The position numbers were made by a program, and so were the translations under genes. DNA of 64,000 nt from a phage. The DNA is taken from the sequence record OZ346189.1. One strand, 5' to 3'. The notes under the pieces were generated by a model. The model ran no database searches, was not told where the DNA came from, and saw only the letters and a list, made by a program, of their open reading frames with translations. Shown here piece after piece: positions 1 through 64,000 of this stretch (positions within the stretch are counted from its first letter, which is position 1; each line of letters opens with the position of its first letter).

Positions 1-22
1 GCTGTCAAGAGAGGCAGAAACC

Positions 23-730
23 GTGACAACAATGTCACCTACTCCTAGCGGATTTATCAAGCTTACCAACAGAGAAAGATTCAATGAGGGCAGGGATGTT
101 GAGAAAGACTCAGAGTATCGCTTAAGAGCTTCCAGCACAAAACAGTTAACATCTAAGGCTACCCGTCCTGCAATCCTTAGCGCTGTAAGCGAGGTGAAAG
201 GTGTTGAGAAAGTGAGAGTGTTCTCCAACAACACCGATAAAACTGATGCTAAAGGTATACCTCCTTACAAGTTCCAAGTGGTTGTGTTTGGTGGTGCAAC
301 GGAGGACATTTGCCAGGCACTTTACCAAACTATAGCTTGTACGAACAGGACTTATGGTAATATTTTCTACGATGTCACTACATCTGACGGTCAAACTGAA
401 AGAATTTATTACTCCAAGGCAAATACCTACCGCCTAGATGTAAGAATTACCTACTCCGGTGCTGCGCTTTCTACAACCGAAAAAGATGCCATTGTAGAGG
501 CTCTTTTGCAGGTTGTTAACGGACTGGATGTTGCAGATACGTTGTATAATATCCAATTGGTAGGTGCTGCATCTGCTGCTGTGTCAATAGGTAGATTTAA
601 TAGACTGGTAATTCAAGTTAAACCAGTAGGGGCTTCTGATGAAGCTTACACTACAAACGATATTGTTGCGAACATGACCGAGGTGTTTGACCTCGACGAA
701 AGTAATATAACTTTCCAACAAACTATTTAA
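23..730 (+). CDS. virion structural protein of the tail/baseplate module, function unknown
   Basis: 235-aa ORF, GTG start at 23 after RBS gagaggcag; first gene of a co-directional block of tail genes; true start could lie upstream of the window. Confidence 0.5.
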   Translation: MTTMSPTPSGFIKLTNRERFNEGRDVEKDSEYRLRASSTKQLTSKATRPAILSAVSEVKGVEKVRVFSNNTDKTDAKGIPPYKFQVVVFGGATEDICQALYQTIACTNRTYGNIFYDVTTSDGQTERIYYSKANTYRLDVRITYSGAALSTTEKDAIVEALLQVVNGLDVADTLYNIQLVGAASAAVSIGRFNRLVIQVKPVGASDEAYTTNDIVANMTEVFDLDESNITFQQTI

Positions 731-741
731 GGCGGCGAGAT

Positions 742-1428
742 ATGGCAGAGATTAAGTCGGATGTTAACCACATCCACACTCTGCCAGATTTTGTTCAGGG
801 AGGTCTTGACTACCTACCTGGAGATTTTCTGGCTGAGAAGGTTAATTTAGTCACATTCTTAACCGTATACCTTAAAAGGTTGGAGGATGTTGATAAGATG
901 CTGGTAGGTTTGGCTGAAGGAAGATTGCTTAACAATGCCAGCGGAAGATACCTTGACGAAGTTGGTAATCAACTTGGTATTCTTAGGAATGGACTTTCAG
1001 ATGCTGATTTTCGTGCCACACTAATTATTCAGCAGGCCGCAGCATCAAGGGGCGGGACTCGCGAAGATGTCATCTCCACCTTGCGACAATTGTTCGGAAG
1101 AGACAATTTCGATACGTGGAAAGGAGACAACTTCAGGTTTGACATAAATATTAGAAAAACTTGCTTTGACATATTGCAGTCTATCGATCAGATCTTAGAT
1201 ATGCTACCATTGCCTTGTCATTTGCGTCTTACAGAATCGCAAGGGCAAGCTTTTGGTTTTGAAGGGGACTCTACAGCTCTGGGCTTCGGATCAGTGTGGG
1301 AAGAAAACCAATTCGGAGTTGGTGGGCTGGCTACTTTGCTATATGTTCCTGACGTAAGACCTGATTGGGACACCACAACCATTTATTGTGAAAGTATTAC
1401 AGTAAACGCAACTAGACAGGAGGGTTAA
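742..1428 (+). CDS. hypothetical structural protein
   Basis: 228-aa ORF, tightly packed with neighbours, RBS ggcggcgaga 6 nt upstream of ATG. Confidence 0.5.
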   Translation: MAEIKSDVNHIHTLPDFVQGGLDYLPGDFLAEKVNLVTFLTVYLKRLEDVDKMLVGLAEGRLLNNASGRYLDEVGNQLGILRNGLSDADFRATLIIQQAAASRGGTREDVISTLRQLFGRDNFDTWKGDNFRFDINIRKTCFDILQSIDQILDMLPLPCHLRLTESQGQAFGFEGDSTALGFGSVWEENQFGVGGLATLLYVPDVRPDWDTTTIYCESITVNATRQEG

Positions 1429-3500
1429 TGGCAACAGCTGTTTTTAAACCTTACCGTGATTACTCTACAATGGCTGCACAGTTTCATTACCGCACAGTTC
1501 AGGATACTGCCGTTCCTGGTAGAGATTATGATCATGTTGAGGGCGATGTAACTATCCCAGTTGGGGCAACCAGTATTGAGATCCCAGTGGAAATTGTTGA
1601 CAAATTACCCAACAGGTTGCCAAGAAGCTTCTTTATGGAGTTTTCATCAAAATCTCAAGGAGTGATGATTGGAACACAAAGGGCGAAATGTACAATAGTT
1701 TCAGATGAGAATCTTGACAGGATATCTTGGGATACTGTTGAGGAGAGAATGTTTCACCCAAGATATTGGGTTACAACCACTCAGCAGACTGAAAGTACCT
1801 GTATTGTTGCAGATAACAACTGTTGTATTAACCGTTTAGTGTCAAGAACATATGGAGGTATGGCTGGGTGCATTTGGGAAACAGTTGACAAGTATGACCA
1901 TTTCGGTATTGGGTTTGATGATCACTATGAGATGAGAAACACCAAGCTTTGGTTCAGAATGTCAATAACCAACGCCAGCAACTTCTCCACTCCTGAAAAG
2001 ATGATTATGACTGTAGACCTTGTTGATGGCACAATCATCTATGTTCCTTTAGCTCAATATGCTGTCAGCATCTCAGAGGATAAAAATGTTGCAGAAATTC
2101 ATATTGATTTTGAGGACTGCGTCGGGATGGACCAGAACAACAACATGATGGGTGTTGATCCTCGGCAGGTGAGAAGGATTTTAATACCACTTATGCCTAA
2201 AGACTGGGTAAGTAATAGCACAGATCCAAGAACGGAAAATGTAGAGTGTGAGTTGCGCCTAGATCTGCTTCAGCCAGACACAGGCTGGAAAATGATGCAA
2301 CTTAATAATATCCAGGTGAGAGAGCACGACGTTGGGATCTGCACCGCATATGACGATATGTGGAACGTGTCCCCTTTAAGGGTGTTGAACAATATCAAGC
2401 GTCTGGGCTATACCGGAACCATAAACCATTATGTTGGTATGAGTCATTATTATGACTACACATGGTCAGGAACCCAATGGTCTATAAACAGAACAGGAGC
2501 GCTAAACGCTGCAGCTTATAAATGGCATGATGATTTTATGTACAATGCCAAACGACATAACTTCGACGTTATGCAATCTGTAAGTTTTGAGCTTTTCAGC
2601 GATGCCTGCCCGTTGGAATGGACCCAAAGAGACTGGAACGATAACTACGCTAAAACAGGGTATACACCTTGTAGCTACCTCCTGTCTCCAACCATTGAAG
2701 AGGGTATGAATTTCCTTACTGCAGTATTTAAGAATTTTGCATCAGCCGCTATGAGAAACAACCTGCCAGTGATTATGCAGGTTGGTGAACCGTGGTGGTG
2801 GTACAATACCGATACTCGTAGACCTTGTATTTATGATTACCCTACAAAACAGGCGTTTTATGATGAGACAGGCGAGTATGCATTAGATATTGGGACTATT
2901 GACGATCCTAAAACTGGCGGTGTTTACGATAAGTATGTAGCATTTTGTCGTGGTAAGCTTGGCGCTCGTATTGCTGCTATTTCAAAGGCAATAAAGGCAC
3001 ACGCTGCATCAGCTCAGATGACAGCTCTGCTGTTTTTCCCAACCATTATGGAAACCGAGCTTACGCAAAAGCTTAACCTTGCTGACCAATATAAAAAGGA
3101 AGCAGGTGCTCTTGATTTCTTCTGCACCGAGTGCTACGATTGGGTGATGCAGGGAGGTATTGAAAAGGCAAAAGAGTCTGTAAACATACCTATCGTTAAG
3201 TTAGGTTGGCAACCGTCTGAAATACAATACCTTGCAGGGTTCGTTCCTAGTAAAGAGCTTGCTCCGGTATATGGTTACGACCCAACTAGGAATTACCAAG
3301 AATTTTTATGGAGATGTATTTGCGGAAACATGGCAACTATAGAGTATAGATACCCTGAGGTAAAACAGTATGTGTGGGCATACCCGCAAGTAATGTCTGA
3401 CAGCATCACTGTTACCGCTAGAGATTCTACCGTGCTTCATATGGGGCAGGTTGCTCTGAAAGGGTATGTAGAAGATGTTGTCCCGCCAGACTTCTCATAA
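1428..3500 (+). CDS. large tail/baseplate-associated protein
   Basis: 690-aa ORF; ATG overlaps the upstream stop (taATGg), typical translational coupling in late operons. Confidence 0.55.
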   Translation: MATAVFKPYRDYSTMAAQFHYRTVQDTAVPGRDYDHVEGDVTIPVGATSIEIPVEIVDKLPNRLPRSFFMEFSSKSQGVMIGTQRAKCTIVSDENLDRISWDTVEERMFHPRYWVTTTQQTESTCIVADNNCCINRLVSRTYGGMAGCIWETVDKYDHFGIGFDDHYEMRNTKLWFRMSITNASNFSTPEKMIMTVDLVDGTIIYVPLAQYAVSISEDKNVAEIHIDFEDCVGMDQNNNMMGVDPRQVRRILIPLMPKDWVSNSTDPRTENVECELRLDLLQPDTGWKMMQLNNIQVREHDVGICTAYDDMWNVSPLRVLNNIKRLGYTGTINHYVGMSHYYDYTWSGTQWSINRTGALNAAAYKWHDDFMYNAKRHNFDVMQSVSFELFSDACPLEWTQRDWNDNYAKTGYTPCSYLLSPTIEEGMNFLTAVFKNFASAAMRNNLPVIMQVGEPWWWYNTDTRRPCIYDYPTKQAFYDETGEYALDIGTIDDPKTGGVYDKYVAFCRGKLGARIAAISKAIKAHAASAQMTALLFFPTIMETELTQKLNLADQYKKEAGALDFFCTECYDWVMQGGIEKAKESVNIPIVKLGWQPSEIQYLAGFVPSKELAPVYGYDPTRNYQEFLWRCICGNMATIEYRYPEVKQYVWAYPQVMSDSITVTARDSTVLHMGQVALKGYVEDVVPPDFS

Positions 3501-3512
3501 TCAGGAGATAAA

Positions 3513-4553
3513 ATGTCAAAACCTAGTTTTCCATTAGAGATTTGGGCAGAGGAGGATCAGGTTCTGCCTAACACCCACAGACAGAACAGGCTACGCCCGA
3601 TTGATGATTTGTGGAGAAAAGGTTGGGATCTTGGTCAAAAGCCCTCATGTGAAGAACTTAACTATATTTTCAATATGCTCGGAACTTGGGCAAAATACAT
3701 TGCTGACGAGCAGATCCCCGCTCAAGAAGGCCGTTATCTGGTACGTGATAATAACTTGAGTGATCTTTTGAACATTCCTGTTGCCCGTAGAAACCTTGGG
3801 ATTATTACTAAGGAAGAGGCAGACGCCAGGTATGTAAAAGTTACAGGTGATACAATGACAGGCCCATTGGGTTTGCAACGTATCAACTTTAAAGCTGCAG
3901 AGTCAGATAAGGCTTGGATAGAGACAACTATTGGCCCAGATAAGACAACTCTCGACTTTGGGTTAAGTGATAATACCGGGTCGTTTGATGATGGTGGTAC
4001 ATCTACAGTGGATGCGTTCCGTTGGAGATTCCAGCCAACTCAGCCGGATATTAATCCAGAGTTCACTTTGATGTACCTTAACGCGATCACGGCTAACCGT
4101 GCGCTGTTGAAAGTGGTAGGCAATGTTGAAGTTGTCGATAACATGAGGTGCAATAACCTTACTATCAGCAATACAGCGACATTCACCAACTGTAATGTGG
4201 CTAGTCAGTTGACGGCTGGGTCAGTGTATGTTAATGGTGGTGCAAGTTGTGACAGTATGGTTGTAAGAAGCCAGCACTGTGTTGTCGGTAACAGAAATGT
4301 GGTTCGCTCTGTGAACGGAGTGACGGCTAACGGTAACGGTGATGTAACGATCACTATCCCGCAGACAGGTGTGCAAGACATCAGAATCGGTGCAAGACTT
4401 GTGGACGGAGTTTCTGAATCTCCAATCCGCAACGGCTACGTTGTCACAGGCTGGCATTTCGGTGACAAAAAAGAGATGCGTGGTTCAACCTACTGGGCAG
4501 GACCTTTACAAAAACTTGTAAATGGTCAATGGATCACTGTTAATTATGCATAG
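3513..4553 (+). CDS. tail fibre protein, cassette 1
   Basis: 346-aa ORF; N-terminus (PLEIWAEEDQVL) and C-terminus (QKLVNGQWITVNYA) are shared with the paralogue at 5565..6611, central region divergent. Confidence 0.6.
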   Translation: MSKPSFPLEIWAEEDQVLPNTHRQNRLRPIDDLWRKGWDLGQKPSCEELNYIFNMLGTWAKYIADEQIPAQEGRYLVRDNNLSDLLNIPVARRNLGIITKEEADARYVKVTGDTMTGPLGLQRINFKAAESDKAWIETTIGPDKTTLDFGLSDNTGSFDDGGTSTVDAFRWRFQPTQPDINPEFTLMYLNAITANRALLKVVGNVEVVDNMRCNNLTISNTATFTNCNVASQLTAGSVYVNGGASCDSMVVRSQHCVVGNRNVVRSVNGVTANGNGDVTITIPQTGVQDIRIGARLVDGVSESPIRNGYVVTGWHFGDKKEMRGSTYWAGPLQKLVNGQWITVNYA

Positions 4554-4567
4554 ATCGGAGGACTAGC

Positions 4568-5152
4568 ATGAAAATACTTCAAGAGTTTAAACTTTACCAA
4601 CCGGGATCTGGCGAATACCGCACCAACAAGGAAACCAAGGAGCTGACCCCTCAAGAGGTTGAGGATTACACAGCATACACTGGGTATTTTTTACGTAATG
4701 ATGATGGCGATTGGTATGTGCAGTCACGAACATTACGACAAGAAAATCCGGGGTGTATCTTCCTACTTGTTGACGAGAAGGGAATTCTTAAGACATCTAC
4801 AGAAGAACCTGATGCCTTATGGCCTGCTCCAGGTCTTCGTGTGGTTATCGCCAAAAAAGAAGAGGTACCAGAAAACATTATGCTTCACCACGACGCTTTG
4901 CGTTTAGTTGGTGATGAATTTGTCACAGACAATGAATTCTTTGTTCAACAGGCAGAGGGTGTCATAGAGACAGAACTTGCTTGGGCTACTGCTAGAATTG
5001 GTGCCTATCAAGACATGATTGACCTTGAATATGATCTTACTGATGACCAGAAACGTAACATCAGAGATTTGAAAATGTACAGGGTAAAACTTCTTGAAAT
5101 AGATACATCTAAAGCCCCTGACATTTTCTTCCCGGAGCGACCTACCCTCTAA
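4568..5152 (+). CDS. hypothetical protein, possible tail-fibre accessory/assembly factor
   Basis: 194-aa ORF immediately downstream of the tail-fibre gene, RBS ggaggact. Confidence 0.45.
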   Translation: MKILQEFKLYQPGSGEYRTNKETKELTPQEVEDYTAYTGYFLRNDDGDWYVQSRTLRQENPGCIFLLVDEKGILKTSTEEPDALWPAPGLRVVIAKKEEVPENIMLHHDALRLVGDEFVTDNEFFVQQAEGVIETELAWATARIGAYQDMIDLEYDLTDDQKRNIRDLKMYRVKLLEIDTSKAPDIFFPERPTL

Positions 5153-5163
5153 GAGGAGGTGTT

Positions 5164-5478
5164 GTGGAGTTGGATTTGGCGGCATTGTACGGTATCTGCA
5201 TGGGTACCGTTGTCCCGATCTGTGTATGGGCTTTCAACCAGTGGCACACCAAATGGAAAGGCATTTCCAAGAGGTTGGATGAGCTGGAGAAAGACCTCAT
5301 CTTAGTGAAAAACAGTATGGTTACAAAAGATAAACTTGATTCCGTTATCGAGACCCGGTTAAGTAAGCTAGAGGCCGATATTAACGACCTTAAGCAGGAT
5401 GTCAGGACAGATGTCTCCGGTATCCGAGCTGATGTACAAAAGATTTTGCACATGCTCGTAGAGCATAGTAAAAGGTAA
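5164..5478 (+). CDS. small membrane-anchored coiled-coil protein
   Basis: 104-aa ORF, GTG start after RBS gaggaggt; hydrophobic N-terminal segment followed by heptad-like charged region. Confidence 0.4.
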   Translation: MELDLAALYGICMGTVVPICVWAFNQWHTKWKGISKRLDELEKDLILVKNSMVTKDKLDSVIETRLSKLEADINDLKQDVRTDVSGIRADVQKILHMLVEHSKR

Positions 5479-5487
5479 ACAAAGGTC

Positions 5488-5520
5488 AGAACGGAAAGGA
5501 CTCCGTTCTTGCATTTTGTT
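5488..5520 (+). terminator. rho-independent terminator
   Basis: stem agaacgg/ccgttct followed by tgcattttgtt. Confidence 0.5.
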
Positions 5521-5564
5521 CCCTAAAGTGTTAAAATAGTCCTAAGGAATTTTCTCAGGAGAAC

Positions 5565-6611
5565 GTGATGACTAAACCAGTTATCCCTCTTGATATTTGG
5601 GCCAATCAGGATGTTGTGCTTGAAAATACGGGAGAGTTGAATAAGTCTCAACCAAAAAAAGAAGAGAGATTGAAAGGTTGGGATATGACACAAAGAGTGG
5701 CATGTGAAGTTGTTAACTTTGAACTTCACATGCTTTCTGCGTGGTTGAAGCATTTAACAGAAGATGTTGTCCCAGGATGGGATAATAGATTCTTAAGGGT
5801 CACTAATAATCTAGCAGACGTTCCAGACAAAGCTGCTGCACGTCAAGTTCTCAATGTATACTCACCTGAAGAAATGGACGATCTATATGTTGACAAGTCT
5901 GGAGACATAATGACTCAGACTCAAACTTTAGGTCTTCAAAGAATCGAGTTTGCATCTGCGTCAACAGACAGTGCGGCAATATATACCACCATAACTCCAG
6001 ACAAGACGACGATGGATTTCTGGATTATGGACAACATCGGTGGTGCTGACGGCACAGACCTTGATGATCCTTCTCACCAAATAGATGGGTTCCGTTGGAG
6101 ATTTCAACCTTCTGGTGGGCAGCCTGTGTTTTCAGCTATGAAGCTCAATGCTATAACTGCCAACCGTGCAAGACTGGCTATCCAAGGAAATCTTGAATGC
6201 AACGATGCAAAAAGTTCCTCTGCAAATGCCAATGCGGTCACGATACCAAGAGCCACTGTTAATGGACAACAATCCTGCGGAAGCGCTCAAATAGGTGGAA
6301 GAGTTGATTGTAACGATGAAACCGTCAGGGGCCAATATGCAACAGTTGGTGGAAGAAACGTGGTCCGCAGGGTAAATGGTAACGGCGCAGACAGTAGCGG
6401 TAACCTTACTATCCCTATGCCTAGCAGAGGGGTTGATGATGTAAGGATAGCAAACCGTTTTAAAACCACCTACAGAGAGTCAAGAGTCTACCCTGGACAT
6501 GTGATGTGCTCTGGTAACTACGCTTATAAACACCCTTATCAAGGTGATTACTGGACAGGTGCTATCCAAAAACTTGTAAATGGTCAATGGATCACTATAT
6601 CTTATGCTTAA
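5565..6611 (+). CDS. tail fibre protein, cassette 2 (paralogue of 3513..4553)
   Basis: 348-aa ORF; conserved N- and C-terminal ends with cassette 1; identical 30-nt DNA stretch at 6567..6596 and 4509..4538. Confidence 0.6.
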   Translation: MMTKPVIPLDIWANQDVVLENTGELNKSQPKKEERLKGWDMTQRVACEVVNFELHMLSAWLKHLTEDVVPGWDNRFLRVTNNLADVPDKAAARQVLNVYSPEEMDDLYVDKSGDIMTQTQTLGLQRIEFASASTDSAAIYTTITPDKTTMDFWIMDNIGGADGTDLDDPSHQIDGFRWRFQPSGGQPVFSAMKLNAITANRARLAIQGNLECNDAKSSSANANAVTIPRATVNGQQSCGSAQIGGRVDCNDETVRGQYATVGGRNVVRRVNGNGADSSGNLTIPMPSRGVDDVRIANRFKTTYRESRVYPGHVMCSGNYAYKHPYQGDYWTGAIQKLVNGQWITISYA

Positions 6612-6622
6612 AAAGAGGGTAA

Positions 6623-6889
6623 ATGAAACTAACTCAGTTTTTATGGGGACTGGTTGCGGCATCTGATGACCCTACGAAAGTGTCCCAAACTAAGCTATGG
6701 TCGAACATAGGCATGGCGGTGATGACTGGGGTGTTTATTCATATGGGGTATAATGATACGCTTCCTGAATGGTATGCGTGGATATACGCGCCTTCAGTAG
6801 CTTGCCCCCAGCTTATTAGCAAATTCATCTCGCTCCGGTGGGGTTGCCAGCACCCTGACCACGTTAAAAACGAAGAGCAAAAAGCTTAA
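6623..6889 (+). CDS. hypothetical protein
   Basis: 88-aa ORF with RBS agagggtaa. Confidence 0.4.
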   Translation: MKLTQFLWGLVAASDDPTKVSQTKLWSNIGMAVMTGVFIHMGYNDTLPEWYAWIYAPSVACPQLISKFISLRWGCQHPDHVKNEEQKA

Positions 6890-6898
6890 GGAGAAATC

Positions 6899-8644
6899 AT
6901 GGCGCAAGACATGACAAGCTTTGAGCAGGCGGTAGATCAAGTAATTGTTGATTCTGAACGTTTGCACCTGATTGTCAACGGTAACGCTGTGGATGAAGTT
7001 GTCGTAGAGGATGGGACCACCATCCCTACGGTACGAAAAGCCATGCTTGACACCCTTTATTTTAAAACGCCACCGATCCCTTGGGCGTATGGTGCATCCA
7101 CAACAGTTTTTAACCAGCTGTACGAGTTTAAAGGGGACACAGGCCCTCAGTGGTGGTACGCTCCCGCAGCATCAAAATCTAACCCGGTTAGAATGCCAGC
7201 AGATCCTTCACAATCTCCAAACTGGAGATTATATACCGATTCTGCAGTAATGGCAAAATACTACGCAAAACTTAACAGTCCGAGGTTCGAAGGTGACCCG
7301 CGAGTACCTACGCCTCCAATGGACGACAAATCCGAGTCTATAGCAAACACAGAGTTTGTTGTTGACTATGTGGATAGCATATTTGAAGCCATGGAGGGAA
7401 TGAAAGTTACTGTAGGGTCTTTGGTGGTAAAAGGTCTTACAGAACTTGCTAACACTATAGTTGGTGGCACACTCACCTTACATGGGCCTGTTAATGGAGC
7501 AGATTCTACTGCACGCTTCAGGAACCTAATCCTCACGGCAAATACTTCTACACTTACTTTTGCGTGGAGTGATCCTAAGCATGCAGACTGGAGAAGCACA
7601 GAGCTGCAACCTCATGAAGTGTCCACCCACAGGGTTATAGCTGACACTATAACTTCTGGGAAACCAGTGGCTAATAATAACGATGTGCATTTTGATGGTC
7701 TAGGTAATAACTTTTTTGACTACGTGTACATTCGTGGTAATGCCATGAAGGCAGCAACCGAACCGACATTGCAGGTAGATGGAACCACCAGGGTTAAGAA
7801 CCTTGAGGTGACAGGCACTGTTACAGGGATAACCTACTCTGTCGATGGCACCATGATTTACCCTAGCTATATTGAAAGCACGGGGGACGCATTAATAAAT
7901 GGTGATTTAGAAGTTGGCGGATCTGTAGTTATTCGAGGTACAGTCTCTATCCAAAACATAGCTCTGAATACCCTAAGAGTCAATGAGCGTGCAACTTTTG
8001 AAGGGGAAGGGCTTACAGCCAACAAAGGTGTAATTACCGAGCTGACAACCACTACTTTAACTGCAACAACTGCAAACTCTGAAAACTGCAACGTTACCAG
8101 AAACTTGCAGGTAAATGGAGATGTTAGTTTAAACGCAGCAGGGACGGGCACCACCTACCTTCACAACCTTGAAATATCCGGCACAGTGACTGGGTGGCTG
8201 CCAGACTTCTCTAATGTCAACTTTGTTTGTAATGGCATTAACTCCAGTGGCAAGATAACCACCTCTCAAGAAATTGAGGCGGGTAAAACCATTACTGCCC
8301 CTACTTTCCACGCAGGAAAGGTAGATTTTGATTTAGAGGAGGTTGACGCGTCCAGTGGGACATGGACACCTAACGGGCAGGCCAGTATGTATGTTGTCCA
8401 CGCGAAAGGGGATTTTACAATAGGACAATGGCCTGGTACATCAGCGGAAGATAAACCTTATCCATTCACTGCGGTTATCTATGTCATTCAGGATGCTGTA
8501 GGTCACAACGTGACTTTGCACGATAAGTATGCTATCCTGTCGGCAACGCCTGTTATTAATAACAAGGCTAATAGTGTTACCTTGCTGCAATTAACATATT
8601 GTGGTGTTGGTGATATCGTAGACGTAGTAATTGCACAACGTTAA
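6899..8644 (+). CDS. tail fibre / tail spike protein
   Basis: 581-aa ORF rich in T/G/N/V repeats typical of beta-structured fibre shafts; RBS aaggagaaatc. Confidence 0.55.
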   Translation: MAQDMTSFEQAVDQVIVDSERLHLIVNGNAVDEVVVEDGTTIPTVRKAMLDTLYFKTPPIPWAYGASTTVFNQLYEFKGDTGPQWWYAPAASKSNPVRMPADPSQSPNWRLYTDSAVMAKYYAKLNSPRFEGDPRVPTPPMDDKSESIANTEFVVDYVDSIFEAMEGMKVTVGSLVVKGLTELANTIVGGTLTLHGPVNGADSTARFRNLILTANTSTLTFAWSDPKHADWRSTELQPHEVSTHRVIADTITSGKPVANNNDVHFDGLGNNFFDYVYIRGNAMKAATEPTLQVDGTTRVKNLEVTGTVTGITYSVDGTMIYPSYIESTGDALINGDLEVGGSVVIRGTVSIQNIALNTLRVNERATFEGEGLTANKGVITELTTTTLTATTANSENCNVTRNLQVNGDVSLNAAGTGTTYLHNLEISGTVTGWLPDFSNVNFVCNGINSSGKITTSQEIEAGKTITAPTFHAGKVDFDLEEVDASSGTWTPNGQASMYVVHAKGDFTIGQWPGTSAEDKPYPFTAVIYVIQDAVGHNVTLHDKYAILSATPVINNKANSVTLLQLTYCGVGDIVDVVIAQR

Positions 8645-8654
8645 TATATATCTA

Positions 8655-8680
8655 ACCGCTCCTGACGGGGCGGTTTTCTT
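8655..8680 (+). terminator. rho-independent terminator
   Basis: stem aaccgc/gcggtt with ttttctt tail directly after the stop. Confidence 0.5.
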
Positions 8681-8694
8681 ATCTGGAGAACACA

Positions 8695-10749
8695 ATGCTT
8701 CCAATCCCTTTGCTAAAACTTGGTCGTCATTTCCTCGATAAGAGGGGTGGAATTAAGGAACTTGCTGTTCTGTCATACCCAATAGACAACAGTGATGGTA
8801 CAAGCAACACAGTATCCTATGTAAATAGCTTAGCTATACTTTTTGATGATGGTCAGCTTAATATTACTGGCTATAATAGGTTCGGAGAGTGTCGGACTGG
8901 AGATCTTGATACAATAAACTATCCTAATGAGGCAGCTTGGAACGTAGACCATGTTTGGAGAGCTGACCGTGCATTTGTAATCCGCACATTCGATAATAAA
9001 TTTTTCTATATTGGTTGCACAGCTGGTCTTATCGGATCGGAGGCAGCAGGTGGAAACGATGTTTGTGTCAGAGAGTGGACACCTTTGCCGGAACAGATCG
9101 TAACAGGGTTGCATTTGGACACCCATCCTGAGAGACTTGTTGAAGTAATGGGTGGCGTAAACAATACAGTGTGGGTAATTGCTGCACCAGAGGCTGATGG
9201 TATGCTTCACCTGTACGGCTCTGGCAATAATACTTACGGCTCTCTTCATGTTGACAAAAGTCAACACGCTACTCCAGTTAAGATCGGTGAAACATCTGAA
9301 AGTCCAGAGACAGGTCCTTGGAAAAATCCAAGAATTAATTGTGAAGTTCATGACAACTCGGTTATTTTTGGTGGTCCTAACGGATTCTGGATTGCAGGTT
9401 ACGATTTCTTAAGAAATAACAGCAAAAACACACTAGTTTATCCAGCCGAGCATGTGACTCTTGACCAGTTTAAAGGCATCCCGGTGGGCGAGACATGGAA
9501 AGGGTTCATGTGTGGACCTAATGGTGCAATTATAGCCACAGAAAGGATGCACAAACCTGATGACCAGCAGCTTGTTAACGTATTCTACGGGCAAGACGTC
9601 TGGGGAGATGACACATGGCGTTCCTTAAATATCACCTACACCCATGAGGTGATAATGGCTCGTGGATACGGCACAAGTGGCATTTTCTTCAATAATGGCA
9701 CTAAACAGTATCGTGGATTCTCTCGCAACTTGTGTAATGATATTGGTGCACAATCTGCAAACAATAGCCCTAGGGCTAATTTTATCCACTATCAGGCTCT
9801 TGCTACAGCTAAATATGTTGAGCAACGCCTGCCAGTTAGCTGGACAGAGAGTGTTTATTTCCAAGGCATCCACAGGGAAGGTTTCTTAGGAACCTTTACT
9901 GTTGTTAATGGCAAACTTTGGTGGTCAGGCATCCCAAGGGGGAGTTTTGCAGGATCTAACAACCTCTTTGGCGGCAGACTTAACAGCCAAGGGTTCACAG
10001 AGATTCCGGAGAATTGGTATAAAAATGTCCCGGTAGATAGCTGGGGTATCGAAGACATCTTTGATGTCAATGGTGTGAGCAATGTTAGCAACATTTACAT
10101 CGGAGATACTGTCAAGATGAAATTGAAACCTCAGCCGGAGGGTGCTACGTTCATTATTGACAAGATTGAGTTGGTAAATGCTGCAGGCACTGTTGTTACA
10201 GATGCAAACTATCAGTTCTCCACTAACTGGAACCATGGTGGTGCTAACGAAGTTGTGGTCACCCAGTATAACCGTAACATCAACAGACGTGGTTTGTATT
10301 CTATCAAGATCACCTACCATGACAAGCATGGCACTGGAAGAACCTATACGACAAGAACTTTGAACTGGAACACTATAGTTCCTGCGTACCCGTCCAACGG
10401 CAAGTGGCATACCGTTGGTAGAAACAAGCAGTTCCATGTTAACGATACTGTATACTTTGGGCTGAATGGGACCCAGCCTGCAGTAGAAGGGGATACATCG
10501 TATATGGTCAGACTCCACAGAATGGATGCTGGATCAGTCACTTATGATGTGACCCAAGAGATCTACGATCAAAGACGTGCCACGTATGACAATATTGTAA
10601 AAACACAAGCCTTGTGGGAGTTCAATCCTAATGGCAAGGGTGGTAAAATGTTGCAGGTTAATGAGCAGAACGGAACGTCGTTGACTGTTCACGAACACCC
10701 AGACCCTTGGCCTGATCCTGGAAACCTCACCCGGGAGCTCGTACACTGA
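8695..10749 (+). CDS. hypothetical structural protein
   Basis: 684-aa ORF in the late module, RBS tctggagaacacaATG. Confidence 0.5.
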   Translation: MLPIPLLKLGRHFLDKRGGIKELAVLSYPIDNSDGTSNTVSYVNSLAILFDDGQLNITGYNRFGECRTGDLDTINYPNEAAWNVDHVWRADRAFVIRTFDNKFFYIGCTAGLIGSEAAGGNDVCVREWTPLPEQIVTGLHLDTHPERLVEVMGGVNNTVWVIAAPEADGMLHLYGSGNNTYGSLHVDKSQHATPVKIGETSESPETGPWKNPRINCEVHDNSVIFGGPNGFWIAGYDFLRNNSKNTLVYPAEHVTLDQFKGIPVGETWKGFMCGPNGAIIATERMHKPDDQQLVNVFYGQDVWGDDTWRSLNITYTHEVIMARGYGTSGIFFNNGTKQYRGFSRNLCNDIGAQSANNSPRANFIHYQALATAKYVEQRLPVSWTESVYFQGIHREGFLGTFTVVNGKLWWSGIPRGSFAGSNNLFGGRLNSQGFTEIPENWYKNVPVDSWGIEDIFDVNGVSNVSNIYIGDTVKMKLKPQPEGATFIIDKIELVNAAGTVVTDANYQFSTNWNHGGANEVVVTQYNRNINRRGLYSIKITYHDKHGTGRTYTTRTLNWNTIVPAYPSNGKWHTVGRNKQFHVNDTVYFGLNGTQPAVEGDTSYMVRLHRMDAGSVTYDVTQEIYDQRRATYDNIVKTQALWEFNPNGKGGKMLQVNEQNGTSLTVHEHPDPWPDPGNLTRELVH

Positions 10750-10910
10750 AAATTGTCAGCCATGATGCAGGATATTTCGGAATACGCTGGGAAGCTACAG
10801 TAAGATATGTCGACGGGACAACAAACAACATAGGGATTACACTTGGCGGCACTAGTGAAGATAACTCGCTGAAAATTGCCTACACGCCCAGAGGTATCTC
10901 TATTGATAGT

Positions 10911-13900
10911 ATGGATGTTGTTCGCAATGGCTACGGCGATGTGAATGTCAAAGTTACTCTTGGCGAACATCTTGGTGGGGAAAGGATCATCATGTATGCC
11001 TTTGATCATGATCCACGCACCAATGGAACTTATGCAAATCAGGCATGGAGTTACCTGATAAATGCACCTGAGCCGAATACTAAAGAGTTCTACTATGGTA
11101 TGAAGCGAGATGTGTGCAAGAAAACAGGAACACATGACTGGATTGCTATCTGCGTTAAAGATGAGCGCACAGCTTGGGATGAGCCTGTTAACAGATGGTT
11201 CATAGGTATTCCTACCAGAAGTGATAAGTATGTCGCAGAATATATTGTATGCATGGGCGGTACCAACCTAAACATGTGTTGGAACGAAGATGTAAACAAA
11301 TACTCTGATTATGACTATATGAGGGATTACTCTTGTAATTTGTGGTTTAACCAAACTACAGGTTACCCTCCAAGACAGGCGAGAGTAAACCCTGCAATCT
11401 TCACAGACACGCAGGTTTTCTTGACAAAACAGGCCAACGAGGTTCAGACCTTCAAGAATAAATACGATCCTAACAAGTGGTTCTACAACTGTTACGGCGC
11501 ATTTTTCTGGGGACCTGGTGAGTTACCTGGTGGGGGATCTTGCTTGAATGAGGCAACTTACGCAAGTGACTACATCATGGGGCAGGTCAAGAAGTATAAG
11601 ATAATCCCCGGTCCTGAGACTTTGGGCAATGCCGTTGACCCTTATATCATCATGACTGCACTGAGATCAAACATGGATGGGACATCCATGTCCATGCAAA
11701 TTCCGGTAACAAGCGGATACAAACGTGTTGTGATGATCATTAAGTGCGACCTGATAGGTAAACAAGTTCTTGCAGAAAACGGGACATCCACACATCCTTT
11801 TGAGATCGCTCTGCACTATCAGTTTGCTGACTCACCTTTTGCAGGGGATAAGAGAATATCTGATACAGACGCACAGCGTTGTAAGAAAGTATTGTTGGGT
11901 GCAGGTTGGTGGTGGTATGAGTTTGATTTAACAGACAAATTCACCGACACGTCTAAAGTTGTAACAGGACTTCGTCTAGACCTTGGCGAGAACATGCACA
12001 AAGCTGTTTGTGATGGCACCTATGGTGACCCTACAATATACCTAAAATATGTTTCTTTTGAGCATCCGGAAGATGTTGTCTACGGTCCAAAACTGAGATT
12101 GTTTGGCAGCTGGATTGCAAAAGATAGGGTAGGCATGGGTAAGAAGGTAAGAGGGCTCTTGGTTGATGCAGGAACAGAAGACATGCTGGTTAATGCAGTG
12201 TGGCCTGAATTACCTGGGACTCAGTGGGACAACTCAGCCAAATCTATAAACTGGTTTAACATTCATAGGGCCATGTGGACCACTAACTGCTACTTGTGGA
12301 GAGAGCTTAACGATCAGGCCTTTGGATTCAGCGATGGTAGAAGGATGGCGATCATTTGCTGGACAACACTGCAAAGATGTTATGACCATGACTATGAGAT
12401 TGGGGGCAGGGCATGGAAAAATATCAGGGATAGAATCATAACCAATTTTGCAGACGACAACGGTGGTGGAGCACATAACTTTGGCACAAGCCGACTCATC
12501 CATTTGAACGGATCCTCAGCCTACAAGAAAGAAGGTTACTCTGGGTCTATGATCGAGTGGGGTCTGGTGAAAGATGCTCGCGTATTGATGGGCCAGCAAC
12601 TTGCTGCCGCAATAGGTCCCAGCGCAGTGCAGTCGGTTAAACCAGCGTGGTTCGATATTCCATTGTGGTCACCCGGAACACCGGGAACTGCTGCAATCAA
12701 CCCTACCACTGGGGATCTAGAAATCTCCTGGGAGGACTTGAAGCAGGTCGGTGGTTGGGACAAAACAGGGTACCAGGTTCAGTGGTGGAGAGCTGATGGA
12801 TCTTTAGCTGCTGATGAGTTTGTTAAGGACAATTTCTACACTATGTCCTCTGCAAAAGCACAGCAATTATTTGGTCAGGCAACTCCGTCAACGATCACCA
12901 TGTCTATGTGCTGTAAAGACAACAGGACTGGAGCTTTGGGGCCAAGGGTTGCTAAAGTTTTCTCAGGTATTAAATGGAATCTACCTGTCCAAAGTATTTC
13001 ATGGAAGCAAATAGGTGATAACAAGCTGCTGGTTACCCCTGCCTGTCAGTTCAACGCAACTCTTAACGTTGATCCTGCTGTTGCGGCAAACTCAGCTAAA
13101 GCTTCTGACTTCTCTGTGTCTAACACTGCTATGGCAGATGTGAGGAAGATTGACACACTGAACGCCAGAATTACCTGTAAAAACACTTATGGCACATTCC
13201 AAATCATCAACAACTTCACAGATGCTGATTCTAAGGTAGTAAGGACAGCAAGCCAGACTCTGAGTTTAGGGACTCTGGCCTATGCGGCCCTGATCACCGA
13301 ACAGTCGGCAACACTCCAAGGAGGCGGTGTAGGCAAGTCCATTGCAACACCTGTGTGGAAGCCAAATGAGTGGGTTGTGTTTGATTTGACTGTGGACTTC
13401 TCCAGCGATAATAACTGGACATGGGTAAGGAATTGTTTGTCACAATTGATGGGCGGTCCAAGCTCCGTTAGTGATAGTCACGACTCTACTGACCCGAGTG
13501 TGTTCCAGGTAGGTAAAACTCACCCAGAGACTGGAGAAACGTTGCCTGACAGGAAGTATGCGTTGGTTTGCATCTCTTACGGGAAGGCAGATGTCACATT
13601 CTCAGGGACACACACTTATAACGGAACTTACAACTTCTCAAGGAAGTATAGTCTCAAAGCAGGGAACATTATAGACGAGGTCGGTGTGCTGTATAATCCG
13701 GGCAACGGCATAGGGATTGTGGGCGGTAAACTGCAGATGCAGGAACCTTCTATCACCCCTTCCAACGTATCCGGGATTAGAAAGACTTGGGAAAGTAGTA
13801 ATACCAACATTGCAACAGTGGATGCCACCACAGGGCTGGTAACATTTAAAGCTACTGGGAATGTCACCATAAAGTTTGTAGTTAGAGATGATGCAGGCCG

Positions 13901-14321
13901 CAAAACGTCTTCAACATCGTTTACTGTCAGACAGATGGCACCTCAGTGGTTTATTTGGGAAGGAAATCCTCTTGACGGGGCTTACCCTAGACCTGCAGGA
14001 ACGTCCAATATGAGGGTCTTTACCGGTCCGGTCATGAACAATCCGACCACAACCACCAACCCTACATTTTTTGGTGCTTACATACCTGAAATTATTGGCC
14101 TACCAAGGAACCAGATACAACTGCTTTTCGGAGCAGGTGTTGATGGTCTAGCCACTTTTGGGTACAGTGACAACATTGATGCAGCCAGAAGCTCGGGTTG
14201 GATTGGATTTAAGTTTCAGTGGAACCCTGGTGGTAGAACATTAGGTGTTGCAAGCATAGGTGTTATGCTACCTGGTAACCAGCAATACCATCTCGAAGCT
14301 TATACAAACTTCCCTAGTTAA
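10911..14321 (+). CDS. large tail-associated protein with bacterial Ig-like (Big_2-type) domain
   Basis: 1136-aa ORF; segment VSGIRKTWESSNTNIATVDATTGLVTFKATGNVTIKFVV fits the Big_2 pattern; last gene before a strong terminator. Confidence 0.55.
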   Translation: MDVVRNGYGDVNVKVTLGEHLGGERIIMYAFDHDPRTNGTYANQAWSYLINAPEPNTKEFYYGMKRDVCKKTGTHDWIAICVKDERTAWDEPVNRWFIGIPTRSDKYVAEYIVCMGGTNLNMCWNEDVNKYSDYDYMRDYSCNLWFNQTTGYPPRQARVNPAIFTDTQVFLTKQANEVQTFKNKYDPNKWFYNCYGAFFWGPGELPGGGSCLNEATYASDYIMGQVKKYKIIPGPETLGNAVDPYIIMTALRSNMDGTSMSMQIPVTSGYKRVVMIIKCDLIGKQVLAENGTSTHPFEIALHYQFADSPFAGDKRISDTDAQRCKKVLLGAGWWWYEFDLTDKFTDTSKVVTGLRLDLGENMHKAVCDGTYGDPTIYLKYVSFEHPEDVVYGPKLRLFGSWIAKDRVGMGKKVRGLLVDAGTEDMLVNAVWPELPGTQWDNSAKSINWFNIHRAMWTTNCYLWRELNDQAFGFSDGRRMAIICWTTLQRCYDHDYEIGGRAWKNIRDRIITNFADDNGGGAHNFGTSRLIHLNGSSAYKKEGYSGSMIEWGLVKDARVLMGQQLAAAIGPSAVQSVKPAWFDIPLWSPGTPGTAAINPTTGDLEISWEDLKQVGGWDKTGYQVQWWRADGSLAADEFVKDNFYTMSSAKAQQLFGQATPSTITMSMCCKDNRTGALGPRVAKVFSGIKWNLPVQSISWKQIGDNKLLVTPACQFNATLNVDPAVAANSAKASDFSVSNTAMADVRKIDTLNARITCKNTYGTFQIINNFTDADSKVVRTASQTLSLGTLAYAALITEQSATLQGGGVGKSIATPVWKPNEWVVFDLTVDFSSDNNWTWVRNCLSQLMGGPSSVSDSHDSTDPSVFQVGKTHPETGETLPDRKYALVCISYGKADVTFSGTHTYNGTYNFSRKYSLKAGNIIDEVGVLYNPGNGIGIVGGKLQMQEPSITPSNVSGIRKTWESSNTNIATVDATTGLVTFKATGNVTIKFVVRDDAGRKTSSTSFTVRQMAPQWFIWEGNPLDGAYPRPAGTSNMRVFTGPVMNNPTTTTNPTFFGAYIPEIIGLPRNQIQLLFGAGVDGLATFGYSDNIDAARSSGWIGFKFQWNPGGRTLGVASIGVMLPGNQQYHLEAYTNFPS

Positions 14322-14329
14322 CAGGAGGC

Positions 14330-14367
14330 AAATAAAAAAGGGGCCAGACGGCCCCTTTCTTTTTATA
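14330..14367. terminator. bidirectional rho-independent terminator between convergent gene blocks
   Basis: aaataaaaaaggggccagacggcccctttctttttat: GC stem flanked by A-run and T-run. Confidence 0.65.
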
Positions 14368-14368
14368 A

Positions 14369-14569
14369 TTAGTAATATTCCCAACACGACCCATCTTCAG
14401 ACGGCTGGACACGCTTACCTTCATGATCGACATAGGTGTAACCACAGCCTTCACAGATAACAGGGGCCGCATAACCTTCCTTCCACTGGTCCTCTGTGAT
14501 CAGTCCTTTCAGATCTCCGCAGTCACGACCAAACAACTCTTCAGAACAATCTTTGCAAAAATCAGCCAT
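14369..14569 (-). CDS. small Cys-rich zinc-ribbon-like protein
   Basis: 66-aa ORF with CxxC...CxxC pairs (CKDC, CEGC). Confidence 0.45.
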   Translation of the reverse strand: MADFCKDCSEELFGRDCGDLKGLITEDQWKEGYAAPVICEGCGYTYVDHEGKRVQPSEDGSCWEYY

Positions 14570-14635
14570 CTCTATCAGTCTCCATATTTAACCAATCTAT
14601 ATTACATATTGCCGAAGAAACAGTATTTCATTTCA

Positions 14636-14854
14636 TCACAGATCTCCAACAACTTCCCAAATACCCCAGTGAGCATCTATATCCTTGATAAAGTATCTTT
14701 CTCCACGGTTTGTCCACACACCTATCCCAACTTTACCATCTATCCCATTGTATACATCTGCCTCATACTCTTTGCCCGGTGTAAAGTGTACACCCATCAT
14801 AAGGGCTGTTATTCCGTTAGGATTTTTAAATTTAACAAATTTTACTTTGCTCAT
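14636..14854 (-). CDS. hypothetical protein
   Basis: 72-aa ORF, co-directional and tightly spaced. Confidence 0.45.
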   Translation of the reverse strand: MSKVKFVKFKNPNGITALMMGVHFTPGKEYEADVYNGIDGKVGIGVWTNRGERYFIKDIDAHWGIWEVVGDL

Positions 14855-14855
14855 A

Positions 14856-15185
14856 TTACTTAATCCTTGCAGTTACAGTAGCGCTATACCCCATGTAGTT
14901 ATGAGACATAAAGAATGTAAGCCCTTTAAGTTCAGGATTCTTTCTAAGAAATCGTTTCAATTTTCGAATGCAATTAACACCATGATCATAGTTTGAGAAA
15001 TTAAATTTAATACCCTGCTCCATCATAGTGCACACTTCTTCATGGGTATGCCATTGTCTATCGTGGTCACAAAACCAGTAACCAATACCTTCTTTTTCTT
15101 GGATATGCAATCCCCAAAATACTTTATGCATTGGATATTTTGGTTTTCTACCATGATAATGTAGTTTAATATTCACATGTGCCAT
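14856..15185 (-). CDS. hypothetical protein
   Basis: 109-aa ORF; RBS ggagtaac upstream on minus strand; own promoter upstream. Confidence 0.5.
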   Translation of the reverse strand: MAHVNIKLHYHGRKPKYPMHKVFWGLHIQEKEGIGYWFCDHDRQWHTHEEVCTMMEQGIKFNFSNYDHGVNCIRKLKRFLRKNPELKGLTFFMSHNYMGYSATVTARIK

Positions 15186-15219
15186 TTTTTTGTTACTCCG
15201 TTCTGTATCTGTGATAATG

Positions 15220-15249
15220 AGAATAGCAAACTGGGGTGTGTGCTGTCAA
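15220..15249 (-). promoter_or_regulatory. sigma70-like promoter (minus strand)
   Basis: minus strand reads ttgaca-N18-tattct about 30 nt upstream of the 14856..15185 start. Confidence 0.4.
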
Positions 15250-15354
15250 CAACATTTTTAAGCGTTTTGGGGAAGTTTTTTGAAAGGTGGGTGTAATCCC
15301 AAGAGAGGGTGGAGTTATTGAAGGCACAGGCCTCTTTTGAGGCCTTAAAATCGA

Positions 15355-15735
15355 TTATGACACTTTGACGTAGCGCTCTGACAGAGCTGGAAAGCCAAAA
15401 GCAGTACCTACACTGCCGTACGCTATCCACCATTGAAGTTCATCGTGACACCATTTTCCGATCAGAAAGGTGCTTGGGTAGCGGGTCAGTATTTTGGCAT
15501 AAGCTTTAGGGTCTGCATCCTCTGGGATAATGATGCTTGGAACATCTTTGTTATGACCACAGCAGCAGTTTAGAGTTTTCAATCCTGCCGCCCATAGACT
15601 CATGATAGGCTTAGCCATGCACTTATCAAGGCACACACGTTTTTTGCCGTCTCGAAGTTTTTTAGGCACATCGACGATAACATTTGGATGCTTGGCACCT
15701 TTCACTTTCCAATTATAGGATTTACACTTGCACAT
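15355..15735 (-). CDS. Cys-rich protein, probable metal-binding
   Basis: 126-aa ORF with CKCK and NCCCGHN cysteine clusters. Confidence 0.5.
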   Translation of the reverse strand: MCKCKSYNWKVKGAKHPNVIVDVPKKLRDGKKRVCLDKCMAKPIMSLWAAGLKTLNCCCGHNKDVPSIIIPEDADPKAYAKILTRYPSTFLIGKWCHDELQWWIAYGSVGTAFGFPALSERYVKVS

Positions 15736-15765
15736 TTAATCAGTCTCCGTCTAGAAAGCAATACT

Positions 15766-15936
15766 TTACTTAAAATCTTTGTCACCTATTACGATTGCAC
15801 GAATCCACTCATTGTGATGTTCAATGGCGGTAAGGTGTAACATAATGCAGTGATTGTCATTACTAAACACGGTGCGGTAAGCTTTGGCAGCACCATGATA
15901 TAACTTCCACATCAGGTAATGATATCTTCGCCTCAT
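15766..15936 (-). CDS. small hypothetical protein (56 aa)
   Basis: ORF below the track cut-off, found by manual translation; RBS ggagtaaagag upstream. Confidence 0.3.
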   Translation of the reverse strand: MRRRYHYLMWKLYHGAAKAYRTVFSNDNHCIMLHLTAIEHHNEWIRAIVIGDKDFK

Positions 15937-15942
15937 GACTCT

Positions 15943-16413
15943 TTACTCCGGTTCAGGATCTGGGTAATCTTCAATAATAAAGGGCCATCCGTTCCGCTTA
16001 GCCTCAGACTTATACTCAATCTCCTTCATTGCAAACTCTAACTGATTCTTAGCCGGAATACATGCCGGAGAATCATCAATCCAGATATCTGGGTAGATAT
16101 CAAACTGCGCCAGATAGGCTGCCTTCTGAACACCACCAGTATAAAACACACCAACATCAAGCTCCTTGCGCCAATACTCAATGTCTACATTGTCTTGAGT
16201 AATGAATCGGAAAGTCACAAGGTAGACTGTCCACCCCTCCTTCTTCAGATCCCTGATCAGGCGGGAGAAGATGAAAGGGCTCGCATTAAACGTTCCATCA
16301 AAGTCAATGGCAATGATGTGCGTGCCGTGGCGAGTCTCATATGGATTGCTCGTGGTAAGATTGCTGTAATTAAAAGGGACTTCTTCCCCGCAGTAGCTGT
16401 AGTCCATATTCAC
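15943..16413 (-). CDS. HAD-superfamily phosphatase / nucleotidase-like protein
   Basis: 156-aa ORF with HAD motif I IAIDFDGT (DxDGT). Confidence 0.55.
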   Translation of the reverse strand: MNMDYSYCGEEVPFNYSNLTTSNPYETRHGTHIIAIDFDGTFNASPFIFSRLIRDLKKEGWTVYLVTFRFITQDNVDIEYWRKELDVGVFYTGGVQKAAYLAQFDIYPDIWIDDSPACIPAKNQLEFAMKEIEYKSEAKRNGWPFIIEDYPDPEPE

Positions 16414-16685
16414 ACCTTCTCGTTGATAAATTTACGGGCGGTTTGGTGAGTTGTTTCTGCTGTCTTCAGAATGATATTAATTTTATTGTCAAGATCATTC
16501 ATCTCAGCAGTTAATTCAGGGATTTCTCCAGCATGCATGGTGAAATCATACATAGACATGCCCAGAATCTCATTGATGCGACGGTTGCATTCTGCAGCAC
16601 GCTGGTTCATTTTCCAAGCTAACACCAAAGCCTCCTGCGTAGCCTCTAGTGCAAAATCTAATACGTCGGCCTCTTCTTTCGTCAT
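16410..16685 (-). CDS. hypothetical protein
   Basis: 91-aa ORF, overlapping stop/start with neighbours. Confidence 0.45.
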   Translation of the reverse strand: MTKEEADVLDFALEATQEALVLAWKMNQRAAECNRRINEILGMSMYDFTMHAGEIPELTAEMNDLDNKINIILKTAETTHQTARKFINEKV

Positions 16686-16742
16686 CTTAGTCTCTCCTGT
16701 TGTATTGTTGGTAGGTGTATGAATACCTTATAACTCACCTTT

Positions 16743-17309
16743 TTATTCAAACTGCAATAGTAAGTCCACCACCGCGCTAGGTCTGTCAACAAATTCCCCA
16801 GGTCCACATGCCCACAGAGGGTATCCGTCCACATACCGCCAAATCCAACCTGCAGTGTGGAGTTCGAGCAGGGCAGTACCGTCCTTACTGTCAACCACTC
16901 TTTCCCACAGTGTTGGGCAGCGAAGCTTGAGAATCGGATCACCTCCCTTATACCCGTCCATGTAGATACCCATTGCAAAGTTCAGCATCATCTTTTTGTG
17001 CACTGATCTCTTACTGAGGGTGCTCATCACTTCCTCTTTGTGAATGTTTGTAAGCTTCTCTTTGGCTACCCGCAGATCGTTGCAACCATTGTTCAGCAAA
17101 TCTTCCAGACACTTGATCCGGAGGTCGTGAATGTCTTTGTCGTGTACCGTTGGCACAGGGTCGTAGCGGTATAGCACTGTTGATACAAGGTTGCTCGGGT
17201 GTGGGTCTGACAACAACCCATAGCCCCAATACTCTTCTGTATCTGAAAGGACAAGGCACCCAATGTCTCTGTCAAGCTTTCCTGTGTTGTAAGCCACATT
17301 GACCGCCAT
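16743..17309 (-). CDS. hypothetical protein
   Basis: 188-aa ORF. Confidence 0.5.
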   Translation of the reverse strand: MAVNVAYNTGKLDRDIGCLVLSDTEEYWGYGLLSDPHPSNLVSTVLYRYDPVPTVHDKDIHDLRIKCLEDLLNNGCNDLRVAKEKLTNIHKEEVMSTLSKRSVHKKMMLNFAMGIYMDGYKGGDPILKLRCPTLWERVVDSKDGTALLELHTAGWIWRYVDGYPLWACGPGEFVDRPSAVVDLLLQFE

Positions 17310-17311
17310 GA

Positions 17312-17557
17312 CTATAGCTCCACTAGCAAAGTGCTTTCAAAGTGCCGTTCATGCAGACCGTTGTAAGGGACCACCTCCACAACGCCATCACGGACATATG
17401 GGGCCATCATGGTGGTATAATCTCCAAACGGGTTGGTATTGTCACTAACCACAACCACCTTCTGCCCTTCCTTGGCAGAGTGCCAAATAGATCTGCACTT
17501 CATCAGGTGTTCGAGAGCTCCAGGTAAAATTTTGTTACGTTCTTTACGGGTCTTCAT
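17312..17557 (-). CDS. hypothetical protein
   Basis: 81-aa ORF. Confidence 0.45.
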   Translation of the reverse strand: MKTRKERNKILPGALEHLMKCRSIWHSAKEGQKVVVVSDNTNPFGDYTTMMAPYVRDGVVEVVPYNGLHERHFESTLLVEL

Positions 17558-18003
17558 AACAGGTATAGCTCCTTATGAAAGTGATCTTTTAATTTCTCAC
17601 TGAGAAACTTCTTGATACCTTCCTCTAAAGTGTTTTCGATGTAGTCCAGCTTAACTGCTTCGATGGACATATCATAGATCGCCAGCTCTAAGCTGTCAAG
17701 TCCCATCATAGCATGAACCATAAGATTTTCATCTTCAGATACATTCAGGGGACTTCCTATAACATCTGGAGGCAGAATAGTTTCCCAATTATTCTGGGTG
17801 GTAGTTCTCCCTCCCTCTGCTTTACGGCGCAGTTCGAATGTGTTCTTAGTATAAAACACTTCATAAGAAACGATACGACTGTCGCTCTCATAATAAACGA
17901 AGTTCAGGTAGGAGCCTAGCCGCAGTCGGCAAACTTCCACCCCAAACCATTGTTTCTTATAAGAATTCAGGCTAATGCTGTCGCATTCACGTTTGCTCAA
18001 CAC
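17554..18003 (-). CDS. hypothetical protein
   Basis: 149-aa ORF, ATGA overlap with downstream gene. Confidence 0.5.
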   Translation of the reverse strand: MLSKRECDSISLNSYKKQWFGVEVCRLRLGSYLNFVYYESDSRIVSYEVFYTKNTFELRRKAEGGRTTTQNNWETILPPDVIGSPLNVSEDENLMVHAMMGLDSLELAIYDMSIEAVKLDYIENTLEEGIKKFLSEKLKDHFHKELYLL

Positions 18004-18019
18004 GGCTATCTCCTTTTTG

Positions 18020-18253
18020 TTAATCTTCGTAAATCAGGATTTCTGCTTTAGGTTTTCGTGCTTTCAGGTCCAGCTCTATCCAGTGCACCATAGCTGTTTC
18101 AAGAAAAACAGCTTGGATGCATCCGTCCTCAGCGTGCCCCACCAACATAACGAGATCTTCACCTTCGTCATCTGCATCACGAACATAAAGAATCTCTCCA
18201 GATTCGAAGTCTTTCACAACCTGATTGCTAGATAATTTTCGAATTTTTGCCAT
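18020..18253 (-). CDS. hypothetical protein
   Basis: 77-aa ORF. Confidence 0.45.
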   Translation of the reverse strand: MAKIRKLSSNQVVKDFESGEILYVRDADDEGEDLVMLVGHAEDGCIQAVFLETAMVHWIELDLKARKPKAEILIYED

Positions 18254-18254
18254 A

Positions 18255-18518
18255 TCAGAAACCCTCTAAAAAGCTCTTGTAGAAAACAATCTCAGTATCC
18301 ACACCAGTCACAATCTTGTCGTTCCTGATTTCATCGGTAAGATAGGTGTCAAAACGCAGAACCTGTGTGGTGTTGTCACACATCCACTCAGCTGTGACCA
18401 TTGCGAAAATCTTAGCATCTTCATTATCTGGTGTGAATGTTACCACCTCACCGCACTTAAACTTTTCGATAGGCTGAGTGTTAGCTTTCGGTTCTGCGAT
18501 AGTGATTTTTGTGGTCAT
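18255..18518 (-). CDS. hypothetical protein
   Basis: 87-aa ORF. Confidence 0.45.
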   Translation of the reverse strand: MTTKITIAEPKANTQPIEKFKCGEVVTFTPDNEDAKIFAMVTAEWMCDNTTQVLRFDTYLTDEIRNDKIVTGVDTEIVFYKSFLEGF

Positions 18519-18784
18519 TATTCTTCCTCCATAGTTTCACCAAATACTTCGATACGAGCATCGAGCTCGGTTGCTTTCAGCTCCCCAACAAAATATTTTA
18601 GTTCTTTCTCGTCCAGATCGTAAGCCCACACACAAGAAGAACATGCAGATTTCACAATCAGCAGCGTAGATACACGACCTGACTCTGTGATCATGCTCAC
18701 AATGGTTCCCACAGGGAACGTGTTGATAGCTTTTTTAACTGGGCGTTCAGCTTTAATTACTACCTCTGTTGCCATAAATAACAT
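18518..18784 (-). CDS. hypothetical protein
   Basis: 88-aa ORF. Confidence 0.45.
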   Translation of the reverse strand: MLFMATEVVIKAERPVKKAINTFPVGTIVSMITESGRVSTLLIVKSACSSCVWAYDLDEKELKYFVGELKATELDARIEVFGETMEEE

Positions 18785-18790
18785 CCTCTC

Positions 18791-20251
18791 TTACTTAGCG
18801 TACTCGATTAATTCCACAGTTTTACCAAAGCTAGGGATATAATTTTTATTATACCCTTCGGTTAGAACCCATAAAGTATCGTACTTTTTCCACTTGTTGT
18901 CAACAGCCTTTTGTTCAAAGTTATGCTCAAAGTATAGGTCGGTCAGGACGATGACATCTTTTGCATTTGGTATGTTGGCATCCAGATACTCGAACACGCA
19001 AGCAGCTGTTGTTCCCCATGTTGAGTGGACCTCATAGTTGATCATTTCGTCTATGTTGCCGCGAGTGTATACTTTAACCTCTCCAACCTCAGTTGACCAA
19101 CAGAACATTGTAACCTTAAATTCTTTATACAGATTGCACAATCCGGTGATTTCATTGAACATTTTCTTTAAAGTTCTTTGAGAGATCGAGCCAGAAACGT
19201 CTAAAGCCACCACAATATCTATAGTGTTTTCCGGATTACGACCAGGAACAATAACGTGCTGGTTCTTGTTTATAGCTCCGACTTTTCGCATTGTGCTGGT
19301 CAAAGACCCAGATCGGCGACCAGGTTTTCTGTAGGTCAGTTCGGCCTTTCTTTTAGACAACATACGCTGCTTGATGATGTCTATATAATTGATTACAGGC
19401 TTACCTCTATTCTTGACAAACTCACGAACCGCCTCAGGGCAACGACCTCCGGAAGCTTGCATTGCTGCCTCAAGCATGTCACCAGAGTCCTGCATGGCCT
19501 GATCTTTATCAGATTGGCTGATTACTGGTTGCGGCTGATCATACCCCATAGCCTTTCCAAGATCATCACTAGTACCACCGTTCCCACTCATGTGATCATC
19601 GGTTTGTCGTTTATCTCCTTGGGAGTTCTCGCCTTTACCGTTCTTACTTTTACCGCTATTCTTATCTCTTTGTTTATCAAGAACTGCATAGACGTTCTCA
19701 GCAATCCATCCATGAAACTTCATGTCGCAGTAGCAACTAGCTAAGAAGCCAAAAGGCTTACCTTTTACGAACTCAGTGCTTTTCCCCTTCGGGAAGAAAA
19801 CACAAGGAGGCTTGCTAAAGTCAACCACAAGACCTGTGTTGATAACGTGATCACAAGCAATATTGAACAGTTCCGGCTCAAAGCTTTTACCACGGACCAG
19901 ATGATCACAGATAATGTGCCCCACCTCATGTGACAGAAGAAAGGCCACCTCTTTCACAGATTTTGGGGAATAGAAAACCTCAGCCATCTCAAACTGCTTG
20001 TCAGTCAGAGATGATTTAAGAATGGTTTTACGCTCATCTGCCAACCCCATAATGAACTCAGGGCTGTAGTAGATGCGTTTATGGTCTGTTGCCATAGTGG
20101 AGCACCATGTGTGGTTTTCTACGAACTGCAACCCTGACAACAGTGTGCCATAAAACGGCAGCTTTTCAAGAAGGTACATGCGAGCGGCCTGCAGCATTCG
20201 CAAGGCATCATCTTTTTGTGCGGTAATGATTTCTGAACTTCTGCTATCCAT
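18791..20251 (-). CDS. metallopeptidase-like (HExxH) / von Willebrand factor A domain protein, MoxR-partner type
   Basis: HEVGHIICDH zinc-peptidase motif and VVALDVSGS MIDAS-like (DxSxS) motif; track start TTG at 20272 lies inside a GC hairpin, ATG at 20251 (MDSRSS...) preferred. Confidence 0.6.
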   Translation of the reverse strand: MDSRSSEIITAQKDDALRMLQAARMYLLEKLPFYGTLLSGLQFVENHTWCSTMATDHKRIYYSPEFIMGLADERKTILKSSLTDKQFEMAEVFYSPKSVKEVAFLLSHEVGHIICDHLVRGKSFEPELFNIACDHVINTGLVVDFSKPPCVFFPKGKSTEFVKGKPFGFLASCYCDMKFHGWIAENVYAVLDKQRDKNSGKSKNGKGENSQGDKRQTDDHMSGNGGTSDDLGKAMGYDQPQPVISQSDKDQAMQDSGDMLEAAMQASGGRCPEAVREFVKNRGKPVINYIDIIKQRMLSKRKAELTYRKPGRRSGSLTSTMRKVGAINKNQHVIVPGRNPENTIDIVVALDVSGSISQRTLKKMFNEITGLCNLYKEFKVTMFCWSTEVGEVKVYTRGNIDEMINYEVHSTWGTTAACVFEYLDANIPNAKDVIVLTDLYFEHNFEQKAVDNKWKKYDTLWVLTEGYNKNYIPSFGKTVELIEYAK

Positions 20252-20260
20252 TAAAACTCC

Positions 20261-20281
20261 AGAAGGGGCCAATGGCCCCTG
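20261..20281 (-). terminator. GC hairpin between 20285..21337 and the vWA gene (terminator or attenuator)
   Basis: aggggccattggcccct on the minus strand followed by tctggagtttta. Confidence 0.4.
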
Positions 20282-20284
20282 TCA

Positions 20285-21337
20285 TTATTTAACGTGCTTG
20301 AAAATACCAGCCAACTCGGTCATTGTCATGCGAGTGGTCTTCATAAGGTCTGTCATAGCCTTTTCCATGATTGGAGATACTACCATGAAGTTACCTTTGG
20401 TGAAACCTTTGTTCCAGTCGGTAACTAATAGTGGTTTAAGTCCGGCCCCGAGACGCTCACCAGTTAAAGCACAACATTTTCGAATGTATGTGCTCTTAAA
20501 CTGGCTGAAGGACAGATCAACTTTCATACCTGCATCGTAGAACGTCTGGCAATAGAAAGTGTAAGCTTTGGCAATCTCAACATCGTCAGGCAGTGCAGGA
20601 ACCTCTTCTGTAAGCTCTTCTTCGACCCCTTGAGGCTCTTTTTCCTCTTCGTAAGCCTGTTGCGTCATCTCTTCAATCTCCTCTACTACAGGCTCGTTTA
20701 CAATGTCAGAAATGTGCTTGTTGGCTCCACGATTAGCCATGAAGTTTTTAAAATCCTGCATTGGTGACATATCTTCTTCCTCTTCGTCAAAAAGTGCTAG
20801 TTTATCTTCTTCTGTCCCATATTGCAAGATGAAATCTTCAAAAGTATAATCACCTTTCAATTTCTCCATACGCTCTTCGCTCAGGTGAAGCATCATCTGC
20901 TGGACAATTTTTCGATCAGTTTTGTCTTTTATCAATATTGCAGTCTTTTTATCTACCAGACAGTCTTTCAGAGCGTTGCACCTCAACCCTACCACACAAC
21001 AATTGTCAATTGCGTAAGGACCTTCATCATCTATCCGCTCCAGAGATGGGTAGAAAGGATTCCCCAGCCCGTTTTCATCTGTGTGCATGTCAAAAGGTAT
21101 AAGGGTATAGTCGCATACTCCATCTCCTAAAAGTTTTTTACCAAATAGGAGGTATTCTTCCCATGACAGGTCGAACTCTATATCTCGTTTCCGTGCGTTA
21201 TTCTGTTTGCGTCTATATTTTTTGAGCAAGCGCTCTAACTCTTCTGGTGTATAATATTTTTCAAGATTCATGAGTCGTCTCTCGTGCTCTGTAAGTGAAG
21301 AAATCGTATCAATTGTCTCAACAGATGTCAACATCAA
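20285..21337 (-). CDS. hypothetical protein
   Basis: 350-aa ORF, first gene of the leftward block. Confidence 0.5.
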   Translation of the reverse strand: MMLTSVETIDTISSLTEHERRLMNLEKYYTPEELERLLKKYRRKQNNARKRDIEFDLSWEEYLLFGKKLLGDGVCDYTLIPFDMHTDENGLGNPFYPSLERIDDEGPYAIDNCCVVGLRCNALKDCLVDKKTAILIKDKTDRKIVQQMMLHLSEERMEKLKGDYTFEDFILQYGTEEDKLALFDEEEEDMSPMQDFKNFMANRGANKHISDIVNEPVVEEIEEMTQQAYEEEKEPQGVEEELTEEVPALPDDVEIAKAYTFYCQTFYDAGMKVDLSFSQFKSTYIRKCCALTGERLGAGLKPLLVTDWNKGFTKGNFMVVSPIMEKAMTDLMKTTRMTMTELAGIFKHVK

Positions 21338-21344
21338 AAACGTG

Positions 21345-21373
21345 TTGACTTTACTCTAACTCTACAATATAGT
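21345..21373 (+). promoter_or_regulatory. sigma70-like promoter
   Basis: ttgact-N17-tatagt about 40 nt upstream of 21414. Confidence 0.5.
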
Positions 21374-21413
21374 GCACCCATTCGAAAGAAAACTAACATA
21401 GGAGCACTTACTT

Positions 21414-22313
21414 ATGGCAAATCTTAACAGTTTTAGTACGCGGTGGAAACAGGACATAACAACCAATCTTTCAGCTGGGGACATCCTTTCTGCAATTTAC
21501 GAGGCTTTAGATGATAAAGCTACTTCAAAAGCGGTTTGTACCAACCCGCTAATTCCTGTAGTGATGAAGGTTATTGAGCGTAGATTGGTATCTGGGTCTG
21601 ATAAGTGGACATATTTAGATAATGAAGGACACACCTATTCCAATGGGTACGTCGATATAAAAGTAGAATACGCGGTATCATACCGCCGGAGCGGTTCTGT
21701 AACTTTCAACTTCTCTGGAGGTTTTCGATCTCTGGCTACCTCACCTTTTGTTTCCTCAGAGGAGAAGTATGAGCTGCCATTTCTTTGGATGATGGCTAAC
21801 GCGACAGGAAAAACCCCCGTTAGCATCCGAGTAAAATACAACTACAACGGATCTAGTAAGATCTATGCCGAAAGTGTCTCAGCAAGTTTTTATTTTGTGA
21901 TGGGAGATGGAATCCTCAAACATATAAAGATGTGCGATATGCATGATGTTATAAATGAAGTGACTGATAAGAATGTTCTAGTGAAAGACCTCAACAATTT
22001 TTATACACCCGGAGACTATTACGTCAGCCGTCCACTGTGCATCTTTAATGCCGCACACCCTCTAGGTGAGTATTTGATCGCCAATAGCGATATTGCCAAT
22101 AACCGATTCGAGGTAGCAAGAGTTCAGAATGAGGTATTGACATCTTGCAAGAGTGGTGATAAGTTTACCGAAGAAGAGATGAGTGTTTTAGAAATGATGG
22201 GATATAAGTGTAGCCTTTGGGTAGATGAGGTGTTTAATGATTGCATCTATGGACAGGATATTTACCCATTAAAGAAGTATACTGATACAAGTTTAATTTA
22301 TGCGAGGGTTTGA
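21414..22313 (+). CDS. hypothetical protein
   Basis: 299-aa ORF, RBS aggagcac. Confidence 0.5.
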   Translation: MANLNSFSTRWKQDITTNLSAGDILSAIYEALDDKATSKAVCTNPLIPVVMKVIERRLVSGSDKWTYLDNEGHTYSNGYVDIKVEYAVSYRRSGSVTFNFSGGFRSLATSPFVSSEEKYELPFLWMMANATGKTPVSIRVKYNYNGSSKIYAESVSASFYFVMGDGILKHIKMCDMHDVINEVTDKNVLVKDLNNFYTPGDYYVSRPLCIFNAAHPLGEYLIANSDIANNRFEVARVQNEVLTSCKSGDKFTEEEMSVLEMMGYKCSLWVDEVFNDCIYGQDIYPLKKYTDTSLIYARV

Positions 22314-22588
22314 CTACGATGAAGTCGTGTGGTAATGTATATTACGTCGGTGAACATGTTCAGGCAGACAGTGTGTGGAAATCTATTAAGTCCACCACTG
22401 ACGATGCCTTTCTGAGTGGACTATGTTTCCCCAATCCGGGAGACATCCTCCCTCATCCTGGAGATTTTGTTGTCAACAAGATGGACGGTTATACCGTGTG
22501 CCTGATGGTTGAAAAAATCTTTTTAGACACTAGACACAATCACCGTCTTGTGTTAAAATTTCAAGAATGTAAAATGACAATTGCCTAA
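22310..22588 (+). CDS. hypothetical protein
   Basis: 92-aa ORF overlapping the upstream stop. Confidence 0.4.
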   Translation: MTTMKSCGNVYYVGEHVQADSVWKSIKSTTDDAFLSGLCFPNPGDILPHPGDFVVNKMDGYTVCLMVEKIFLDTRHNHRLVLKFQECKMTIA

Positions 22589-22601
22589 GGAGACCTTACC
22601 G

Positions 22602-22958
22602 ATGTCTAAAGTTACTTATCGTGCAGCTATTTACTGCAATGAACACCCAATTAACAATGATGGTCACTGCCTTTTTAAAGAAAATCAGTTGGGATGTATT
22701 GTCCTCCCTGATGAAGGGAAAGGTTATCTGATTGCATTGACAGGGTTTGAACCTGAAGCTCTGGAAGCCAATCTGGACTACCTGGTAGAAGAGGGTGCTG
22801 CAGACCTGGTTGCCAATGGCTTCTCCATAAGCCTTGACGAAGTGGAGCGCTTCATGGGCAATTACCGTGTAGTGCGTGAGTTTACTATCGAGGTGGAAAC
22901 TCCAGAGTGGGGTAGCCATGAAACTAATGCCGAAGAAAAAGAAGAGGAGGTAGAATAA
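22602..22958 (+). CDS. hypothetical acidic protein
   Basis: track ORF 22581..22958; ATG at 22602 sits behind RBS taaggaga and is preferred. Confidence 0.45.
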   Translation: MSKVTYRAAIYCNEHPINNDGHCLFKENQLGCIVLPDEGKGYLIALTGFEPEALEANLDYLVEEGAADLVANGFSISLDEVERFMGNYRVVREFTIEVETPEWGSHETNAEEKEEEVE

Positions 22959-23215
22959 TGAAAGTGCAGATCTTGACTAATGCCGAGAAGATGTTTATTA
23001 AAGATACACCTTTTGAAGCTGGTGAGCTCCAGTTCATTTATTTTGTTGACTTAGATAAGGTGTTCCCTGCACTGAATCTTGGTCTGGATGAAGTTCCTCA
23101 TAAGGTTTTGTGCCAAGTTGTTCGTGCATTAGCGGCAGATGGGGAGTTCCACACCCTTGAAGATGTCCAGACCTACGGGTATCTTGAACTACAACGAGAA
23201 GAAGAGGTGGACTGA
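22958..23215 (+). CDS. hypothetical protein
   Basis: 85-aa ORF, ATGA-type overlap with upstream gene. Confidence 0.45.
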   Translation: MKVQILTNAEKMFIKDTPFEAGELQFIYFVDLDKVFPALNLGLDEVPHKVLCQVVRALAADGEFHTLEDVQTYGYLELQREEEVD

Positions 23216-23217
23216 TA

Positions 23218-23598
23218 ATGGCCCGGTGGAAGACAACAGTTGACCTTCATGATCAGTGGTTAGGACGCATCACTGAAGACGGGAAGCTAGTGGAGTGGGA
23301 CAATAAGCATGTTAGCGAGTTGGCAAGTATTGTGGCTGGCAAGTTACGCTCCAAGTTCCCTGAACAACTGGATCCTGATAGTTCAAAGTTCGATCCTGAG
23401 TTGGAGGATGTTGTATACTACTTCGACACCGTTGATGACTACGACGCGTGGTTTGCAGCACGGGAGCTTTACCCACAAGGCTCTGCTATGCGTCAGATGG
23501 AAGAAGATTATCCTCCGTGTGAGCAATTCAATAGTGCAATGACTTGCCTCTATGATTGGGCAGATAAGAACCTTGTCTGGATTCGGACTGCATTTTAG
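23218..23598 (+). CDS. hypothetical protein
   Basis: 126-aa ORF. Confidence 0.45.
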   Translation: MARWKTTVDLHDQWLGRITEDGKLVEWDNKHVSELASIVAGKLRSKFPEQLDPDSSKFDPELEDVVYYFDTVDDYDAWFAARELYPQGSAMRQMEEDYPPCEQFNSAMTCLYDWADKNLVWIRTAF

Positions 23599-23642
23599 TG
23601 GGCAGGAATGGCGGCAAGGATGCTGCTTAAGGAGTAGTAGAG

Positions 23643-23912
23643 ATGTTATACCAGCAATATGAACTTCGTGCAGAAAAAGAGTTAAATTTTGACAAAGATA
23701 TTCACAGATATTATTATGGGAAAGTTAGAGGGCAAGCAAGAAAGTGTACTCCAACACTCTTTTATGCCAGCAGACGACTAGCGCCAGAAGAGGCAACAGC
23801 AGAAAGGGTTGCGTACAACTGGAGAGTCACGTATGATATTGACAGATCCGATGTGATATCTGTTTTGGAAAACTTTGAAAACACTTACACACAAGTAGAG
23901 GACTTTTACTAA
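23643..23912 (+). CDS. hypothetical protein
   Basis: 89-aa ORF, RBS aaggagtagtagag. Confidence 0.45.
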   Translation: MLYQQYELRAEKELNFDKDIHRYYYGKVRGQARKCTPTLFYASRRLAPEEATAERVAYNWRVTYDIDRSDVISVLENFENTYTQVEDFY

Positions 23913-25096
23913 TGTCAAGAAACGTATTCGAAAGTGGTCAAATCACTGTCCGTGAGTTGCCAGCTATTATTCAGTTTGCCCAACGTCATAGCCGATCTGT
24001 CCTAATTTTGGGACCAATGGGTGTGGGTAAAAGCCAGGTGATGAAGCAGATCGCTGATAATATGTTCGGTGAGCGAGATGACAACCTTGTTGACGTGCGA
24101 CTGTCAGATAAAGATCCTGCCGACTTATCTGGGCTACCTATCCCTGTAGAGGCGGATGGAACTACACGTACAGTGTTTGCAATTCCAGAATTTTGGCCTG
24201 CGGATCCTGACTGGAGCGGAATTATCTTTCTGGATGAGCTCACTCATGCAGATAACTACCTGCAAAAGGTTGCAATGCAAATTATGCTTGACCACAAGTG
24301 CGGTACCTATGCATTCCCTAAGGGTTCTGTTTTTGTGGCTGCTGGTAACCGTTCTACAGATGGTGCGGTTCTTTCGGCGCTCGAAGCCCCTCTGGCTAAC
24401 CGTTTTATCATTGTAGAGGTTACAAGCAATGCAGAGGTGTTTATTGAGGACTACGCATTCCTTAATGGGGTGCACTCCTCTGTAATTGGATATCTGAAAA
24501 GAGTTCCATCAGCTATCGATAATTATGAGGCCATGGCTGAGATTAATTGTCCATCTTTTGCCACACCGCGATCTTGGGTTGCTGCATCTGATATCTTGCA
24601 CGATTTTGACAGCGGTATTATTTCTGACGCTATGGCCCGTGTTCTTCTGCAAGGTGCTATTGGTCACACTGCAGCGGTAGAGATCTGGACATACCACACC
24701 AAGAAACGCAATTTACCTGAAATCGGTCGGATTATGGCAGGTGGTTGCAAAGAATACGTAGGTCCTAAGCAGCCAGACATTTTGTGGATTCTTGGATCTG
24801 AAGGTTGTATCGCTATTCGTAATATGATGGAAAATGCAAGTATCTCAGACGAAGATCTTGTCAGCTGCGTGGCAAACTTCCTCGATTTCCTTTGGGAAAA
24901 CTTCAAGGACGAGAACCGAGATTTTGTATTCTCAGTCTTTATGGCGATGATGAAACCTAATGCCTTAGGAAATGCCTTGCTTATCGGCAAAGGGCGTGAC
25001 AAGATTGTTGCTCAGCTGATCAAAGCATACCCAAACCTGATGAAGATTGTAAAAGAGTTTGGTGAAGAGTTTAGCGCCATTTTGGCTAAAGCTTAA
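23912..25096 (+). CDS. AAA+ ATPase, MoxR-like
   Basis: Walker A LILGPMGVGKS, Walker B IIFLDELTHA, sensor-1-like VAAGN. Confidence 0.7.
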   Translation: MSRNVFESGQITVRELPAIIQFAQRHSRSVLILGPMGVGKSQVMKQIADNMFGERDDNLVDVRLSDKDPADLSGLPIPVEADGTTRTVFAIPEFWPADPDWSGIIFLDELTHADNYLQKVAMQIMLDHKCGTYAFPKGSVFVAAGNRSTDGAVLSALEAPLANRFIIVEVTSNAEVFIEDYAFLNGVHSSVIGYLKRVPSAIDNYEAMAEINCPSFATPRSWVAASDILHDFDSGIISDAMARVLLQGAIGHTAAVEIWTYHTKKRNLPEIGRIMAGGCKEYVGPKQPDILWILGSEGCIAIRNMMENASISDEDLVSCVANFLDFLWENFKDENRDFVFSVFMAMMKPNALGNALLIGKGRDKIVAQLIKAYPNLMKIVKEFGEEFSAILAKA

Positions 25097-25105
25097 GGGG
25101 GTTGT

Positions 25106-25486
25106 ATGGCTAAAGTAGGTAAGCGGGGAAACTACCTGGTGGTATTGACCGAGGAGCCGGAGAAGGAGTACGAATGCAGCTCCACTTGCGTGATCGATAT
25201 CCGAGAAAAAGATGTAGATGAAATCTGGTTTAAAATATTAGACGCTTGCGACAGCAGTGATTATTTCTTCATCTATGTCAACGATAAGGCTGGATTCTTC
25301 CATGACGACGGAGAGTTGCCGTATGAAATCTATGAACTTGTAGAGGCTTGCCATCGTGGAGATGCGGAGTTGTTTGGCTTACGGCTGAAAAGCGGTAAAT
25401 TCTTCTATCAAGATGAGTGCATGAATCTTCATAACTTTGTAGAGGGAACTTGCAACGATGGAGAGATTTTGGCACACTACGATTAA
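25106..25486 (+). CDS. hypothetical acidic protein
   Basis: 126-aa ORF, RBS aagggggttgt. Confidence 0.45.
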   Translation: MAKVGKRGNYLVVLTEEPEKEYECSSTCVIDIREKDVDEIWFKILDACDSSDYFFIYVNDKAGFFHDDGELPYEIYELVEACHRGDAELFGLRLKSGKFFYQDECMNLHNFVEGTCNDGEILAHYD

Positions 25487-25496
25487 TTTCTAATAC

Positions 25497-25525
25497 CACC
25501 CCGCTTCGGCGGGGATTTTCTATTT
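25497..25525 (+). terminator. rho-independent terminator
   Basis: ccccgcttcggcgggg stem-loop followed by attttctattt. Confidence 0.55.
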
Positions 25526-25534
25526 GGAGTTATT

Positions 25535-26035
25535 GTGAAAATTAAGATCTTTGCTATTATTTTGAGCGCATTTTTATCGCTGCCTGTTGTTGCAGCACCA
25601 AAACAAAAAGTATATCATACTTGCAAGCCCTCAGATACTAAGGAAAACATTTTGGCATGTAATATCTACAGGGAGGCTAGAGGGGATGGCACGATGGGTA
25701 TGCTGGCATCAGGGTTTGCCACACTAAACAGGAAATCTCACCCCAAATACCCAGACACTATAAGAAAGATTGTCTACCAACCTAACCAGTTTTCGTGGAC
25801 AAACCACGGCAAAACTTTTAAGGTGACAGAAAAAGATTCATGGGATCACGCTAAAAGTCTTGCAAAGATGCTTCTAAAGGTCTATAATAACAACCATGTT
25901 GCATACATGGCTATGGACATAACAGGTGGAGCAACACACTACCATACAACCAAAGTACGACCGAAATGGGCAAAAAAGATGCAGAGGACAGCTCAATTCG
26001 GGAGTCATATCTACTACAAGGAGCGCAATAAATGA
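25535..26035 (+). CDS. secreted cell-wall hydrolase, SleB/CwlJ-like (candidate endolysin)
   Basis: N-terminal signal peptide (MKIKIFAIILSAFLSLPVVAAP) and NIYREARGDG motif of the SleB hydrolase family. Confidence 0.55.
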   Translation: MKIKIFAIILSAFLSLPVVAAPKQKVYHTCKPSDTKENILACNIYREARGDGTMGMLASGFATLNRKSHPKYPDTIRKIVYQPNQFSWTNHGKTFKVTEKDSWDHAKSLAKMLLKVYNNNHVAYMAMDITGGATHYHTTKVRPKWAKKMQRTAQFGSHIYYKERNK

Positions 26036-28014
26036 TTGTAAACAGTAATGAAACTAAAGCAGTACTAACCGGAAATATGGAGGTCACCAGGGGCTCAATT
26101 TCTCTGAACAAAGAGACTTTTGGGCTAATCATTAAAGGGATTTACGAAGATAAGGTGCTGGCAAGCTGCCGTGAACCAATCTTCAATGCTGTGGACTCCC
26201 ATGTTGAGTCTGGACGGGGTGATGTACCGATCATCATTCACTCTCCTACAGACCTTGAACCATACTTCTTTGTGCAGGACGTTGGATTGGGCATGTCGGA
26301 AGAGATGGTCCGCAACACTTTCATGAACCTCGGGGAGTCAACCAAGCGCAACAGCAACGCTCTGGTAGGTAATAAAGGTGTAGGTTCAAAGGCCCCGTTC
26401 AGCATGGTGGACACTTTCGATGTGATCAGTGTGCACAACGGTGTTGAAAGCACATATCTGTTGTTCTTGGATCAGGGTATCCCAAACGTTACCAAGATCC
26501 GCGAGCGAAAGACTGAAGAGCACAACGGGGTAAAAGTTCAGTTCCATGTTAAGAAAGAGCATGTTCTGAAATATCGCACTGCTATTGCGTCATGCCTACG
26601 CTATGCAAAGTTTCCGTTTACCGTTACCGACCCTATGACCAGTAAGATGCTGGAAGGTGACAAGGTTGAGGCGCAGTATCGCTACGAGAAAGATGGTTGG
26701 AAAATGACTATCCTGAAAGGTTATACCAGCTCTGATGAGAGCCGTGTGGTGATGGGACACCAACCTTACCGCTCTAAGTTTCTGGAAACATTGACAGACT
26801 ACCCTGCAATCTGTGTAGAGATCCCTATCGGGGATTGCAATATTAACCCTGGGCGCGAATGGACCATAGAGGGGCACGACGATGGTGGATTCCAGGATCG
26901 CCTGGAGGCCTTTGTCAAAGAAGGTATACGTCTTCGTGGGGCAGAAGTTGTTGCGGAATTGGAGACAGCAAAAACATCCTCAGAAGCACGTGAGATGATG
27001 AAGAACAGTGGAGTGTTCGGACACATCTTCGGCAAAAACTTTATGTGGAACCGTTGGGAAGAAACAGGGCTTGGCGACTTAGGCGATTGTGAAATTTTCG
27101 CTGGCGGCTTAAATAAAGGCCGCATAGGCTATGCTCGTTACGGAAAGTCGGAGTTCTTACGAGGTGTATACCTTGTATTTAACGACGGAGACGGCAAATA
27201 TAACCGAAATAAGTGTAACTACTTAAGCGAGATCACCGGACGCAACGTTTTCTATTGCCGTAACACGGATCTGATGGAAGAGTTTAAAGAAGCGGCACAC
27301 CACCCGTTCTTTGCAGATACGGTCAAATTGTTATCAGAGCTCCCTCGCCGTCCTGTAAAGAAAGGTGAAACAAAAACTCACTATGAGCCAGGGTATTGGG
27401 TTAAAAAACTTGAGAAAGATGGTTACTTCCGTCGTGAGCGTATTACTAAGGCAGAGTTCAAGAAGATTAAGCACTGCATTCCTTATGAGGGTGATATCCA
27501 ACGTGGAAGTTGTTGGCTGGGACAGCTAAGTAACATCTACCAGCAAAATTATGACCGTGTGCGTGCGGCACTCCAGATTCCTGAAGGGGAAGATCTGTAC
27601 CTGGTATCAGAATCTCGTCTGCTTTGGACTGATCCTGATTGCCAGTATGTTACAGAGAAAAATGTGGAACATTTGTTGAAAGAGGACGCCTGGAAATTCT
27701 TACTGACTCGCGCAGCAAATGAAACTTCATATGACAGCCTGTATAGACAATTAGGGAAAATTATCCCCATGCAAGATTTTGGAAATTATCGGCCACATTT
27801 CCACAAGTGGGAAGGTAACACCGCGTGGAAGCACAGTGAGCTAAATCATCGTGCCAAAATCTTAATCGCCAACCGAGTCAAGTGCGGGAAGGCCTATATT
27901 GCAAGATTGGAAAAGAAATATCCACTTTTGAAGCATGTGGGCTTGAAATATTGGGACACTCCTGCTATGATTGAATACCGTGAACTGATCGACGCAAAGA
28001 ATAACACCAAATAA
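26032..28014 (+). CDS. rIIA: rIIA-like protein with N-terminal GHKL-type ATPase fold
   Basis: N-box-like EPIFNAVDSH, G1-like FVQDVGLGMS and G2-like GNKGVGSKAPF...TFDVISVHNG, collinear with T4 rIIA motifs as recalled from memory; followed by an rIIB-like gene. Confidence 0.65.
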   Translation: MIVNSNETKAVLTGNMEVTRGSISLNKETFGLIIKGIYEDKVLASCREPIFNAVDSHVESGRGDVPIIIHSPTDLEPYFFVQDVGLGMSEEMVRNTFMNLGESTKRNSNALVGNKGVGSKAPFSMVDTFDVISVHNGVESTYLLFLDQGIPNVTKIRERKTEEHNGVKVQFHVKKEHVLKYRTAIASCLRYAKFPFTVTDPMTSKMLEGDKVEAQYRYEKDGWKMTILKGYTSSDESRVVMGHQPYRSKFLETLTDYPAICVEIPIGDCNINPGREWTIEGHDDGGFQDRLEAFVKEGIRLRGAEVVAELETAKTSSEAREMMKNSGVFGHIFGKNFMWNRWEETGLGDLGDCEIFAGGLNKGRIGYARYGKSEFLRGVYLVFNDGDGKYNRNKCNYLSEITGRNVFYCRNTDLMEEFKEAAHHPFFADTVKLLSELPRRPVKKGETKTHYEPGYWVKKLEKDGYFRRERITKAEFKKIKHCIPYEGDIQRGSCWLGQLSNIYQQNYDRVRAALQIPEGEDLYLVSESRLLWTDPDCQYVTEKNVEHLLKEDAWKFLLTRAANETSYDSLYRQLGKIIPMQDFGNYRPHFHKWEGNTAWKHSELNHRAKILIANRVKCGKAYIARLEKKYPLLKHVGLKYWDTPAMIEYRELIDAKNNTK

Positions 28015-28024
28015 GGAGACAGCT

Positions 28025-29230
28025 ATGATTTTCATCTACGAACATTTCAAAACTCGTAAAGAAGCACGCGACCGCCGTGCAGAACTTGAGAAGAAGGGTT
28101 TCACATGTGCTATTGAGAAAGGTACTACAACATGGACACTGGCAGTAGGTGCCCCAGAGCTGTTTGATCCTGACCGAGACAGTGTCTGCTATACCCGTGA
28201 GGATTTTGAAACCCGCGAAGAGGCCCGTTTATTCCGCTACGGACTGGAAGACAACGGTAAGTACGCCATGATCTTAGATTCAGGTGAAGGTTCCGTTAAA
28301 CGTTGGGGCGTGGTATACCCACTGTGTGTTGTTCACGGTGTGGGGGTCACTGGGGTAGCAATCAAGTCAGAAGAACCTTTAGTAGAAGTCAAAGATCCGG
28401 TGCTGGAAGTGGTGAGCAGTGTGTCTCAGCAACAGTCTCGAAGCATCGAGCCTTTGGTAGTTATTTGCGGGGAACTCCTCCAAATCACCTGCAACGAAGG
28501 CATTTTTGAAATTCGCCGCAGCGAAAGTGAGGAAGTTTACCAGAAAGTCTTCGACCATATTTCTGTTCAGGAATATGATGAGGCAATTGGTGAAATCCTT
28601 GTCTGGCTGGAACGCAAGAATGAGTTCACCACACTTGCAGACAACCTGATCATGAAAGATGGTAAGCTCTACTACTACGGTGTAGAGATGCGATCCACCA
28701 TTGCAAAGAAAATTGAGGAAGATTATGTAGATGGAACACTGGACGACCGATATGTTAAATTCCTTGTCCGTCTGCTACGCAACCCGTCTGCAAAATCTGT
28801 GAACATGCTCTACGATTTCATGCAGGCTAATGACATCCAGGTTGCAGAAGATGGTCGAATCATTTGCTATAAGGGGGTTCAGTTTAACGGGAGCAGGTGG
28901 GTGGATTGGCACAGCGGTAAAGTTCCACAATACCAGGGTGCTTTTGTGTCCATGCCTCGTAACTTTGTAGAAGATGATCCGGAAGCTGCGTGTTCTTATG
29001 GCCTGCACTGCGCCAGCAAAGAGTATGCAGCGGGCTATGGCACTGTAATGATGGTTATGGTTGACCCTGCGGATGTGGTTAGTGTGCCATACCAACACAA
29101 CAGTGCTAAGTGCCGTGCATGCCGCTACGAAATCGTAGCAGCACCGGAATCACGCAAAGATGGCGATCCGATTGAATACGTAGTTGACCGTGATGGTAAC
29201 ATCATCGACATTATCTACGAGGAGGCGTAA
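28025..29230 (+). CDS. rIIB: rIIB-like protein
   Basis: C-terminal CSYGLHCASKEY ... VDPADVVSVP ... AKCRACRYEIV matches the recalled T4 rIIB C-terminal signature; synteny with rIIA. Confidence 0.6.
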   Translation: MIFIYEHFKTRKEARDRRAELEKKGFTCAIEKGTTTWTLAVGAPELFDPDRDSVCYTREDFETREEARLFRYGLEDNGKYAMILDSGEGSVKRWGVVYPLCVVHGVGVTGVAIKSEEPLVEVKDPVLEVVSSVSQQQSRSIEPLVVICGELLQITCNEGIFEIRRSESEEVYQKVFDHISVQEYDEAIGEILVWLERKNEFTTLADNLIMKDGKLYYYGVEMRSTIAKKIEEDYVDGTLDDRYVKFLVRLLRNPSAKSVNMLYDFMQANDIQVAEDGRIICYKGVQFNGSRWVDWHSGKVPQYQGAFVSMPRNFVEDDPEAACSYGLHCASKEYAAGYGTVMMVMVDPADVVSVPYQHNSAKCRACRYEIVAAPESRKDGDPIEYVVDRDGNIIDIIYEEA

Positions 29231-30600
29231 TGGAAAAAGGGCAGTATGACGTAGGCACAGATGCTGCCCTCATTGCAATCATGAGTGGTGAGAATGTCTT
29301 CGTTTCAGGACCTGCAGGTTGTGGGAAGACGTATCTCATCAACATGATCCAGTCAATGTATGGAGACTCTTGCATAACGGTTGCCCCGACAGGGGTAGCC
29401 GCTTTAAACGTTAATGGAGCAACAGCACACCGAACATTCGATCTTGCAGCAGGTGTGAGCATGGAGTCGGACTGGACCGCAATAAGGGCAAAAACAGCAA
29501 AGCCTTTGAAAAGCAAGGCATTTACCATCCTAATTATCGATGAAATCTCTATGATCCGTGCTGATAAGTTTATAGAGATGGATAGGAAACTCCGCTTCCT
29601 TCGAAAAAATGACAAACCTTTCGGAGGCATACAGGTCATATTGTTTGGCGATTTTTACCAGGCACCTCCTGTTGTCTCTTCTATGGAGAAGGAAGCCTAC
29701 TTCAACTTCTACCATACGGACCTGTGTTGCTACACCGAATCTTGGAAAGAGCTTGACCTCCACAACATAGCCCTAATAGATCAGTTCCGACAGGAGTCTA
29801 TTCGATTTGCCACAATGCTCAACTGTGTTCGTGAGGGTCGTCGCATAAAAGAGGTTGTAGCAGAACTTAATGCTCGCTGTTACAAAGGTGGTGTACCAAC
29901 AGATGCTCTCACAATTTGCGCCACCAACAAACAAGCAGAGGAAGTAAACAGAAGGTTCTATGATGCCATCAACGCCCCAGAGAAGGTATACACTGGTGAA
30001 ATGAAGGGTAAGTTTCCCTCCACCCTGCCAGTTGAGCAGGAGATGAAGTTGAAAATTGGCATGAAAGTTATGATAACCGCCAACGATGTTGACCCGACGC
30101 ACAAAGTACCTTATTATGTTAACGGAACACGTGCCACAATTGTTAAATTTAAGAACAAGGCGGTGGTGGTAGAGCTTGAAGATGGAACACAGGTTGACAT
30201 AGAGCAGAGGTTGTGGGAGAATAACGAGTATAAGCCCTCTCAGAGATACAACATTGCAGAAAGGAAGATGGAGAAGTTTATAGAGAGGGTAGTGATTGGG
30301 TCATACAAGCAACTTCCTCTGAAATCTGGGTACGCCGTAACATCTCATAAAAGTCAAGGACTTACGCTAGATTGTTACAACCTAGACCTTGGAAAGAACG
30401 GAGCTTTCTCTCCTGGGATGACGTATGTCGCTTTGAGTAGAGTTAAGACAATACAAGGAATAAACTTGTTGCGTCCCCTAAGAGAAGTTGACATTATTGT
30501 TGACCCGCGAGTAGTAGAGTTTTACAATACAACATTCCCTGACTTAGACAAAATTGTCAGGAAAGATTTTGAAACCAGAGCAGAAGAGGGGGACGTATGA
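29230..30600 (+). CDS. SF1B DNA helicase, Dda/Pif1/RecD-like
   Basis: Walker A GPAGCGKT, Walker B ILIIDEIS, motif ILFGDFYQAPPV, motif VTSHKSQG. Confidence 0.75.
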   Translation: MEKGQYDVGTDAALIAIMSGENVFVSGPAGCGKTYLINMIQSMYGDSCITVAPTGVAALNVNGATAHRTFDLAAGVSMESDWTAIRAKTAKPLKSKAFTILIIDEISMIRADKFIEMDRKLRFLRKNDKPFGGIQVILFGDFYQAPPVVSSMEKEAYFNFYHTDLCCYTESWKELDLHNIALIDQFRQESIRFATMLNCVREGRRIKEVVAELNARCYKGGVPTDALTICATNKQAEEVNRRFYDAINAPEKVYTGEMKGKFPSTLPVEQEMKLKIGMKVMITANDVDPTHKVPYYVNGTRATIVKFKNKAVVVELEDGTQVDIEQRLWENNEYKPSQRYNIAERKMEKFIERVVIGSYKQLPLKSGYAVTSHKSQGLTLDCYNLDLGKNGAFSPGMTYVALSRVKTIQGINLLRPLREVDIIVDPRVVEFYNTTFPDLDKIVRKDFETRAEEGDV

Positions 30601-30938
30601 GTTTGTGGAGAAATATCGTTAACTACGTGTGTGGCAATCCGACTCCTGAAGAGAAGGATGTTGTGATTCACGATTTTACTAAAAGATCTCGTGAAAAAGA
30701 TTTACTGCTAACAAAGGTGACCGATAAAGATCCTGCAGTAGGGGACTGGGCAGGTTTTGCGTTTACATCGGACAAATACACCTTTAACAAAGGTGACTAC
30801 CTTGTTGTGGATTTTAACGAAGACATTGAGGGTGCTGAACCTTACTATCAAACCCTTATTGTTGCAGGGTGTGTTAATCTCTCTGCAGGTATGCACAGTT
30901 TGATTCTTTTTGAGCTTGACTCTGAAGACCTTGAGTAG
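30597..30938 (+). CDS. hypothetical protein
   Basis: 113-aa ORF overlapping the helicase stop. Confidence 0.4.
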   Translation: MSLWRNIVNYVCGNPTPEEKDVVIHDFTKRSREKDLLLTKVTDKDPAVGDWAGFAFTSDKYTFNKGDYLVVDFNEDIEGAEPYYQTLIVAGCVNLSAGMHSLILFELDSEDLE

Positions 30939-30999
30939 TAAGATGTGAGTATAAAGGGGAGGCACTCCTCCCCACAAAAACTAAGGAGAGCACCAAACG

Positions 31000-32325
31000 A
31001 TGAGTAAAACCAAATTAGAACTAACCTGGATAGGTAAAAACGAGCGCAAAAAGTTAGAGCCGCACATTTTGTTAGAAGATTCTAGCAAGTCTTACCACAG
31101 CCAGAAAGTGACCGAAAACGATATTTTTGATAATAAACTGATTTTTGGAGATAACTTATTAGCATTGAAGGCGCTAGAGCAAGAGTATGCAGGCAAAGTG
31201 AAGTGTGTTTACATAGACCCACCATTCAATACTGGAAGGGCTTTTGAGCACTACGATGATAGCCTTGAGCATTCCATTTGGCTGGGCTTAATGAGGGATA
31301 GGTTAGAAATAATTCGTAATCTTCTAAGTGATGATGGGGTAATATTCGTTCACTTAGATGATTGCGAAATGGCGTATTTAAAAGTTTTGATGGACGAGAT
31401 TTTTGGTCGTGCAAATCAGTTAAATACCATATCGATGACCACAAATTCCCCTTCGGGATTTAAGGCAACAGGAGCCACAGTTTTCTCCACAGCAAACTTT
31501 TTGCTTGTATATGCAAAAGATCGCACCCAGAAACCGCTTAACAAAATCTATATACCTAAAGGGTATGATACAGGATATAACAAATACCTATTAAACCCGG
31601 ATGACCATTATAAAAATTGGACGTGGTGCGGTATTGCCGATGCGTTTGCAAAGGCCAATGGCTATAAAGATGCAAAAGAGGCCAAGAAAAAACTGCCTGA
31701 TACATTCGATGATGAATTAGCACAATTCGCAATTGATAATGCAGAACGTGTATTTCAATCTGTTGCAATCGGCGGTGGTGCTAAAATAAAGAGAAAAGAA
31801 ACTATCGAGAAGTCAAAGAAAGATAGGGATAAGGTTTATGTACATCCAAATGAAGATGTTGAAGGATTTTATATCGTAAATGGTAGGCAAATGGTCTTTT
31901 ACTCCAACAGGCTTTTGGAAATTGACGGTGATATGCAACCTGCGGAACTAATAACTGATGTTTGGACAGACATTAGTTGGAATGGAATAGCAAATGAAGG
32001 CGGCGTTAGTTTCAAAAATGGGAAAAAACCAGAAGCGCTTTTGAAGCGAATTTTCGAAATGTGTACGCGAGAAGGCGATTTGGTATTGGATTCATTCGGT
32101 GGTTCGGGAACTACTGCTGCTGTAGCTCACAAGATGAAAAGACGTTGGATCTCAATCGAGCTAGGTGATCATTGTCATACCCATATTATTCCGCGCTTGG
32201 AAAAAGTGATCGATGGTGAAGATCAAGGTGGTATTTCTAAGTCTGTAAACTGGGAAGGTGGTGGTGGCTTCCGCTATTACAAACTTACCCCGACCTTAAT
32301 TGCGAAAGATAAGTCTGACCAATAA
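31000..32325 (+). CDS. DNA amino-methyltransferase (N6-adenine or N4-cytosine), beta-class
   Basis: catalytic motif IV VYIDPPFNTG precedes AdoMet motif I LDSFGGSGTT (order IV then I). Confidence 0.75.
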   Translation: MSKTKLELTWIGKNERKKLEPHILLEDSSKSYHSQKVTENDIFDNKLIFGDNLLALKALEQEYAGKVKCVYIDPPFNTGRAFEHYDDSLEHSIWLGLMRDRLEIIRNLLSDDGVIFVHLDDCEMAYLKVLMDEIFGRANQLNTISMTTNSPSGFKATGATVFSTANFLLVYAKDRTQKPLNKIYIPKGYDTGYNKYLLNPDDHYKNWTWCGIADAFAKANGYKDAKEAKKKLPDTFDDELAQFAIDNAERVFQSVAIGGGAKIKRKETIEKSKKDRDKVYVHPNEDVEGFYIVNGRQMVFYSNRLLEIDGDMQPAELITDVWTDISWNGIANEGGVSFKNGKKPEALLKRIFEMCTREGDLVLDSFGGSGTTAAVAHKMKRRWISIELGDHCHTHIIPRLEKVIDGEDQGGISKSVNWEGGGGFRYYKLTPTLIAKDKSDQ

Positions 32326-32339
32326 AGAGTACAATCAAA

Positions 32340-32644
32340 TGATGAAACGTTATAAACCATACACTTTTGAAATCGATTTCGAACTTGACGATATGTTCAC
32401 TGTGGAAGCTCAGGCAGTTGTCCAGTTGCCAGACCCAGAGTGCCGTGATTCTGATGTTGACTATTACGGATTTAGACAAATTACCGATGTGCATGTTTAC
32501 CACAACGGTGAAGAGGTGGACTTCCACCAACTGCCAAACGATTTGCGACACTCAATTTACAAACGTGCAGCCCGTGAACTAGAGTCCTATCTGGATGCAG
32601 CGACGACAGCAGCTGCATTTGCTGAAGAAGTGGGAGGTTTCTGA
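32340..32644 (+). CDS. hypothetical protein
   Basis: track ORF 32300..32644 overlaps the MTase; internal ATG at 32340 preferred. Confidence 0.4.
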
Positions 32645-33039
32645 TGATTACAGGTGTGAAGGTTATCCAATACCACTTAACCAAATTGGAAGATGCTGAA
32701 AAAGAGCTTGCAGAAGTTCTGAATAGTGGATATACTTTGCTATCATGCGCCTGCTCAGACACCTACGCTGTGTGGACACTTATCCGGAAGGAGGAGCCTG
32801 CAGGGATCTTGGTGCCAAACCCTAAGATTATCAGTGAAGTGGATGACTGCTCTCAGGACGGCCTGTCAGAAGGCTGGGAAGTATGGGAAGGTGGTGAAAA
32901 CCCTGCACCAGGTAAGTGGGTAAAATACAAACTACGTAGCGGTGCACAGCACGCTGGATACTCTGATAACCTGGACTGGAGTCATTCTTCACCGGAATCA
33001 TTGGTAAGTGCATATGATATCGTTGCTTTTCAGGAATAA
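32644..33039 (+). CDS. hypothetical protein
   Basis: 131-aa ORF. Confidence 0.45.
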   Translation: MITGVKVIQYHLTKLEDAEKELAEVLNSGYTLLSCACSDTYAVWTLIRKEEPAGILVPNPKIISEVDDCSQDGLSEGWEVWEGGENPAPGKWVKYKLRSGAQHAGYSDNLDWSHSSPESLVSAYDIVAFQE

Positions 33040-33051
33040 GGAGAGAGTGTT

Positions 33052-33534
33052 ATGTCAGATTTTATGTGGAAAGTAGGTTATGCCTCTCCTGAAATGTGCG
33101 AGGCTTGCTTTGTAAAAATAGGCCGCGAGGATATTGACAAAGTGATCTTTAAGTTTCGTGATGTATCTGTGATCGGCAACCGAGTGCTTAAGCACTTAAA
33201 GAATCTGAAGCTCACCAAAAAGAAGTTCTTCGGACTTTTCGAAGAGAAAGTTGATGCTTGGACCCATTGCATTCAGGAAGCTAAATCTCACTACAGTGCT
33301 ATCGTTACCCCAGAACGGGTAGCCAAGATGGAAGGATTCATCAACAGCACAGAGTTTGAGTGCCTAAAGGCTGCCCTTAATAGTTATCCAAAGTGCCTCA
33401 AACACCTTGACAAGTATGTAGAAAAGGATGGGGAAATGTACCTAACCCTGGACGCATATTATGAGATGCAAGAAATTTTAAATTTAGATTTGACATTGGT
33501 ATCCACCGAGTATACAATAGGTATCCGGGTTTAA
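33052..33534 (+). CDS. hypothetical protein
   Basis: 160-aa ORF, RBS aaggagagagtgtt. Confidence 0.45.
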   Translation: MSDFMWKVGYASPEMCEACFVKIGREDIDKVIFKFRDVSVIGNRVLKHLKNLKLTKKKFFGLFEEKVDAWTHCIQEAKSHYSAIVTPERVAKMEGFINSTEFECLKAALNSYPKCLKHLDKYVEKDGEMYLTLDAYYEMQEILNLDLTLVSTEYTIGIRV

Positions 33535-33540
33535 CACTAG

Positions 33541-33567
33541 GCCCTGCCCGAAAGGGTGGGGCTTTTT
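33541..33567 (+). terminator. rho-independent terminator (copy 1 of a repeated hairpin)
   Basis: gccctgcccgaaagggtggggc followed by ttttt; identical hairpin at 44924..44945. Confidence 0.55.
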
Positions 33568-33585
33568 GCATTAGGAGACAGCAAA

Positions 33586-34350
33586 TTGAAATTCATCTAC
33601 AAAGAACACTACCACAAAGGTGTTGTGTGGAGTCTATTTGACGGGTCTGGTGGTGCAGTTATTGACTGGGCAAAAGCTGGGTACCTGTGCCTGTGCTTTA
33701 ATGCAGAAGGTGCTGACCACGGCAGTTATGCAGAGGTGATAACCGATCATCCTAACATTCACTATGTGGATTATTGGATTGACCCATGGTTCCCTCAGGA
33801 AACTTTTTGCATGTATCCAGCTCCAGACTTTATTCTTGCATTTCCTCCGTGCACGCATTTAGCGGTATCAGGTGCTGCACATTTTAAGAAAAAGCTGGCT
33901 AAGGATCCTTTGATCCAAATTAATGCTGTAAAGGATGCTCGGGTTGCGGAAGAGTTGGGAGAGATTTACGATTGCCCGTGGCATGTAGAGAATCCTGTAG
34001 GGGTTATGTCCACACTGTGGCGAAAACCTGATTACCGTTTTCATCCTTCGGATTATGGTGGGTATTTACCGGAGGATGATGTAAACCCCTGGTTTCCTGA
34101 ATTTATAGCTCCACGTGATGCCTACCCAAAAATAACTTGCGGCTGGATAGGCAATGGATTTATAATCCCGGCCACAAAACCTGTCCCGCAAATAGTTGAC
34201 GCGGTTAGCGGGTATTCCATGCAACACGCCAAGCTGGGTGGAAAGAGTGCAAGAACGAAGATGATCCGAAGCCTCACGCCACGTGGCTGGGCAAAAGCCG
34301 TATTCTTAGCAAACGAGCCTGTAGTAAGGAGCAGAATTAATGGGAAGTAA
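33586..34350 (+). CDS. small DNA (cytosine-5)-methyltransferase-like protein, atypical catalytic motif
   Basis: motif I LFDGSGG, motif IV PPCT (Cys kept, Gln replaced by Thr), motif VI VENPVG; track start GTG 33556 lies in the terminator hairpin, TTG 33586 behind RBS aggaga preferred. Confidence 0.55.
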   Translation: MKFIYKEHYHKGVVWSLFDGSGGAVIDWAKAGYLCLCFNAEGADHGSYAEVITDHPNIHYVDYWIDPWFPQETFCMYPAPDFILAFPPCTHLAVSGAAHFKKKLAKDPLIQINAVKDARVAEELGEIYDCPWHVENPVGVMSTLWRKPDYRFHPSDYGGYLPEDDVNPWFPEFIAPRDAYPKITCGWIGNGFIIPATKPVPQIVDAVSGYSMQHAKLGGKSARTKMIRSLTPRGWAKAVFLANEPVVRSRINGK

Positions 34351-36418
34351 ATTTATGGCATCTGCATACAACCGTTTCGGTGAGCCAAACCCGAAAGCAA
34401 TTAAGTATAAAAGTGGGGGAAGTGTGAAACGAGACTATCGTGATGAAAAAGAGGTTGAAACTGTAGAGACTGTTTTAGAAAATACTAAAATCGTCCCTGT
34501 CCCACAACAAAATATCGGTCTGATGGCTGCACAATATTTTGGTGTGCGATCAGCATTGTCCCAAGAAGACGGTGTGACAGTCACTGCAACATATTTCCCA
34601 TATTACGACCGATACGGAAATCTGTCCGGTTTCAAAAAGCGTGACTGGACTATTCCTAAAGAACAAAGGGGCCACTTCTCCGTTGTTGGCATAGTAAAGG
34701 CCAACTCCCAGATGTTTGGTCAAAAGCTGTGTGCATCTTCCAACAACCGTAAGCAGATTAACGTTTGTGAGGGAGAAGGTGATGTTATTGCAGCATGGCA
34801 GGCTGCATATCAGATACAAGTAAAAGGGATTCTCACCAACGCTAAAGCCCCGGCAAAGGTGAAGCAGTGGGCTAAAGAGGTCCAGGACGGGATCGACGCA
34901 GTTATCAACGGTGGTGATCTGGCAGGAAAACCCTGCCTGCCTTTTGTTGGAATTAACTGTGGATGTGCAAACGCAGTAGATACTTTTGCAAACAATGAGA
35001 AGTTTATCCGTAGCTATGGAACAGTTGTGCTGGCAATGGATAACGATGCAGCTAACGAGGTAGAGAAGCAAAAACACGTCATTAAAGGTGTTGAGGCCAC
35101 GCACAATATCGCAGCATTTTTGATGGCTGATAACGTTTACCACGTAGAATACCCTGGTGAAGTAAATGACCCTGACGGGGTAAAAGATATCCGTGACATG
35201 CTGAAGGCTAAAAAGCTGGAAGATATTGTCAACATGTTCCGGCACCCTGTTAAATATGTGCCTGATGCTGTGTCGGATTTAGAAGACTTCTCTATCGAGT
35301 CTTTGCGGAAAAAGACTTCCAACGGGGTAGATATCAGCGCAGAGTTCCCAAAACTGCAAAAAATGCTAAAAGGCTTGCACAAAGGGACACTCGTAATGCT
35401 TACAGGGCCATCAGGGGGCGGTAAAACAACTGTAGCTAAAAAACTGGAACATTGTATTGCAAGATACCTAATGGACCCGACATGCCCGAAGGCTGATGAC
35501 TATGAAGAGGATGATCGTCTATGTATGATCCATCTTGAGGAGGACCCAGAGGAAGCAATTAACTCCTTGTATGCAAACCAGTTAGGGTTTGATGTTAAAG
35601 AGTTTGTTGAAGATCCTAGCCAGTTTTTAACTGATCAAGAACACGCAGAGATTCACCAATCATGGGCAAAAGCTGGAAAAATCAAAGTGTTCAAACATTT
35701 CGGATCTATTCCGGTGGACGAGTTGATTACCAAGCTTAAGCAAATGGTTTGCCTGTACCATTGCCGTTATATTGTGCTGGATCACCTATCCATGGTAATT
35801 TCAGGGCTTAATGTTAAGGATGAGCGAAAAGAACTGGACATGGCTATGACTCAGCTGGCTGCGTTTTGTAAGCAGTTTAACGTGTTTATCTTGGTGATCG
35901 CTCACCTCAAACGTACAGAGATTGTGCCTCCTAAGGACAAGGATGGTAACCCGTTACCTTTCTGGTATCCTGTGCGAAAAGAGAATTTGCGAGGATCGGC
36001 GGGGCTTGAACAGTTGAGTTGGGTAGTCATAGGTGTCGAGGCCGAAGAAATGGTGGATCGTTCTCGTGGACGTGTCCGTCTGGTAGGTCTTAAAAACCGT
36101 CCAGCAAAAACTCTAGGTATTGCTGACACTTTGGTTATGGACCCGCACACAGGTAAGTTCCATGATGCCAGTAATTGGTACTGGGACAAAGAAATGCAAA
36201 TGTTTACAGACGGAGAAGGTGGGGAGGTTGTTTGGAGACCTCAGGCTATGTTTGAGGATCAGGAGCATGCAGTTGTAGAAACACCTATGGGCAAGGTTGT
36301 GGCTGATAAGGTTGTAACTCCTACTGTTAAGCCTGTTGACACGCAGGAAGACCTCCAGTACGATGATCCATCCTCTGACCCGGTCCCTGGTTTTGAGGAT
36401 GATGAAACGCCTTTTTAA
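34340..36418 (+). CDS. bifunctional DNA primase-helicase (T7 gp4-like)
   Basis: N-terminal Toprim-like EGEGDVIAAW and LAMDNDAANE; C-terminal helicase Walker A GPSGGGKTT and IVLDHLSMV. Confidence 0.8.
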   Translation: MGSKFMASAYNRFGEPNPKAIKYKSGGSVKRDYRDEKEVETVETVLENTKIVPVPQQNIGLMAAQYFGVRSALSQEDGVTVTATYFPYYDRYGNLSGFKKRDWTIPKEQRGHFSVVGIVKANSQMFGQKLCASSNNRKQINVCEGEGDVIAAWQAAYQIQVKGILTNAKAPAKVKQWAKEVQDGIDAVINGGDLAGKPCLPFVGINCGCANAVDTFANNEKFIRSYGTVVLAMDNDAANEVEKQKHVIKGVEATHNIAAFLMADNVYHVEYPGEVNDPDGVKDIRDMLKAKKLEDIVNMFRHPVKYVPDAVSDLEDFSIESLRKKTSNGVDISAEFPKLQKMLKGLHKGTLVMLTGPSGGGKTTVAKKLEHCIARYLMDPTCPKADDYEEDDRLCMIHLEEDPEEAINSLYANQLGFDVKEFVEDPSQFLTDQEHAEIHQSWAKAGKIKVFKHFGSIPVDELITKLKQMVCLYHCRYIVLDHLSMVISGLNVKDERKELDMAMTQLAAFCKQFNVFILVIAHLKRTEIVPPKDKDGNPLPFWYPVRKENLRGSAGLEQLSWVVIGVEAEEMVDRSRGRVRLVGLKNRPAKTLGIADTLVMDPHTGKFHDASNWYWDKEMQMFTDGEGGEVVWRPQAMFEDQEHAVVETPMGKVVADKVVTPTVKPVDTQEDLQYDDPSSDPVPGFEDDETPF

Positions 36419-36480
36419 TGTTTAACAAAGAGTGGGAGGGGTAGTACAACCGCCTCCCCTTTAAGGAGAACGTTTATACT

Positions 36481-39400
36481 ATGAGTATGTGGAATTTTGA
36501 CTTTGAGGCCTCAGGTCTTCTGGACGAGGAAGATCTTTACTACCATTGTGGCCTGTTTAAAGAGTTGAATAAAAATAATTTTATGTTGTTTTTGCCTATC
36601 AATGATAGATCTCATTACAGTGAAGAGGAGGTTGAAAAAGCAAAACAATTTATGCTGGCAAAGCAAGATATCTATCCTAGCTGCTCTGTCCGTATTGCGG
36701 ATTTCAGCCAGCTTGAATGGTGGTTAACCGGGAACTCCGATTGGTCACCCACATCATTAAGTTGTCACAACTGTTTTAGTTATGACTTTATCTTGATGGA
36801 GAAGCTGTCTGGTATTCATTTTGATATGTTCCGTGATCCCAAGTGTATGGGGACAATCAATAATCATCAGGTGAACCTGTTCGACACTCTGCCAATGAGT
36901 CGTATACTATGGCCCGACAGACCGTTACCTAAAGGATGCCCTGATTCTGTATACAATCCTGTTACAAAACGTATGCAGCAGGTAGGTCCTCATGGCCTAA
37001 TGGCGTGGGGGTACGCTTTAGGAAACCAGAAGGTTAAAATTGATGACTGGAGAAATTTACCTCTGTGGAAGTATGTTGATCGTGTATTCGAGGACGTTAT
37101 CATCCAGGAGCTGCTCTGGAAAGAGCTGGTAGCGGAATCAAAAGGTGTATTCTACGGCAAATCTGACATGCAGAACTTTATGTACGATCCAGCCAAAGAG
37201 AAGCCGAAAGGGTTCAAGAAGATTACCTGGAAGAATGCATTACGCCGAGGCATGCTGCAGCACTTCCTGATGGAGCTGCAGGCCCGTCAGGGTGTATACT
37301 TCGACATAGATGGAGCTATTGCTTTACGTGACCGTTGCGATGCGTGGATGAAAGAAATCGCTGATCGTGTTGAACCACAACTACCTTTAAAAGAGCTGTC
37401 AATGTCTCAGCGGCCCAAGTTCCCTGAAAAGCCGTTTAACCAAGACGGGACAATCTCTAATAATGGTTGGAAATGGTTAAAAGATAAGCTTGGCTATCCT
37501 GTAGACATGAGTGCTTTAGAGTTCAAAGCCCCGCCTAAGCGAGCATTTACCTCTACAGGAGATGTCAGCAAGATGGGGATAAAATGGTGTGAAGAGATGG
37601 GCTGCAAAGACCCCGATAAGATGGCTGATTTCTTGAGAGGCTATATTAAGGGCACCTCCACACCACAACCCTTACCTAAAGAGCTGATGGATCAGGCAAT
37701 AAGTGATCTGCAGCAGAAGCGAATGCCTGACTGCAAGATACCTATGAAAATCAGCAATCAGGACGACATCAAGCGATACCTAATCAGTGCTGGTTGGCTC
37801 CCAACAATGTGGAGAACTAAAGATGTAACTAAAGACAGCAAGAAGAAAGCTTTACCTGATGCAGATGTTGATGCACGAGTATATGCATATATGGACGAGC
37901 TTTTGGAGTCAGAGTATTGTGACCTAATTATCAACTTCTGGAACAAAACTGATGCTAAGTTCCAGACAACCGTGCACAAGTTCCGAAGCTTTCCTAACTC
38001 CGAAAGGATTAAAAAGGAAGTATTCGGGAAAATACGTAGAAAAGCCAGGGCACTTATTACTTCTCCGCAACTGAAAGATACGTTTGGACACCTATGCCCA
38101 AATCTTGAAAAATTGAACGGAGAGATGGCTAAAGATATCGTCTTGTGGTTATCATTGCGAAACCGCAGATCGGTCCTTGATCCAATCAAGGAGGATAAGG
38201 TTGATACTGGTCTTCTTAATCACCCACGTTTGAAGATTGACCATAAGCTTCCTGCTAAAAGCTCTGGATTAACAAACACTTCCAGACAGAAACACAGTAT
38301 TTGTGCAAACATGCCTAAACCATCTCCTAAAGTGGTTATGGGTAAAGAGATGCGTAGTCTGTGGGGTGTTCCTCCGGGATACTTTGAGATCGGTATTGAC
38401 GGGTCCAACTTAGAGCAGCTTATCGGGGCTTGGGGTGCCTTTGAGTTCGACAACGGCCTGTATTATGATGTTGTAAGTAATGGCGATGCACACTGTTATT
38501 CAGGAGATACACAAATTCTCACGGAGAAAGGGTGGGTGAGGTTTGAAGATCTTGATCCGGGAACACAAGTGTTCCAGTACGATCACAACACCTCGTCAAT
38601 GAACCTTGTTACTCCATTAAATTACGTTAAGCGTAGTTATTGTGGGGATATGTATCATTTCCACAACAGTAGTGTGGATTTTATGGTTACAGATCAACAC
38701 AGGATGCTGACTGTGGATCACAGAAGCAATAAATTGTTTGAAGATTTGGCAAAAGACCTGAAAGCAGGTAAAGGGTCTAATTCAGGAAGAAGGTTTATCC
38801 ATGCGGCAGAGTTTTATGGGAATACAACCTTATCTCCTGCCCAGGTTAATTTGCTTATTGCTATTCACGATGATGGGCACTTGCATACAAATAAGGACGG
38901 CAGCATCGTGTGCAGGATTCAGGTCGGAAAGGGAAGAAAAGTTGCAACGCTTTTAGATACTTTTTCTGCTCTAAGCCTTAGTTATGTAGAGCAGAGCGGG
39001 AAAACCACAAAAGGGGGCTTACTGGCGAGAAGGTTCCAATTCCACGTTCCGTCCTGGGTATTTGAGTTTTTGGACAACAATAAGGATTTCACCTATAACC
39101 TGATGAACCTTGATAAAGAATCTAAAAACCTGTTTATAGCTTCTTTATCTAACTGGGACGGGTGGGTATCTTCCGAAGGTGGAAAGGTTGCTTACTACTC
39201 CCAGGCCGAGTGCAGGAAGAAATCTGTAGAGGTGGTGTCTGCGCTGGCTACTCAGTGTGGTTTACGGAATAATACGGTGGCGATTCACAAAAAAGGTCGT
39301 GCCGTGCAGCACAGAATCACAATTGGTAGCAAACAGAGAGCAGGGTTGCTGACACTATCTAAAGAGTCTGTCGAGGTGAGCGGTTCTTTGGTTTATTGCG

Positions 39401-40503
39401 TTACCGTCCCTTCTGGAGCAATCATTGTGAGAAGGAATGGTAAAGTGGCAGTGTGCGGTAACTGTAATAACGCCAAAGCTTACTCTTCTGTAGCAGGCAA
39501 GGAGATTTCCCGTAACGATGGTAAACCTATCACGTATGGGGTTATGTATGGGGCACAAAAAGATAAAGTTGCAGATATGCTGGACATCTCCCCAGAGTTG
39601 GGACAAAGGGTAATCGATGCACTCTGGGATGCCAACCCAGGTCTTAAGGGGCGCAAAGAGGATCTGGAGAAATTCTGGGAAGCAACAGGTAAGAAGTTTA
39701 TCTACTCTTTTGATGGTCATGCTATCTGGACCCGATCTAAACACTCTTTACTTAATGCATACCAACAAAATGGCGGTGCATCGTTGTGTGACTTAGTTGG
39801 AATACTCATGCACCACCAGATGGTGAAGCGTGGGTGGTACGATGAAGGTGTTCGTCGTATTATTTATTACCATAAATAACATTGTGGCTTCATAGAGTAA
39901 TCTATGTCGAATAACCTCTTTAACTGCGGGAAGCCTAAACCTTATGGCAAGGTAATCCGCAACGAAGCGCTCAAAAGAGCGAACGCTCAGAGGCCATTCC
40001 GAAAGGAAGTAGACCAGCAAGTGCGGTCGAAATGGGAGGATTCCTGTGGTTGCTTATCATAGGAATATGAGATGGTCCGATCCTACGTGAAAACGTATGG
40101 CTATGCACGTAATGGTGCGGGGTAGCTTAACGACCTACCTGAACTATTGGATGAGTACCAACTTCAAGTGCCTGACACACCGAAGTATAAGACTGTGTAC
40201 ACCTTCGACACAATTGAAGAACTGGAAGCATTTAAGGCAGAGCAGGAAGCCAAACTTCATGTGTTCGACGGTCATAAGTACAAAAAGGCACGCAAGGATG
40301 AGGACGGAAACGAAGTGGTTGACAGAGACGGAAACACGGTGTACGATCCTATCCTGAACGATGACGGAAAGCTTGAACTTATCTGGAGCCCTGTGGGTGA
40401 AATGGTGGTACATTGCTTCTGGCAAGCTTCTAAAATGATGGGAGTCCCGTTCCAGATCACAGGTGAATACTTGTGTGGTCGTAATTGGGGTAATTGTCAC
40501 TAA
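36481..40503 (+). CDS. DNA polymerase, family A (T7-like), interrupted by an intein and a putative group I intron; exons 36481..39873 and 40150..40503
   Basis: Exo motif FDFEASGL; motif A region GIDGSNLEQL...NGDAH; post-intein AKAYSSVAG...ITYGVMYGA; exon 1 ends ...IIYYH; exon 2 starts DEYQLQV and ends RNWGNCH, like the T7 PNWAICH terminus. Confidence 0.75.
38494..39462 (+). mobile_element. intein (323 aa) with LAGLIDADG-type homing endonuclease domain, in the polymerase motif A region
   Basis: in-frame insertion between NGDAH and CNNAKAY; starts CYSGDTQIL, ends VAVCGN with +1 Cys; internal LLIAIHDDGHL and FIASLSNWDGW motifs. Confidence 0.65.
39874..40149 (+). ncRNA. putative ORF-less group I intron splitting the polymerase HDE motif C
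   Basis: exon 1 ends in U (39873), element ends in G (40149); intron GUGG (nt 11-14) pairs with exon CCAU (P1, U-G at splice site) and intron CAUU (nt 7-10) pairs with exon-2 GAUG (P10); in-frame stops exclude an intein. Confidence 0.55.
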
Positions 40504-40552
40504 TGTAAACTATCAACACATGGAAGTGTTGTTGAGCAAAGAGGAGACTTTT

Positions 40553-40837
40553 ATGGTAGTAGAACCAACAAAAACATTTACATCCATGACTATCCCTGTT
40601 ATTATGCAGGTGGAGTGTGTTCAGGTATCTCAAGTGTGGCCTGGCACCAAAATCCCAACAGGGCCTGATTTCTTTCAGGTTGGGAAAGTGTACAATGTCT
40701 GGAAGGCACCAGATTGTTACCCTTTCATTAAAGATGACCGTGGGATGCTGTGGTATCTTGGAAATGACTTGACACTGCACCTTGGGAATGCTATTATTGC
40801 AGTATTCAGACTTAACAAGAAGGAGACCGATCAATGA
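40553..40837 (+). CDS. small protein, paralogue family 2
   Basis: track ORF 40463..40837 overlaps pol exon 2; ATG 40553 behind RBS agaggaga preferred; motif FFQVGKVYNV...GMLWYLGND. Confidence 0.45.
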   Translation: MVVEPTKTFTSMTIPVIMQVECVQVSQVWPGTKIPTGPDFFQVGKVYNVWKAPDCYPFIKDDRGMLWYLGNDLTLHLGNAIIAVFRLNKKETDQ

Positions 40838-41061
40838 CGACTTTGGTTAAAGCCACCTTTGTAGAAGAAAAGATGACAGACATGTCATTCTTTAAAGAAG
40901 GAAAGACCTACGAGGTTTATTCCGATAAAGCTCGTGCAAACAAAATGATTAAAGACGAGGAAGGGGTTGACTGGTATATCTCTCACCTGGCAAACGGTGA
41001 GTATCATATCTACGGAACCACTTTGCTTGCCAAGTTTGTAGTTGTTGAAGAGGACCTATGA
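40834..41061 (+). CDS. small protein, paralogue family 2
   Basis: 75 aa; FFKEGKTYEVYSD...GVDWYISHLANG resembles neighbours. Confidence 0.45.
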   Translation: MTTLVKATFVEEKMTDMSFFKEGKTYEVYSDKARANKMIKDEEGVDWYISHLANGEYHIYGTTLLAKFVVVEEDL

Positions 41062-41252
41062 AAGTAAAGTATCTTGCTGAAGGTATGAATAGGTATTTTA
41101 CCCTTGGTGAAGAATATTGGCCCTTTACAAACAACGGCGATGTCTACGTGAAAGATAATTTCGGCACGCCGTGGTTTCTGCACTCTAATGGGCTGGGATA
41201 CTCCATTTACTGCGGTGCAGTGAACAACACAACTCTTGCAGAGTTCGTTTAG
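41058..41252 (+). CDS. small protein, paralogue family 2
   Basis: 64 aa; FTLGEEYWPF...GTPWFLHSNG. Confidence 0.4.
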   Translation: MKVKYLAEGMNRYFTLGEEYWPFTNNGDVYVKDNFGTPWFLHSNGLGYSIYCGAVNNTTLAEFV

Positions 41253-41262
41253 AGGAGGTAGG

Positions 41263-41634
41263 ATGTTAGTAAAAGGTACCCACACAGTCAAACAACGTAT
41301 TGAAGTTGAGATTGATGATTGTGAGCTGAAGCATATTTTACGGTCATGCTCCAACGTTTTGCTCCTTAGTATTCTTCAGGAGCGAGCGGAGAACGAGTTC
41401 TTAAATGCATTGGCAGGCCGTCCCGGTGACTTCTGTGTGCGTAAGCGTGGTGACAACAAGTCGTGGTTGTGGGAGATCGATGCCGACTGGGATTACCACA
41501 AAAATGAGGGTATAGATGAGCCTATTCGTGAACTGACGGACAAAGAGATTCAGATGTACAATGAAGTTTGTCATTGGGCAACACGCCAACAAATTTACCT
41601 AGACCCTGTGTGGCTGATTGAAAATAGTCGTTGA
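41263..41634 (+). CDS. hypothetical protein
   Basis: ATG 41263 behind RBS gaggaggt (track ORF starts at 41236). Confidence 0.45.
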   Translation: MLVKGTHTVKQRIEVEIDDCELKHILRSCSNVLLLSILQERAENEFLNALAGRPGDFCVRKRGDNKSWLWEIDADWDYHKNEGIDEPIRELTDKEIQMYNEVCHWATRQQIYLDPVWLIENSR

Positions 41635-41659
41635 CAAGAAGTAAGGTTAGATGTAAGAT
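41631..41659 (+). promoter_or_regulatory. sigma70-like promoter
   Basis: ttgaca-N17-taagat upstream of 41711. Confidence 0.45.
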
Positions 41660-41710
41660 ACTCCTCACAAACAGAGTATTGATTGTTAAATAATTAAGGA
41701 GACCTCTAAG

Positions 41711-41965
41711 ATGAAAATCATGTTGAAACCAGAATGCGTTGCAAACGACCGAGCTTTTAAAGATTGCACACTTGGCGCTACTTATGAAGCAGAGTTTTGT
41801 GAGAACCCTTTGGTAAAAGCCCTTTTGGAAGAAGGGGCCCCTCTATCACAAGAAGAGCTTGATGAGCTGGAAAACTCAGCACAGTGCCTTACCTTTAAAG
41901 ATGATGAAGGAGACTCTGTCTGGTGCACTGTTAACGAAGTAGTTTTTGTAAAAACTGAACATTAA
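41711..41965 (+). CDS. small acidic protein, paralogue of 42029..42289
   Basis: 84 aa; DRAFKDCTLGATYEA...DDEGDSVWCTVNEVVFV. Confidence 0.45.
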   Translation: MKIMLKPECVANDRAFKDCTLGATYEAEFCENPLVKALLEEGAPLSQEELDELENSAQCLTFKDDEGDSVWCTVNEVVFVKTEH

Positions 41966-41968
41966 TAC

Positions 41969-42006
41969 TTGACAACAGCGATAGGACCTAATACAATGGT
42001 CCTATC
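41969..42006 (+). promoter_or_regulatory. sigma70-like promoter with hairpin overlapping the -10 box
   Basis: ttgaca-N17-tacaat; inverted repeat ataggacc/ggtcctat spans the -10 region. Confidence 0.45.
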
Positions 42007-42028
42007 AAAACGAAAGGGGACCACAGCA

Positions 42029-42289
42029 ATGACCAAACAATATCAACGAATTAAAGCCAAGGTTAAGCCAGACTATCTAGAGAAGGACTCTGCTTTTCGG
42101 GACTGCACAGCTGACAAAGTTTACACAGGGGCCGTCCTGTTGAACGATAAACTTGAAGTAGATGTGCTGGGTAAAGAGGCCGTTATCGAGGATGACAACG
42201 GTGACTGTGTTTTCTGCACCACACGAGAGCTAGAAGTCTTAGAATATTTCGGTGAAATCTTCAACTCCTTAGACGACGAGGAAGCGTGA
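42029..42289 (+). CDS. small acidic protein, paralogue of 41711..41965
   Basis: ATG 42029 behind RBS aaagggga, downstream of the promoter at 41969; DSAFRDCTADKVYTG...DDNGDCVFCTTRELEVL. Confidence 0.4.
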   Translation: MTKQYQRIKAKVKPDYLEKDSAFRDCTADKVYTGAVLLNDKLEVDVLGKEAVIEDDNGDCVFCTTRELEVLEYFGEIFNSLDDEEA

Positions 42290-42678
42290 TGAAAAATATT
42301 TGGGATATCGATATCTTTGAAGCCTCTAAGCTTGACGGTGCTGATGGAGTGATTATGGTGTCTGATGGCAAGGCAACACTAACTTCCGGAGATATCATCT
42401 ATGCCTTGGACGAGCTGGCGCTTCTGAAATCTACCGGTAACACTTTGGAGGAGCGTCTTCAAGGATTCGCTTTCAAAGAAGGTACAAATACAGCCATGAT
42501 GTGCACCACACGGACAGTTCAGGTTGGTAACGGTGTCTATATGATTATTGCTGTGTGTCCTAAATTCAGCAACGTCAACAAAGATGATGCTGACGCGGTC
42601 AACGATGTGGTTGTTCTCTTCGTGGGTGACGCTATGGCAGATCTGATGAATGCAGGAGAAGCAGCAAATGAAGACTGA
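42286..42678 (+). CDS. hypothetical protein
   Basis: 130-aa ORF, ATGA overlap. Confidence 0.45.
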   Translation: MMKNIWDIDIFEASKLDGADGVIMVSDGKATLTSGDIIYALDELALLKSTGNTLEERLQGFAFKEGTNTAMMCTTRTVQVGNGVYMIIAVCPKFSNVNKDDADAVNDVVVLFVGDAMADLMNAGEAANED

Positions 42679-42970
42679 AAACATCACCCCAGCAGGGTTC
42701 TTAAAAGTATACCGTGAACTGCTATATACTACAGAGGACAGTGTTCTAGAGTATCCAGAATATCTTTTGCTGTATAAGTATCTGCAGGAGGCTGGTGAAA
42801 ATCTGCCAGTTAGTGCAGAAGGTGGTCCAAACTGGATATACAGCGCATGGAGAAAGGTTGACATTCTCCCAGACCCAGGTAAAGATATGGTAGTTTGGCA
42901 GCTTATCAACAACATCGGGATTCCAATCTTTGATGAAGCTGTTAAAATCTATTTTGAACTTGACGATTAA
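42668..42970 (+). CDS. hypothetical protein
   Basis: ATG 42668 behind RBS caggagaag (track ORF starts at 42650). Confidence 0.4.
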   Translation: MKTENITPAGFLKVYRELLYTTEDSVLEYPEYLLLYKYLQEAGENLPVSAEGGPNWIYSAWRKVDILPDPGKDMVVWQLINNIGIPIFDEAVKIYFELDD

Positions 42971-42987
42971 TATCAGGAGACCTTAAG

Positions 42988-43233
42988 ATGACTGAAGCAG
43001 TTGCTCGCGCAGGACAGAAAGTACGTTGTGTTGAAGTAGGTTTTGGTGGCAAAGGGTGTCAAAACTTGACTCAAGGCAAGGAATATGCTGTTATCTCTGG
43101 TGGTGGCGACGAAAGTATTGTGTTCGAGGGCCACATCCTGGATGCTGAAAACTTTGAAATCTTTGACGACGATGGGGATCCGATCACCTGCCTGCTGGAC
43201 GGGAATTGGGGAACTTTCGAAGTGATTGGCTAA
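42988..43233 (+). CDS. small protein, paralogue family 2
   Basis: 81 aa; LTQGKEYAVISGGGDESIVFEGHILD. Confidence 0.45.
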   Translation: MTEAVARAGQKVRCVEVGFGGKGCQNLTQGKEYAVISGGGDESIVFEGHILDAENFEIFDDDGDPITCLLDGNWGTFEVIG

Positions 43234-43316
43234 CAAATACCTATTGTAATTTACAGAAGGGGATGCTAAAATAGTGTCTCCTTCTATGTTGTTCAAATAA
43301 AATCGGAGATTCCATA

Positions 43317-43685
43317 ATGGAACAAATGAACGATCAAGAGTCGGTTGCGATGAACGAGCAAGAACAACCTCAAGAATTTTTCTTAGGGTTAAGTAAAGAT
43401 CAAGTGTCTCTTTTGCTAGTGCTTTCTTCTTTCATGGGAAGACTTCAGGAGCTCACACAACAACCGGAGGCTGAACAATTATTTCAGGCTCTGCGTGAAG
43501 AAGAAAAATATCGTCGTTTGGACTATGCCTTAGGTTGGGTAGCTCAACAACGAGATATGCTGATGGCCCTCTCTGGGACCACAAGTTTTGCAATGGGCCT
43601 GTTGGCTCAAGTTCAGGACAAATTAATTCAAGCAGGGTTTGCACACACGGCAAACACTAACGAAGAACAAGGAGACAAAGAATGA
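43317..43685 (+). CDS. hypothetical protein
   Basis: 122-aa ORF, RBS ggagattcc. Confidence 0.45.
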   Translation: MEQMNDQESVAMNEQEQPQEFFLGLSKDQVSLLLVLSSFMGRLQELTQQPEAEQLFQALREEEKYRRLDYALGWVAQQRDMLMALSGTTSFAMGLLAQVQDKLIQAGFAHTANTNEEQGDKE

Positions 43686-44908
43686 GCGTTATTCAACAAT
43701 TCGCTAACCCGATGAATCCGCGTGAAACTGTTTTACTGGCTCACGGCATGATTAAACGCGTCAGCATCAAGCCTATCAAAGGTGCTGATCCTACAACAGG
43801 TATTAAAACCACTGTGTGGCAAGGTAAGAAAATTGAATCCAGCCACACCATCTCTTTACTGATTTCTGAACTGGATTCCTCTGATAACCTACTTCAAGGT
43901 GGTGAAGAAGTTTGGATCAGTATGGGCGATAAGCTGCTTAAACCGGGTCATCAAGACTCTGTCTCTGTTAAAATTGATGACAAGTGGGAAACCGTAACGC
44001 CAGGATGGATCGTAAATATCCCTTTGAAGGCAAACGAGCATAACGGTAAGACCTACTACAAAGGCTCACTGGCTAAGATGGTTAAGCTGGGTGCAGGAGA
44101 GGCTCCAGCAGCGACTCAGCAGCAAAAACAGCAACAAGGTGCACAATCACAAGGCCAGAAGCAGAAACCTCAGCAGAATGCCAATCAGGACGTTTTACGC
44201 ATCTATGGTGATGTGACTCAGATTGTTGGCAACGTGGTTACTGTAAATGACCACAAGATTGGCGAAGGTGCTATGGTTGTAACTGATGAGCAGCTTAAAG
44301 ACCTGGTGGTAGGTGGTCGTGTTGCAGCCATTGTTGACAAAGACACTGGAAACATTATCAGTGGTTTCAAGGCCTATCCTCCTAAGGCAGAGAACGGCAC
44401 TCAAGGCTCCGGTGGCAAGCGTAAATCCTCTTACGACCCTATCGGTGTGGAAACGGGGCATAGCATCAATGCGTTGCAGATCATCCTGGATCGCGGGTTT
44501 AAGGTAGACGACCCACTGGGCGTGGCTAAAACACTGCACGTAGTCACCATTGAGCTTAAGAAAGAGTATGCTCAAGCCACCAACCGAACTGAAGATGAAG
44601 TAGGTGCCAGTGTCGGTAATGCGGTGTTGAACGCTTGTCGCCGTATTGACAAGAAAACGAAAGTTGATGATTTTGCAGCGGCAATTACTGCAGAAGCAAA
44701 AGATGTCTTGACTAATCTGGCTGAGCCGTTGTACGATTGGATCAAGAACGGTGCTGGGTCAACTGACCATCAAGAACCTCAGGCTGCCAAACAGGAAGCA
44801 GCTCCACAGCAAAACACTGTAGACGCTCCTCCTGTAAATGATGGGGAAGATGACCCGATGGATCAGAATCCAGCACAGTACGCCTTTGATGATGACATCC
44901 CTTTTTAA
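43682..44908 (+). CDS. putative ssDNA-binding protein with host-SSB-like acidic C-terminal tip
   Basis: 408 aa; Gln-rich linker; C-terminus ends AFDDDIPF, identical in its last six residues to the E. coli SSB tail. Confidence 0.45.
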   Translation: MSVIQQFANPMNPRETVLLAHGMIKRVSIKPIKGADPTTGIKTTVWQGKKIESSHTISLLISELDSSDNLLQGGEEVWISMGDKLLKPGHQDSVSVKIDDKWETVTPGWIVNIPLKANEHNGKTYYKGSLAKMVKLGAGEAPAATQQQKQQQGAQSQGQKQKPQQNANQDVLRIYGDVTQIVGNVVTVNDHKIGEGAMVVTDEQLKDLVVGGRVAAIVDKDTGNIISGFKAYPPKAENGTQGSGGKRKSSYDPIGVETGHSINALQIILDRGFKVDDPLGVAKTLHVVTIELKKEYAQATNRTEDEVGASVGNAVLNACRRIDKKTKVDDFAAAITAEAKDVLTNLAEPLYDWIKNGAGSTDHQEPQAAKQEAAPQQNTVDAPPVNDGEDDPMDQNPAQYAFDDDIPF

Positions 44909-44923
44909 CAATTAGTTAACATA

Positions 44924-44952
44924 GCCCTGCCCGAAAGGGTGGGGCATTTTTG
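44924..44952 (+). terminator. rho-independent terminator (copy 2 of the repeated hairpin)
   Basis: gccctgcccgaaagggtggggc followed by atttttg. Confidence 0.55.
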
Positions 44953-44970
44953 TATAAGGAGATCTGAAAA

Positions 44971-45387
44971 ATGACATTAGAAGATATCATTGTTAAACCT
45001 GAGAACTATGACCAATACAACCTGTCAACTCAATCTGTAGACCTTGGATGCGCCACAGTTAGTGCGTGGCTGGTTAATGGAAAAGAGCTGGACAAGTGCT
45101 TAGAAGCTCACATGTCTGTTAACAAGTTTCTGGATGAAAATACTCACTGGCTTGAGGGTGCTGGAGTATATGCTTCATGGTTGGAGAGCATGGGCTTTGA
45201 CTATCAATCTGATGAAGGGTGGTGGAGCTATCTGGCTATCTGTCCAGAAACACTGCAATGCTTCATGAAATACTCTGAAGATCTTGAGTACCGAGCGGTG
45301 GTTGATAGTGCTATTGCCCGTTATAGCCGTAAACCTTTTTCCCATGACATTAAAACTGTGGAAGAATTTGTTGAAGTTTTCTGTTGA
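44971..45387 (+). CDS. hypothetical protein
   Basis: 138-aa ORF, RBS aaggagatc. Confidence 0.45.
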   Translation: MTLEDIIVKPENYDQYNLSTQSVDLGCATVSAWLVNGKELDKCLEAHMSVNKFLDENTHWLEGAGVYASWLESMGFDYQSDEGWWSYLAICPETLQCFMKYSEDLEYRAVVDSAIARYSRKPFSHDIKTVEEFVEVFC

Positions 45388-45412
45388 CACAGGTTGAAAG
45401 GTGTGCAATTAT
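45384..45412 (+). promoter_or_regulatory. sigma70-like promoter
   Basis: ttgaca-N17-aattat overlapping the stop of 44971..45387. Confidence 0.4.
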
Positions 45413-45483
45413 AACTTCATAAAACGGGAGGACGCGATGAACGAAGAAAACTGGGATGTATAACTAACAGGAGACCACTGCCC

Positions 45484-45681
45484 ATGATTTATCGAATCCG
45501 TGTAAGAGAAGATGCACCAGGCTGTTACTTTGACTGGCGTGGGTGGTGGTTTCTCCACCCAATGGATGGACTCACAGATAGAATGCTGGATGCTGCCCTT
45601 TATACAGATACCGACATAGAATATAATCTCTATCTGAAGGACGGTATAGATAACGGTCTATTTGAAGCAATTCCTGTGTAA
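45484..45681 (+). CDS. hypothetical protein
   Basis: 65-aa ORF, RBS caggagacc. Confidence 0.4.
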   Translation: MIYRIRVREDAPGCYFDWRGWWFLHPMDGLTDRMLDAALYTDTDIEYNLYLKDGIDNGLFEAIPV

Positions 45682-45749
45682 GAGACTGTGATAGCCATGT
45701 TTTATGATCTTCCTGTAGCACCACCACCTGTTGAACCTGGAGAACTAAG

Positions 45750-46169
45750 ATGATCTATGAAATGCCAAAACTGATTCGTGACGATGCCCAAAACCACACC
45801 ATTATTATGGGTAAACGCATGAATATCCTTTGCCGTAACGATTTCTGTGGTGTAGAATACGTTGCAGACTACTTCGGTGAGAATGGTAAACACCCTGTTC
45901 AGTTCTTCCTTGACCATGAGGATAACATTATCTGGGAGTTTGAAACTGAAGATATCCGCAACCTCTTCATCTTCCTCGGTGTCAAGGTTAAGGCCAATTT
46001 CGCGGAAGGTGAGTGCGACGATTGTGGATTTTATGAGGTGACAGACTTCTATCTCCCGAGTGGCAAGAACATTTACTATGAGAGTCACTTCGGAAACACC
46101 AACATGCCTCAAAGCTGGGAAGAATTTTTCAGTATCGTAGAAGAGGAGCTGGCATACCGTGATTATTGA
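45750..46169 (+). CDS. hypothetical protein
   Basis: 139-aa ORF. Confidence 0.45.
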   Translation: MIYEMPKLIRDDAQNHTIIMGKRMNILCRNDFCGVEYVADYFGENGKHPVQFFLDHEDNIIWEFETEDIRNLFIFLGVKVKANFAEGECDDCGFYEVTDFYLPSGKNIYYESHFGNTNMPQSWEEFFSIVEEELAYRDY

Positions 46170-46617
46170 TACTGTAAAGGGAGATTTAATCTCCCTTTTT
46201 AAGAGCGGTGCTGGTCACCTAATCCACGGTTGTAACTGCTTCCACACAATGGGTAAGGGCATAGCAAAACAGATTGCCCGTGAGTTTCCTCAAGCATTGT
46301 CAGCCGACAAAGAGACCAGACACGGTTGCCTAAGTAAACTGGGTGCGTTCTCCCGATGGGAGCACTTATCTCCGAGAGGTATTGTCTACGGAATCAATCT
46401 GTATACTCAGTTCTACCCAGGGCCTAATGCTGAATATTTCTCAATCCTGAAAGGCTTTGAGCTAGTCAATGAGGTATTCGAGGGATCGACTTTACCATTC
46501 TACATCCCTAAGATCGGATGCGGCATAGGCGGTTTGAAGTGGGAGCACGTAGAGGACGTTATTAACCTCGCCACTTTTGATATAGATATTATCGTGGTGG
46601 AGTACAAAGAGTGTTGA
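46159..46617 (+). CDS. macro-domain protein (ADP-ribose binding/processing)
   Basis: GDL...AGHLIHGCNCFHTMGKGIAKQI fits the macro-domain pattern GDI...DAIVNAAN...GGGV.GAI; later IPKIGCGIGG fits the second glycine-rich motif. Confidence 0.5.
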   Translation: MIIDTVKGDLISLFKSGAGHLIHGCNCFHTMGKGIAKQIAREFPQALSADKETRHGCLSKLGAFSRWEHLSPRGIVYGINLYTQFYPGPNAEYFSILKGFELVNEVFEGSTLPFYIPKIGCGIGGLKWEHVEDVINLATFDIDIIVVEYKEC

Positions 46618-46642
46618 CAGCTGACTTTTGAGATGGTATAGT
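46614..46642 (+). promoter_or_regulatory. sigma70-like promoter
   Basis: ttgaca-N17-tatagt upstream of 46674. Confidence 0.5.
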
Positions 46643-46673
46643 CACCACAACGATTGAGAGAGGGAGCACCACT

Positions 46674-46874
46674 ATGGAGACTAAAATCTTAATTCTGGCT
46701 GTGATAGATACGACCGAAGGGGCCGTGTTCGAATCTGCAGGAGGGTATTTCTACCTGCCCTACGGAAAAATAACTTCCGAACCGAGTAAAGATTCAATCC
46801 TTAAAGTGTTCCCTTGTGCTTTCTGGCTGGAGATTCTGGTAGAAGATTGCAGAGGATTGGGGAGAGAATTATGA
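46674..46874 (+). CDS. hypothetical protein
   Basis: 66-aa ORF, RBS gagagagggag. Confidence 0.4.
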   Translation: METKILILAVIDTTEGAVFESAGGYFYLPYGKITSEPSKDSILKVFPCAFWLEILVEDCRGLGREL

Positions 46875-47065
46875 GAAACAAGAAAGAGCTTTACTCTGGC
46901 GAGTGGATCAACGATCAACAGGTCGGAGAGGTAACCTGCTTCCGGTGTTTTACTCGGTACAATCTTAAAACTGCACCAAAAAGTGTTCCAAAGACTGACG
47001 GTTATTACATAAAAGAACCTCATTGCCCAAAATGTAAATGCCGATTGTACTGGAGCAATCTATAA
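46871..47065 (+). CDS. zinc-ribbon protein
   Basis: ATG 46871 behind RBS ggggagag; CFRCF...CPKCKC cysteine pairs. Confidence 0.4.
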   Translation: MRNKKELYSGEWINDQQVGEVTCFRCFTRYNLKTAPKSVPKTDGYYIKEPHCPKCKCRLYWSNL

Positions 47066-47069
47066 GAGG

Positions 47070-47098
47070 TTGACATCTGAAAACTGCAGTGTATAGTA
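47070..47098 (+). promoter_or_regulatory. sigma70-like promoter
   Basis: ttgaca-N17-tatagt upstream of 47129. Confidence 0.5.
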
Positions 47099-47128
47099 TA
47101 CACATAAACTAACAGAGAGCGATGTATT

Positions 47129-47320
47129 ATGGTAATTTTTAACCGGGATGGTATCATAGTTAGACAGCACCCGTTCCTTGAATACTATCAAATTGAGCAA
47201 TGGTGCTACGGGGATTGCAGTCACTCCTATGGGCAAAGTTGGGGATATCGTACAGTTTTTGAATCAACAGACCTTGACAAAGTAAGACAGAAAGTTTTAG
47301 AACTTATTAACAACAAGTGA
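47129..47320 (+). CDS. hypothetical protein
   Basis: 63-aa ORF. Confidence 0.35.
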   Translation: MVIFNRDGIIVRQHPFLEYYQIEQWCYGDCSHSYGQSWGYRTVFESTDLDKVRQKVLELINNK

Positions 47321-47329
47321 GTATGATAT

Positions 47330-47662
47330 ATGGTAACATTAGAAAGACGTAAAGCTATCGCCGCCACACTGGCAGACATCTTTTGGGATTGCAACTTAAA
47401 AGATACCAGAAATTGTGGCGCATCTGTAGATGTATTATTCCCACGGCCCACCATTGTTGCAATGGGAAACCTGTTAAACGTAGTGTACGGAGCATGGGAC
47501 AAAGAAGGTGGATTCTATATCTGGCAACCTGACTACAGAGCCTGGAAAGAGGTAAGGGGTGCGGTTGACTTTGGGCCTGCAAGTGCTAAGATGGATGGCT
47601 GGGAAATTTATGTTGGAAACGACATGAAGCTGAAAGGCGAGATTGTTTACTGGTTACCTTAA
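47330..47662 (+). CDS. hypothetical protein
   Basis: 110-aa ORF. Confidence 0.4.
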   Translation: MVTLERRKAIAATLADIFWDCNLKDTRNCGASVDVLFPRPTIVAMGNLLNVVYGAWDKEGGFYIWQPDYRAWKEVRGAVDFGPASAKMDGWEIYVGNDMKLKGEIVYWLP

Positions 47663-47682
47663 GAGAATGCAGGAGATAAAGT

Positions 47683-47928
47683 ATGAACAAAGGGTGGACA
47701 TTTGTAGACGGCGTTGAAAACATGCCTCTAGGAAAGTATATTGTAGCCATGGCAGATGAGAATGGCAAGGTTGATTTCGGAGCTTGCGAGGTTGTTCTTG
47801 CAGGATCTGGTGACTATGCTCACAAAACTGGGATAATTAACGGTCATTTCTACTTTGATTACAACCCTGTTGTGGCGTATATGGCTATGCCAGAGTTCGA
47901 GCTCCCAAAGGAGGGTGCGGATGTTTAA
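47683..47928 (+). CDS. small protein, paralogue family 2
   Basis: 81 aa; MPLGKYIVAMADENGKVDFG; RBS caggagata. Confidence 0.45.
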   Translation: MNKGWTFVDGVENMPLGKYIVAMADENGKVDFGACEVVLAGSGDYAHKTGIINGHFYFDYNPVVAYMAMPEFELPKEGADV

Positions 47929-48118
47929 GCTTAAATCTGCATGGAACATCGCTGTGGGGGACGAGATCCGCATCCCAGGTGGAAAGACCATTATGAAGAT
48001 ATCTCGTATCGAGTACGAAGGTGATCGTGTATTTCATATCTTTGCAGAAGATGGTCGAGAAATTTATATACAGGCAGGCTCTCACATCTATATTCGTAAG
48101 AAAGGGGACGACAAATGA
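47924..48118 (+). CDS. small protein
   Basis: ATG 47924 behind RBS ggagggtg (track ORF starts at 47855). Confidence 0.4.
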   Translation, partial: FKLKSAWNIAVGDEIRIPGGKTIMKISRIEYEGDRVFHIFAEDGREIYIQAGSHIYIRKKGDDK

Positions 48119-48444
48119 CAGAGATCATCATTTCAACTGCAGGGTATGTGTTCCTGACAATCATTGCACTGACCATTTTGGTGGTGGTATATGGAATTGT
48201 TATTCTCCCTATTCTTGAGACAATTAGTTTGTGTCGGTGTTGGAGAAAGGCTTACGGTCCACAGCCGTGGAAGGACTGGCCCCACCTGGTGCACATAGCG
48301 TTCTCTTATGCTTATGATCACGCCAGCAGTGCATGCATAACCGGGTATCACGCCCACAACTGGAGCTGGGAAGGGTTGAGGAAATGGAATGTTACAAAGA
48401 CCATACCTCTGCGCATGTACAAACCTAAAAACAAAGACAGCTGA
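48115..48444 (+). CDS. small membrane protein
   Basis: 109 aa with hydrophobic N-terminal helix (YVFLTIIALTILVVVYGIVILPIL). Confidence 0.45.
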   Translation: MTEIIISTAGYVFLTIIALTILVVVYGIVILPILETISLCRCWRKAYGPQPWKDWPHLVHIAFSYAYDHASSACITGYHAHNWSWEGLRKWNVTKTIPLRMYKPKNKDS

Positions 48445-48473
48445 TACTTGAAAATCCCTGGCATATCAAGTGT

Positions 48474-48510
48474 AAGGAGGATTTCTAAAATGGATTTCCT
48501 CCTTTTGATA
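48474..48510 (+). terminator. terminator-like hairpin
   Basis: aaggagg / cctcctt inverted repeat followed by ttgatattt. Confidence 0.35.
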
Positions 48511-49047
48511 TTTCACCGGGCCAGATATTTTAAAATTCTTAGAAAATCAGAAAATGGATCGAAAACTAAAATGGATTTTTCAAGACAGGCACGATAAGAT
48601 GTGCTGCTCATTCTATCGTTCGCACCGTACTTTAAGTCACTATTCCAGATTTTTCCGCACATACTCTCACCCTTCTACCAGAACTTTCCCAGCTTACCTC
48701 TGACCTTTTATAACAATAAGTCCATTATTATCAGAAAGTTTCGGCACATCTCTTTCGGTACTCGATCTGTTTTTCATTTCAAAGACCTGATTTTCTGAAA
48801 ATTTTTCTCGATAAATTTCTTAGTACTCGATCTGTTTTTCGTTTTCTGAATCGGATTTTCTGGAAATCGTTCCAGCCCTCGACCTGAAATTTTTGGGGAC
48901 GAAATCGATTTTTCGTTTTCAGAAATGGATTTTTAAAATTTCTATATGGGAATATTTTATGGGATACTGTTTTATAGGAAATTGTTACGGAGGGTAATTA
49001 GCATGCTAATTAAATTTATTAAATGCGAGGAGTTCTCATTTAGAATT

Positions 49048-49066
49048 TTGAATGATAATCATTCTC
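49048..49066. promoter_or_regulatory. Fur-box-like palindrome 1
   Basis: ttgAATGATAATCATTcTC: 12-nt core ATGATAATCATT identical to the Fur consensus GATAATGATAATCATTATC core, about 15/19 overall. Confidence 0.35.
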
Positions 49067-49140
49067 GTTTGCAGAATAACGGGCAGGCCCGGTGATTGTC
49101 TCCCGGCCCCTGTTGCCCCGGCTTGTTATTATAGTATCAC
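49049..49140. repeat. direct repeat unit R1
   Basis: aatgataat..ttctcgtttgcag...tgattgtctccc shared with R2. Confidence 0.4.
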
Positions 49141-49178
49141 ACAGGACAAAGAAAGCAAGGATTTTTTGCATAAATTTT

Positions 49179-49280
49179 TAAATGATAATGATAACCGTTC
49201 TCATTTTATGCAGCGCCCATCCCCGGTGGTTGTCTCCCCCGTCACCGGTGCCTGCCGTCCTTTCGATAGGTATATTGTGC
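49179..49280. repeat. direct repeat unit R2
   Basis: aatgataatgataaccgttctcattttatgcag...ggttgtctccc, imperfect copy of R1. Confidence 0.4.
49184..49202. promoter_or_regulatory. Fur-box-like palindrome 2
   Basis: GATAATGATAAcCgTTcTC: about 16/19 to the Fur consensus. Confidence 0.35.
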
Positions 49281-49640
49281 CACCTGGCGGGGCCGCTGTC
49301 AACACTTCTTCAAAAATTTTTTCTAACATAATGCACCAACCGCTGCAACCTGGCGGGGCCAGCCTGGCAGGACCTGACTGACCAGGTAGGAGAGAGTGAA
49401 AACTTGCAAACCTGGTAGGCCTATGCTACAGGGCAGGTAACAATTGAAGAGGAGGTACAAAAATGAAAAGTAATATAATCCCCTGGAAAATGTAGCGATC
49501 AACGCCGCTGAAGTTATCACCCTGGTTGAAAAGGCTATGGCGGGAGCGTTGGAACATAAAGAAGAGTACGAAAAATGATGGTTAACCTGGCAGGGGCGGC
49601 GGCTGGAGAATTCTTCCCAAAAAATAATTCTAACTAATGG

Positions 49641-49668
49641 TTGACAGCTCGGAGAGTTCTGTTATTCT
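49641..49668 (+). promoter_or_regulatory. sigma70-like promoter
   Basis: ttgaca-N16-tattct about 55 nt upstream of 49722. Confidence 0.5.
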
Positions 49669-49721
49669 TATCCTCGCAAGGTGAACAACACCACACTAAT
49701 TAACAGAGAGGATAAAAAATC

Positions 49722-49919
49722 ATGAACGCCTACGGAATTAAAGTACGTCGCAACACTCACCAGGCCGTCACCGATCAAATGGTTTGCCAGGTGGACGTAA
49801 CCATCAACAACGGGCAAGGCCTTTATAAATTCCGTCGCGGTCAGAGCTATACCCGGCAACAGCTTAATCGTTGCGCCCTGACAAAAGGCCAGATCAACCA
49901 CTGGTTTAATAAAAAATAA
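49722..49919 (+). CDS. small basic protein
   Basis: 65 aa, RBS agagaggat. Confidence 0.45.
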   Translation: MNAYGIKVRRNTHQAVTDQMVCQVDVTINNGQGLYKFRRGQSYTRQQLNRCALTKGQINHWFNKK

Positions 49920-49922
49920 GTA

Positions 49923-49951
49923 TTGACATATAGTCTGACACCAAATACACT
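49923..49951 (+). promoter_or_regulatory. sigma70-like promoter
   Basis: ttgaca-N17-tacact. Confidence 0.5.
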
Positions 49952-49983
49952 AAAAGCACAAAAGACACTAAGAGGATAAAATC

Positions 49984-50382
49984 ATGAAAACCACTACCTT
50001 TAATTTTGATAATGCGGACTTTTCTTTTTCTGATGTCAAGAACTGCCGCCGGGATCGTGGATTTTACAAGGCTTATAATCTGGTGGGCCTGGACGATGAC
50101 AATAATTTGCACGAAGTAGCTGAGATCCGGTATTATGCCGCCGCCAGCGGGAACACTCAATACTGCGTTTTTTGGATTCACGACAACAAGAACAATAAGT
50201 ACGGTTATACTGGCGGGAAGGCGAGCGGTCACGGTTACGATAAAGCTAATGCAGCACTTGAGAGCGCATTAAATGCTATGGGGATCACTGCCAACGGCTG
50301 GATCTATGAAGAAGAGTTTTTGTCGGCACTTGCTGACCACCTGGGCTATAAAAAGCACATTGTAACATGCGCCCACGAATAA
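49984..50382 (+). CDS. hypothetical protein
   Basis: 132 aa, RBS taagaggat. Confidence 0.5.
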   Translation: MKTTTFNFDNADFSFSDVKNCRRDRGFYKAYNLVGLDDDNNLHEVAEIRYYAAASGNTQYCVFWIHDNKNNKYGYTGGKASGHGYDKANAALESALNAMGITANGWIYEEEFLSALADHLGYKKHIVTCAHE

Positions 50383-50388
50383 AAATTG

Positions 50389-50445
50389 TTGACACGCTGC
50401 AAAATTCAAGTAAACTAGTCACAAAAGGCGGGAATGTTTCCCGCC
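50389..50445 (+). promoter_or_regulatory. sigma70-like promoter plus 5'-terminal stem-loop
   Basis: ttgaca-N16-taaact, then hairpin ggcgggaatgtttcccgcc (50427..50445) at the predicted transcript 5' end. Confidence 0.5.
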
Positions 50446-50464
50446 AACACAAAGGAAAAAGATC

Positions 50465-50869
50465 ATGAATAAGAACGTACGCCGCATCATGAACGAACTG
50501 GCAAACGATGAAAAAATTATTGACATGCATTTGATCAACATTTGCCGCCGTTGTGTAACATATAACAACCGCGCCGCAAAAGCGCGTGAGATGAACGCAA
50601 AAGGCACCTTAAAGCCATTCCAGGTGGTGGTAAAGGCCATTAAAGATGTAGCTAATACGGCAAACCAGGTACAGGGGAACACCAACGAGAGTACCAATAT
50701 TGATCCGGCTTACATCATGAAACGGATCCGGACCTGCAAGAACAAAGAGCAAGTGTATAATGTCATAGACTGGTTGGATTCTATGGGCGATGTGGTGTAC
50801 AATAGATTCTCGGCAGCTATTGAGATCCAGCTTGACAGGTTAGACGGTAAAGTACTTAAAACTTACTAA
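50465..50869 (+). CDS. hypothetical protein
   Basis: 134 aa, RBS aaaggaaaaag. Confidence 0.5.
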   Translation: MNKNVRRIMNELANDEKIIDMHLINICRRCVTYNNRAAKAREMNAKGTLKPFQVVVKAIKDVANTANQVQGNTNESTNIDPAYIMKRIRTCKNKEQVYNVIDWLDSMGDVVYNRFSAAIEIQLDRLDGKVLKTY

Positions 50870-50918
50870 ATTTATTTTTAGATGGCCTTGACTCCAGGGC
50901 CATCAATAAAGTAAATTA
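50870..50918. repeat. conserved intergenic hairpin element, copy 1
   Basis: atttatttttagatggccttgactccagggccatcaataaagtaaatt; copies at 51491 and 55228. Confidence 0.6.
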
Positions 50919-50949
50919 ATCTCAGCTAAGCGAAAAAGGGGGCTTTAAG

Positions 50950-51069
50950 ATGAGCACTACACGCCAATACACAAAGGTAACTATTATCGCCTGCGTTGTC
51001 GGTTACATCCTGGCGCAAATGTTAATGAGTAGCGCTAACAGTTTTGCAAAATTTTTCTTAAATTTTTAA
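50950..51069 (+). CDS. small hydrophobic peptide (39 aa)
   Basis: below track cut-off; RBS aaaaggggg; TIIACVVGYILAQMLM hydrophobic core. Confidence 0.35.
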   Translation: MSTTRQYTKVTIIACVVGYILAQMLMSSANSFAKFFLNF

Positions 51070-51097
51070 TTGACAAGCTAACTTAGATTGATATACT
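51070..51097 (+). promoter_or_regulatory. sigma70-like promoter
   Basis: ttgaca-N16-tatact, then weak hairpin cgggaaaacttccc. Confidence 0.5.
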
Positions 51098-51148
51098 TAA
51101 ACACGTAAACGGGAAAACTTCCCAGAACACACAAAAGGAGAAAACACC

Positions 51149-51490
51149 ATGACTACTATGACCGCCGCAGAAAAAGCTATTCAGATCGCCGCACTGAAAA
51201 AACAGATCGCAGACCTTGAGAACAAGATCGATAACTTTGAAATCGACGAGGACAAGTACGACGAAAACTATGATGAATGGTTAGACGAGATCTACGGCGA
51301 AATTATGATCGGAAACATTTCTTTTCTTCCGTCGCGTATCCTCAAGGAGCTAGATCCTATCACTTACCGCTGCGGATTTAGCGACTACATCGACAGCCTG
51401 GATATTGAGGACGATGAAGAATACCAGGAATTACAGACAGAGTTAGAAGAAGCAAAAGAAGAGCTTGCAGAACTGGAAGAAAACGAGTAA
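51149..51490 (+). CDS. acidic coiled-coil protein
   Basis: 113 aa, very acidic (DEDKYDENYDEW, EDDEEYQELQTELEEAKEELAELEE). Confidence 0.5.
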   Translation: MTTMTAAEKAIQIAALKKQIADLENKIDNFEIDEDKYDENYDEWLDEIYGEIMIGNISFLPSRILKELDPITYRCGFSDYIDSLDIEDDEEYQELQTELEEAKEELAELEENE

Positions 51491-51537
51491 GATTATTTTT
51501 AGATGGCCTTGACTCCAGGGCCATCAATAAAGTAAAC
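51491..51537. repeat. conserved intergenic hairpin element, copy 2
   Basis: gattatttttagatggccttgactccagggccatcaataaagtaaac. Confidence 0.6.
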
Positions 51538-51579
51538 TTTATACTGTTAACACTGAACTAATGCATAGGAGTTAAAACC

Positions 51580-51825
51580 ATGGCAGCACTAATCACCAAA
51601 TATTATGCCCCTACCAACACCAAAAGCGCCCGTATCATGGTAAAAGGCTTCGGACGTAAAAAGGTGTACACCTGGGATTATGCCTTAGACACGGAAGACA
51701 ACTACACCAACGCGATGACCGATTTTATTAATGATCTGAACACGCGGATCTTGACAAATTATAAAATTACCGATATTGCCTATATAGGGGAAGGCGGGAT
51801 CTGTTTTGTCGGTATCGTCAAATAA
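51580..51825 (+). CDS. hypothetical protein
   Basis: 81 aa, RBS taggagtta. Confidence 0.45.
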   Translation: MAALITKYYAPTNTKSARIMVKGFGRKKVYTWDYALDTEDNYTNAMTDFINDLNTRILTNYKITDIAYIGEGGICFVGIVK

Positions 51826-51837
51826 GCTGTTTTTTCG

Positions 51838-51875
51838 GTGGTCCTGGTAGCAGGGCCATCTATAAAGATAGTTTA
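51838..51875. repeat. degenerate copy of the intergenic hairpin element
   Basis: ggtggtcctggtagcagggccatctataaagatagttt shares the 3' half cagggccatc.ataaag. Confidence 0.4.
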
Positions 51876-51899
51876 TCAATACAATGAAAGGAGAAAGTA

Positions 51900-52254
51900 C
51901 ATGATCAGCGGGGCAAGTTTTATTATTGGCGCTATTGCTACGGCTTTAATTGTAAACAAGATCCAATCTAAAAACGAAAAAGATAGCAACGCCCTTACAG
52001 AATACCCGTTTTGGGTATTCAACGACAATGAAGACTATATTATCAAGTACAAGAATGAGAAGGGCGACCAGGTAACACCGCGACCGATCCCGGCTTACAA
52101 GATGCAAGAAACACTATACCGCCTAAAGGCTGGAGGCGCAAAAATCGTAGACTTTTGGGGATACGATCACACAGATCAGGAAGTTATAAAGCGCCGTATC
52201 CGGGCTATTCAGGCCAATATTGAAGTTAGCAAGGGGGGAATATATGAAGATTAA
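51900..52254 (+). CDS. membrane-anchored protein
   Basis: ATG 51900 behind RBS gaaaggagaaag; N-terminal hydrophobic helix ASFIIGAIATALIV. Confidence 0.45.
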
Positions 52255-52441
52255 TTTTGAGAAGATTGTAAAGCGATCTCATGCTTCCGAAGAGCTGCCG
52301 GAACGCCGCCAGCGCAACAATAAACTGAATAAGCCAAAAAGATTTGGGAAGATCTGGCGGAATCATTATGATCGCAAATTACCGGGCCTGCTTTTGGAAC
52401 GTGAACGACAGGCGGAACGATACCGCCACAAAGGCAAATAA
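52244..52441 (+). CDS. small basic protein
   Basis: ATG 52244 behind RBS aagggggga; Arg/Lys-rich. Confidence 0.4.
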   Translation: MKINFEKIVKRSHASEELPERRQRNNKLNKPKRFGKIWRNHYDRKLPGLLLERERQAERYRHKGK

Positions 52442-52622
52442 CAACCAACGCCCCGCCATTGTGCGGGGCTTTTTATTTCTATCCTACGAATAGCGCCCCC
52501 GGTTGGCCCTGTAAGCGCCAAAAAGGCCCCACCTATGCAATCGCCCCCCTTTAACCTGAAAACATCGCTTAGGGCCGTTTTATGGCGTTAAAAATATCAT
52601 TGATAGTGATTTTATTTAAAGC

Positions 52623-52654
52623 TTGACATCTTAAACAGGTTAGCTATACTAACC
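52623..52654 (+). promoter_or_regulatory. sigma70-like promoter with inverted repeat across the -10 box
   Basis: ttgaca-N17-tatact; ggttag/ctaacc flank the -10. Confidence 0.5.
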
Positions 52655-52682
52655 ACATCAAAGAGAGAAAGGAGTAAACGCC

Positions 52683-52943
52683 ATGCGTAAATTAAAAAAT
52701 TTTGATAAAGTTGATGTTGTCCTGAATAATTTTTACTACTGCAACAACAAGGCCATTTGGTGGCGTGATAGTTCCACCGATAAAGTCAAGGCGCGCTTTC
52801 TCCAGGGGCACTGGCAAGGCCGTCCAGTGATTAAAATCATGGGGCAATTGGTAGCGTTTAAAAATTGCCGCCGTGTTGATGACGTTGAGGAGATTTTAAA
52901 CATTTTGCGCCACAATAATTTAAAAAATAGTGTTGACAAGTAA
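52683..52943 (+). CDS. hypothetical protein
   Basis: 86 aa, RBS aaaggagtaaacgcc. Confidence 0.45.
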   Translation: MRKLKNFDKVDVVLNNFYYCNNKAIWWRDSSTDKVKARFLQGHWQGRPVIKIMGQLVAFKNCRRVDDVEEILNILRHNNLKNSVDK

Positions 52944-52989
52944 ATCTCAATAAGTATAATTAAACACACAGGCGGGAAAACTTCCCGCC
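52933..52989 (+). promoter_or_regulatory. sigma70-like promoter plus 5'-terminal stem-loop
   Basis: ttgaca-N16-tataat, then hairpin ggcgggaaaacttcccgcc (52971..52989). Confidence 0.55.
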
Positions 52990-53017
52990 ACTAACAAAGA
53001 AAACAGGAGAAAATATC

Positions 53018-53641
53018 ATGACCACCGTTAACATTACCACAGGTTACAATTTAGCTTTCGACGTGCTGACCGACGAACAAAAAGAAAAAGCCGTTGAAAT
53101 GGTCCGCGAAAGAGAAGAACACAGCGGGGATAACTTTTTTGCAGAAAGTGTAATTGAAGACTATAAAGAATATATCTTTCCAGAGTATGGCCTTGAAGAT
53201 ACCGAAGTACATTGGTCCGGCTTTTGGTGCCAGGGCGACGGCGCATCAATCAGTGCGGAAAACGTGGATTTAGAAAAATTCTTGCGTAAAGTCAAGTCTC
53301 TGACTAAATTCCGCTCAATTCGTCACTTGTTCGGCACAATGCACGATGGCGAGCTATCCGCAAGTGTTGAGCGCGATCCATATAGCCGTTATAGTCACGA
53401 AAACACTGTAAGCGGGTACATCGATACTACATGGCTAGACCTGACCGCCAAACAAGAAAACAAAGTGGAAGACCTGGAAGAACTGATCACCGAGACGGTA
53501 CGGGAGCTATCCCGCAAGGTTTACGTAGACCTGGAGGAGGCCTATCTAGAACAGTTCACCGCAGAAAACCTGATCGGCCTTATCGAGGCCAATGATTGGC
53601 GGTTTGATGTCGATGAATATGGTGAGATGACTTTTTCATAA
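53018..53641 (+). CDS. hypothetical protein
   Basis: 207 aa, RBS acaggagaaaat. Confidence 0.5.
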   Translation: MTTVNITTGYNLAFDVLTDEQKEKAVEMVREREEHSGDNFFAESVIEDYKEYIFPEYGLEDTEVHWSGFWCQGDGASISAENVDLEKFLRKVKSLTKFRSIRHLFGTMHDGELSASVERDPYSRYSHENTVSGYIDTTWLDLTAKQENKVEDLEELITETVRELSRKVYVDLEEAYLEQFTAENLIGLIEANDWRFDVDEYGEMTFS

Positions 53642-53649
53642 ATAAAGTG

Positions 53650-53707
53650 TTGCAATAGCCTAAAAACCTGCTATATTAAAACTCAAGGGGGCAAGACGTT
53701 TGCCCCC
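53650..53707 (+). promoter_or_regulatory. sigma70-like promoter plus 5'-terminal stem-loop
   Basis: ttgcaa-N17-tatatt, then hairpin gggggcaagacgtttgccccc (53687..53707). Confidence 0.5.
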
Positions 53708-53731
53708 ACACAAAACAAAGAGGAAAACATC

Positions 53732-54112
53732 ATGAAAAACACTACTAAAGCTATTGACACTGTTATGTTTAACCTGGTTACATTCCGTGAAGATATGAAA
53801 GATCTTCCACGTGAAACAGTGTGCGATCACATTGAAAACTATCGCAAACTAATCAAAGAGTTGCCTTTAAAACGTGACCAGTATGCGGCTAACGCTATGC
53901 TTAACGCCATGATCAAAAAGATGATTCAGTGTGATTTAACTCTGGCCTATGATTATGCAGGTGGTCGTTTTGCAGTATACAATCAGCCCGTGCCTGGTAT
54001 GAGCACCACCGAAGAATTGCACGCGTTAAATCTGAAACAAGATGTATGGGATAACATGCCCCGCGTGGTGGTGTGGGCAGAAAGCGGAAAGATTTACGGC
54101 GATAATTTTTAA
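53732..54112 (+). CDS. hypothetical protein
   Basis: 126 aa, RBS aagaggaaaac. Confidence 0.5.
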   Translation: MKNTTKAIDTVMFNLVTFREDMKDLPRETVCDHIENYRKLIKELPLKRDQYAANAMLNAMIKKMIQCDLTLAYDYAGGRFAVYNQPVPGMSTTEELHALNLKQDVWDNMPRVVVWAESGKIYGDNF

Positions 54113-54176
54113 TCAGGTAACAGGCGGCATATTTGCCGCCTTATTGTTAAACAGAACTGCAAAAGAGGTACATAGA

Positions 54177-54548
54177 ATGGAATTTATTATTTTGGCTGTA
54201 GTAGTTGCCTTGTTCAACGCCTGGATCGCTGGCAAGATAGGTAGATCCGCTTTTCTATGGTTTGTTATATCTATTTTCCTGGGAGTGGTTGCAACTATTG
54301 TATTGGTTATCCTTGCAATTGTTGACAAGGGCGATAATAGAAAGGGTAAAGTGTTTTCCGACCTGTATGACGCACAAACGTTTGTCAACGCCTATTATAG
54401 TGATCTTCCAGTCTCCCTACGCTGCAGCCTGGCACAACAGGTTTTTGATGAGGCTAAAACCAGAGACCAAGCCCATGAGATATGTTTAACTGAAGCGGAT
54501 CGCCTATTTGAGAGGAATAGAAAATATGTGGACCAGCCGTTTAAATAA
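54177..54548 (+). CDS. two-helix membrane protein
   Basis: ATG 54177 behind RBS aagaggtaca; IILAVVVALFNAWIAG and FLWFVISIFLGVVATIVLVILAIV hydrophobic segments. Confidence 0.45.
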   Translation: MEFIILAVVVALFNAWIAGKIGRSAFLWFVISIFLGVVATIVLVILAIVDKGDNRKGKVFSDLYDAQTFVNAYYSDLPVSLRCSLAQQVFDEAKTRDQAHEICLTEADRLFERNRKYVDQPFK

Positions 54549-54747
54549 CGCCACGTTAATTAATCCCTTTAGTGAAGATTTGAAGCCAGCCGCCTGGCGT
54601 GACGGATTCAATAACGAACGCTTTATTTTCAGGCCTGATCTTGAGGAATTTTATAACAATGGATCGAACAACAGCGGAGATAATTTTTCTTGTGGTGTGC
54701 GTGGTGATAGGACTCCTGGGGGCCATTGTAAACCACGTCACTACTAA
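54526..54747 (+). CDS. hypothetical protein (alternative: 41-aa membrane peptide at 54659..54784 in another frame)
   Basis: ATG 54526 behind RBS gagagga; the overlapping frame encodes a hydrophobic peptide, so assignment is uncertain. Confidence 0.3.
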   Translation: MWTSRLNNATLINPFSEDLKPAAWRDGFNNERFIFRPDLEEFYNNGSNNSGDNFSCGVRGDRTPGGHCKPRHY

Positions 54748-55026
54748 CAGGAGGGAAGGGGGAGACGATGACAACCAAGGATAAGCCATGCGCTGATAAG
54801 GTGCGCCGTGTTATGGTATGGCTTGAGATTATCGCCCTTGAAATATTGTTAGGCGTAGGGATGTACTTTATCGCTGTAAGTAACTAAGAGCGGCCCCCGA
54901 TCATGGGGGCCTATCTTTTTAAAAAATTTTTCTTCCGGGGTGTTGCAATCCGGTCCGGAATGTGGATAATAACAATCAACGGGGAGCTAATCCCCACCAC
55001 CACAAAAACCAGAAAGGAGAAACAAA

Positions 55027-55227
55027 ATGAGCAACAATATCCGCGTTATTAACTTCAAAAAAGAAGAAAAAATTGCCGTGCTGATTGACGGTCAAGAAAT
55101 CTTCAAGGGCGACTATGAAGATCATCAAACGGCGATTAGTATCACTCGCGTGATTGGTTATCATAATTTCTACCCCCAAGGCGCTGAGGCAGCAGTTAAA
55201 CGAATCAAAGAGATTGTAGGCCTGTAA
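55027..55227 (+). CDS. hypothetical protein
   Basis: 66 aa, RBS aaaggagaaac. Confidence 0.45.
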   Translation: MSNNIRVINFKKEEKIAVLIDGQEIFKGDYEDHQTAISITRVIGYHNFYPQGAEAAVKRIKEIVGL

Positions 55228-55277
55228 AATTTATTTTTAGATGGCCTTGACTTCAGGGCCATCGATAAAGTAAATTT
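55228..55277. repeat. conserved intergenic hairpin element, copy 3
   Basis: aatttatttttagatggccttgacttcagggccatcgataaagtaaattt. Confidence 0.6.
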
Positions 55278-55320
55278 AAACCCTGTTAAAATACCACGCA
55301 GTTAACAAGGAGTGATAGAC

Positions 55321-55620
55321 ATGTTTATCCAGGCTAATAATCTTTATTTCTTTGATGGTCAGATCGTAGATGGTGTGGAAGTGGAGATCACCGGGTGCCC
55401 TGGCGGTCAGGCTATGACTTTTCGGAATAATGCCTTTGATGATTCTCATATCGTTATGAGAATGGAAGTTACGAAGCTGGACGACAAGAAAACACTTATT
55501 GACTATTCTGTGAAAGATCATCCAGACTACCGCATGATCCATGGTGATTTGTGCATTGTTGACCGTGACAAGGTGGGCGGCATTGTGATCGCTATTGTGA
55601 ACGATGTTTTCTCAAACTAA
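55321..55620 (+). CDS. hypothetical protein
   Basis: ATG 55321 behind RBS aaggagtga. Confidence 0.45.
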   Translation: MFIQANNLYFFDGQIVDGVEVEITGCPGGQAMTFRNNAFDDSHIVMRMEVTKLDDKKTLIDYSVKDHPDYRMIHGDLCIVDRDKVGGIVIAIVNDVFSN

Positions 55621-55637
55621 TTTCAGCAGGCGATTTT

Positions 55638-55988
55638 ATGAAAGTCAAACTATATTACCTTAATGAGCTTAACCCCCTTGCCCAGGTCCGCGCCCTAGCT
55701 AATACCTTGATTTGTGAGAAATCTGTATATTGTGTTGAGCTTAACGCCATGCGTGAACGTCTCAAAGGTGGTTACTTTGACATCCATGCTGCAATCAACG
55801 GCCTGAATATGGAATTTATACGCTTACGTAACAGCCGCCGGAATCTGGCAAGAATGGAACAAGATCCGGCCCACCTTCGTAAGCTGGTTATTGAAAATCA
55901 TCTGATGTTTAATGCCGAGGGTGATTATTACCATTTTCACCGCAAACGCTGGTACCGTGGCGGCAATACAGGCAAGAATGCAAAATAA
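55638..55988 (+). CDS. hypothetical basic protein
   Basis: 116-aa ORF. Confidence 0.45.
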   Translation: MKVKLYYLNELNPLAQVRALANTLICEKSVYCVELNAMRERLKGGYFDIHAAINGLNMEFIRLRNSRRNLARMEQDPAHLRKLVIENHLMFNAEGDYYHFHRKRWYRGGNTGKNAK

Positions 55989-56019
55989 GGCCCCTAGCAG
56001 GGCCTGCAGCAATATAATC

Positions 56020-56055
56020 ACATAAAGGCCATGCGGTTGCATGGCCTTTATTATT
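56020..56055 (+). terminator. rho-independent terminator
   Basis: aaaggccatgcggttgcatggcctttattatttt. Confidence 0.6.
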
Positions 56056-56190
56056 TTGGCGTTACAACGGCATACGGGGCGCTTAAAAAATTTTTAAAGA
56101 AGTACTTGCATCATTCCCGACAATATGGATAATAAGAGTTGTCGAGGGGGAGGCCCCCAATCGTTGACCAGATAGATAGGAGTTAAAATC

Positions 56191-56475
56191 ATGGCTATTG
56201 TTACCGCTGGCGATGTAGTAGAAATGGAAGCAAAATACTTAAAAGCGGGTATGCACATCCTACGGAATGATCAAGAGTTATTATTAACGATGGTTGACTA
56301 TAATCACGGCCAGGATTATCCAAGCATCGACTACTTTTTTGAGTATGTTGATGAAGAGTTGAAAGAGGATGAGGCCTATTGCGGTGAGTTCTGCAACTTC
56401 TTTTGTCCTGATGAGGTTGTAAAGGTTATTTATCAACCTGGCGTAGCTTTCCCGCTGCACGCTATCAATAAATAA
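56191..56475 (+). CDS. hypothetical acidic protein
   Basis: 94 aa, RBS taggagtta; preceded by hairpin gggggaggccccc. Confidence 0.45.
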   Translation: MAIVTAGDVVEMEAKYLKAGMHILRNDQELLLTMVDYNHGQDYPSIDYFFEYVDEELKEDEAYCGEFCNFFCPDEVVKVIYQPGVAFPLHAINK

Positions 56476-56530
56476 ACCTGGCGGGGCCGAAAAGGCCCCC
56501 AATTATGAAAATAAAGAGAGGCAAATCATC

Positions 56531-56764
56531 ATGATGGAACAAATTAAACGCGCCGAGGCTATTAATGGCAACGTGATCTATTTTGTCAGCAAAAACGAAA
56601 AAGGCGTACCATATGCGGCAGTAATAGTACAACCTGACGGCGATTATTGGTTTACTGTGTACGGCGCTTATTCTTTTGGGCGTCCAGTGCATGATAAAAT
56701 TTTGAAAGTAGCGAACCCTACCGGGAAGAATATCACAGCAGAAAAATTTTTTGAAAATAGTTGA
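56531..56764 (+). CDS. hypothetical protein
   Basis: 77-aa ORF, RBS agagaggcaaatc. Confidence 0.45.
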   Translation: MMEQIKRAEAINGNVIYFVSKNEKGVPYAAVIVQPDGDYWFTVYGAYSFGRPVHDKILKVANPTGKNITAEKFFENS

Positions 56765-56789
56765 CATGACCATATAAGACTGTAATATA
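56761..56789 (+). promoter_or_regulatory. sigma70-like promoter
   Basis: ttgaca-N17-taatat, then weak hairpin gggggcaactaacccc. Confidence 0.5.
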
Positions 56790-56839
56790 TAAATCAAAGG
56801 GGGCAACTAACCCCACCAACTACAAAGAGGATAAAAATC

Positions 56840-57019
56840 ATGGCTATTATTGCAAAGACTGAGATCGTAGGCTTAGATTCTATTCTCCTCGCATATGAGG
56901 AAGCTATAGAAATGTATGTGGTTTCCTATGGTGAGTATATCCGTGAATATAAATCTATTGATCTGGCTTTTGAATGTTATATCCGCCAGGTTAATAAAGC
57001 GTACGATGATTATCGTTAA
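56840..57019 (+). CDS. small protein (59 aa)
   Basis: below track cut-off; RBS aagaggataaaaatc. Confidence 0.4.
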   Translation: MAIIAKTEIVGLDSILLAYEEAIEMYVVSYGEYIREYKSIDLAFECYIRQVNKAYDDYR

Positions 57020-57025
57020 AATAGT

Positions 57026-57082
57026 TTGACAACAGCCATCTTACAAAGCATAATACATAAGGCGGTGGAATGGTCCGCCACC
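57026..57082 (+). promoter_or_regulatory. sigma70-like promoter plus 5'-terminal stem-loop
   Basis: ttgaca-N17-cataat, then hairpin ggcggtggaatggtccgccacc (57061..57082). Confidence 0.5.
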
Positions 57083-57106
57083 TGGAACAAAGAAGAGGTA
57101 AACACC

Positions 57107-57352
57107 ATGAAAAGCAATAAAGGTTATAACGGTTACAAAAACAAAACTCATTGGAATGTAAGCCTTTGGATTAATAACGATGAGTCATTGTACCGGTTGG
57201 CCCAAGGCTTTATTAACGCCAATGCTAATCGTAATGATGCGGCGCGGGATATGATGCTTTTTCTGGAGCTAACCGGACAAGATAAGACCCCGGACGGCTT
57301 CAAGTACAGCACTACGGCGATCCGTGCCGCGATGGTTGGAATGAAACACTAA
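57107..57352 (+). CDS. hypothetical protein
   Basis: ATG 57107 behind RBS gaagaggtaaac (track ORF starts at 57026, upstream of the promoter). Confidence 0.45.
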   Translation: MKSNKGYNGYKNKTHWNVSLWINNDESLYRLAQGFINANANRNDAARDMMLFLELTGQDKTPDGFKYSTTAIRAAMVGMKH

Positions 57353-57429
57353 AAGCACATAGCTGCCTTACCCTGGGGCTGTGGTAGCGGCCCCATGAAT
57401 AAGGTTACTAACAGAAGAGAATAAACACC

Positions 57430-57534
57430 ATGAAACAGAAATTAATCGATGCAGTGATCTTGGTTATTGCCCTGGGTATTGGCCTGATTGCAACCATGTC
57501 TAATATGATCTTGTCTTCCAACGGTATCGGGTGA
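57430..57534 (+). CDS. small hydrophobic peptide (34 aa)
   Basis: below track cut-off; AVILVIALGIGLIATM single helix. Confidence 0.3.
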   Translation: MKQKLIDAVILVIALGIGLIATMSNMILSSNGIG

Positions 57535-57543
57535 GGTTGGCAA

Positions 57544-57759
57544 ATGATCACTAACAAAACAGGCAAAACGGAATTTTTACGCAACTTACAGATCGGCAAG
57601 CCTGAGATCTGGTACTGCACTAAAACACCACGTGACGAAATGAAAGACTTCACCGCCACGCTGCAACGGGTAAAGATATCTATCACGCAGAAAAAGGCCT
57701 TACTAGTGGTGGAAGGGGAGATCCCCCAAACCGTTGTTATAGTTGAGCGTACAGCATAG
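57544..57759 (+). CDS. hypothetical protein
   Basis: 71-aa ORF. Confidence 0.4.
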   Translation: MITNKTGKTEFLRNLQIGKPEIWYCTKTPRDEMKDFTATLQRVKISITQKKALLVVEGEIPQTVVIVERTA

Positions 57760-57850
57760 TTTAATTTATACAGATACCTGAAAATTAACCAACAAAGCAT
57801 AAACAGGCGGTTACCGCCGCCTTAAACGTAGCAGAAAGAGGATAGACACA

Positions 57851-58135
57851 ATGAAAAAGATGATCGCAGTGGTTACCCTGGTTGTTGGACTTAATGCGCC
57901 TGTAATGGCTAAAGAGCTGGCAAAAGAGGTTAATCTAACGGATATTCATGCCGTCAATCAAATCGGGGTTACTTATCGCTTATGCCTTGCCGCTAAAACT
58001 TTTAAGGACGGCACAACAGAGTACTACGGATTCGAGGGTATCCGGTGCGGTGAGCTTGCTCGCGACCTTAAGGAAGATCCAGACCTGGAGGATCTGCCCA
58101 TAACCGTGAACGGAAAAACTTACGTGAACCGTTAA
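57851..58135 (+). CDS. small secreted/periplasmic protein
   Basis: 94 aa with signal-peptide-like N-terminus MKKMIAVVTLVVGLNAPVMA; RBS agaaagaggatag. Confidence 0.45.
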   Translation: MKKMIAVVTLVVGLNAPVMAKELAKEVNLTDIHAVNQIGVTYRLCLAAKTFKDGTTEYYGFEGIRCGELARDLKEDPDLEDLPITVNGKTYVNR

Positions 58136-58138
58136 CCA

Positions 58139-58273
58139 TGAGAAAGATAATTATTACCATGGGGATCGTGGCGGCAATGTTGGCGATCTTTCCCTTTATG
58201 GTTAGGTATGTGCTGATTAATGTTGTCCTGGTAGTCAGCGATCTGGTGTTATATATTAACTCATTGTTTTAGG
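58139..58273 (+). CDS. small hydrophobic peptide (44 aa)
   Basis: below track cut-off; two hydrophobic stretches. Confidence 0.3.
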
Positions 58274-58469
58274 CGCGATAATGACAGCGGAAGAAGTTAA
58301 AAAAAGTACTGGCGGTACTGCGTTATCATAATCATTGCAAGGTGAAGAATGATCCTGATTATCTTGATTCATCCCTTGAAGAGGATACACTACAAGCCAT
58401 AAGCAACATGCAAGAATTGCTTAAGCGTATGACAGAGAAAAACCGACCGGACTACATAGGGGGTAAAAT

Positions 58470-58781
58470 ATGATCGCTATTACGCCAACCGTTTTAGATT
58501 GGTATCGGCAACGCATAGCGCCTCCGCTGGCTATCTTCAAAGATGCGGAAGCAAAACAACGCCGGATCTCAATACATGAGATCATCAACCTTAACGCTGG
58601 AGGCACACCATACCGCCCAGGACCTGGCCGTGAGATGGACAATACATTGGCGATCCTGAAGATACGCCGTAAACGGTCCTCCCTTACGCTGGATTCATTA
58701 CACACAATGCAGTCCCCGTTCCAGGTGACTGGGAAACGGATCGCCAGGTCCTGGACAAAGGCCAATGACCGGACCGTATAA
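58470..58781 (+). CDS. hypothetical protein
   Basis: 103-aa ORF, RBS gggggtaaaat. Confidence 0.45.
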   Translation: MIAITPTVLDWYRQRIAPPLAIFKDAEAKQRRISIHEIINLNAGGTPYRPGPGREMDNTLAILKIRRKRSSLTLDSLHTMQSPFQVTGKRIARSWTKANDRTV

Positions 58782-58999
58782 ATAAAAAGTGTTTTGGTAC
58801 TGATTTTGGGGTTGACTTGTTCGGCCCCTTTTGCTATTCTTATTAAACGGGCGGCACTTGGGAACAGGGGGAGACAATCACCAGGCCTGCCTGTCATATA
58901 AGAACTATAAAAACCGTTGACATCTGCCAGGGGGTGGGGTAACATTTATCTTGAAGGGGCAAAGGTGCCCACACAACAACCAGAAGAGAGGAAAACACT

Positions 59000-59272
59000 A
59001 TGTCAAGCTGGATTAATCAAGAAGTCGAATCACGTTTTAATGCTATTTGGGATCTCATCGAAAAAGAAGACGGCACATCAAGCCCCTACCTCAACAATTT
59101 GGAATTCCATTTTGTGGAAGCGATGAACGCAGAACATGATCACGAAGGTGGTGCGGACGAGTTCGCTAAAGGGTATGGCTTCAACAATGCCAACGAAATG
59201 ATCGAGGCGGTTGTACTCCAGGCTGAGGAAGATTATCAATTAAAAACGCTTGAATTCTGCCGCCGTAAGTAA
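59000..59272 (+). CDS. hypothetical acidic protein
   Basis: 90 aa, RBS agagaggaaaac, promoter-like ttgaca at 58917. Confidence 0.45.
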   Translation: MSSWINQEVESRFNAIWDLIEKEDGTSSPYLNNLEFHFVEAMNAEHDHEGGADEFAKGYGFNNANEMIEAVVLQAEEDYQLKTLEFCRRK

Positions 59273-59332
59273 TAAGATAATGACACGGGCCGGGAGGCCC
59301 ACTAATCAGAACCACACAAAGAGGTAAACATC

Positions 59333-59596
59333 ATGAAACGTCTTGATCAGCTTAAACTAGTTCAGTACATGGCCTACAAAGTTCTTGAAGTCCAAAAAGG
59401 TAGCAAAAAAGAGGTTTGCGAGAAAGCATATAAGATCTTTACCCGTAAAAAAGATGATTGGATGTTACGCCAGACCAAAAAAGCCGATATCCTGGGATAC
59501 CTGGAAGAAGAGATCCGACTTGAAGAACAAGAAGAGATCCGCCGTAGTGAGGCAGATTATCAGGCAGCTTGGGAAAACTGGATGAGCAACAAATAA
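59333..59596 (+). CDS. hypothetical protein
   Basis: 87 aa, RBS aagaggtaaac. Confidence 0.45.
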   Translation: MKRLDQLKLVQYMAYKVLEVQKGSKKEVCEKAYKIFTRKKDDWMLRQTKKADILGYLEEEIRLEEQEEIRRSEADYQAAWENWMSNK

Positions 59597-59662
59597 TACA
59601 ACAAGTTACATGGTCAGGGGCAATAAAGCCCCTTGATCACATAAAAATTATGCTATCCCTGG

Positions 59663-59691
59663 TTGACAGGGATCGGCAGTTTTGCTATATT
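59663..59691 (+). promoter_or_regulatory. sigma70-like promoter
   Basis: ttgaca-N17-tatatt with inverted repeat ccctg/caggg around the -35. Confidence 0.5.
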
Positions 59692-59740
59692 CTTTTTTGA
59701 AGGGAAGTTGTAAGAAAATTAACTAAGAGGTAAAAACACC

Positions 59741-60160
59741 ATGAACATTAAATCTAATAATCCGGCATATAGCTTTGATAACGCTTTTTGTCACGGTCCG
59801 GCGGCGAAAGGATTCGAAATCGATGGTAAACTAATTATTGTCAATGTTGACGGGGAAGAGGTTGCAGTATATCCGGTGGCAGACGTAAAAAGCCGTTTAC
59901 AATGCCGCATGGATGTTACCGCCTATCAGCTTGATCCGGTCCGCATAGTTGCCCTGGTCCTGGAAGAAGAAATTAAAGCCATGCACCATAGCAACAGATT
60001 TATTGGTGACGCGCAGGATAATATGAAAGTATGCCGCCATAAAGTTAATGAAGTGCTTAAAGAGTACGGCTATAAAGATCTTATGATCAAACGTGAGGAA
60101 AAATTCCGCTACCGTAACGACCTGGCAAATCGGATTTTTGAAATATACGAATCATTATAA
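59741..60160 (+). CDS. hypothetical protein
   Basis: 139 aa, RBS aagaggtaaaaac. Confidence 0.5.
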   Translation: MNIKSNNPAYSFDNAFCHGPAAKGFEIDGKLIIVNVDGEEVAVYPVADVKSRLQCRMDVTAYQLDPVRIVALVLEEEIKAMHHSNRFIGDAQDNMKVCRHKVNEVLKEYGYKDLMIKREEKFRYRNDLANRIFEIYESL

Positions 60161-60180
60161 TTTTTTAACTGAATTATCAA

Positions 60181-60204
60181 GGGGCTTAGGCCCCTTTCTT
60201 TTTG
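60181..60204 (+). terminator. rho-independent terminator closing the rightward small-gene array
   Basis: ggggcttaggcccc followed by tttctttttg. Confidence 0.6.
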
Positions 60205-60589
60205 TCTGCTCTTCCTCCTACCACAAACGGCCCAGCCTGGCAAGTGGAATAATTGACTAGCCATCAATCCCACACACTGTACAAATATACATGGAAAATA
60301 ACTATTGCATAATTTTTCATTGTGTGGTAGCAGGTCCATTTTTACCCGTTTTCTCTCTCAAAATTGCACGTAATGCCGCTATTGCACAAAATTTAACCTG
60401 ATGCACATCTTCAATATCTTGTCAACAACTAAAAATCTTTATAAGTCATACACTTACACACTCACAAAAGCGTGTTCTACGTGAAAAATCGAGTATAACT
60501 ATAGCCGCCAGATCTCAGAATTTACAAAGGCCATCATTAAAGCTTCAGTAAAATCAGTCATTCCTCACCTCTTGTTAGTCACTATACTA

Positions 60590-60853
60590 TCATTTATCCT
60601 TGTCGTCAAGAACTTTTTTAAATCTTTCAGGGATATCTCCCGTTCTTAGATAGTTCATGACCTCGCAAGGTTCCCACTTGAATTTCTTACAGAGCAGGGC
60701 GGCTGAGATTGTTTCATTGCGAAAAGAAAGGATATTAATATCCCACTCTGAGAACCCCAACTTCCGAAGGGTAGCTACAGAAATCCTCACCGCAACCCAG
60801 CAGCAAAAACATGCAACAAACGCCACTGCTACAACCCACATCAGGATGTTCAT
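60590..60853 (-). CDS. small membrane protein
   Basis: 87 aa with N-terminal hydrophobic helix ILMWVVAVAFVACFCCWVAV. Confidence 0.45.
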   Translation of the reverse strand: MNILMWVVAVAFVACFCCWVAVRISVATLRKLGFSEWDINILSFRNETISAALLCKKFKWEPCEVMNYLRTGDIPERFKKVLDDKDK

Positions 60854-60942
60854 ATAAGCACCTTACTGAAATACAAGACACAGTGTTAAGGTTACTGACC
60901 AGCAAATAATTAACAGTGCCGTTGCAACCTTGGCAAGATTTA

Positions 60943-61230
60943 TCATAGTGCCTCTAAGATTTCATATCCTTCGGGTCGGAATACAAGCCACTCCGTGGCT
61001 CCGTTTGGTCGATACGCTTTATACAGAACAACCTGGTCTCGGCACATGCACATGGCTACATAGTTTTCATCCACACCTGCAGCCTGCATTGCATCTTCTT
61101 CTCCGGCAACTGCTTTGCTTACAACTTCCTTGGTAGGCAGGTGTGCGATCAGCTCGTCACCATCATTAATTCCAAAATGGCTGAGTTCGCCGTTGGTATC
61201 TTTAATCTTAATCTTAACCAGATCTTTCAT
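60943..61230 (-). CDS. small acidic protein, paralogue family 1
   Basis: 95 aa; MKDLVKIKIK N-terminus, C-terminus PEGYEILEAL. Confidence 0.45.
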   Translation of the reverse strand: MKDLVKIKIKDTNGELSHFGINDGDELIAHLPTKEVVSKAVAGEEDAMQAAGVDENYVAMCMCRDQVVLYKAYRPNGATEWLVFRPEGYEILEAL

Positions 61231-61559
61231 TAGTCTTCCCCCAGGTTCAAAGGTCCTAAGATTTCATATGCCAGATTAGAAGTTACAAGAGGGTCTTCTG
61301 CGTCTTTAGTATTATACCACCCGTGAATAACCAGAGTCCCACTTTGTTTCATGTCCAACTGGAACTCTTCTGCCGTTTCCTCATCCAGCTCCAAGATTTC
61401 CATAAGGTATTTGATGTTAGGGAGGTATGCAGCTGTTACAGTCCCCTCTACCAGACCTTCAGGCCAACCTACATCTGGATGACAAGTAGGAACCAGATTG
61501 GTCAGCTTAATGGTGTACGCTTTTTCTGCACGAGCCTTCAGTAACGGGTCAATCTTCAT
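61230..61559 (-). CDS. small acidic protein, paralogue family 1
   Basis: 109 aa; translationally coupled with neighbours. Confidence 0.45.
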   Translation of the reverse strand: MKIDPLLKARAEKAYTIKLTNLVPTCHPDVGWPEGLVEGTVTAAYLPNIKYLMEILELDEETAEEFQLDMKQSGTLVIHGWYNTKDAEDPLVTSNLAYEILGPLNLGED

Positions 61560-61909
61560 TATTCGTCCTCCTCTTCGGTACCTGCTTCCAGTAATAAGTT
61601 AAGAATATCTTCTGCACAAGGCTCATAGAACTCTTGGCCTTCATTATCGATGATTTTGTAGTCATCTCCGCGAATAATCAGAGGATCACTCTCAAAATTA
61701 TCGAGACCTTTAACAACGACAACACGATCGATTGCCATCATTGTAAGAACTTTATCGACATCTTCCTCTGCTACACCATACTGCAGCAGAATGTCTTTGG
61801 TAGGAGGAACAGCATCCACCACAACACCGTTACCAAAACCTTCCGGTAAGTTAGCTAAAATATCTTCCGGAACCACACTAACATCAAAACCAGTAATTTC
61901 TACTTTCAT
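61559..61909 (-). CDS. small acidic protein, paralogue family 1
   Basis: 116 aa; MKVEITGF start, acidic tail TEEEDE. Confidence 0.45.
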   Translation of the reverse strand: MKVEITGFDVSVVPEDILANLPEGFGNGVVVDAVPPTKDILLQYGVAEEDVDKVLTMMAIDRVVVVKGLDNFESDPLIIRGDDYKIIDNEGQEFYEPCAEDILNLLLEAGTEEEDE

Positions 61910-62170
61910 TTACAGCACCTCTTCGTCAACTACTTCATAAAAATGGCCTGGGATTGCAATAGCGTTCTCACCTTCACCTACAAACACAGTTCCGTCAAGA
62001 ATCAACATCATAAGAGTTTCTGGAATATCCTCTTCCTGAACGTTGCCAAAACCTTTAATCAGCTCGTAGGTTGGAAGATTTACCTCTAAGATGTCACCAT
62101 CTTTAGAGCGGAAATCAACACCATCCTGAATCTCTGCCATTTCAAGGTTTTTCAGTTTAATCTTCATCAA
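61910..62170 (-). CDS. small acidic protein, paralogue family 1
   Basis: 86 aa; MMKIKL start, C-terminus HFYEVVDEEVL. Confidence 0.45.
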   Translation of the reverse strand: MMKIKLKNLEMAEIQDGVDFRSKDGDILEVNLPTYELIKGFGNVQEEDIPETLMMLILDGTVFVGEGENAIAIPGHFYEVVDEEVL

Positions 62171-62246
62171 TCAGTCTCCCGTCTTGTTAAGATGAAGGTA
62201 TTATTTCACACAGGGTTGGCGTTGTCAACACCTGTGTGCAAGAAAA

Positions 62247-62642
62247 TTACTGAAACAGTGCGGATAAATTACCTTCTGGTGGGAACTTATCTGCCAAAAA
62301 CGGTGTTAGCACAGTAGCCTTCTGAAGATCTGGGGTCCACTCGTTGTTCAGAACATCCCAGTAGTACGCAATGTTGCTGTGTGGGTGCCGCATTACGAAC
62401 TTTTTCCCTTCGTAGTCATCTGAAACCTCTACAGAAGAAATAACAACAGAATCTTCAAGGGTTTCTTCATAGAAAGATCCACCTTCAAATTTCCAACGAG
62501 ATGCAAGAGCTCCTGCCTTGAACGCTGCAGATAACGGACTGTCTGCAAGAACATACATTTCTTGCACTCTGTCGCTGCGATCTTTGCTTCTTACGTTGTA
62601 TACAGTATCTGAGCTATACTCAACACGGTATAGGCTTACCAT
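62247..62642 (-). CDS. hypothetical protein
   Basis: 131-aa ORF. Confidence 0.45.
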   Translation of the reverse strand: MVSLYRVEYSSDTVYNVRSKDRSDRVQEMYVLADSPLSAAFKAGALASRWKFEGGSFYEETLEDSVVISSVEVSDDYEGKKFVMRHPHSNIAYYWDVLNNEWTPDLQKATVLTPFLADKFPPEGNLSALFQ

Positions 62643-63001
62643 TACCGCACCTCCTCAATAACTTCCACATCTGAGCCCACCACAAATGCAAAAGGACAGG
62701 TTTCATGAAAGACATCCGGATCGCCGCCAAGCTTGCTAACAATCTCTCCACCACTAATAAACACAAGCTCACCGATATTCATCAGATTGCTGAAATAGTA
62801 CCCATAATGATTAAAGAATGCAGCAGGGTCAGGTAGACTAGTAGCCTCAAGCACTACATCAGTTGAGGTTACTTTCTTATCATAACCTCTCGCCTTTTGA
62901 GATGCAAGATCTGCAGAATCCTCAGGCGACCGGAGATGCACAGGAATTGTTTCACCAATAAAGCGTACTTTCATATTATCACCCAACAACCATAGCTTCA
63001 A
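62642..63001 (-). CDS. small acidic protein, paralogue family 1
   Basis: 119 aa; C-terminus VGSDVEVIEEVR. Confidence 0.45.
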   Translation of the reverse strand: MKLWLLGDNMKVRFIGETIPVHLRSPEDSADLASQKARGYDKKVTSTDVVLEATSLPDPAAFFNHYGYYFSNLMNIGELVFISGGEIVSKLGGDPDVFHETCPFAFVVGSDVEVIEEVR

Positions 63002-63242
63002 AAGGGGTCATGAACGAATAAACGGCATCATCATCTGCTTCAGGGAATGCTCCCAAAGACTTCATGTCTGAGCCCTTGACAAATACAAGGTTTTGATCAA
63101 AAGCTTCTTGAGGATCAATCCGATACATATTTCGTAGAATATCGCCTACCTCCTCATCAAGAGGTGAGTATGCTGTGCACGTTTTTCCGATCAAGCTTTG
63201 AGAATCAGGGTATCCACCTGAAGTTTTAAAATAAACAATCAT
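62979..63242 (-). CDS. small acidic protein
   Basis: 87-aa ORF. Confidence 0.4.
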   Translation of the reverse strand: MIVYFKTSGGYPDSQSLIGKTCTAYSPLDEEVGDILRNMYRIDPQEAFDQNLVFVKGSDMKSLGAFPEADDDAVYSFMTPFEAMVVG

Positions 63243-63333
63243 ATAGTATCACCTCTGGTAAGAGATTGGGATTCCTTTCCCACAAATAATTACAAACCTT
63301 CCTTATCGAGGAAGTATGCTAATCCAAGCAGGA

Positions 63334-63603
63334 TTATTCCTCTACAATCTCATACACATCCGGAGTTACAATCAACTCTTCTCCGTTACCCGGTGCAACA
63401 AACACCACCATGCCTTCAGGTGTGTGCTTTTTAGCCATCTCGATAACATCTTCTCGCAGAGCTGGCTCCATCAGATCAAAACCTTCACCCAGGGCATCAC
63501 GAACCACCTTCATATAGTCAACTGGTTGTGCTTCGACAATCATACCTTCAACCAGTCCACAGTTTTTGTCTGCCAGCTCAGTTTTGAATAATTTAATTTT
63601 CAT
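63334..63603 (-). CDS. small acidic protein, paralogue family 1
   Basis: 89 aa; MKIKLFK start, C-terminus TPDVYEIVEE. Confidence 0.45.
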   Translation of the reverse strand: MKIKLFKTELADKNCGLVEGMIVEAQPVDYMKVVRDALGEGFDLMEPALREDVIEMAKKHTPEGMVVFVAPGNGEELIVTPDVYEIVEE

Positions 63604-63740
63604 TTAGAGGTCTCCTCAATTATTTGATATTAATAGCCGTAACCTAACACATTAACTACAACTGCGATTGCAAACATAATTTCAAAGCATGCAATCTCTA
63701 CATTTGGAACTAATTTCTTGATCACACCCATTGTAGCACC

Positions 63741-63992
63741 TCATTCTCTAAAGTCAATCTTTACTTTGCCTTTCCCCTTACCTTTCTTTCCACCGCATTT
63801 AGCCAGTTGACGTGCTGCAACATCTACCATACGGTCAGTTGCCTCGTAAGCATCACTGCCTTTAGCTTTGGCAATAACTTCTTTTCCAGAATTGTCAAAA
63901 ATGAACGCCATAACTTCCTGGTGATCATTTTCAACTTTTACACTCACACGTGCATAGTTGGCAGAGGGATGCAAACGCTCCAGCTTAGACAT
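63741..63992 (-). CDS. small basic protein with Gly/Lys-rich tail
   Basis: 83 aa; C-terminus GGKKGKGKGKVKIDFRE. Confidence 0.4.
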   Translation of the reverse strand: MSKLERLHPSANYARVSVKVENDHQEVMAFIFDNSGKEVIAKAKGSDAYEATDRMVDVAARQLAKCGGKKGKGKGKVKIDFRE

Positions 63993-64000
63993 TTTGTGGG

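Follow-up and report, generated by a model that had tools for sequence, protein, structure and literature searches.

Two paralogous short tail fibres and a single chaperone in an rV5-like Vequintavirus, with a 30-nt identity between the fibre 3' ends that is probably a gene-conversion patch

The dual short-tail-fibre arrangement of rV5-like phages is already known. Mass spectrometry of the rV5 virion proteome detected gp30, gp33 and the chaperone gp32 (Kropinski et al. 2013, Virol J 10:76, PMC3606486); the same paper described gp30 and gp33 as paralogues of 42.3% identity, reported HHpred similarity of both to T4 gp12 and proposed that they recognize two LPS chemotypes. A later account described two paralogous short tail fibres and a chaperone, homologous to Mu GpS/GpU and with little allelic variation, and found one common LPS-core dependence in all tested Vequintavirinae (Maffei et al. 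2021, PLoS Biol, S5D Fig, PMC8594841).

Among more distant systems, phage Mu carries two alternative fibre tips in its invertible G segment (S', U', Gin) and expresses one fibre at a time via Gin inversion between inverted repeats; the constant N-terminal part is shared, each tip has a dedicated chaperone, and S and S' have in common the motif PxQ[KY]x[IV]NGxW. The chaperone has been found in virions of Mu, as has gp32 in those of rV5, and according to the summary in PMC9608196 the Mu protein stays attached to the distal fibre in virions. Pectobacterium phage phiTE (PDB 9CUY/9MJN) and phi92 each have a single short tail fibre gene, whose product forms a trimer on the outer wedge, pointing downward; in phi92 this is fibre III (gp147), present as six downward-pointing trimers on the wedge protein gp145, while the fibre of the flagellotropic phiTE is long (554 aa), with coiled-coil and Ig-rich parts. 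T4 gp12 offers a functional analogy: it is a trimer attached to the baseplate, its proposed role being irreversible binding to the LPS core, and it too is encoded by a single gene. T4 uses the general chaperone gp57A in place of a Tfa-type protein.

The stretch analyzed here (the window, i.e., the whole 64,000-nt stretch from record OZ346189.1) belongs to a Vequintavirus, an rV5-like myovirus of E. coli, and is 99.8% identical to Escherichia phage JohannBauhin, whose annotation at the locus reads two short tail fibres plus chaperone. The locus is about 98% identical in DNA to that of rV5; across the short-tail-fibre loci of rV5 (gp33/gp32/gp30) and the BASEL Vequintavirus collection, DNA identity to the window is 98.4-99.8%, gene order, sizes and terminator are alike, and nothing substantive differs. 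The IMG/VR relatives (five loci, all close kin) added little diversity. The features of the locus are listed below, with positions counted from the first letter of the window.

3513..4553, + strand: STF1, short tail fibre, 346 aa; orthologue of rV5 gp33 / bas53_0034 (JohannBauhin annotation)
4491..4552, + strand: STF1 3' tract, 62 nt, 84% identical to 6549-6610; includes the exact 30-mer at 4509-4538
4568..5152, + strand: TFA, tail fibre assembly chaperone, 194 aa; orthologue of rV5 gp32 and the sole one in the locus
5164..5478, + strand: gp31 orthologue, 104 aa, with a predicted N-terminal TM segment and coiled coil; phrog_5345 (unknown function)
5488..5519, + strand: intrinsic terminator closing the STF1-TFA-gp31 unit (terminator scan and fold)
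5529..5538, + strand: candidate late promoter TGTTAAAATA upstream of STF2 (motif match)
5568..6611, + strand: STF2, second short tail fibre, 347 aa; orthologue of rV5 gp30 / bas53_0037 (annotation)
6549..6610, + strand: STF2 3' tract; includes the exact 30-mer at 6567-6596
6623..6889, + strand: gp29 orthologue, 88-aa membrane protein (phrog_1322 membrane protein; 52% identity to Av05_104)

Both fibre ORFs of the initial annotation exist where it had placed them, with one amendment: the start of the second is most likely ATG 5568 rather than the upstream GTG 5565, since rV5 and JES2013 have GCG in place of the GTG and every annotation begins at the ATG. The downstream accessory genes that it had assigned to the first cassette were confirmed as a Caudo_TAP tail-fibre assembly protein (4568-5152) and the 104-aa ORF. 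The former matched Pfam Caudo_TAP PF02413 over its C-terminal domain (E=8.5e-12) and phrog_136 (E=2e-36) and shares 30-33% identity with the TFAs of Av-05, NINP13076 and PaulScherrer, while a search against PDB sequences gave no meaningful match (the one to a complement receptor was spurious). The latter, the gp31 orthologue, is conserved 3' of TFA in Av-05, GAP31, NINP13076 and P8734 and is annotated as a membrane protein in Av-05 and GAP31. The terminator ascribed to the first cassette is also real: its hairpin (5488-5509, followed by a T-tract) folds with a dG of -17.5 kcal/mol and z=-3.45 (terminator scan, fold), and in FV3-type genomes the stem carries a compensatory A-U to C-G change, with a G-U intermediate in ECP26. 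Beyond it, the candidate late promoter agrees at 9/10 positions with the rV5 late-gene motif TggTAaAAtA (Kropinski 2013) and is invariant in 16 aligned relatives; the motif class has 15 matches in the window against 6.7 expected.

Compared with the systems above, the locus resembles the Mu G segment in offering two alternative fibre tips in one genome and in having an adjoining chaperone with the conserved TFA C-terminal domain. It differs from Mu in that each of the two fibres has a complete gene, both genes lying on one strand and both being expressed and their products assembled (rV5 proteomics), with one chaperone and with neither an invertase nor inverted repeats; and it differs from phiTE, phi92 and T4 in having two fibre genes instead of one. 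The N-terminal baseplate-docking domain of the phiTE and phi92 fibres is homologous to that of both STF1 and STF2: STF1 residues 1-108 matched residues 1-111 of the phiTE short tail fibre 9cuy_c (E=1e-19), and STF2 residues 1-83 matched the same fibre at E=1e-9. The docking motif RPIDDLW.KGWD is kept by STF1 and all its orthologues and is missing from STF2, so STF2 may dock elsewhere than STF1. At the other end, STF1 residues 286-343 are homologous to the tip of Mu S (5yvq_A residues 440-501, E=2e-6), and its last 57 residues are 60% identical to a phi92-like short tail fibre tip. STF2 gave no direct match to Mu S at E<=1 in the PDB sequence search, and its full-length homology to STF1 together with the terminal motif points to a tip of the same Mu-S type. 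This motif, P-[LIV]-Q-[KY]-x-[IV]-N-G-x-W, also closes Mu S and S'; QKLVNGQWIT, common to both fibres, is on sequence comparison the terminal-strand signature of the Mu-S-type tip class. The gp12 structures gave no sequence-level match to STF1 or STF2 in PDB searches.

Over their full length STF1 and STF2 align with 43% amino-acid identity (E=5e-94) and 52% nucleotide identity, and the phrog_4465 profile spans residues 1-346 of STF1 (E=2e-171) and 1-347 of STF2 (E=5e-166). Conservation peaks in the central shaft (alignment columns about 111-210, 45-65% identity), while divergence is greatest in columns about 51-100 and 211-330 (20-35% identity). Thus the description of the pair as having conserved ends and a variable central receptor-binding region does not hold: the centre is the best-conserved shaft, and homology to Mu S would place receptor binding in the C-terminal tip.

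By its position in the locus, STF1 (gp33) is orthologous to the one short tail fibre that related genera carry, and it is nearer to that fibre (42-48% identity) than is STF2 (37-39%). The single-copy relatives share the gene order STF-TFA-104aa-157aa-88aa, and STF2 occupies the slot of their 157-aa membrane ORF, which has no homologue in the window. The Caudo_TAP gene adjoins STF1 only, the gene after STF2 being that of the 88-aa membrane protein. Two fibre copies are confined to the genus Vequintavirus, and STF2 was found in that genus only. A foreign donor for STF2 was rejected, for among 50,697 phage records (tblastn) its closest relative was STF1 (43%), followed by GAP31 (39%); with no closer donor among them, an old duplication within the lineage would be the simplest origin. 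STF2 (gp30) is the older, more divergent paralogue and lies 3' of the STF1 unit, apparently with a late promoter of its own.

The 30-mer CAAAAACTTGTAAATGGTCAATGGATCACT that the initial annotation had reported near both gene ends was confirmed as an exact repeat (4509-4538 and 6567-6596). No further copy was found in the 64 kb even at three mismatches (0 expected), and a dispersed motif was rejected as only these two copies lie in the window. The 30-mer sits within a 62-nt tract of 84% identity (4491-4552 vs 6549-6610), while the next-longest exact run between the two genes is 15 nt. All nine degenerate codons of QKLVNGQWIT are identical (9/9; P about 1.2e-4 under local codon usage; permutation p=0.003 for the run), and over the last 29 codons 13/15 identical residues use identical codons, compared with 40/127 elsewhere (Fisher p=5e-5). 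The identity is greater than amino-acid constraint predicts (P about 1e-4). Across the 17 relatives in which both copies were read, seven keep 30/30 and ten differ at 1-4 positions, their longest runs being 14-24 nt; in the FV3-like ones the repeat drifts at synonymous sites and has decayed to runs of 14-22 nt, with the same locus kept. The 3' synonymous excess was pronounced for rV5 (3e-5) and Aya (2e-3) and slight for FV3 and YP-6 (0.09-0.23), and thus the 30-nt identity is lineage-specific and not a universal constraint. In ECP2309 and in Aya, both copies show one and the same synonymous substitution, AAT to AAC, and 30/30 is retained. Moreover, at the sites in the last 62 nt where rV5-type and FV3-type STF2 differ, STF1 matches the rV5-type allele 5:1 or 5:0 (~even elsewhere in the gene), a 5:1 skew that is not significant by itself. 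Neither the 30-nt identity nor its lineage-specific decay is mentioned in the published accounts of rV5-like fibres (Kropinski 2013; Maffei 2021).

A dual receptor-binding protein system, as the initial annotation had proposed, is supported and already published, the rV5 orthologues gp30 and gp33 both being in the virion proteome (PMC3606486). Going by that proteome, both fibres would be built into virions, each consisting of an N-terminal domain by which the trimer docks onto the wedge of the baseplate, a shaft and, at the C-terminus, a tip of the Mu-S type that binds the LPS core; because the tips differ, the phage probably carries two terminal-receptor specificities. Against two specificities stands the common LPS-core dependence of all tested Vequintavirinae (Maffei 2021). 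It is highly improbable that one gene is instead a redundant or decaying copy that contributes nothing to virions. Such a reading could draw on the absence of a chaperone gene of its own for STF2, on its divergent N-terminal docking motif and on its larger number of between-genome variable sites (199, vs 126 in STF1); but the inspected 3'-region differences between genomes are almost all synonymous, and the outcome named earlier as a refutation (one product only in virions, the other gene being a decaying pseudogene) is contradicted by the rV5 virions and by the intactness of both copies in every complete relative fetched except Alma, where frameshifts split STF1 and the chaperone. The other proposal, a recombination-driven host-range switch by cassette exchange, was not supported, and it is almost certain that the 30-nt direct repeat is no homology arm selected for exchange, whether programmed or frequent, in the manner of the Mu G segment or a shufflon. 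The exact repeat does lie at equivalent positions of two fibre genes with homology to Mu S, a gene that in Mu belongs to a known invertible switch, and the short-tail-fibre locus is mosaic between lineages (BP9 combines an rV5-type STF1 with an FV3-type STF2). Several lines of evidence nevertheless oppose it: i) the repeats are direct, and a crossover between them would swap nothing but delete 2,058 bp, i.e., the sole chaperone gene, gp31 and most of STF2; ii) each of the 114 GenBank matches of full length (114/114) preserves the collinear order, the three short matches stop where a contig or record ends, and among the 117 relatives neither a deletion nor a chimera was found at the repeat; iii) inverted repeats in 3000-7200 are only 14-18 nt long and 78-86% complementary, none of them flanking the fibre genes, and a tblastn search of the entire 64-kb window with Mu Gin gave at best a 38-aa match (E=0.048), no Gin-like invertase; iv) FV3-like phages keep the locus with the repeat degraded as described above. 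Three relatives with low coverage in "2 pieces" (ECO121 2-1-1, EC22.5-2 and PDX) had been candidates for a deletion or chimera and were rejected, blastn resolving them into collinear contigs or record ends; the second "piece" was just the 62-nt cross-match. A Mu-like inversion system was also rejected, there being no useful inverted repeats and no Gin homologue in the window, and both genes being complete on the + strand.

As a whole, the locus is probably best described as the Vequintavirus short-tail-fibre module, two fibres with one chaperone, in which the identity is a short gene-conversion or recombination patch. The patch between the two 3' ends would have arisen in the rV5/slur16-type lineage and been tolerated given the constrained peptide, which would make the identity a by-product of concerted evolution and not a selected homology arm. 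The evidence for gene conversion is statistical, comes from ~17 genomes and depends in part on one recurrently polymorphic site (AAT/AAC), where parallel mutation, or patchy recombination of phages in co-infection, could have produced the shared state. It is unlikely that a constrained 10-residue peptide and codon preference produced the identity by coincidence, without recombination: the peptide motif is conserved throughout the Mu-S-type tip class and the FV3-like genomes show no significant synonymous excess, as such a coincidence would have it, but the agreement of all nine degenerate codons under local codon usage, the non-preferred state of several of them (GTA 24%, ACT 30%, ATC 33%), the extension of the excess to 13/15 of the last identical residues and the derived synonymous variant present in both copies of ECP2309 and Aya all speak against it. 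A nucleotide-level DNA or RNA signal, e.g., a regulatory or translational-coupling element, appears less likely still. It would account for synonymous sites identical well above chance and for a 14-nt core, GGTCAATGGATCAC, that is constant in all sampled genomes but one (IMG_2051, in STF2). On the other hand, the downstream contexts are unlike (TFA vs the gp29 membrane protein), the 30-mer varies at positions 3, 6, 7, 15 and 30 in relatives and occurs nowhere else in the window, FV3-type STF2 has an L to F amino-acid change inside it, and single-copy orthologues use other codons for the same motif; since the repeat decays in FV3-like relatives, it does not behave as a conserved DNA signal.

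By analogy with Mu, and given gp32 in rV5 virions, the chaperone would bind the distal tip of each fibre. There is one chaperone gene, and its class acts on the distal fibre end; QKLVNGQWIT would thus likely have been kept identical in both copies because the same gp32 has to fold the two fibres.

The dual arrangement has been in the literature since 2013, and the window is a near-identical member of this therapeutically popular group; it has little significance beyond bookkeeping. For phage engineering, the conserved terminal strand and the single chaperone suggest leaving the QKLVNGQWIT end in place when a tip is grafted onto either fibre, and the 30-nt repeat can lead short-read assemblers and recombineering designs to mis-join STF1 and STF2. 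More tentatively, and with doubt outweighing belief, recurrent intragenomic micro gene conversion (~30-nt tracts) may keep the chaperone-recognition strand identical, one Tfa-type chaperone serving two divergent tips. If true, such recurrent 3' micro conversion would be small-scale concerted evolution driven by shared-chaperone dependence.

The 3.6 kb around the two fibre genes is 99.8% identical to JohannBauhin (BASEL Bas53), whose annotation calls both fibre genes "short tail fiber protein" and the intervening gene "tail fiber chaperone", and 117 GenBank records of the genus Vequintavirus (rV5-like myoviruses) match the same locus at 94-99% identity. The genes of the region, with their rV5 numbering, are:

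3513-4553: first short tail fibre (STF1), rV5 gp33
4568-5152: tail fibre assembly chaperone (TFA), rV5 gp32
5164-5478: 104-aa protein, rV5 gp31
5568-6611: second short tail fibre (STF2), rV5 gp30
6623-6889: 88-aa membrane protein, rV5 gp29
6899-8644: 581-aa fibre, rV5 gp28

Both fibre ORFs of the initial annotation were recovered in the window. Instead of the GTG at 5565 proposed for STF2, the most likely start is the ATG at 5568, which sits seven bases 3' of AGGAG and is used in every annotation, while the GTG is GCG in rV5 and JES2013. Among the GenBank entries are 16-21 "Campylobacter phage" records (MG0656xx) that give Campylobacter jejuni as host and match E. coli Vequintaviruses at 98-99% identity over the locus; mislabelling or contamination seems a better explanation for them than a genuine host jump.

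The two fibres can be aligned over their full length, with 43% identity in amino acids (E=5e-94) and 52% in nucleotides. They had been described as having conserved ends and a variable centre, but in a sliding profile the central shaft was the most conserved part (alignment columns ~111-210, 45-65% identity), and columns ~51-100 and ~211-330 were the most divergent (20-35%). Likewise the receptor-binding region, formerly placed in the centre, is C-terminal instead, since the C-terminus of STF1 is homologous to Mu S: residues 440-501 of this Mu tail fibre (PDB 5YVQ) match STF1 residues 286-343 (E=2e-6). At the other end, STF1 residues 1-108 align with residues 1-111 of a Pectobacterium phage phiTE protein, its short tail fibre (PDB 9CUY/9MJN; E=1e-19), and STF2 residues 1-83 match the same protein (E=1e-9). 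The motif RPIDDLW.KGWD is common to STF1, all its orthologues and phiTE but lost in STF2, and a terminal strand motif is common to Mu S (RPVQKNINGTWYNV), Mu S' (RPIQYCINGTWYN), phiTE (PIQKKVNGVWVTI) and every orthologue examined. Structurally, STF1 and STF2 belong with the baseplate-docked, Mu-S-type trimeric fibres, the tip of STF2 by way of its homology to STF1 and the terminal motif. The only homologue in phi92, gp147 or "fibre III", is present as six trimers that point downward from the C-terminal domain of the wedge protein gp145; a role in irreversible binding has been proposed for them (PMC13450770). STF1 and STF2 may compete for the same six wedge sites, or STF2, having lost the RPIDDLW.KGWD motif, may dock elsewhere.

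Published work bears directly on the presence of both fibres in the particle. Kropinski et al. (2013) reported gp30 (347 aa) and gp33 of rV5 to be 42.3% identical, and total virion proteomics detected "tail fibre proteins (gp30, 32, 33, 41 and 43)", i.e., both paralogues and the chaperone (PMC3606486). Maffei et al. traced the loci to homologues in phi92-like phages and ultimately to Mu GpS and GpU, described the paralogues as lacking considerable allelic variation, and reported a requirement for the LPS core in every member tested, waaC and waaG mutants being resistant (PMC8594841). The chaperone carries a conserved Caudo_TAP C-terminal domain. According to the summary in PMC9608196, the TFA-class chaperone of Mu binds the distal fibre and stays in the virion, which agrees with the finding of gp32 in rV5 virions. 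With only one chaperone gene, gp32 would fold both fibres via the shared terminal strand, and the differing tips would confer two terminal-receptor specificities on the LPS core.

Two short tail fibre copies were found in the genus Vequintavirus only; a single copy is present in Avunavirus (Av-05), Seunavirus (GAP31 and NINP13076), Klebsiella relatives (P8734), Erwinia phages and the phi92-like Justusliebigvirus. Av-05, GAP31, NINP13076 and P8734 share the gene order STF, TFA, 104-aa ORF, 157-aa ORF, ~88-aa ORF and 581-aa-type fibre; the small ORFs of the module carry a membrane-protein annotation in Av-05 and GAP31. The 157-aa multi-TM ORF, between the gp31-like and gp29-like ORFs, lies in the loci compared at:

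4449-4922 of L014 (Av-05)
4461-4934 of L016 (GAP31)
4497-4970 of L015 (NINP13076)
4338-4811 of L018 (P8734)

STF2, together with its terminator and promoter-like region, occupies the exact slot of this ORF (window 5479-5567 compared), of which no homologue was found across the 64-kb window. In the single-copy relatives three small membrane proteins lie inside the tail-fibre module.

Single-copy orthologues were closer to STF1 (42-48% identity) than to STF2 (37-39%), and nothing closer to STF2 than STF1 itself was found among 50,697 phage records. The last ~57 residues of STF1 are ~59% identical to the fibre tips of phi92-like phages and Rosemountvirus, the STF2 tip being only 34% identical to that of Rosemountvirus. 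In the simplest history, the short tail fibre gene would have been duplicated long ago without its chaperone; the copy would have gone in downstream as a late transcription unit of its own, and its tip would then have diverged. In Salmonella phage SE13 (Rosemountvirus, a 52-kb myovirus; L019 1352-3745), the last 58 residues of the fibre are 59% identical to the STF1 tip, and downstream of the gene lie two different TFA genes (gp46 and gp47). SE13 thus has one tip and two chaperones, the opposite of the two tips and one chaperone of the window.

The terminator proposed between the fibre genes was borne out: it consists of a hairpin at 5488-5509 and the T-tract behind it (dG -17.5 kcal/mol, z=-3.45), and the stem carries a compensatory A-U to C-G change at one pair in FV3-type genomes, with a G-U intermediate in ECP26. 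Downstream, TGTTAAAATA at 5529-5538 is a conserved candidate promoter that agrees at 9/10 positions with TggTAaAAtA, a motif found upstream of rV5 late genes (Kropinski et al. 2013). This copy lies 30 nt upstream of STF2 and is invariant across 16 aligned relatives; the window holds 15 one-mismatch matches to the motif vs 6.7 expected.

The 690-aa protein encoded 5' of STF1 (window 1428-3500) contains Calx-beta, NCTSP_N and NCTSP TIM-barrel domains (N4 gp65-like non-contractile tail sheath protein; E=4e-80). Both Maffei 2021 and a 2026 preprint link this fibre to the N4 tail-sheath RBP, the preprint identifying it as the RBP for the NGR polysaccharide; Vequintavirus differs from phi92-like phages in carrying its gene as an insertion between the wedge genes and STF1. 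The gene for the large lateral tail fibre (window 8695-14321) is split into 684-aa and 1136-aa ORFs by a frame change near 10727-10750 (break near 10727-10910), the JohannBauhin counterpart (bas53_0040, "with intimin domain") being a single 1,878-aa ORF. Sequencing error, genuine pseudogenisation and a frameshift site are all candidate explanations for the split. Identity to JohannBauhin is just 89% in this region, in keeping with the allelic variability already known for the fibre.

The identical 30-mer near the 3' ends of the two genes was confirmed as exact at 4509-4538 and 6567-6596 and occurs nowhere else in the 64 kb. Around it extends a tract of 62 nt with 84% identity; the second-longest exact run shared by the genes measures 15 nt. 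Within the encoded QKLVNGQWIT, 9/9 degenerate codons are identical (P ~1.2e-4 under the codon usage of neighbouring structural genes), and the same codon is used at 13/15 of the last identical degenerate residues vs 40/127 elsewhere (Fisher p=5e-5; run-length permutation p=0.003). Thus the 30-nt identity is real and goes beyond amino-acid constraint alone.

Both copies were read in 17 relatives besides the window. The two 30-mers match fully in rV5, JohannBauhin, MiataMamis, pangalan, ECP2309, Aya and the IMG/VR contig IMG_13903. FV3, HMD-6 and B9-1 each have 2-3 mismatches and keep a longest run of 22 nt; YP-6, IMG_45988, BP9, ECP26 and S127 have 2-4 mismatches and keep runs of 14-15 nt; JES2013 and IMG_10279 have 2 mismatches each. 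The FV3-type STF2 copy carries one amino-acid change (L to F). vB_Eco_Alma (L028 401-2041) was left out of the variability counts: frameshifts, likely an assembly error, split its STF1 and chaperone into two ORFs each, with a 1-nt insertion just 5' of the STF1 30-mer. In pangalan (L027 2456-3490) an in-frame indel, confined to the second fibre, makes STF2 9 nt (3 codons) shorter (1035 vs 1044 nt elsewhere).

At the 3' end, rV5 (p=3e-5) and Aya (2e-3) show a strong excess of identical codons, FV3 and YP-6 (0.09-0.23) a weak one or none. Such lineage dependence and the decay of the 30-mer do not fit a universally selected DNA element and fit recent, lineage-specific homogenisation. Moreover the two copies share a synonymous AAT to AAC change, the same one in ECP2309 and in Aya, so that 30/30 identity is kept; and at sites of the last 62 nt where rV5-type and FV3-type STF2 differ, STF1 agrees with the rV5-type allele 5:1 or 5:0 (about even in the rest of the gene). 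Both observations point to homogenisation but, with few sites, are suggestive rather than conclusive: patchy recombination between co-infecting phages could mimic them, and such recombination clearly occurs, BP9 combining an rV5-type STF1 with an FV3-type STF2. The 30-nt identity would be a gene-conversion patch tolerated at a constrained peptide.

The recombination-driven host-range switch suggested for these repeats is not supported. The repeats are direct, so crossing over between them would delete 2,058 bp and with it the sole chaperone gene, and a single hybrid fibre would be left; this form was seen in 0/114 full-length database matches, the three partial matches being ordinary contig or record ends. 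No inverted repeats flank the fibre genes, and no Gin-like invertase was found in the window. Apart from the "variable centre", the initial sequence observation is accurate, and its alternative reading, a dual receptor-binding system, is favoured by the published virion proteomics and the comparison with relatives, and was already known. The only new detail, of modest interest, concerns the 3' ends of the two fibre genes, where micro gene conversion has likely taken place.

Follow-up and report, generated by a model that had tools for sequence, protein, structure and literature searches.

Two predicted orphan DNA methyltransferases encoded beside the replication genes of an rV5-like Escherichia coli phage

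Organization of the locus

The DNA analysed here (the window) is a 64,000-nucleotide stretch of sequence record OZ346189.1, which derives from an rV5-like E. coli phage of the genus Vequintavirus. The two open reading frames (ORFs) named in the original prediction are present on the plus strand, at 31000..32325 (441 amino acids [aa]) and at 33586..34350 (254 aa), and their products are here called the phage Mod and the small methylase (Table 1). Both were said to sit beside replication genes, and this was confirmed: a PIF1/Dda-like helicase of 456 aa is encoded upstream, and a primase/helicase gene (34340 to 36418) overlaps the 3' end of the small methylase gene by 11 nt. However, the two genes do not constitute the DNA modification module that had been proposed. 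They are kept apart by three ORFs together with one site resembling a promoter and one hairpin resembling a terminator, and their origins are unrelated.

The small methylase is read from a TTG codon. A longer alternative ORF, starting with GTG at 33556, would run through the terminator-like hairpin, and the annotation of phage JeffSchatz gives this gene the same 765-nt extent.

Table 1. Coordinates of the features of the methyltransferase locus (window positions)
Feature	Position	Strand	Basis
Orphan Type III Mod methyltransferase without C-terminal domain, predicted N6-adenine specificity	31000..32325	+	Profile and sequence matches
Phage Mod motif IV, DPPF, catalytic loop (aa 73-76)	31216..31227	+	Sequence read; aligned with DPPY of EcoP15I and 6k0w Mod
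Phage Mod approximate target recognition region (aa 180-335), flanked by the motif IV-VIII and motif X/I blocks	31537..32004	+	Inferred from beta-class layout, EcoP15I domain map, and alignment
Phage Mod motif I, FGGSGTT, AdoMet binding (aa 366-372)	32095..32115	+	Sequence read and alignment
3' junction of captured segment; just before 32316, 11 bp of the E. coli gene are missing, shifting the frame to TAA at 32323-32325; residual homology to ~32336-32341	32316..32341	+	DNA alignment and sequence read
Promoter-like TTGACA-17-TACAAT, 11/12 matches, upstream of small methylase gene	33490..33518	+	Consensus scan only; such sites no commoner than in shuffled sequences
Terminator-like hairpin and T run, between upstream ORF and small methylase gene	33539..33564	+	Sequence; terminator in related phage annotations
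Small Dcm-like C5-cytosine methyltransferase (predicted), 254 aa, TTG start	33586..34350	+	Ribosome-binding site AGGAG at 33573-33577, 8 nt before start
Small methylase motif I, FDGSGG (aa 18-23)	33637..33654	+	Sequence read; aligned with motif I of DNMT3B and CmoX
Small methylase motif IV, PPCT (aa 87-90), Cys89 predicted nucleophile	33844..33855	+	Sequence read and conservation; corresponds to K42 Dcm C82
Small methylase motif VI, ENPVG (aa 135-139), Glu135	33988..34002	+	Sequence read and conservation; corresponds to K42 Dcm E128
Small methylase divergent motif VIII region, PRDAYPKITCGW; K182 corresponds to K42 Dcm K175	34111..34146	+	Conservation and alignment
Small methylase conserved C-terminal IRSLTPRG, then terminal helix; resembles motif IX or X	34264..34287	+	Conservation and model

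Class, origin, and probable role of the phage Mod

The phage Mod matched Pfam family PF01555 (E = 5.9e-42; 144.5 bits against a cutoff of 26.7) and the PADLOC MTase_III profile PDLC03636 (E = 7.8e-204; profile positions 2 to 444 of 575), and its closest relatives in the PDB are the Type III Mod proteins 6k0w and 4zcf (EcoP15I). Motif IV precedes motif I, with the target recognition region between them, as is typical of the beta class; the assignment to the beta-class amino-methyltransferases, made originally from DPPF followed by FGGSGTT, is thus upheld by the profile searches. The protein belongs to the Type III Mod family but does not contain the C-terminal domain (CTD) that contacts Res. 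No res partner gene was found beside it, its neighbors being the PIF1/Dda-like helicase and small ORFs, and none is present in the JeffSchatz annotation. Like other Type III Mods, it is predicted to methylate adenine at N6 within a short asymmetric site, on a single strand.

What had been missed is that, as judged from the alignment, this amino-methyltransferase represents a shortened version of a Type III Mod found in E. coli. Over residues 2 to 440, 422 of 439 amino acids (96%) are identical to those of E. coli Mod WP_024226319 (568 aa), and the four differences within aa 180 to 335 are all conservative. The DNA identity to the chromosomal gene, which occurs in 24 of 5,426 complete E. coli genomes, is 94.9% over 1,318 of 1,326 nt. 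The host mod gene is located directly upstream of that for a 912-aa protein matching PADLOC REase_III (E = 8.9e-191), and this intact Mod-Res pair, WP_024226319 and WP_024226320, resides in a defense island found in the same form in two strains. Identification of the island as ARMADA II or MADS was considered and rejected: Mod and Res fit plain Type III models, the mad1 match is to one small HTH protein only, and ARMADA II is a separate locus. Homology between phage and host begins at the ATG start codon, and the phage protein breaks off within the linker that leads to the CTD, where host residue 441 and approximately residue 522 of EcoP15I align. The GC content is 38 to 40% within the captured segment versus 43 to 49% just downstream. 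On the phage side, the matches listed place the gene in Vequintavirus alone, with 88 records showing ≥80% identity; no other match exceeds 60%, the highest listed being ~50%. Capture of a Type III Mod subunit from E. coli is accordingly one half of the explanation for the two genes that we regard as probable.

The dN/dS value of mod was 0.074 between phages and 0.086 against the host copy; at the latter value (~0.09) the phage gene is therefore taken to be functional. In EcoP15I, the target recognition domain spans aa 263 to 384, the CTD (aa 539 to 644) contacts Res, dimerization occurs via the N-terminal and methyltransferase domains, the Mod2 dimer is a stand-alone methylase, and only one of the two Mod protomers touches Res (PMC4490356). 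The phage Mod retains the N-terminal dimerization region, the catalytic domain, and a nearly unchanged target recognition region and ends in the linker ahead of the Res-binding domain. Since Type III Mod dimers act as stand-alone methylases, the phage Mod should methylate adenine in the short asymmetric site of the host system itself, and progeny DNA would gain protection from this single Type III enzyme with no nuclease being assembled. Premethylation of the phage DNA against the single cognate Type III system is most likely the role of the protein. Loss of the CTD could harm its folding or activity, the sole counterargument being the purifying selection. Any protection has to be narrow, because Vequintavirinae are reported to be exceptionally susceptible to every restriction-modification (R-M) system tested in BASEL, a set to which the cognate Type III system does not belong (PMC8594841).

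The extent of the truncation could also fit a different role: the missing part corresponds precisely to the Res-contacting domain of EcoP15I, and the dimerization elements are left in place. The truncated Mod might act mainly as a decoy, pairing with the host Mod via its remaining N-terminal and catalytic-domain interfaces in heterodimers that, for want of the Res-binding domain, are unable to recruit or activate Res, so that restriction is blocked directly. Phage and host Mods, being 96% identical, should be able to form such dimers, and the truncated form is kept throughout the genus under purifying selection. However, with a single Res-contacting protomer in EcoP15I, a mixed dimer could still bind Res via its host protomer, and purifying selection also acts on the catalytic motifs and the target recognition region, both of which would be superfluous in a pure decoy. 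We therefore consider a decoy function unlikely. Equally doubtful is a dual-purpose protein that methylates the host Type III site and also forms Res-blind mixed dimers, by which restriction would be neutralized from the first minutes of infection, before methylation is complete; if this were true, deletion of one domain would have converted a defense subunit into an antidefense protein against its source system.

Family and chemistry of the small methylase

For the small protein, the profile searches gave a divided answer. It matched phrog_757, annotated as DNA methyltransferase, with an E value of 5e-87, and its motifs are therefore not due to chance, but no match was found in Pfam or NCBIfam, and none to PF00145 even at an E value of up to 10. 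Three homologues (P0054, P0069, and P0072) score above the PF00145 cutoff of 22 (24.7 to 28.5 bits), through motifs I to IV only. In a profile comparison with canonical C5 enzymes, nothing aligned past motif IV, and the sequence profile of the small methylase gave only marginal C5-methyltransferase matches in the PDB (E, ~0.3). The family comprises at least 2,020 clusters at 50% identity and is present in ~3% of phage genomes; dN/dS of the small methylase was 0.041. A scan of the longer family members for informative fusion partners brought up no more than a single protein with an HNH insertion.

The protein has a class I methyltransferase fold with motif I, a Pro-Cys nucleophile, and the motif VI glutamate. 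No variation in PPC or ENP was seen across 25 homologues, and among 113 family representatives C89 is conserved in 95% and E135 in 98%. In the same 113 sequences, D178, Y180, K182, T184, and W187, all >90% conserved, may stand in for the QxRxR of motif VIII, in a region resembling the DNMT3A sequence RYFWGN. Toward the C terminus, R228 (94%), P232 (92%), G234 (92%), and R233 (68%) are conserved in these representatives, and the predicted model has a helix at residues 233 to 253. The ~40 residues between the motif VIII-like strand and IRSLTPRG are conserved, not variable as in a target recognition domain accompanied by motifs IX and X. The description of a minimal C5-methyltransferase-like enzyme having FDGSGG, PPCT, and ENPVG and devoid of a normal target recognition domain consequently stands, the target recognition region being vestigial. 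However, PCT is no oddity, as had been implied, but the family consensus: the residue after Pro-Cys is Thr in 90 of the 150 listed representatives and Asp in 17. Gln is absent from this position elsewhere too (PCN in DNMT3B and PPCS in CmoX).

Over its full length, the small methylase is 54% identical to the Dcm of phage KarlJaspers (Bas06), with C82, E128, and K175 in register and Ile at the position of K42 Dcm K176. The K42 Dcm, which is nearly identical to the KarlJaspers orthologue, produces 5-methylcytosine (5mC) and triggers retron Ec86 (10.1101/2023.08.16.553469). According to this preprint, its overexpression raised msDNA 5mC as measured by LC-MS, the catalytic (C82) mutant was inactive, phage escape mutants map to dcm, and K175 and K176 were assigned to substrate binding by superposition on DNMT3A (10.1101/2023.08.16.553469). 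The small methylase belongs to a widespread family of small Dcm-like phage proteins, with a minimal C5-methyltransferase fold like that of DNMT3. In the predicted mechanism, the cytosine is flipped out and attacked at C6 by Cys89, Glu135 holds it at N3/N4, and AdoMet donates its methyl group to C5, yielding 5mC. This product is assigned by analogy with the 54%-identical homologue, and it forms part of the joint two-gene explanation that we hold to be probable. For the K42 homologue, CCWGG was put forward as the target, an assumption drawn from E. coli Dcm that fits awkwardly with the low msDNA methylation reported in the dcm+ strain MG1655 (10.1101/2023.08.16.553469). A scan of the window for avoidance of palindromes and CCWGG was uninformative (134 CCWGG sites seen versus 159 expected). 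Two earlier suggestions find no support here: a different C5 chemistry, given the 5-methylcytosine that LC-MS detected for the K42 homologue (10.1101/2023.08.16.553469), and a broad-specificity antirestriction methylase, given the reported exceptional susceptibility of Vequintavirinae to the tested R-M systems (PMC8594841).

The C terminus and the motif IV context bear on whether a group other than methyl might be transferred, for example, carboxymethyl from host carboxy-SAM as in CmoX, giving a cytosine product other than 5mC. In both proteins, the residue after PPC is small and bears a hydroxyl group (SPPCS in CmoX and FPPCT here), and R233, with its 68% conservation, opens the C-terminal helix in a possible motif X place. 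Carboxy-SAM is made by E. coli, where CmoX works without a phage CmoA (PMC12783734). However, the small methylase family has FPPC and not the CmoX signature SPPC, and no CmoA or amide ligase gene is located nearby. When the two families were aligned more deeply and their profiles compared, motifs I to IV alone could be matched with any confidence, which makes R233 no more than a candidate counterpart of CmoX R350 or M.HhaI N304. An Arg is also present in motif X of DNMT3A, whose methyl donor is AdoMet. With 5mC detected by LC-MS for the K42 homologue, non-methyl transfer appears highly improbable, and methyl transfer remains our preferred reading.

Interpretation and comparison with known systems

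The interval probably carries two independent orphan DNA methyltransferases coexpressed with the replication genes, namely, a captured Type III Mod and a small Dcm-like C5-methyltransferase giving 5mC. A literature search for methylation in rV5 and Vequintavirus turned up no methylome, and methylation is not mentioned in the paper describing the rV5 genome; papers on related genera do no more than annotate the gene pair, through HHpred. One or both genes might instead be inactive, decayed remnants (a truncated mod pseudogene and a C5-methyltransferase relic devoid of a target recognition domain), as the 11-bp deletion and frameshift that shortened Mod, the score of the small protein below Pfam and NCBIfam thresholds, its divergent motif VIII, and the laboratory restriction sensitivity of these phages could suggest. 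However, dN/dS is 0.04 to 0.09 in both genes, the catalytic motifs are all intact, the length of the truncated Mod is constant throughout the genus, and one member of the small methylase family is active in vivo, all of which makes decay very improbable.

The PCT-type small methylase and the orphan Mod are ordinary stand-alone DNA methylases, and a new DNA modification is unsupported; the value of the locus lies in annotation and phage biology rather than in new chemistry. rV5-like phages serve in O157 typing and biocontrol. The near-exact Mod copy predicts which host defense is evaded, a Type III system of bovine and human E. coli isolates, and phage mod provides a clean natural case of defense gene capture at domain resolution. 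By analogy with its homologue, the small methylase is a likely trigger of retron Ec86, and rV5-like phages may therefore be limited on hosts carrying Ec86.

Compared with known Type III Mods (EcoP15I 4ZCF, PDLC03636, and WP_024226319), the phage Mod is alike in motif order, N-terminal region, and central target recognition region, whereas it is without the ~128-aa C-terminal domain that makes the Res contact in EcoP15I, has no adjoining res gene, and is carried by a virulent phage. CmoX (8YF3), a phage enzyme that carboxymethylates DNA cytosine at C5, differs from the small methylase: it has 372 aa, a full-length PF00145 match (E = 5.9e-53), SPPC, and R350 at the position of M.HhaI N304, and its gene usually adjoins CmoA and ligase genes (PMC12783734), unlike that of the small methylase. 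The catalytic domains of DNMT3A and DNMT3B share with the small methylase a very small target recognition region and a residue other than Gln after Pro-Cys, at only 13 to 15% identity and with ~285 aa versus 254; no sign of DNMT3-type oligomerization was seen in the small methylase. The K42 and KarlJaspers Dcm proteins have their family, size, catalytic Cys, Glu, and first Lys in common with the small methylase, which has Ile for the second Lys (K176); their carrier is a T1-like siphovirus, whereas that of the small methylase is a 136-kb myovirus.

Gene content and surroundings of the methylase region

The window is part of a Vequintavirus genome, since its region 30500 to 34500 is 96.7% to 98.8% identical to rV5-like phages, including EdH4, Murica, and V5 (25 listed of 118 matching phage records). 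The MG0656xx records titled 'Campylobacter phage' (C12, C5, A142, and others), which show 97% to 98.5% identity to the rV5-like E. coli sequence of the window, probably carry wrong labels or represent mixed samples. Reading of the sequence recovered both originally predicted methylase ORFs in place with every quoted motif, and profile searches assigned the large protein to PF01555 (E 5.9e-42) and the small protein to phrog_757 (E 5e-87), indicating that the motifs are not due to chance. Both genes lie, as predicted, near replication genes, in the order rIIA, rIIB, PIF1/Dda-like helicase, 113-aa ORF, and 441-aa methylase, followed by three small ORFs, the 254-aa methylase, primase/helicase, and DNA polymerase.

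Compared with its 925-aa JeffSchatz counterpart, the polymerase gene is broken at two places, by an in-frame intein-like insert and by a group I intron. The palindromes TGGCCA, GGCGCC, GCTAGC, and CTCGAG are absent from the whole 64 kb, and CTAG and GTAC are strongly under-represented across it, which suggests restriction-site avoidance; avoidance of CCWGG was also looked for in the 64-kb window, and none was found.

Features of the methylase and polymerase region
Feature	Position (nt)	Description
Adenine methylase gene	31000-32325 (+)	441 aa; DPPF, FGGSGTT; TAA at 32323-32325
ORF	32342-32644	ATG at 32342; phrog_4240, function unknown
Promoter-like site	within 33490-33564, just before the small methylase	near-consensus sigma-70-like, TTGACA-17-TACAAT (consensus match)
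Terminator-like hairpin	33539-33564	strong; directly downstream of the promoter-like site, before the small methylase
Small cytosine methylase gene	33586-34350 (+)	254 aa; FDGSGG, PPCT, ENPVG; TTG at 33586, 8 nt after AGGAG
DNA polymerase gene	36481-40500	final 117 aa encoded by 40150-40500
Intein-like insert	38494-39462	323 aa; starts C-YSGDTQILT, ends VAVCGN followed by C; weak Hint_2 match
Group I intron	39864-40099	Rfam RF00028, 64.7 bits, E 3.8e-16

The small cytosine methylase

The TTG start gives the same 765-nt CDS as the JeffSchatz annotation; a longer ORF starting with GTG was rejected, as it would cross the terminator-like hairpin. A transcript from the promoter-like site would start with this hairpin. 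The family comprises at least 3546 90%-identity clusters and 2020 50%-identity clusters at E values up to 0.001 and was found in 1504 of 50,697 phage records. Its carriers are 41- to 62-kb phages of E. coli, Salmonella, and Klebsiella, such as the T1-like KarlJaspers, as well as larger myophage genomes (~135 to 165 kb) and phiKO2. A relative was also identified in the E. coli chromosome, in surroundings of lambdoid-prophage type (NinG, RusA, and antiterminator genes); a Dam-family gene (PF05869) lies two genes upstream of it. Nearly all members are 210 to 260 aa long, and FDGSG, FPPC(T/D), ENP, WR, D-x-Y-x-K-x-T-x-x-W, and IRSxTPxG are conserved. PCT had been noted in place of the canonical PCQ. 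The residue after the catalytic-motif cysteine is threonine in 90 and aspartate in 17 of 150 listed representatives, and PCT is therefore the family consensus.

The AlphaFold2 model of the small protein was confident (pLDDT 89.8, pTM 0.89), and its best Foldseek matches were the DNMT3A/3B catalytic domains (E about 1e-6). In the model, the stretch between the last core strand and the conserved C-terminal element is only ~40 residues long, so the enzyme lacks an ordinary target-recognition domain, as had been proposed.

A different C5 chemistry had also been suggested. The phage DNA cytosine C5-carboxymethyltransferase CmoX uses carboxy-SAM, is defined by SPPC and an arginine replacing M.HhaI N304, and functions in E. 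coli on host CmoA (PMC12783734). Its motif IV (SPPCS) resembles FPPCT of the small methylase, and only motifs I to IV aligned in a profile comparison of CmoX (from phage S-B43) with the family, the position of the defining arginine falling outside the aligned part. No CmoA or ligase gene is present near the small methylase. According to a preprint, phage K42 (95.4% genome identity to KarlJaspers) escapes retron Ec86 via mutations in a 711-bp dcm, and expression of its Dcm was toxic only with Ec86 present; by LC-MS, 5mC was raised in msDNA with wild-type K42 Dcm but not with C82A/E128A/K175A/K176A (10.1101/2023.08.16.553469). The CCWGG specificity proposed for K42 Dcm was carried over from E. 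coli Dcm, with a CC mutation in the msDNA stem as its sole support (10.1101/2023.08.16.553469). KarlJaspers has a 711-bp 'Dcm-like' gene whose product carries C82, E128, K175, and K176 at the K42 Dcm positions and is 54% identical to the small methylase of the window over its full length (E 2e-86). Thus, an enzyme reported to make 5mC belongs to this family. Because of the LC-MS result for the K42 homologue, a CmoX-like chemistry acting on carboxy-SAM is very unlikely.

Origin of the adenine methylase

The large protein matched the PADLOC Type III methyltransferase PDLC03636 (E 7.8e-204) over profile positions 2 to 444 of 575 only, and its nearest solved relatives are the Type III methylase subunits (Mods) 6k0w and EcoP15I. 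A DNA search identified a chromosomal gene in 24 of 5426 complete E. coli genomes with 94.9% nucleotide identity over 1318 of the 1326 nt of the phage gene. Its product in strain 2014C-3011 is a 568-aa Mod (WP_024226319), directly followed by a 912-aa protein (Res) with a match to the PADLOC Type III restriction enzyme model (E 8.9e-191); in strain 90-1, both proteins are identical to these and are encoded side by side in the same way. The pair lies in a defence island, which in 2014C-3011 (5059170 to 5076490) adjoins tRNA-Sec. A DrmD-like SNF2 helicase, AbiD, and a mad1-like HTH protein are also encoded in the island, and integrase fragments and an ArdA remnant occur in both loci; that of strain 90-1 additionally contains an AIPR protein.

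The phage Mod is identical to host Mod residues 2 to 440 at 422 of 439 positions. Nucleotide homology begins at the start codon, upstream of which the sequences are unrelated. At its 3' end the phage gene lacks 11 bp of the host gene, and the resulting frameshift leads into its TAA. Homology continues for another ~15 to 20 nt and ends just before the next ATG. The ORF starting within a few nucleotides of this end also weakly resembles phrog_1573 (E 4e-5), labelled 'DNA methyltransferase'. GC content is 38% to 40% inside the captured segment compared with ~42% just upstream and 43% to 49% downstream. Among phages, this Mod is confined to the genus, with 88 records at 80% or higher amino acid identity and none above 60% beyond it (~50% being the highest among the matches listed). 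Judged from its sequence, the large methylase appears to be a captured and shortened E. coli Type III Mod. Since members of the family are normally full-length, host-to-phage transfer would be the simpler direction. The dN/dS ratio, 0.086 for the phage copy against the host copy (dS 0.19) and 0.074 for one phage copy against another, shows that selection maintains the shortened gene. No earlier description of this domain-level link to a complete Type III system of E. coli was found in the literature searched.

Relation of the two genes and predicted role of the phage Mod

The original prediction placed both genes in one DNA-modification module. However, three ORFs of unknown function, the promoter-like site, and the hairpin lie between them, and their origins differ: the large gene was apparently captured from E. 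coli and occurs among phages in one genus only, whereas the small gene comes from a widespread phage family. Annotations of related genera had already paired the small methylase with an N6-adenine methylase (PMC7344957, PMC11370258). The companions of the small methylase differ (Dam-like in KarlJaspers, a PF05869 Dam in a prophage); co-occurrence is common, with no fixed module. Broad-specificity anti-restriction had also been considered, but Vequintavirinae were exceptionally susceptible to restriction-modification in the BASEL study, seemingly without effective protection (PMC8594841). Such sensitivity speaks against either enzyme methylating DNA non-specifically and is compatible with narrow, site-specific protection. 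The observations behind the prediction were thus confirmed and its interpretation was supported in part, the missing recognition domain being supported and the module and broad specificity not.

EcoP15I Mod consists of an NTD (aa 14 to 60), an MTase domain (62 to 262 and 390 to 516), a TRD (263 to 384), and a CTD (539 to 644); dimerisation involves the NTD and the MTase domain, Mod2 functions as a methylase on its own, and one of the two protomers contacts Res extensively through its CTD (PMC4490356). Alignment of the phage and host proteins places the phage stop at about EcoP15I residue 522-531, and on this domain map the phage Mod is predicted to keep the parts for dimerisation, catalysis, and site recognition and to lack the Res-binding domain. 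The common target-recognition region suggests a common specificity of the phage and host Mods. Formation of mixed dimers with host Mod, making the phage protein a putative decoy, is possible; the best-supported mechanism is self-methylation, in which the phage Mod would methylate phage DNA at the site of the matching E. coli Type III system.

The small enzyme is a member of an already known family. The phage Mod adds a new case to a strategy already known, in which a phage carries an orphan methylase derived from its host.

Follow-up and report, generated by a model that had tools for sequence, protein, structure and literature searches.

The window analysed here, a 64,000-nucleotide stretch of phage DNA (sequence record OZ346189.1), very probably carries a genuine intein with its own homing endonuclease, which interrupts the essential T7-like DNA polymerase of a Vequintavirus (an rV5-like myophage of E. 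coli) and appears to have homed into it recently. The insertion, its modelled fold, its conserved residues, its family membership and the population signature of its transfer are all shown by the analysis. The element is an ordinary, so far unannotated member of a very large family of phage inteins. It is marked in none of the seven other carrier records in GenBank, where the 1132-aa products are called 'DNA polymerase' or 'hypothetical protein' and exon 2 of the polymerase appears as a separate hypothetical gene. Literature searches turned up no published intein for the polymerases of rV5-like phages or Vequintavirus, nor for family A polymerases as a whole; the paper on the Certrevirus CB7 lists the helicase, NrdA and NrdB as intein hosts and describes the polymerase as interrupted by spliced HNH introns, with no mention of a polymerase intein.

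Limits and distribution of the insertion

The insertion and the corresponding empty sites are as follows.

38494..39462, + strand: intein of 323 aa (Cys1 to Asn323), in a reading frame continuous with the polymerase
Empty site, intein-less polymerase allele: GGGGACGCACAC followed directly by CAAAACAATGCTGAGG
Empty site, MaxTheCat allele, with surrounding sequence: GGGGACGCACAC followed directly by CAAAACAATGCTGAGGCATATAC

The insertion comprises 969 nt, or 323 codons, within the open reading frame (ORF) listed at 36481-39879, and the translation of 38494-39462 matches exactly the in-frame segment, CYSGDTQIL...VAVCGN followed by Cys, that an earlier note on this DNA had proposed to be an intein. 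In BLASTN alignments with the intein-less MaxTheCat polymerase the left flank aligns as far as 38493 and the window is longer by exactly 969 nt; the same exact indel is seen against rV5, AlexBoehm and LL12. The intein is present in seven of 134 related phage records and precisely missing in the others.

The earlier note had named alignment to homologous polymerases as the means of exposing a conserved native domain, and this comparison, in which about 95% of the related Vequintavirus polymerase genes lack the segment, shows that it is no such domain. A native or accessory domain that is retained in the working enzyme would account for the continuous reading frame and for nothing else, and we give it practically no credence: the orthologues without the segment are >90% identical elsewhere, homologues of it occur within unrelated enzymes, its modelled fold is that of a complete intein plus homing endonuclease, and it is inserted directly after the dNTP-contacting histidine of the fingers domain. 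The presence/absence data rule this reading out. Since the carrier phages are cultured and viable and the polymerase is essential, the insertion must presumably be removed, and we infer that this happens by protein splicing.

The host polymerase and its group I intron

The polymerase gene is divided as follows.

36481..38493, + strand: N-extein (residues 1-671, up to ...VVSNGDAH) of the T7-like, family A DNA polymerase (ORF list; MaxTheCat and T7 alignments)
39463..39873, + strand: first part of the C-extein, 137 aa, with motif B SRNDGKPITYGVMYGA (alignments with T7 and the intron-less NHEP1 polymerase)
39874..40149, + strand: group I intron of 276 nt, without an ORF here, given as context and not part of the intein (Rfam RF00028; NHEP1 allele)
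40150..40503, + strand: polymerase exon 2, 117 aa, ending ...GRNWGNCH (collinear with the single-ORF NHEP1 polymerase and with T7 from motif C onward)

Up to base 38493 the N-extein DNA shares 98.6% nucleotide identity with the intein-less MaxTheCat polymerase. An alignment with T7 DNA polymerase (E 1.5e-13) identifies IDGSNLE as motif A and pairs GDAH with T7 GDIH506, in agreement with the earlier matching of NGDAH to T7 NGDIH. The insertion had been placed in the motif A region; it lies instead between motifs A and B, after the equivalent of T7 His506 (between NGDIH and TKNQ), 31 residues past the motif A Asp475 and 12 ahead of the motif B Arg518 by T7 alignment. His506 of T7 belongs to the fingers domain and contacts the dNTP.

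The group I intron that had been suspected in the same gene is confirmed by a match to Rfam RF00028 at 39864-40099 (64.7 bits, gathering score 50; E 5e-16). Its exact limits are set by a 276-nt gap against the intron-less NHEP1 polymerase, with the exon ending in T (U) and the intron in G, and it splits motif C between the His and Asp codons (YYH-DEY, corresponding to T7 VH653-D654E). The ORF taken earlier as the full-length precursor, of 1131 aa (1132 aa by our count), is therefore not the precursor, because its stop codon sits inside the intron; the intron and intein limits predict a precursor of 1248 aa after RNA splicing and a mature polymerase of 925 aa. The real product would thus be a 925-aa enzyme made by RNA splicing and then protein splicing, from an essential gene that houses two independent mobile elements at two catalytic motifs, the intein after the dNTP-binding histidine and the intron inside the motif C HDE. 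Four states occur among close relatives, namely intein with ORF-less intron, intein with HNH-bearing intron, intein alone and intron alone.

The intein family and its known relatives

An exhaustive HMMER search returned 7698 cluster representatives at E<=1e-3. A word-indexed protein search with the 323-aa segment gave no relatives, which in view of the HMMER result reflects the sensitivity of the tool. Full-length homologues with 25-30% identity lie inside unrelated proteins, including NAMPT, NrdA, NrdB, PhoH, ThyA, PolA and the products of mycobacteriophage genes; the phosphoesterase that acts as recombination directionality factor (RDF) of mycobacteriophage Bethlehem is a further unrelated host. 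A six-frame profile search of the window gave one member of the family only, which rules out a second.

Diverged members of the family also occupy the same site after the histidine in polymerases with 46%, 39% and 24% extein identity. Six metagenomic phage family A polymerases (P0007, P0009, P0015, P0021, P0087 and P0002) have inteins at the identical point, in the arrangement GD(S/P/I/A)H-intein-(T/S/C)xN. The inteins of the first five belong to the family at 30-37% identity and that of P0002 is 88% identical to the intein in the window, while their exteins share 24-75% identity with the window polymerase and mostly have Thr or Ser at +1; searches found no annotation or study of these six inteins.

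The earlier note had proposed a profile search against intein/Hint and LAGLIDADG models, and its outcome was divided. Taken alone, the window sequence stays below the cut-offs for Hint (Pfam Hint_2, 23.6 bits against 28.4; NCBIfam intein_Nterm, TIGR01445, 14.4 bits against 24.5) and matches none of the Pfam LAGLIDADG profiles. The family profile, when searched against PDB sequences, matches the AceL NrdHF intein with E 1.3e-14, and also the Spl DnaX and Mtu RecA inteins. Among 32 relatives, 12 match Pfam PF14890 (Intein_splicing; best E 2.5e-8) and four match PF14528 (LAGLIDADG_3; best E 1.3e-5).

Three sets of known inteins are informative for comparison. The Bethlehem RDF (gp51/gp52) intein aligns from end to end (317 versus 323 aa; BLASTP E 9e-12) and shares Cys1, TxxHR, the penultimate Gly of a C-terminal xGN (TGN in RDF), a block F Cys (VWCLRVPNG versus VYCVTVPSG in the window) and a central LAGLIDADG-type endonuclease; it differs in its host protein, in coming from an actinophage and in being only 21% identical. 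The AceL NrdHF-1-1 intein (PDB 6ZGQ) has H68-R69-M70, C124 and T144-G145-N146 where the window has H69-R70-M71, C302 and C321-G322-N323. Unlike the window intein, it begins with Ala1, is a proven class 3 intein and occurs in nature as two halves separated by a free-standing GIY-YIG gene; it also lacks a LAGLIDADG domain, its block G position 5 is Thr and its +1 residue is Ser. The third set consists of LAGLIDADG inteins from archaea and yeast, namely TliVMA (7QSU), PI-PkoII (2CW8), PI-PfuI (1DQ3) and PI-SceI (1VDE), which are only 11-17% identical to the window intein and larger (366-537 residues in the solved chains), with extra DNA-recognition regions. In these four the penultimate residue is the canonical His, and block F position 4 is Asp.

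The splicing domain

The splicing (Hint) domain is formed by the two ends of the intein.

38494..38808, + strand: N-terminal half of the Hint domain, aa 1-105 (family profile against PDB sequences)
38494-38496, + strand: block A Cys1
38689-38706, + strand: block B, Thr66 to His69-Arg70-Met71, with Thr66-Asp-Gln-His69 as TxxH
39349..39462, + strand: C-terminal part of the Hint domain, aa 286-323, with blocks F and G
39397-39399, + strand: Cys302 of block F, VYC302VTVPSG
39454-39462, + strand: block G, RRNGKVAVC321-G322-N323
39463..39465, + strand: +1 Cys codon TGT, which opens the C-extein and encodes the proposed nucleophile for transesterification

Conservation was counted over 154 members of the family. 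The initial cysteine, noted earlier as resembling Hint block A, is present in the translation and kept in 150 of 154. Thr or Ser at 66, His69 and Cys302 are each found in all 154, and position 71 is Met, Cys, Val, Leu or Ile. The terminal Asn followed by a +1 Cys, likewise described before, is also present, and both positions are conserved: position 323 is Asn in 131 members and Gln in 17 (148/154), and the +1 residue is Cys in 93, Ser in 44 and Thr in 12 (149/154). Position 321 is Thr in 66, Ser in 49 and Cys in 25. A first AlphaFold model, from the single sequence, had a pLDDT of 34 and was replaced by a run on a 32-sequence alignment, in which a Hint fold plus a double-LAGLIDADG fold is predicted.

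The window intein has neither the canonical His in the penultimate position nor the His of block F. The earlier note had remarked on Gly in the penultimate position in place of the usual His; the residue is indeed Gly322, but it is no anomaly, as Gly is the norm in the family (140/154) and is needed by two relatives that have been spliced experimentally. The Bethlehem RDF intein splices completely with its native Gly and is slowed by G316H (Kelley et al., 2016, PMC5050341), and AceL NrdHF splices within minutes, an activity abolished by G145H (Hoffmann et al., 2020, PMC7891396). As both relatives splice well with Gly and less well or not at all with His, the missing His leaves the membership of the window sequence among inteins intact.

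Proposed splicing route and class

Splicing is outlined here by the class 1 route, a class to which the intein is assigned solely by the presence of Cys1. The group I intron would leave the polymerase mRNA first, and translation would then give the 1248-aa precursor, in which the intein would fold as a Hint domain (aa 1-105 and 286-323) with the double-LAGLIDADG endonuclease between its halves. Cys1, aided by Thr66 and His69 of TxxH, would undergo an N-S acyl shift at the His-Cys1 bond; the thioester would move to the +1 Cys; cyclisation of Asn323 would free the intein; and an S-N shift would link ...NGDAH to CNNAK... in the 925-aa polymerase. Arg70 (block B position 11) probably takes over the role of the missing penultimate His, by analogy with the closest solved relative, AceL NrdHF, whose R69 contacts the C-scissile carbonyl (PMC7891396).

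The choice of the initiating cysteine deserves closer attention, because Cys302 occupies block F position 4, the position of the class 3 nucleophile, alongside Cys1. The remainder of the WCT triplet is absent, with Met71 in place of Trp at block B position 12 and Cys321 in place of Thr at block G position 5. AceL NrdHF has been described as an 'MCT' variant of class 3 (PMC7891396). Cys302 would correspond to its Cys124, judging by motif comparison and a structural superposition at 1.7 A of the predicted model; the crystallised AceL NrdHF chain carries C124A and N146A, and the C-terminal splicing half gave no significant sequence alignment with AceL NrdHF when the endonuclease domain was removed from the query.

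It is conceivable, albeit unlikely, that the same intein follows a class 3-like or hybrid route, in which Cys302 attacks the N-terminal junction or accepts the acyl group from Cys1. A branched thioester would then pass to the +1 Cys, and Cys1 might have an auxiliary or regulatory role, for example as a redox partner, a proposal we hold with equal reserve. Apart from its position, Cys302 is invariant whereas Cys1 is not, and the four members without Cys1 retain Cys302; moreover, the nearest solved Hint domain is that of a proven class 3 intein, and the Bethlehem RDF study includes no C1A mutant (PMC5050341). On the other hand, the retention of Cys1 in 97% of members is an argument for its being required, and class 3 inteins are defined by having no N-terminal nucleophile (PMC7891396, PMC5222942), so that a pure class 3 intein is ruled out by Cys1. 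The WCT Trp and the block G Thr are lacking, the related RDF intein is treated as class 1 by Kelley et al. (PMC5050341), and a Cys at block F position 4 could replace the usual Asp non-covalently. We therefore favour Cys1 as the residue that starts splicing.

The family signature is Cys1, His-Arg-Met, a block F position 4 Cys and (Thr/Ser/Cys)-Gly-Asn, and with it the putative nucleophiles of both class 1 and class 3 are kept. Through the penultimate Gly, the block B position 11 Arg and the block F Cys together with Cys1, the signature links an intein proven to be class 3 with a huge group of presumed class 1 inteins. The family as a whole might splice by a hybrid or relay route through a branched thioester on Cys302, or might be the class 1 stock from which 'MCT' class 3 inteins arose by loss of Cys1; we put this forward tentatively, as the less likely view, but either reading, if true, would blur the boundary between class 1 and class 3 for thousands of natural inteins.

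The homing endonuclease domain

Between the Hint halves lies a candidate homing endonuclease.

38809..39348, + strand: double-motif LAGLIDADG homing endonuclease domain, about aa 106-285
38845-38877, + strand: motif 1 helix, LLIAIHDDGHL, residues 120-130, ending in Asp127-Gly128
39130-39162, + strand: motif 2 helix, FIASLSNWDGW, residues 214-224, ending in Trp221-Asp222-Gly223

The two LAGLIDADG-like motifs reported earlier were thus located at these residues. In the model, helices 115-127 and 208-221 each lead into an Asp-Gly pair (Asp127-Gly128 and Asp222-Gly223), and the predicted structure matches the pseudo-dimeric alpha-beta-beta-alpha-beta-beta-alpha fold. Asp127 and Asp222 are each present in 147 of the 154 family members, and a K146-x-R148-K149 motif in the domain is conserved.

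Probable mobility and the origin of the +1 cysteine

The flank features linked to the intein are as follows.

38466..38493, + strand: upstream flank with intein-linked markers, which are synonymous changes at 38466, 38484 and 38487
39463..39519, + strand: downstream co-converted flank, CNNAKAYSSVAGKEIS versus QNNAEAYTKVAGREVS in intein-less alleles (22 linked differences)

The intein DNA is 97.7-98.5% identical to that of the window in six of the seven other carriers, and 88.9% in the seventh, while the 5' polymerase DNA of those carriers is only 88-90% identical to the window. The window flanks are 98.6% identical to intein-less MaxTheCat. The upstream markers are common to the window and at least six of the seven other carriers and differ from MaxTheCat and AlexBoehm; downstream, the window returns to MaxTheCat-like states between 39519 and 39525 and retains them onward from 39525. 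The flank haplotype was found as an empty site in none of 50,697 phage records and is seen solely beside the intein. All eight intein alleles are intact, with dN/dS of about 0.1 in both the splicing part and the endonuclease part (for the endonuclease domain, 0.10 at dS 0.49), values that depend mainly on one divergent pair because seven of the eight known carrier alleles are near-identical. Taken together, an intein that is about 98% identical on backbones of 88-90% identity, a constant short flank haplotype and this dN/dS point to recent homing, and we infer DNA cleavage from that population pattern.

Alternatively, the intein may splice while its endonuclease is inactive, in which case it would be a vertically inherited or decaying passenger, spread by ordinary recombination only. 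The lack of a Pfam LAGLIDADG match for the window sequence and the carriage of the intein by just ~5% of related genomes are in keeping with such a history, which we nevertheless judge quite improbable. The K-x-R-K motif and the catalytic Asp-Gly pair that ends each helix are intact, the endonuclease domain shows the low dN/dS given above, and the short linked flank and discordant identities are what repeated repair of double-strand breaks at a single site should produce. Furthermore, the endonuclease of the related Bethlehem RDF intein is toxic in E. coli (PMC5050341).

In the preferred reading, that of an active element, the freed intein would be a homing endonuclease of the LAGLIDADG type that uses Asp127 and Asp222 for catalysis. 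During mixed infection it would cut an intein-less polymerase allele at the empty site, and repair would copy the intein together with some 28-30 nt of upstream and 57 nt of downstream flank. The +1 Cys codon has to lie within the copied flank, since the recipient allele encodes Gln at that position: the +1 residue is Cys in all eight intein-carrying alleles and Gln (CAA) in all four intein-less alleles examined. The +1 Cys is thus not native to the polymerase and arrives with the intein. This short co-conversion tract, which imports the +1 Cys into a Gln allele, offers a test case for how inteins colonise sites without a native nucleophile.

An intein within the polymerase gene

The window carries an unannotated LAGLIDADG intein, a relative of AceL NrdHF from the phage family to which the Bethlehem RDF intein also belongs. 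By megablast, the window falls within the genus Vequintavirus (rV5-like E. coli myophages), and the region is arranged as follows:

34340-36418: primase/helicase gene, directly upstream of the polymerase gene
36481-39879, + strand: polymerase ORF, 1132 aa
38494-39462: intein, 323 aa
39874-40149: group I intron without ORF, 276 nt
40147-40503: separately listed ORF, in reality polymerase exon 2

Translation of 38494-39462 yields 323 aa (CYSGDTQIL...VAVCGN) followed by Cys, in exact agreement with the earlier note, which had proposed an in-frame insertion with an initial Cys, a terminal Asn and a +1 Cys. Comparison with homologous polymerases bears this out: the polymerase region is matched by 134 phage records (megablast), only 7 of which cover more than 80% of it, and the segment is missing from most of the others, where coverage is 74-76%. 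The closest of these shorter matches, phage MaxTheCat (98.6-99.2% identical), stops aligning at window 38493 and resumes past a 27-nt diverged stretch, leaving a net surplus of exactly 969 nt in the window; this confirms the insertion to single-base precision.

Once the insertion is taken out, the remaining protein can be aligned with T7 DNA polymerase (E 1.5e-13). IDGSNLE in motif A corresponds to T7 Asp475, NGDAH beside the insertion to NGDIH506, SRNDGKPITYGVMYGA in motif B to Arg518, Lys522 and Tyr526, and YYH-DEY in motif C to VH653-D654-E. The proposed equivalence of NGDAH with T7 NGDIH thus stands, but the site, originally assigned to the motif A region, lies between motifs A and B, directly after the His506 equivalent. 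The suggested 1131-aa full-length precursor must also be replaced: since the ORF is cut by a group I intron in motif C, the intein and intron limits give a precursor of 1248 aa and a mature enzyme of 925 aa. A family profile search found no intein of this family in the primase/helicase gene (34340-36418).

Predicted structure and family membership

A model predicted from a 32-sequence alignment (pLDDT 94.4, pTM 0.91) retrieved the TliVMA intein (6e-15), PI-SceI, PI-PfuI (TM 0.71), PhoVMA and PI-PkoII (output under its alternative name, PI-TkoII) as top Foldseek ranks, followed by I-DmoI and I-SceI (middle domain) and AceL NrdHF (Hint part). Structural comparison scores were 24.3 for TliVMA, 22.9 for PI-PkoII, 22.0 for PI-PfuI, 21.9 for AceL NrdHF (1.7 A over 147/154 residues, 22% identity), 12.7 for I-Tsp061I and 12.2 for I-DmoI. 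Both LAGLIDADG-like strings noticed earlier coincide with LAGLIDADG helices in the model, at residues 115-127 (ending Asp127-Gly128) and 208-221 (ending Asp222-Gly223), with the expected beta-beta-alpha-beta-beta-alpha elements after each.

Another 391 phage records contain full-length homologues (25-30% identity, 100% coverage). Their host proteins include nicotinamide phosphoribosyltransferase (Staphylococcus phages), NrdA (T5-like phages), NrdB (Tenacibaculum and Pseudanabaena phages), PhoH and ThyA (Acinetobacter phages) and PolA (one gut phage), and 186 mycobacteriophages are among the hosts. The flanks are unrelated; each homologue has Cys as its first residue and Gly-Asn as its last two, and the residue after these is Cys, Ser or Thr. 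When 1.84 billion representatives were scanned exhaustively with HMMER, 7698 relatives were returned at E<=1e-3. Profile searching, suggested as a check, is weak on the window sequence alone, which falls below the Hint_2 (23.6 bits) and TIGR01445 (14.4 bits) cut-offs, but 12/32 relatives match Intein_splicing and 4/32 LAGLIDADG_3. PDB intein chains matched by the family profile are AceL NrdHF (1.3e-14), with Spl DnaX and Mtu RecA next.

The site after His is also used by more distant inteins of the family (30-37% identity), in polymerases whose exteins show 46%, 39% and 24% identity, and an 88%-identical copy resides in a polymerase with exteins ~73-75% identical. A second recurrent site in family A polymerases lies upstream of motif A, between ...SSxxPN and (C/S)QN(I/L)P... 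(metagenomic proteins P0042, P0045, P0062, P0072, P0096, P0097, P0115, P0117 and others).

Conserved residues and proposed splicing mechanism

Among 154 aligned family members, Thr/Ser66, His69 and Cys302 are each found in 154/154, Cys1 in 150/154, and Asn323 in 131/154 (Gln in 17/154); position +1 is Cys in 93, Ser in 44 and Thr in 12. The penultimate Gly322 was correctly read, but it is neither an oddity nor a defect, Gly being the family norm (140/154). The Bethlehem RDF intein (VWCLRVPNG, end ...TGN) can be aligned with the window intein over its whole length (E 9e-12). With the native Gly it splices to completion, and as G316H it builds up precursor; its endonuclease was toxic in E. coli (PMC5050341). 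AceL NrdHF has H68-R69-M70, C124, P128-G129 and T144-G145-N146; the window intein has H69-R70-M71, C302, P306-x-G308 and C321-G322-N323. Splicing of AceL NrdHF is abolished by G145H, and its Arg69 hydrogen-bonds to the C-scissile carbonyl, partially compensating for the missing His (PMC7891396).

The window intein is best read as a class 1 LAGLIDADG intein, for which we infer splicing, the initiating Cys and DNA cleavage. An acyl shift at Cys1 would be the first step, after which the thioester would pass to the +1 Cys, Asn323 would cyclise with Arg70 assisting, and the exteins would be joined. The freed intein would then act as a homing endonuclease against empty alleles in co-infection.

We consider a relay or hybrid splicing role for Cys302 unlikely. 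This invariant residue does sit at the class 3 nucleophile position (block F position 4) and is retained by four family members that lack Cys1; moreover, the nearest solved Hint domain is from a proven class 3 intein, and C1A was not among the mutants tested in the Bethlehem RDF study (PMC5050341). However, by the published definition the window intein is not class 3, because Cys1 is present and Trp at block B position 12 is missing.

In some metagenomic family A polymerases, two inteins of the family follow one another directly at the same ...D(L/I)H site: P0011 (aa 15-343, then 344-), P0012 (53-370, then 371-) and P0037 (553-875, then 876-), with first-intein boundaries that are uncertain, being arithmetic from partial alignments. 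In place of Cys1 the first intein has Ser, Lys or Ala, and it keeps the block F Cys; the second starts CLxxDTE. These first inteins may represent natural class 3 inteins within the family.

A group I intron in the same gene

The polymerase gene is indeed doubly invaded, as had been proposed. Rfam RF00028 matches at 39864-40099 (64.7 bits, gathering score 50), and comparison with the NHEP1 allele, which has no intron, places the limits at 39874-40149. The intron lies within motif C, with the His codon before it and the Asp codon after it, which accounts for the ORF end at 39879; the last base is T in the upstream exon and G in the intron. Across the Vequintavirus phages compared, the presence of the intein varies independently of the intron state:

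Intein, same ORF-less intron: window, EPFV3, YP-6
Intein, HNH gene inside intron: Mangalyan (3735-4241), VB-EcoM-WM (3734-4240)
Intein, HNH gene annotated between both exons: 241Ecol014PP (5544-6191)
Intein, no intron: NHEP1 (201-3947)
No intein, ORF-less intron: rV5, LL12, MaxTheCat
No intein, HNH-bearing intron: AlexBoehm (2765-3271)

The HNH genes are homing endonuclease genes at the same intron position as that of the window.

Mobility and the intein-linked flank

The window intein DNA is 97.7-98.5% identical to that of six other carriers and 88.9% to that of VB-EcoM-WM. In the 2-kb 5' polymerase segment, identity to the window is only 88-90% for the other carriers, against 98.6% for intein-less MaxTheCat. 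All carriers (8/8) share a flank haplotype, ...GGC GAT GCA CAC upstream and TGT AAT AAC GCC AAA GCT TAC TCT TCT ... (CNNAKAYSSVAGKEIS) downstream, whereas the intein-less alleles examined (4/4) read GG(G/A) GAC GCA CAC, then CAA AAC AAT GC. GAG GCA TAT ACA AAA (QNNAEAYTKVAGREVS). Intein-linked markers are confined to 38466-38493 and 39463-39519, and the window is MaxTheCat-like again from 39525. The phage collection holds no instance of the Cys haplotype as an empty site. Since the Cys flank occurs only with the intein and intein-less alleles have Gln, the flanking sequences indicate that the +1 nucleophile came in together with the intein, the native residue of the recipient allele being Gln.

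The reading frame is open in all carrier alleles, and the splicing part and the endonuclease part both have a dN/dS of ~0.1 (endonuclease domain against VB-EcoM-WM: dS 0.49, dN 0.049).

Annotation of database records

In the literature library searched, no paper describes an intein in a Vequintavirus polymerase, and the seven carrier GenBank records (OQ376695, PV435126, MT740314, OR062943, OR449013, PQ014731, PQ511146) contain no intein annotation. In several of them the 1132-aa ORF is a 'hypothetical protein' and exon 2 appears as a gene of its own; the rV5 RefSeq entry (NC_011041) breaks the polymerase into several small CDSs. A polymerase intein will not surprise the specialist; the value of the find lies in annotation correction, tidy co-conversion evidence and the Cys1/Cys302 question.

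Six 'Campylobacter phage' records with C. jejuni as host (MG065635, MG065655, MG065662, MG065672, MG065674, MG065677) share 93-97% identity with the present E. coli Vequintavirus region, which suggests that their hosts may be mislabelled or that the submissions contain coliphage contamination.

Follow-up and report, generated by a model that had tools for sequence, protein, structure and literature searches.

A compact group I intron predicted within the catalytic His-Asp-Glu codons of a phage family A DNA polymerase gene

A 64,000-nucleotide stretch of phage DNA (OZ346189.1; hereafter the window) was examined in the present study, following an initial annotation which proposed that the HDE motif of its family A DNA polymerase gene is split by an ORF-less group I intron. 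Our analysis indicates that positions 39874..40149 are very probably such an intron, whose splicing would restore one full-length polymerase. An Rfam covariance-model match, natural alleles in which the element is absent, covariation among homologues and alignment with the T7 enzyme all agree with this proposal, the exception being helix P7, which had been drawn with the wrong 5' strand. The intron is not new, the same sequence having already been annotated in public phage genomes, and it is an ordinary one.

The interrupted polymerase gene and the limits of the insert

The polymerase locus (36481..40503) was matched by megablast to more than 130 phage records, representing Vequintavirus (rV5-like) E. 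coli myophages with 90-99% identity. Both of the ORFs described in the initial annotation are present and share a reading frame; the first (36481..39879) has the C-terminal end ...RRIIYYHK-stop, and the second (40147..40503) reads (M)DEYQLQV...RNWGNCH. The final two codons of exon 1, UAC CAU, specify the Tyr-His of motif C. When the C-terminal part of the protein from a relative with an uninterrupted gene was compared with T7 DNA polymerase (E 1.4e-13), IYYHDEYQL aligned with T7 AWVHDEIQV (residues 650-658), placing the restored HDE on T7 H653-D654-E655. The interrupted motif is therefore family A motif C, which bears out the claim that the HDE motif itself is split. The Pfam model DNA_pol_A scored a sub-threshold 18 bits on exon 1, and the polymerase assignment is therefore based on the T7 alignment together with the annotation of relatives. 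A separate, intein-like insert is present in exon 1 of the same gene (38494..39462).

Excision in silico of 39874..40149 produces a single ORF of 1248 codons containing ...IIYYHDEYQLQV..., and hence the YHDE that exact removal of 276 nt had been claimed to restore. The same configuration is found in nature. In a distant blastn search with the region, relatives span exactly 600 nt of the 876 nt query, and the three that were aligned (naswa, rV5_ev158 and B9-1) are without exactly these 276 nt, their junction reading ...UAUUACCAU|GACGAAUAUCAG and their polymerase being annotated as one CDS in each case. This alignment with intron-less homologues, suggested as a check in the initial annotation, thus yields the limits of the insert directly, and the boundaries are unique because no alternative placement reproduces the CAU (His) codon. 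A 90 nt query spanning the joined exons recovered the uninterrupted junction in 50 phage records, while matches to records with the intron are interrupted at position 45|46 of the query, which is the junction. The exon ends in U and the intron in G (U39873 and G40149), as initially stated, and this terminal G directly precedes GAU/GAC GAR in all 17 family members examined. The coordinates of all features are collected in Table 1.

Table 1 Predicted features of the interrupted polymerase gene and of the intron RNA, in window coordinates
Feature	Position	Strand	Basis or detail
Exon 1, family A (T7-like) DNA polymerase	36481..39873	+	ORF list; T7 alignment; annotation of relatives
Probable group I intron, IA2-like, 276 nt, no endonuclease ORF	39874..40149	+	RF00028; intron-less alleles; covariation
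P1	39870..39887	+	CCAU (39870-73) and AA (39874-75) with UUGUGG (39882-87); Rfam alignment
P2 hairpin, CAUAG/CUAUG	39891..39906	+	Double changes in 5/5 pairs; 100% of cells paired
P3 5' strand, CCUCUU	39915..39920	+	Partner GGGAGG (40034-40039); double changes in 4/6 pairs; 100% of cells paired
P4 (39925-30 / 39956-61) around P5 (39933-36 / 39950-53)	39925..39961	+	Rfam alignment; MFE fold
P6 (39963-64 / 39984-85) and P6a, CGCUC-AAAA-GAGCG (39968-81)	39963..39985	+	Alignment
P7 5' strand, GGCCA	39992..39996	+	Pairs with UGGUC (40073-40077); Rfam consensus position agrees
P7.1, UUCC-GAAA-GGAA (39997-40008); GUA (40009-11); P7.2, GACC/GGUC (40012-15 / 40025-28)	39997..40028	+	
P8 hairpin, UUCCUGUGGU / AUCAUAGGAA	40041..40065	+	Double changes in 5/6 counted pairs
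P7 3' strand, UGGUC	40073..40077	+	Pairs with GGCCA (39992-39996)
P9 (40082-88 / 40093-40100, GAAA loop), P9.1 (40104-08 / 40115-19), P9.2 (40121-25 / 40135-39)	40082..40139	+	Also predicted by RNAalifold
Terminal G (omega-G), 3' splice site	40149	+	Sequence
Exon 2	40150..40503	+	Starts GAU GAG (Asp-Glu, motif C); ends ...RNWGNCH-stop

Fold of the intron RNA and rival explanations

The covariance-model search, likewise put forward in the initial annotation, matched positions 39864..40099 to the group I intron model RF00028 over its entire length (model positions 1-253 of 253) and scored 64.7 bits, the gathering threshold being 50 bits (E 4e-14). This was the sole Rfam match across the 64 kb window, and a search of the intron-less alleles of naswa, rV5_ev158 and B9-1 with RF00028 gave no match. 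Relative to the model, the alignment has 34 nt extra between the 5' strand of P7 and the 3' strand of P3.

The Rfam model makes the same P1 pairing as had been proposed by eye, with the U39873-G39884 wobble marking the 5' splice site. P1 is invariant in 14/14 homologues and appears in the RNAalifold prediction and in the minimum free energy (MFE) fold as well; owing to this invariance, its support comes from conservation, not covariation. The in-frame UAA at 39877-79 (intron nt 4-6) sits in the P1 loop. Pairing of CAUU (39880-83) with GAUG of exon 2, which the initial annotation had raised as a possible P10, is complete at 4 bp in 10/14 family members, the three Vibrio copies of K412 type forming 3 bp and SPA01 forming 2 bp. 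Compensatory changes are absent from all 14 copies, and a real exon alignment by P10 is accordingly plausible, though not demonstrated.

Support for the remaining helices was assessed with 14 diverged introns from the same site, each extended by 8 nt of exon on either side and with ORF loops cut from P6a. The CB7 and Salmonella 6S introns were excluded from this alignment, as their ORFs are placed elsewhere and their 5' halves are not simply alignable. Helices were modelled from the Rfam alignment and by inspection, and the model was tested on a plain MAFFT alignment whose register is off at P4/P5 and in parts of P6a, so that support is under-counted there. Across the 14 introns, 94.2% of cells were paired in the model compared to 33-40% when the 3' partners were slid by 1-3 columns, compensatory double changes were found in 34 of the 62 pairs, and the observed covariation score was reached by none of 500 column shuffles. 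RNAalifold independently recovered P1, P2, P3, P6, P6a, P7.2, P8, P9, P9.1 and P9.2, and the single-sequence MFE fold contains the same helices (z = -2.6 versus shuffles).

Taken helix by helix, P3, P6a, P7 and P8 have 95-100% of cells paired and show compensatory changes, including three compensatory pairs in P6a relative to the JLBYU08-type copy, and the 3'-terminal hairpins have double changes in 5/7 (P9), 2/5 (P9.1) and 4/5 (P9.2) pairs. P4/P5 contains a G-C to U-A swap in the CR9, SSE121, A5-4 and SPA01 copies, its counts being weaker as a bulged nucleotide in many copies shifts the MAFFT register. An outer GCUA/UAGC stem was considered for P9.1 and ruled out, the alignment showing a separate covarying hairpin, P9.2 (GGUAG/CUACC). 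RNAalifold also joined GUCCG (40075-79) to UUGGA in a helix spanning the 3' splice site, which we regard as an artefact since the program cannot draw pseudoknots and the helix is invariant and conflicts with P7.

The initial annotation differs from the present model at P7, for which it had paired GACCA with UGGUC. The fourth pair of that helix is broken in 12/14 homologues and there is no covariation in its favour; the GACC in question belongs to P7.2, and GACCA lies at 40012-40016 rather than at 40013-40017 as given. GACCA is thereby ruled out as the 5' strand, and GGCCA pairs with UGGUC in 14/14 introns, with U-A in ten of them at a pair that is C-G in the window, SSE121, SPA01 and VnaP. P7 makes a pseudoknot with P3, and is the helix expected to bind guanosine. 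P7.2 has double changes in 2/4 pairs with 95% of cells paired, and the sequence GUAG is invariant in the intron alignment. The joining of P7.1 and P7.2 by GUA is a hallmark of subgroup IA2 (PMC3428280), and as this hallmark is the single basis of the subgroup assignment, we refer to the intron as IA2-like.

On the reading as an intron, the gene would be transcribed as a single unit, and the intron would fold into a P1-P9.2 core. Free guanosine bound in P7 would attack the phosphodiester bond 3' of U39873, positioned by the U-G wobble of P1, and the 3'-OH of exon 1 would then attack after G40149, with the short P10 possibly aligning exon 2. The joined exons would read ...UAC CAU|GAU GAG..., restoring the catalytic His-Asp-Glu in one full-length polymerase with the junction peptide IIYYHDEYQLQVPDTPK. 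On unspliced RNA, the UAA at intron nt 4-6 may halt ribosomes ahead of the ribozyme core. For the copy in the window, splicing itself, the effect ascribed to this stop codon and the way of spreading discussed below are inferred.

Of the rival explanations, the one that survives best is still very unlikely: a splicing-dead intron remnant, with a polymerase made of two non-covalent polypeptides, residues 1-1132 ending in YYHK and a 118-aa C-terminal piece. Phage intervening sequences do sometimes stay unspliced, as does the HNH element CB7_245, which is retained in the mRNA (PMC7344957), and the mobE-split NrdA of Aeromonas phage Aeh1, cited in the same paper, is described as a non-covalent assembly and is a precedent for a two-piece polymerase. 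Two separate polymerase CDSs are also given in the rV5 RefSeq record, and the TTG at 40147 could in principle serve as a start for exon 2. Against a remnant, every core helix is intact and has been maintained by compensatory changes in different genera, implying that the RNA fold is under selection; the sequence is 100% conserved among phages with about 4% divergence in the flanking exons; and the homologous CB7 intron splices (PMC7344957). Two polypeptides would, in addition, have His cut off from Asp-Glu within the catalytic motif, and there is no Shine-Dalgarno-like run directly upstream of 40147 (CCUACCUGAACUAUUG). An intein or other in-frame element removed post-translationally would suit a length of 276 nt (a multiple of three), an insertion in a catalytic motif, where inteins typically reside, and a gene with a further intein-like insert (38494..39462), but is refuted by the four in-frame stops in the element, of which UAA at 39877-79 is the earliest and on account of which the initial annotation had correctly set an intein aside; the insert moreover has no Hint/intein similarity by Pfam and matches the group I intron model. 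That this match is a chance resemblance in a spacer between two independent genes, in favour of which there is nothing beyond the two genes shown in some annotations, is already refuted by its E value of 4e-14, by the covariation and by excision rebuilding a gene that is uninterrupted in 50 records.

Distribution, endonuclease content and spread of the intron family

The evidence thus favours a spliced group I intron, and all genera of Vequintavirinae that were sampled, as well as phages outside this group, have a related intron at the H|DE site. Vequintavirus itself has three forms, namely the 276 nt form of the window, an ORF-less form of ~329 nt and a form of ~843 nt with an HNH gene. The site is also occupied in Certrevirus (CR9 and CB7), in Seunavirus (SSE121 and a Salmonella phage with a LAGLIDADG gene), in Avunavirus 18-1-2, in the Vibrio phages K412, 424E50-1, 10AMN and VnaP, and in the Pseudomonas Pakpunavirus SPA01. 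Introns of the family start with AA(A/G)..., contain the guide UUGUGG and end in G before GA(U/C) GA(A/G), and the 5' exon always ends in UACCAU. In the phage collection, the 50 intron-less records compare with 24 containing the 276 nt form (at least 95% identity) and 31 containing the HNH of the long form (at least 90% identity). Close relatives thus differ in whether one exact position is empty or filled, and phages of distant hosts have an intron at that position too.

The intron is confirmed as ORF-less with respect to an endonuclease. Its only ORF, of 52 aa (39904..40062), overlaps P3-P8 and has no Pfam match, and a tblastn search of the window with five endonucleases of sister introns (HNH and LAGLIDADG) found nothing, all hits having E > 0.4. 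With collaborative homing in mind, free-standing homing endonucleases were sought near the gene, and none was detected by Pfam in ten neighbouring ORFs, a method that can miss diverged ones. The corresponding intron form of FFH2, SophiaRose and Mangalyan has a 168-aa HNH gene in the P6a loop, the ORF occupying roughly 500 nt. FFH2, CR9 and Pseudomonas SPA01 have HNH proteins that share 48-55% identity and belong to a large phage family of HNH homing endonucleases.

As it has no homing endonuclease gene, the intron cannot home by itself. Its persistence is probably due to vertical descent, to recombination between co-infecting relatives, or to homing in trans by the HNH enzyme of the longer sister intron at this site. 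Two observations bear on a possible co-conversion footprint in the flanking exons. The window and LL12 have zero differences across 39820-40178, their flanks being ~4% divergent, and the third base of the first exon 2 codon is U in 16/17 intron-bearing alleles versus C in 3/3 intron-less ones. Both fit recent lateral spread, and could equally reflect selection on the RNA and on P10. A more speculative possibility, which we hold to be rather unlikely, is that the intron is kept as protection for the phage, the split target being immune to the sister-intron HNH enzyme in co-infection, and is perhaps copied in trans into intron-less genomes; this would account for 276 nt that are 100% identical despite flanks diverging by ~4%.

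Two consequences follow for the use of these genomes. Many Vequintavirus records, including the rV5 RefSeq, split the polymerase into two genes and list spurious small ORFs; the gene should be annotated as one spliced CDS. The alleles also form a natural series at one homing site in the HDE codons, empty, filled by a minimal ORF-less intron, or filled by introns encoding an HNH or LAGLIDADG enzyme, in several genera and hosts. The series is conceptually nothing new, and could be used for studying how introns are gained, how endonucleases are lost and how introns mediate competition between co-infecting phages.

Comparison with known copies and related introns

The copies in rV5 (NC_011041) and LL12 (MH491969) are identical to that of the window over 276/276 nt and have the same splice junctions, and the region in MaxTheCat (MZ501094) is 100% identical over 876 nt. 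The polymerase gene of the window has the same intron as in these three phages, and differs in its additional intein-like insert and in a diverged 5' 600 nt. The LL12 polymerase gene has been stated to be disrupted by a predicted intron (PMC6658697), and in the record the gene is a joined CDS bearing the remark 'intron-interrupted gene; intron splice site predicted based on homology'. MaxTheCat is recorded with a two-piece joined CDS, comparative annotation having been used to find intron boundaries in the BASEL paper (PMC8594841). The intron annotations of both phages are based on homology. In the rV5 paper only terminase introns are discussed (PMC3606486), and the rV5 RefSeq gives the polymerase as two CDSs with small ORFs between them and the intron unannotated. 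Our literature search on the 276 nt copy found no published structure model and no demonstration of splicing.

A system with such a demonstration is the homologous intron of the Certrevirus CB7, for which splicing in vivo was established by RT-PCR and Sanger sequencing (PMC7344957). The CB7 intron holds CB7_50, located between CB7_51 and CB7_49. It shares with the window intron the insertion site (…IIYYH|DEYQLE…), the first 14 nt, the internal guide and a homologous 3' half, but is 687 nt long and has a 127-aa HNH ORF at a different place in the 5' half. Over the alignable parts, the two introns are ~75% identical.

In E. coli Pol I, motif C consists of H881-D882-E883. The T7-like phages PhiI and W31 are reported to have self-splicing IA2 introns at site 881 of this enzyme, each with an HNH ORF (PMC3428280). 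In the numbering convention of that paper, site 674 lies between Pro and Asn; applied to H881-D882-E883, this convention makes site 881 His|Asp, as in the window, and we read the PhiI and W31 introns as being at the same position as the window intron. Their HNH ORF is reported to lie in P6a, where the FFH2-type sister intron also has its HNH gene, whereas the copy in the window is without an ORF. No T7-like phage was among the blastn matches of the window intron at E <= 1e-3.

The T4 td, nrdB and sunY introns are the classical IA2 examples with P7.1 and P7.2, and resemble the window family in interrupting genes of nucleotide or DNA metabolism and in presence/absence polymorphism; they differ in that their host genes are other than polymerase and in having GIY-YIG or HNH ORFs, intact or defunct. 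The PolA introns of SPO1, SP82, Bastille and Pf-WMP3 (the last of subgroup IA2), associated with I-HmuI, I-HmuII, I-BasI and I-PfoP3I, respectively, are group I introns that, like the window family, interrupt conserved functional motifs and are associated with HNH enzymes (PMC3428280; PMC11878797). Unlike the window intron, they are inserted at site 674 in E. coli numbering, in the fingers subdomain rather than in motif C, and all contain an endonuclease ORF (PMC3428280).

An intein-like insert in the polymerase gene

Besides the group I intron, the family A DNA polymerase gene carries a second intervening element, a long in-frame insert that begins with Cys, ends with Asn and is followed by Cys (CYSGDTQILT...VAVCGN, then Cys). 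The insert replaces the Gln of DAH|QNNA, inside the polymerase stretch aligned to T7 NGDIHTKN, and is spanned by only seven of 134 related records. Its N-terminus matches the solved intein AceL NrdHF-1-1 (6zgq; E 1.8e-4) and, weakly, Hint_2 and intein_Nterm. These sequence features indicate that the insert is very probably an intein, and the polymerase gene would therefore hold an intein and an intron together.

Features of the polymerase locus (window coordinates)
Feature	Position	Strand	Size
Divergent start of polymerase gene	36481..37080		~600 nt
Intein-like insert, in frame	38494..39462	+	323 aa
Substitution cluster relative to rV5	39463..39549		87 nt
Group I intron	39874..40149		276 nt
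Region corresponding to rV5 gp222 and gp221	39904..40357		

Immediately downstream of the insert, 21 substitutions relative to rV5 are clustered within 87 nt, and the 800 nt beyond them show no difference from rV5; the cluster resembles a tract of co-conversion, or else a homing site for the putative intein that has been recoded. The start of the gene is only 68–79% identical to rV5 and to Escherichia phage LL12, with an identity of 93–100% across the remainder, which suggests that the N-terminal module of the polymerase may have been swapped.

Annotation of related phages

The RefSeq entry of rV5 (NC_011041) gives each half of the polymerase a gene of its own and places two hypothetical proteins, gp222 and gp221 (positions 2956–3409 of the rV5 locus compared), within and across the intron. 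Both the hypothetical proteins and the split polymerase genes are annotation artefacts. Approximately 15 GenBank records (MG0656xx) labelled as 'Campylobacter phage', with C. jejuni as host, are 92–100% identical to E. coli Vequintaviruses at the polymerase locus, and their host label looks doubtful.

Mosaic structure of the intron and related introns

Rfam identifies a single group I intron in the window. Judged by its sequence in a comparison with three loci (L007, L008 and L014, the last being Vibrio phage VnaP), this intron is a mosaic. Nucleotides 1–50 and 135–276 share 85–100% identity with the FFH2/JLBYU08-type intron, the P4–P7.1 middle is unlike that type, and P5 is similar to its VnaP counterpart. 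Nucleotides 8–148 are also 73% identical to a segment of the terminase large subunit gene of the rV5-like phage Av-05 (KM190144.1, 120740–120872), and the known terminase intron of the rV5-like group is therefore a paralogue. The VnaP polymerase gene, annotated in pieces as separate genes ('DNA polymerase II', 'III', 'IV' and so on), contains two group I introns (371–591 and 965–1185 of the VnaP locus, L014; 85 and 61 bits, respectively), of which only the second occupies the H|DE site.
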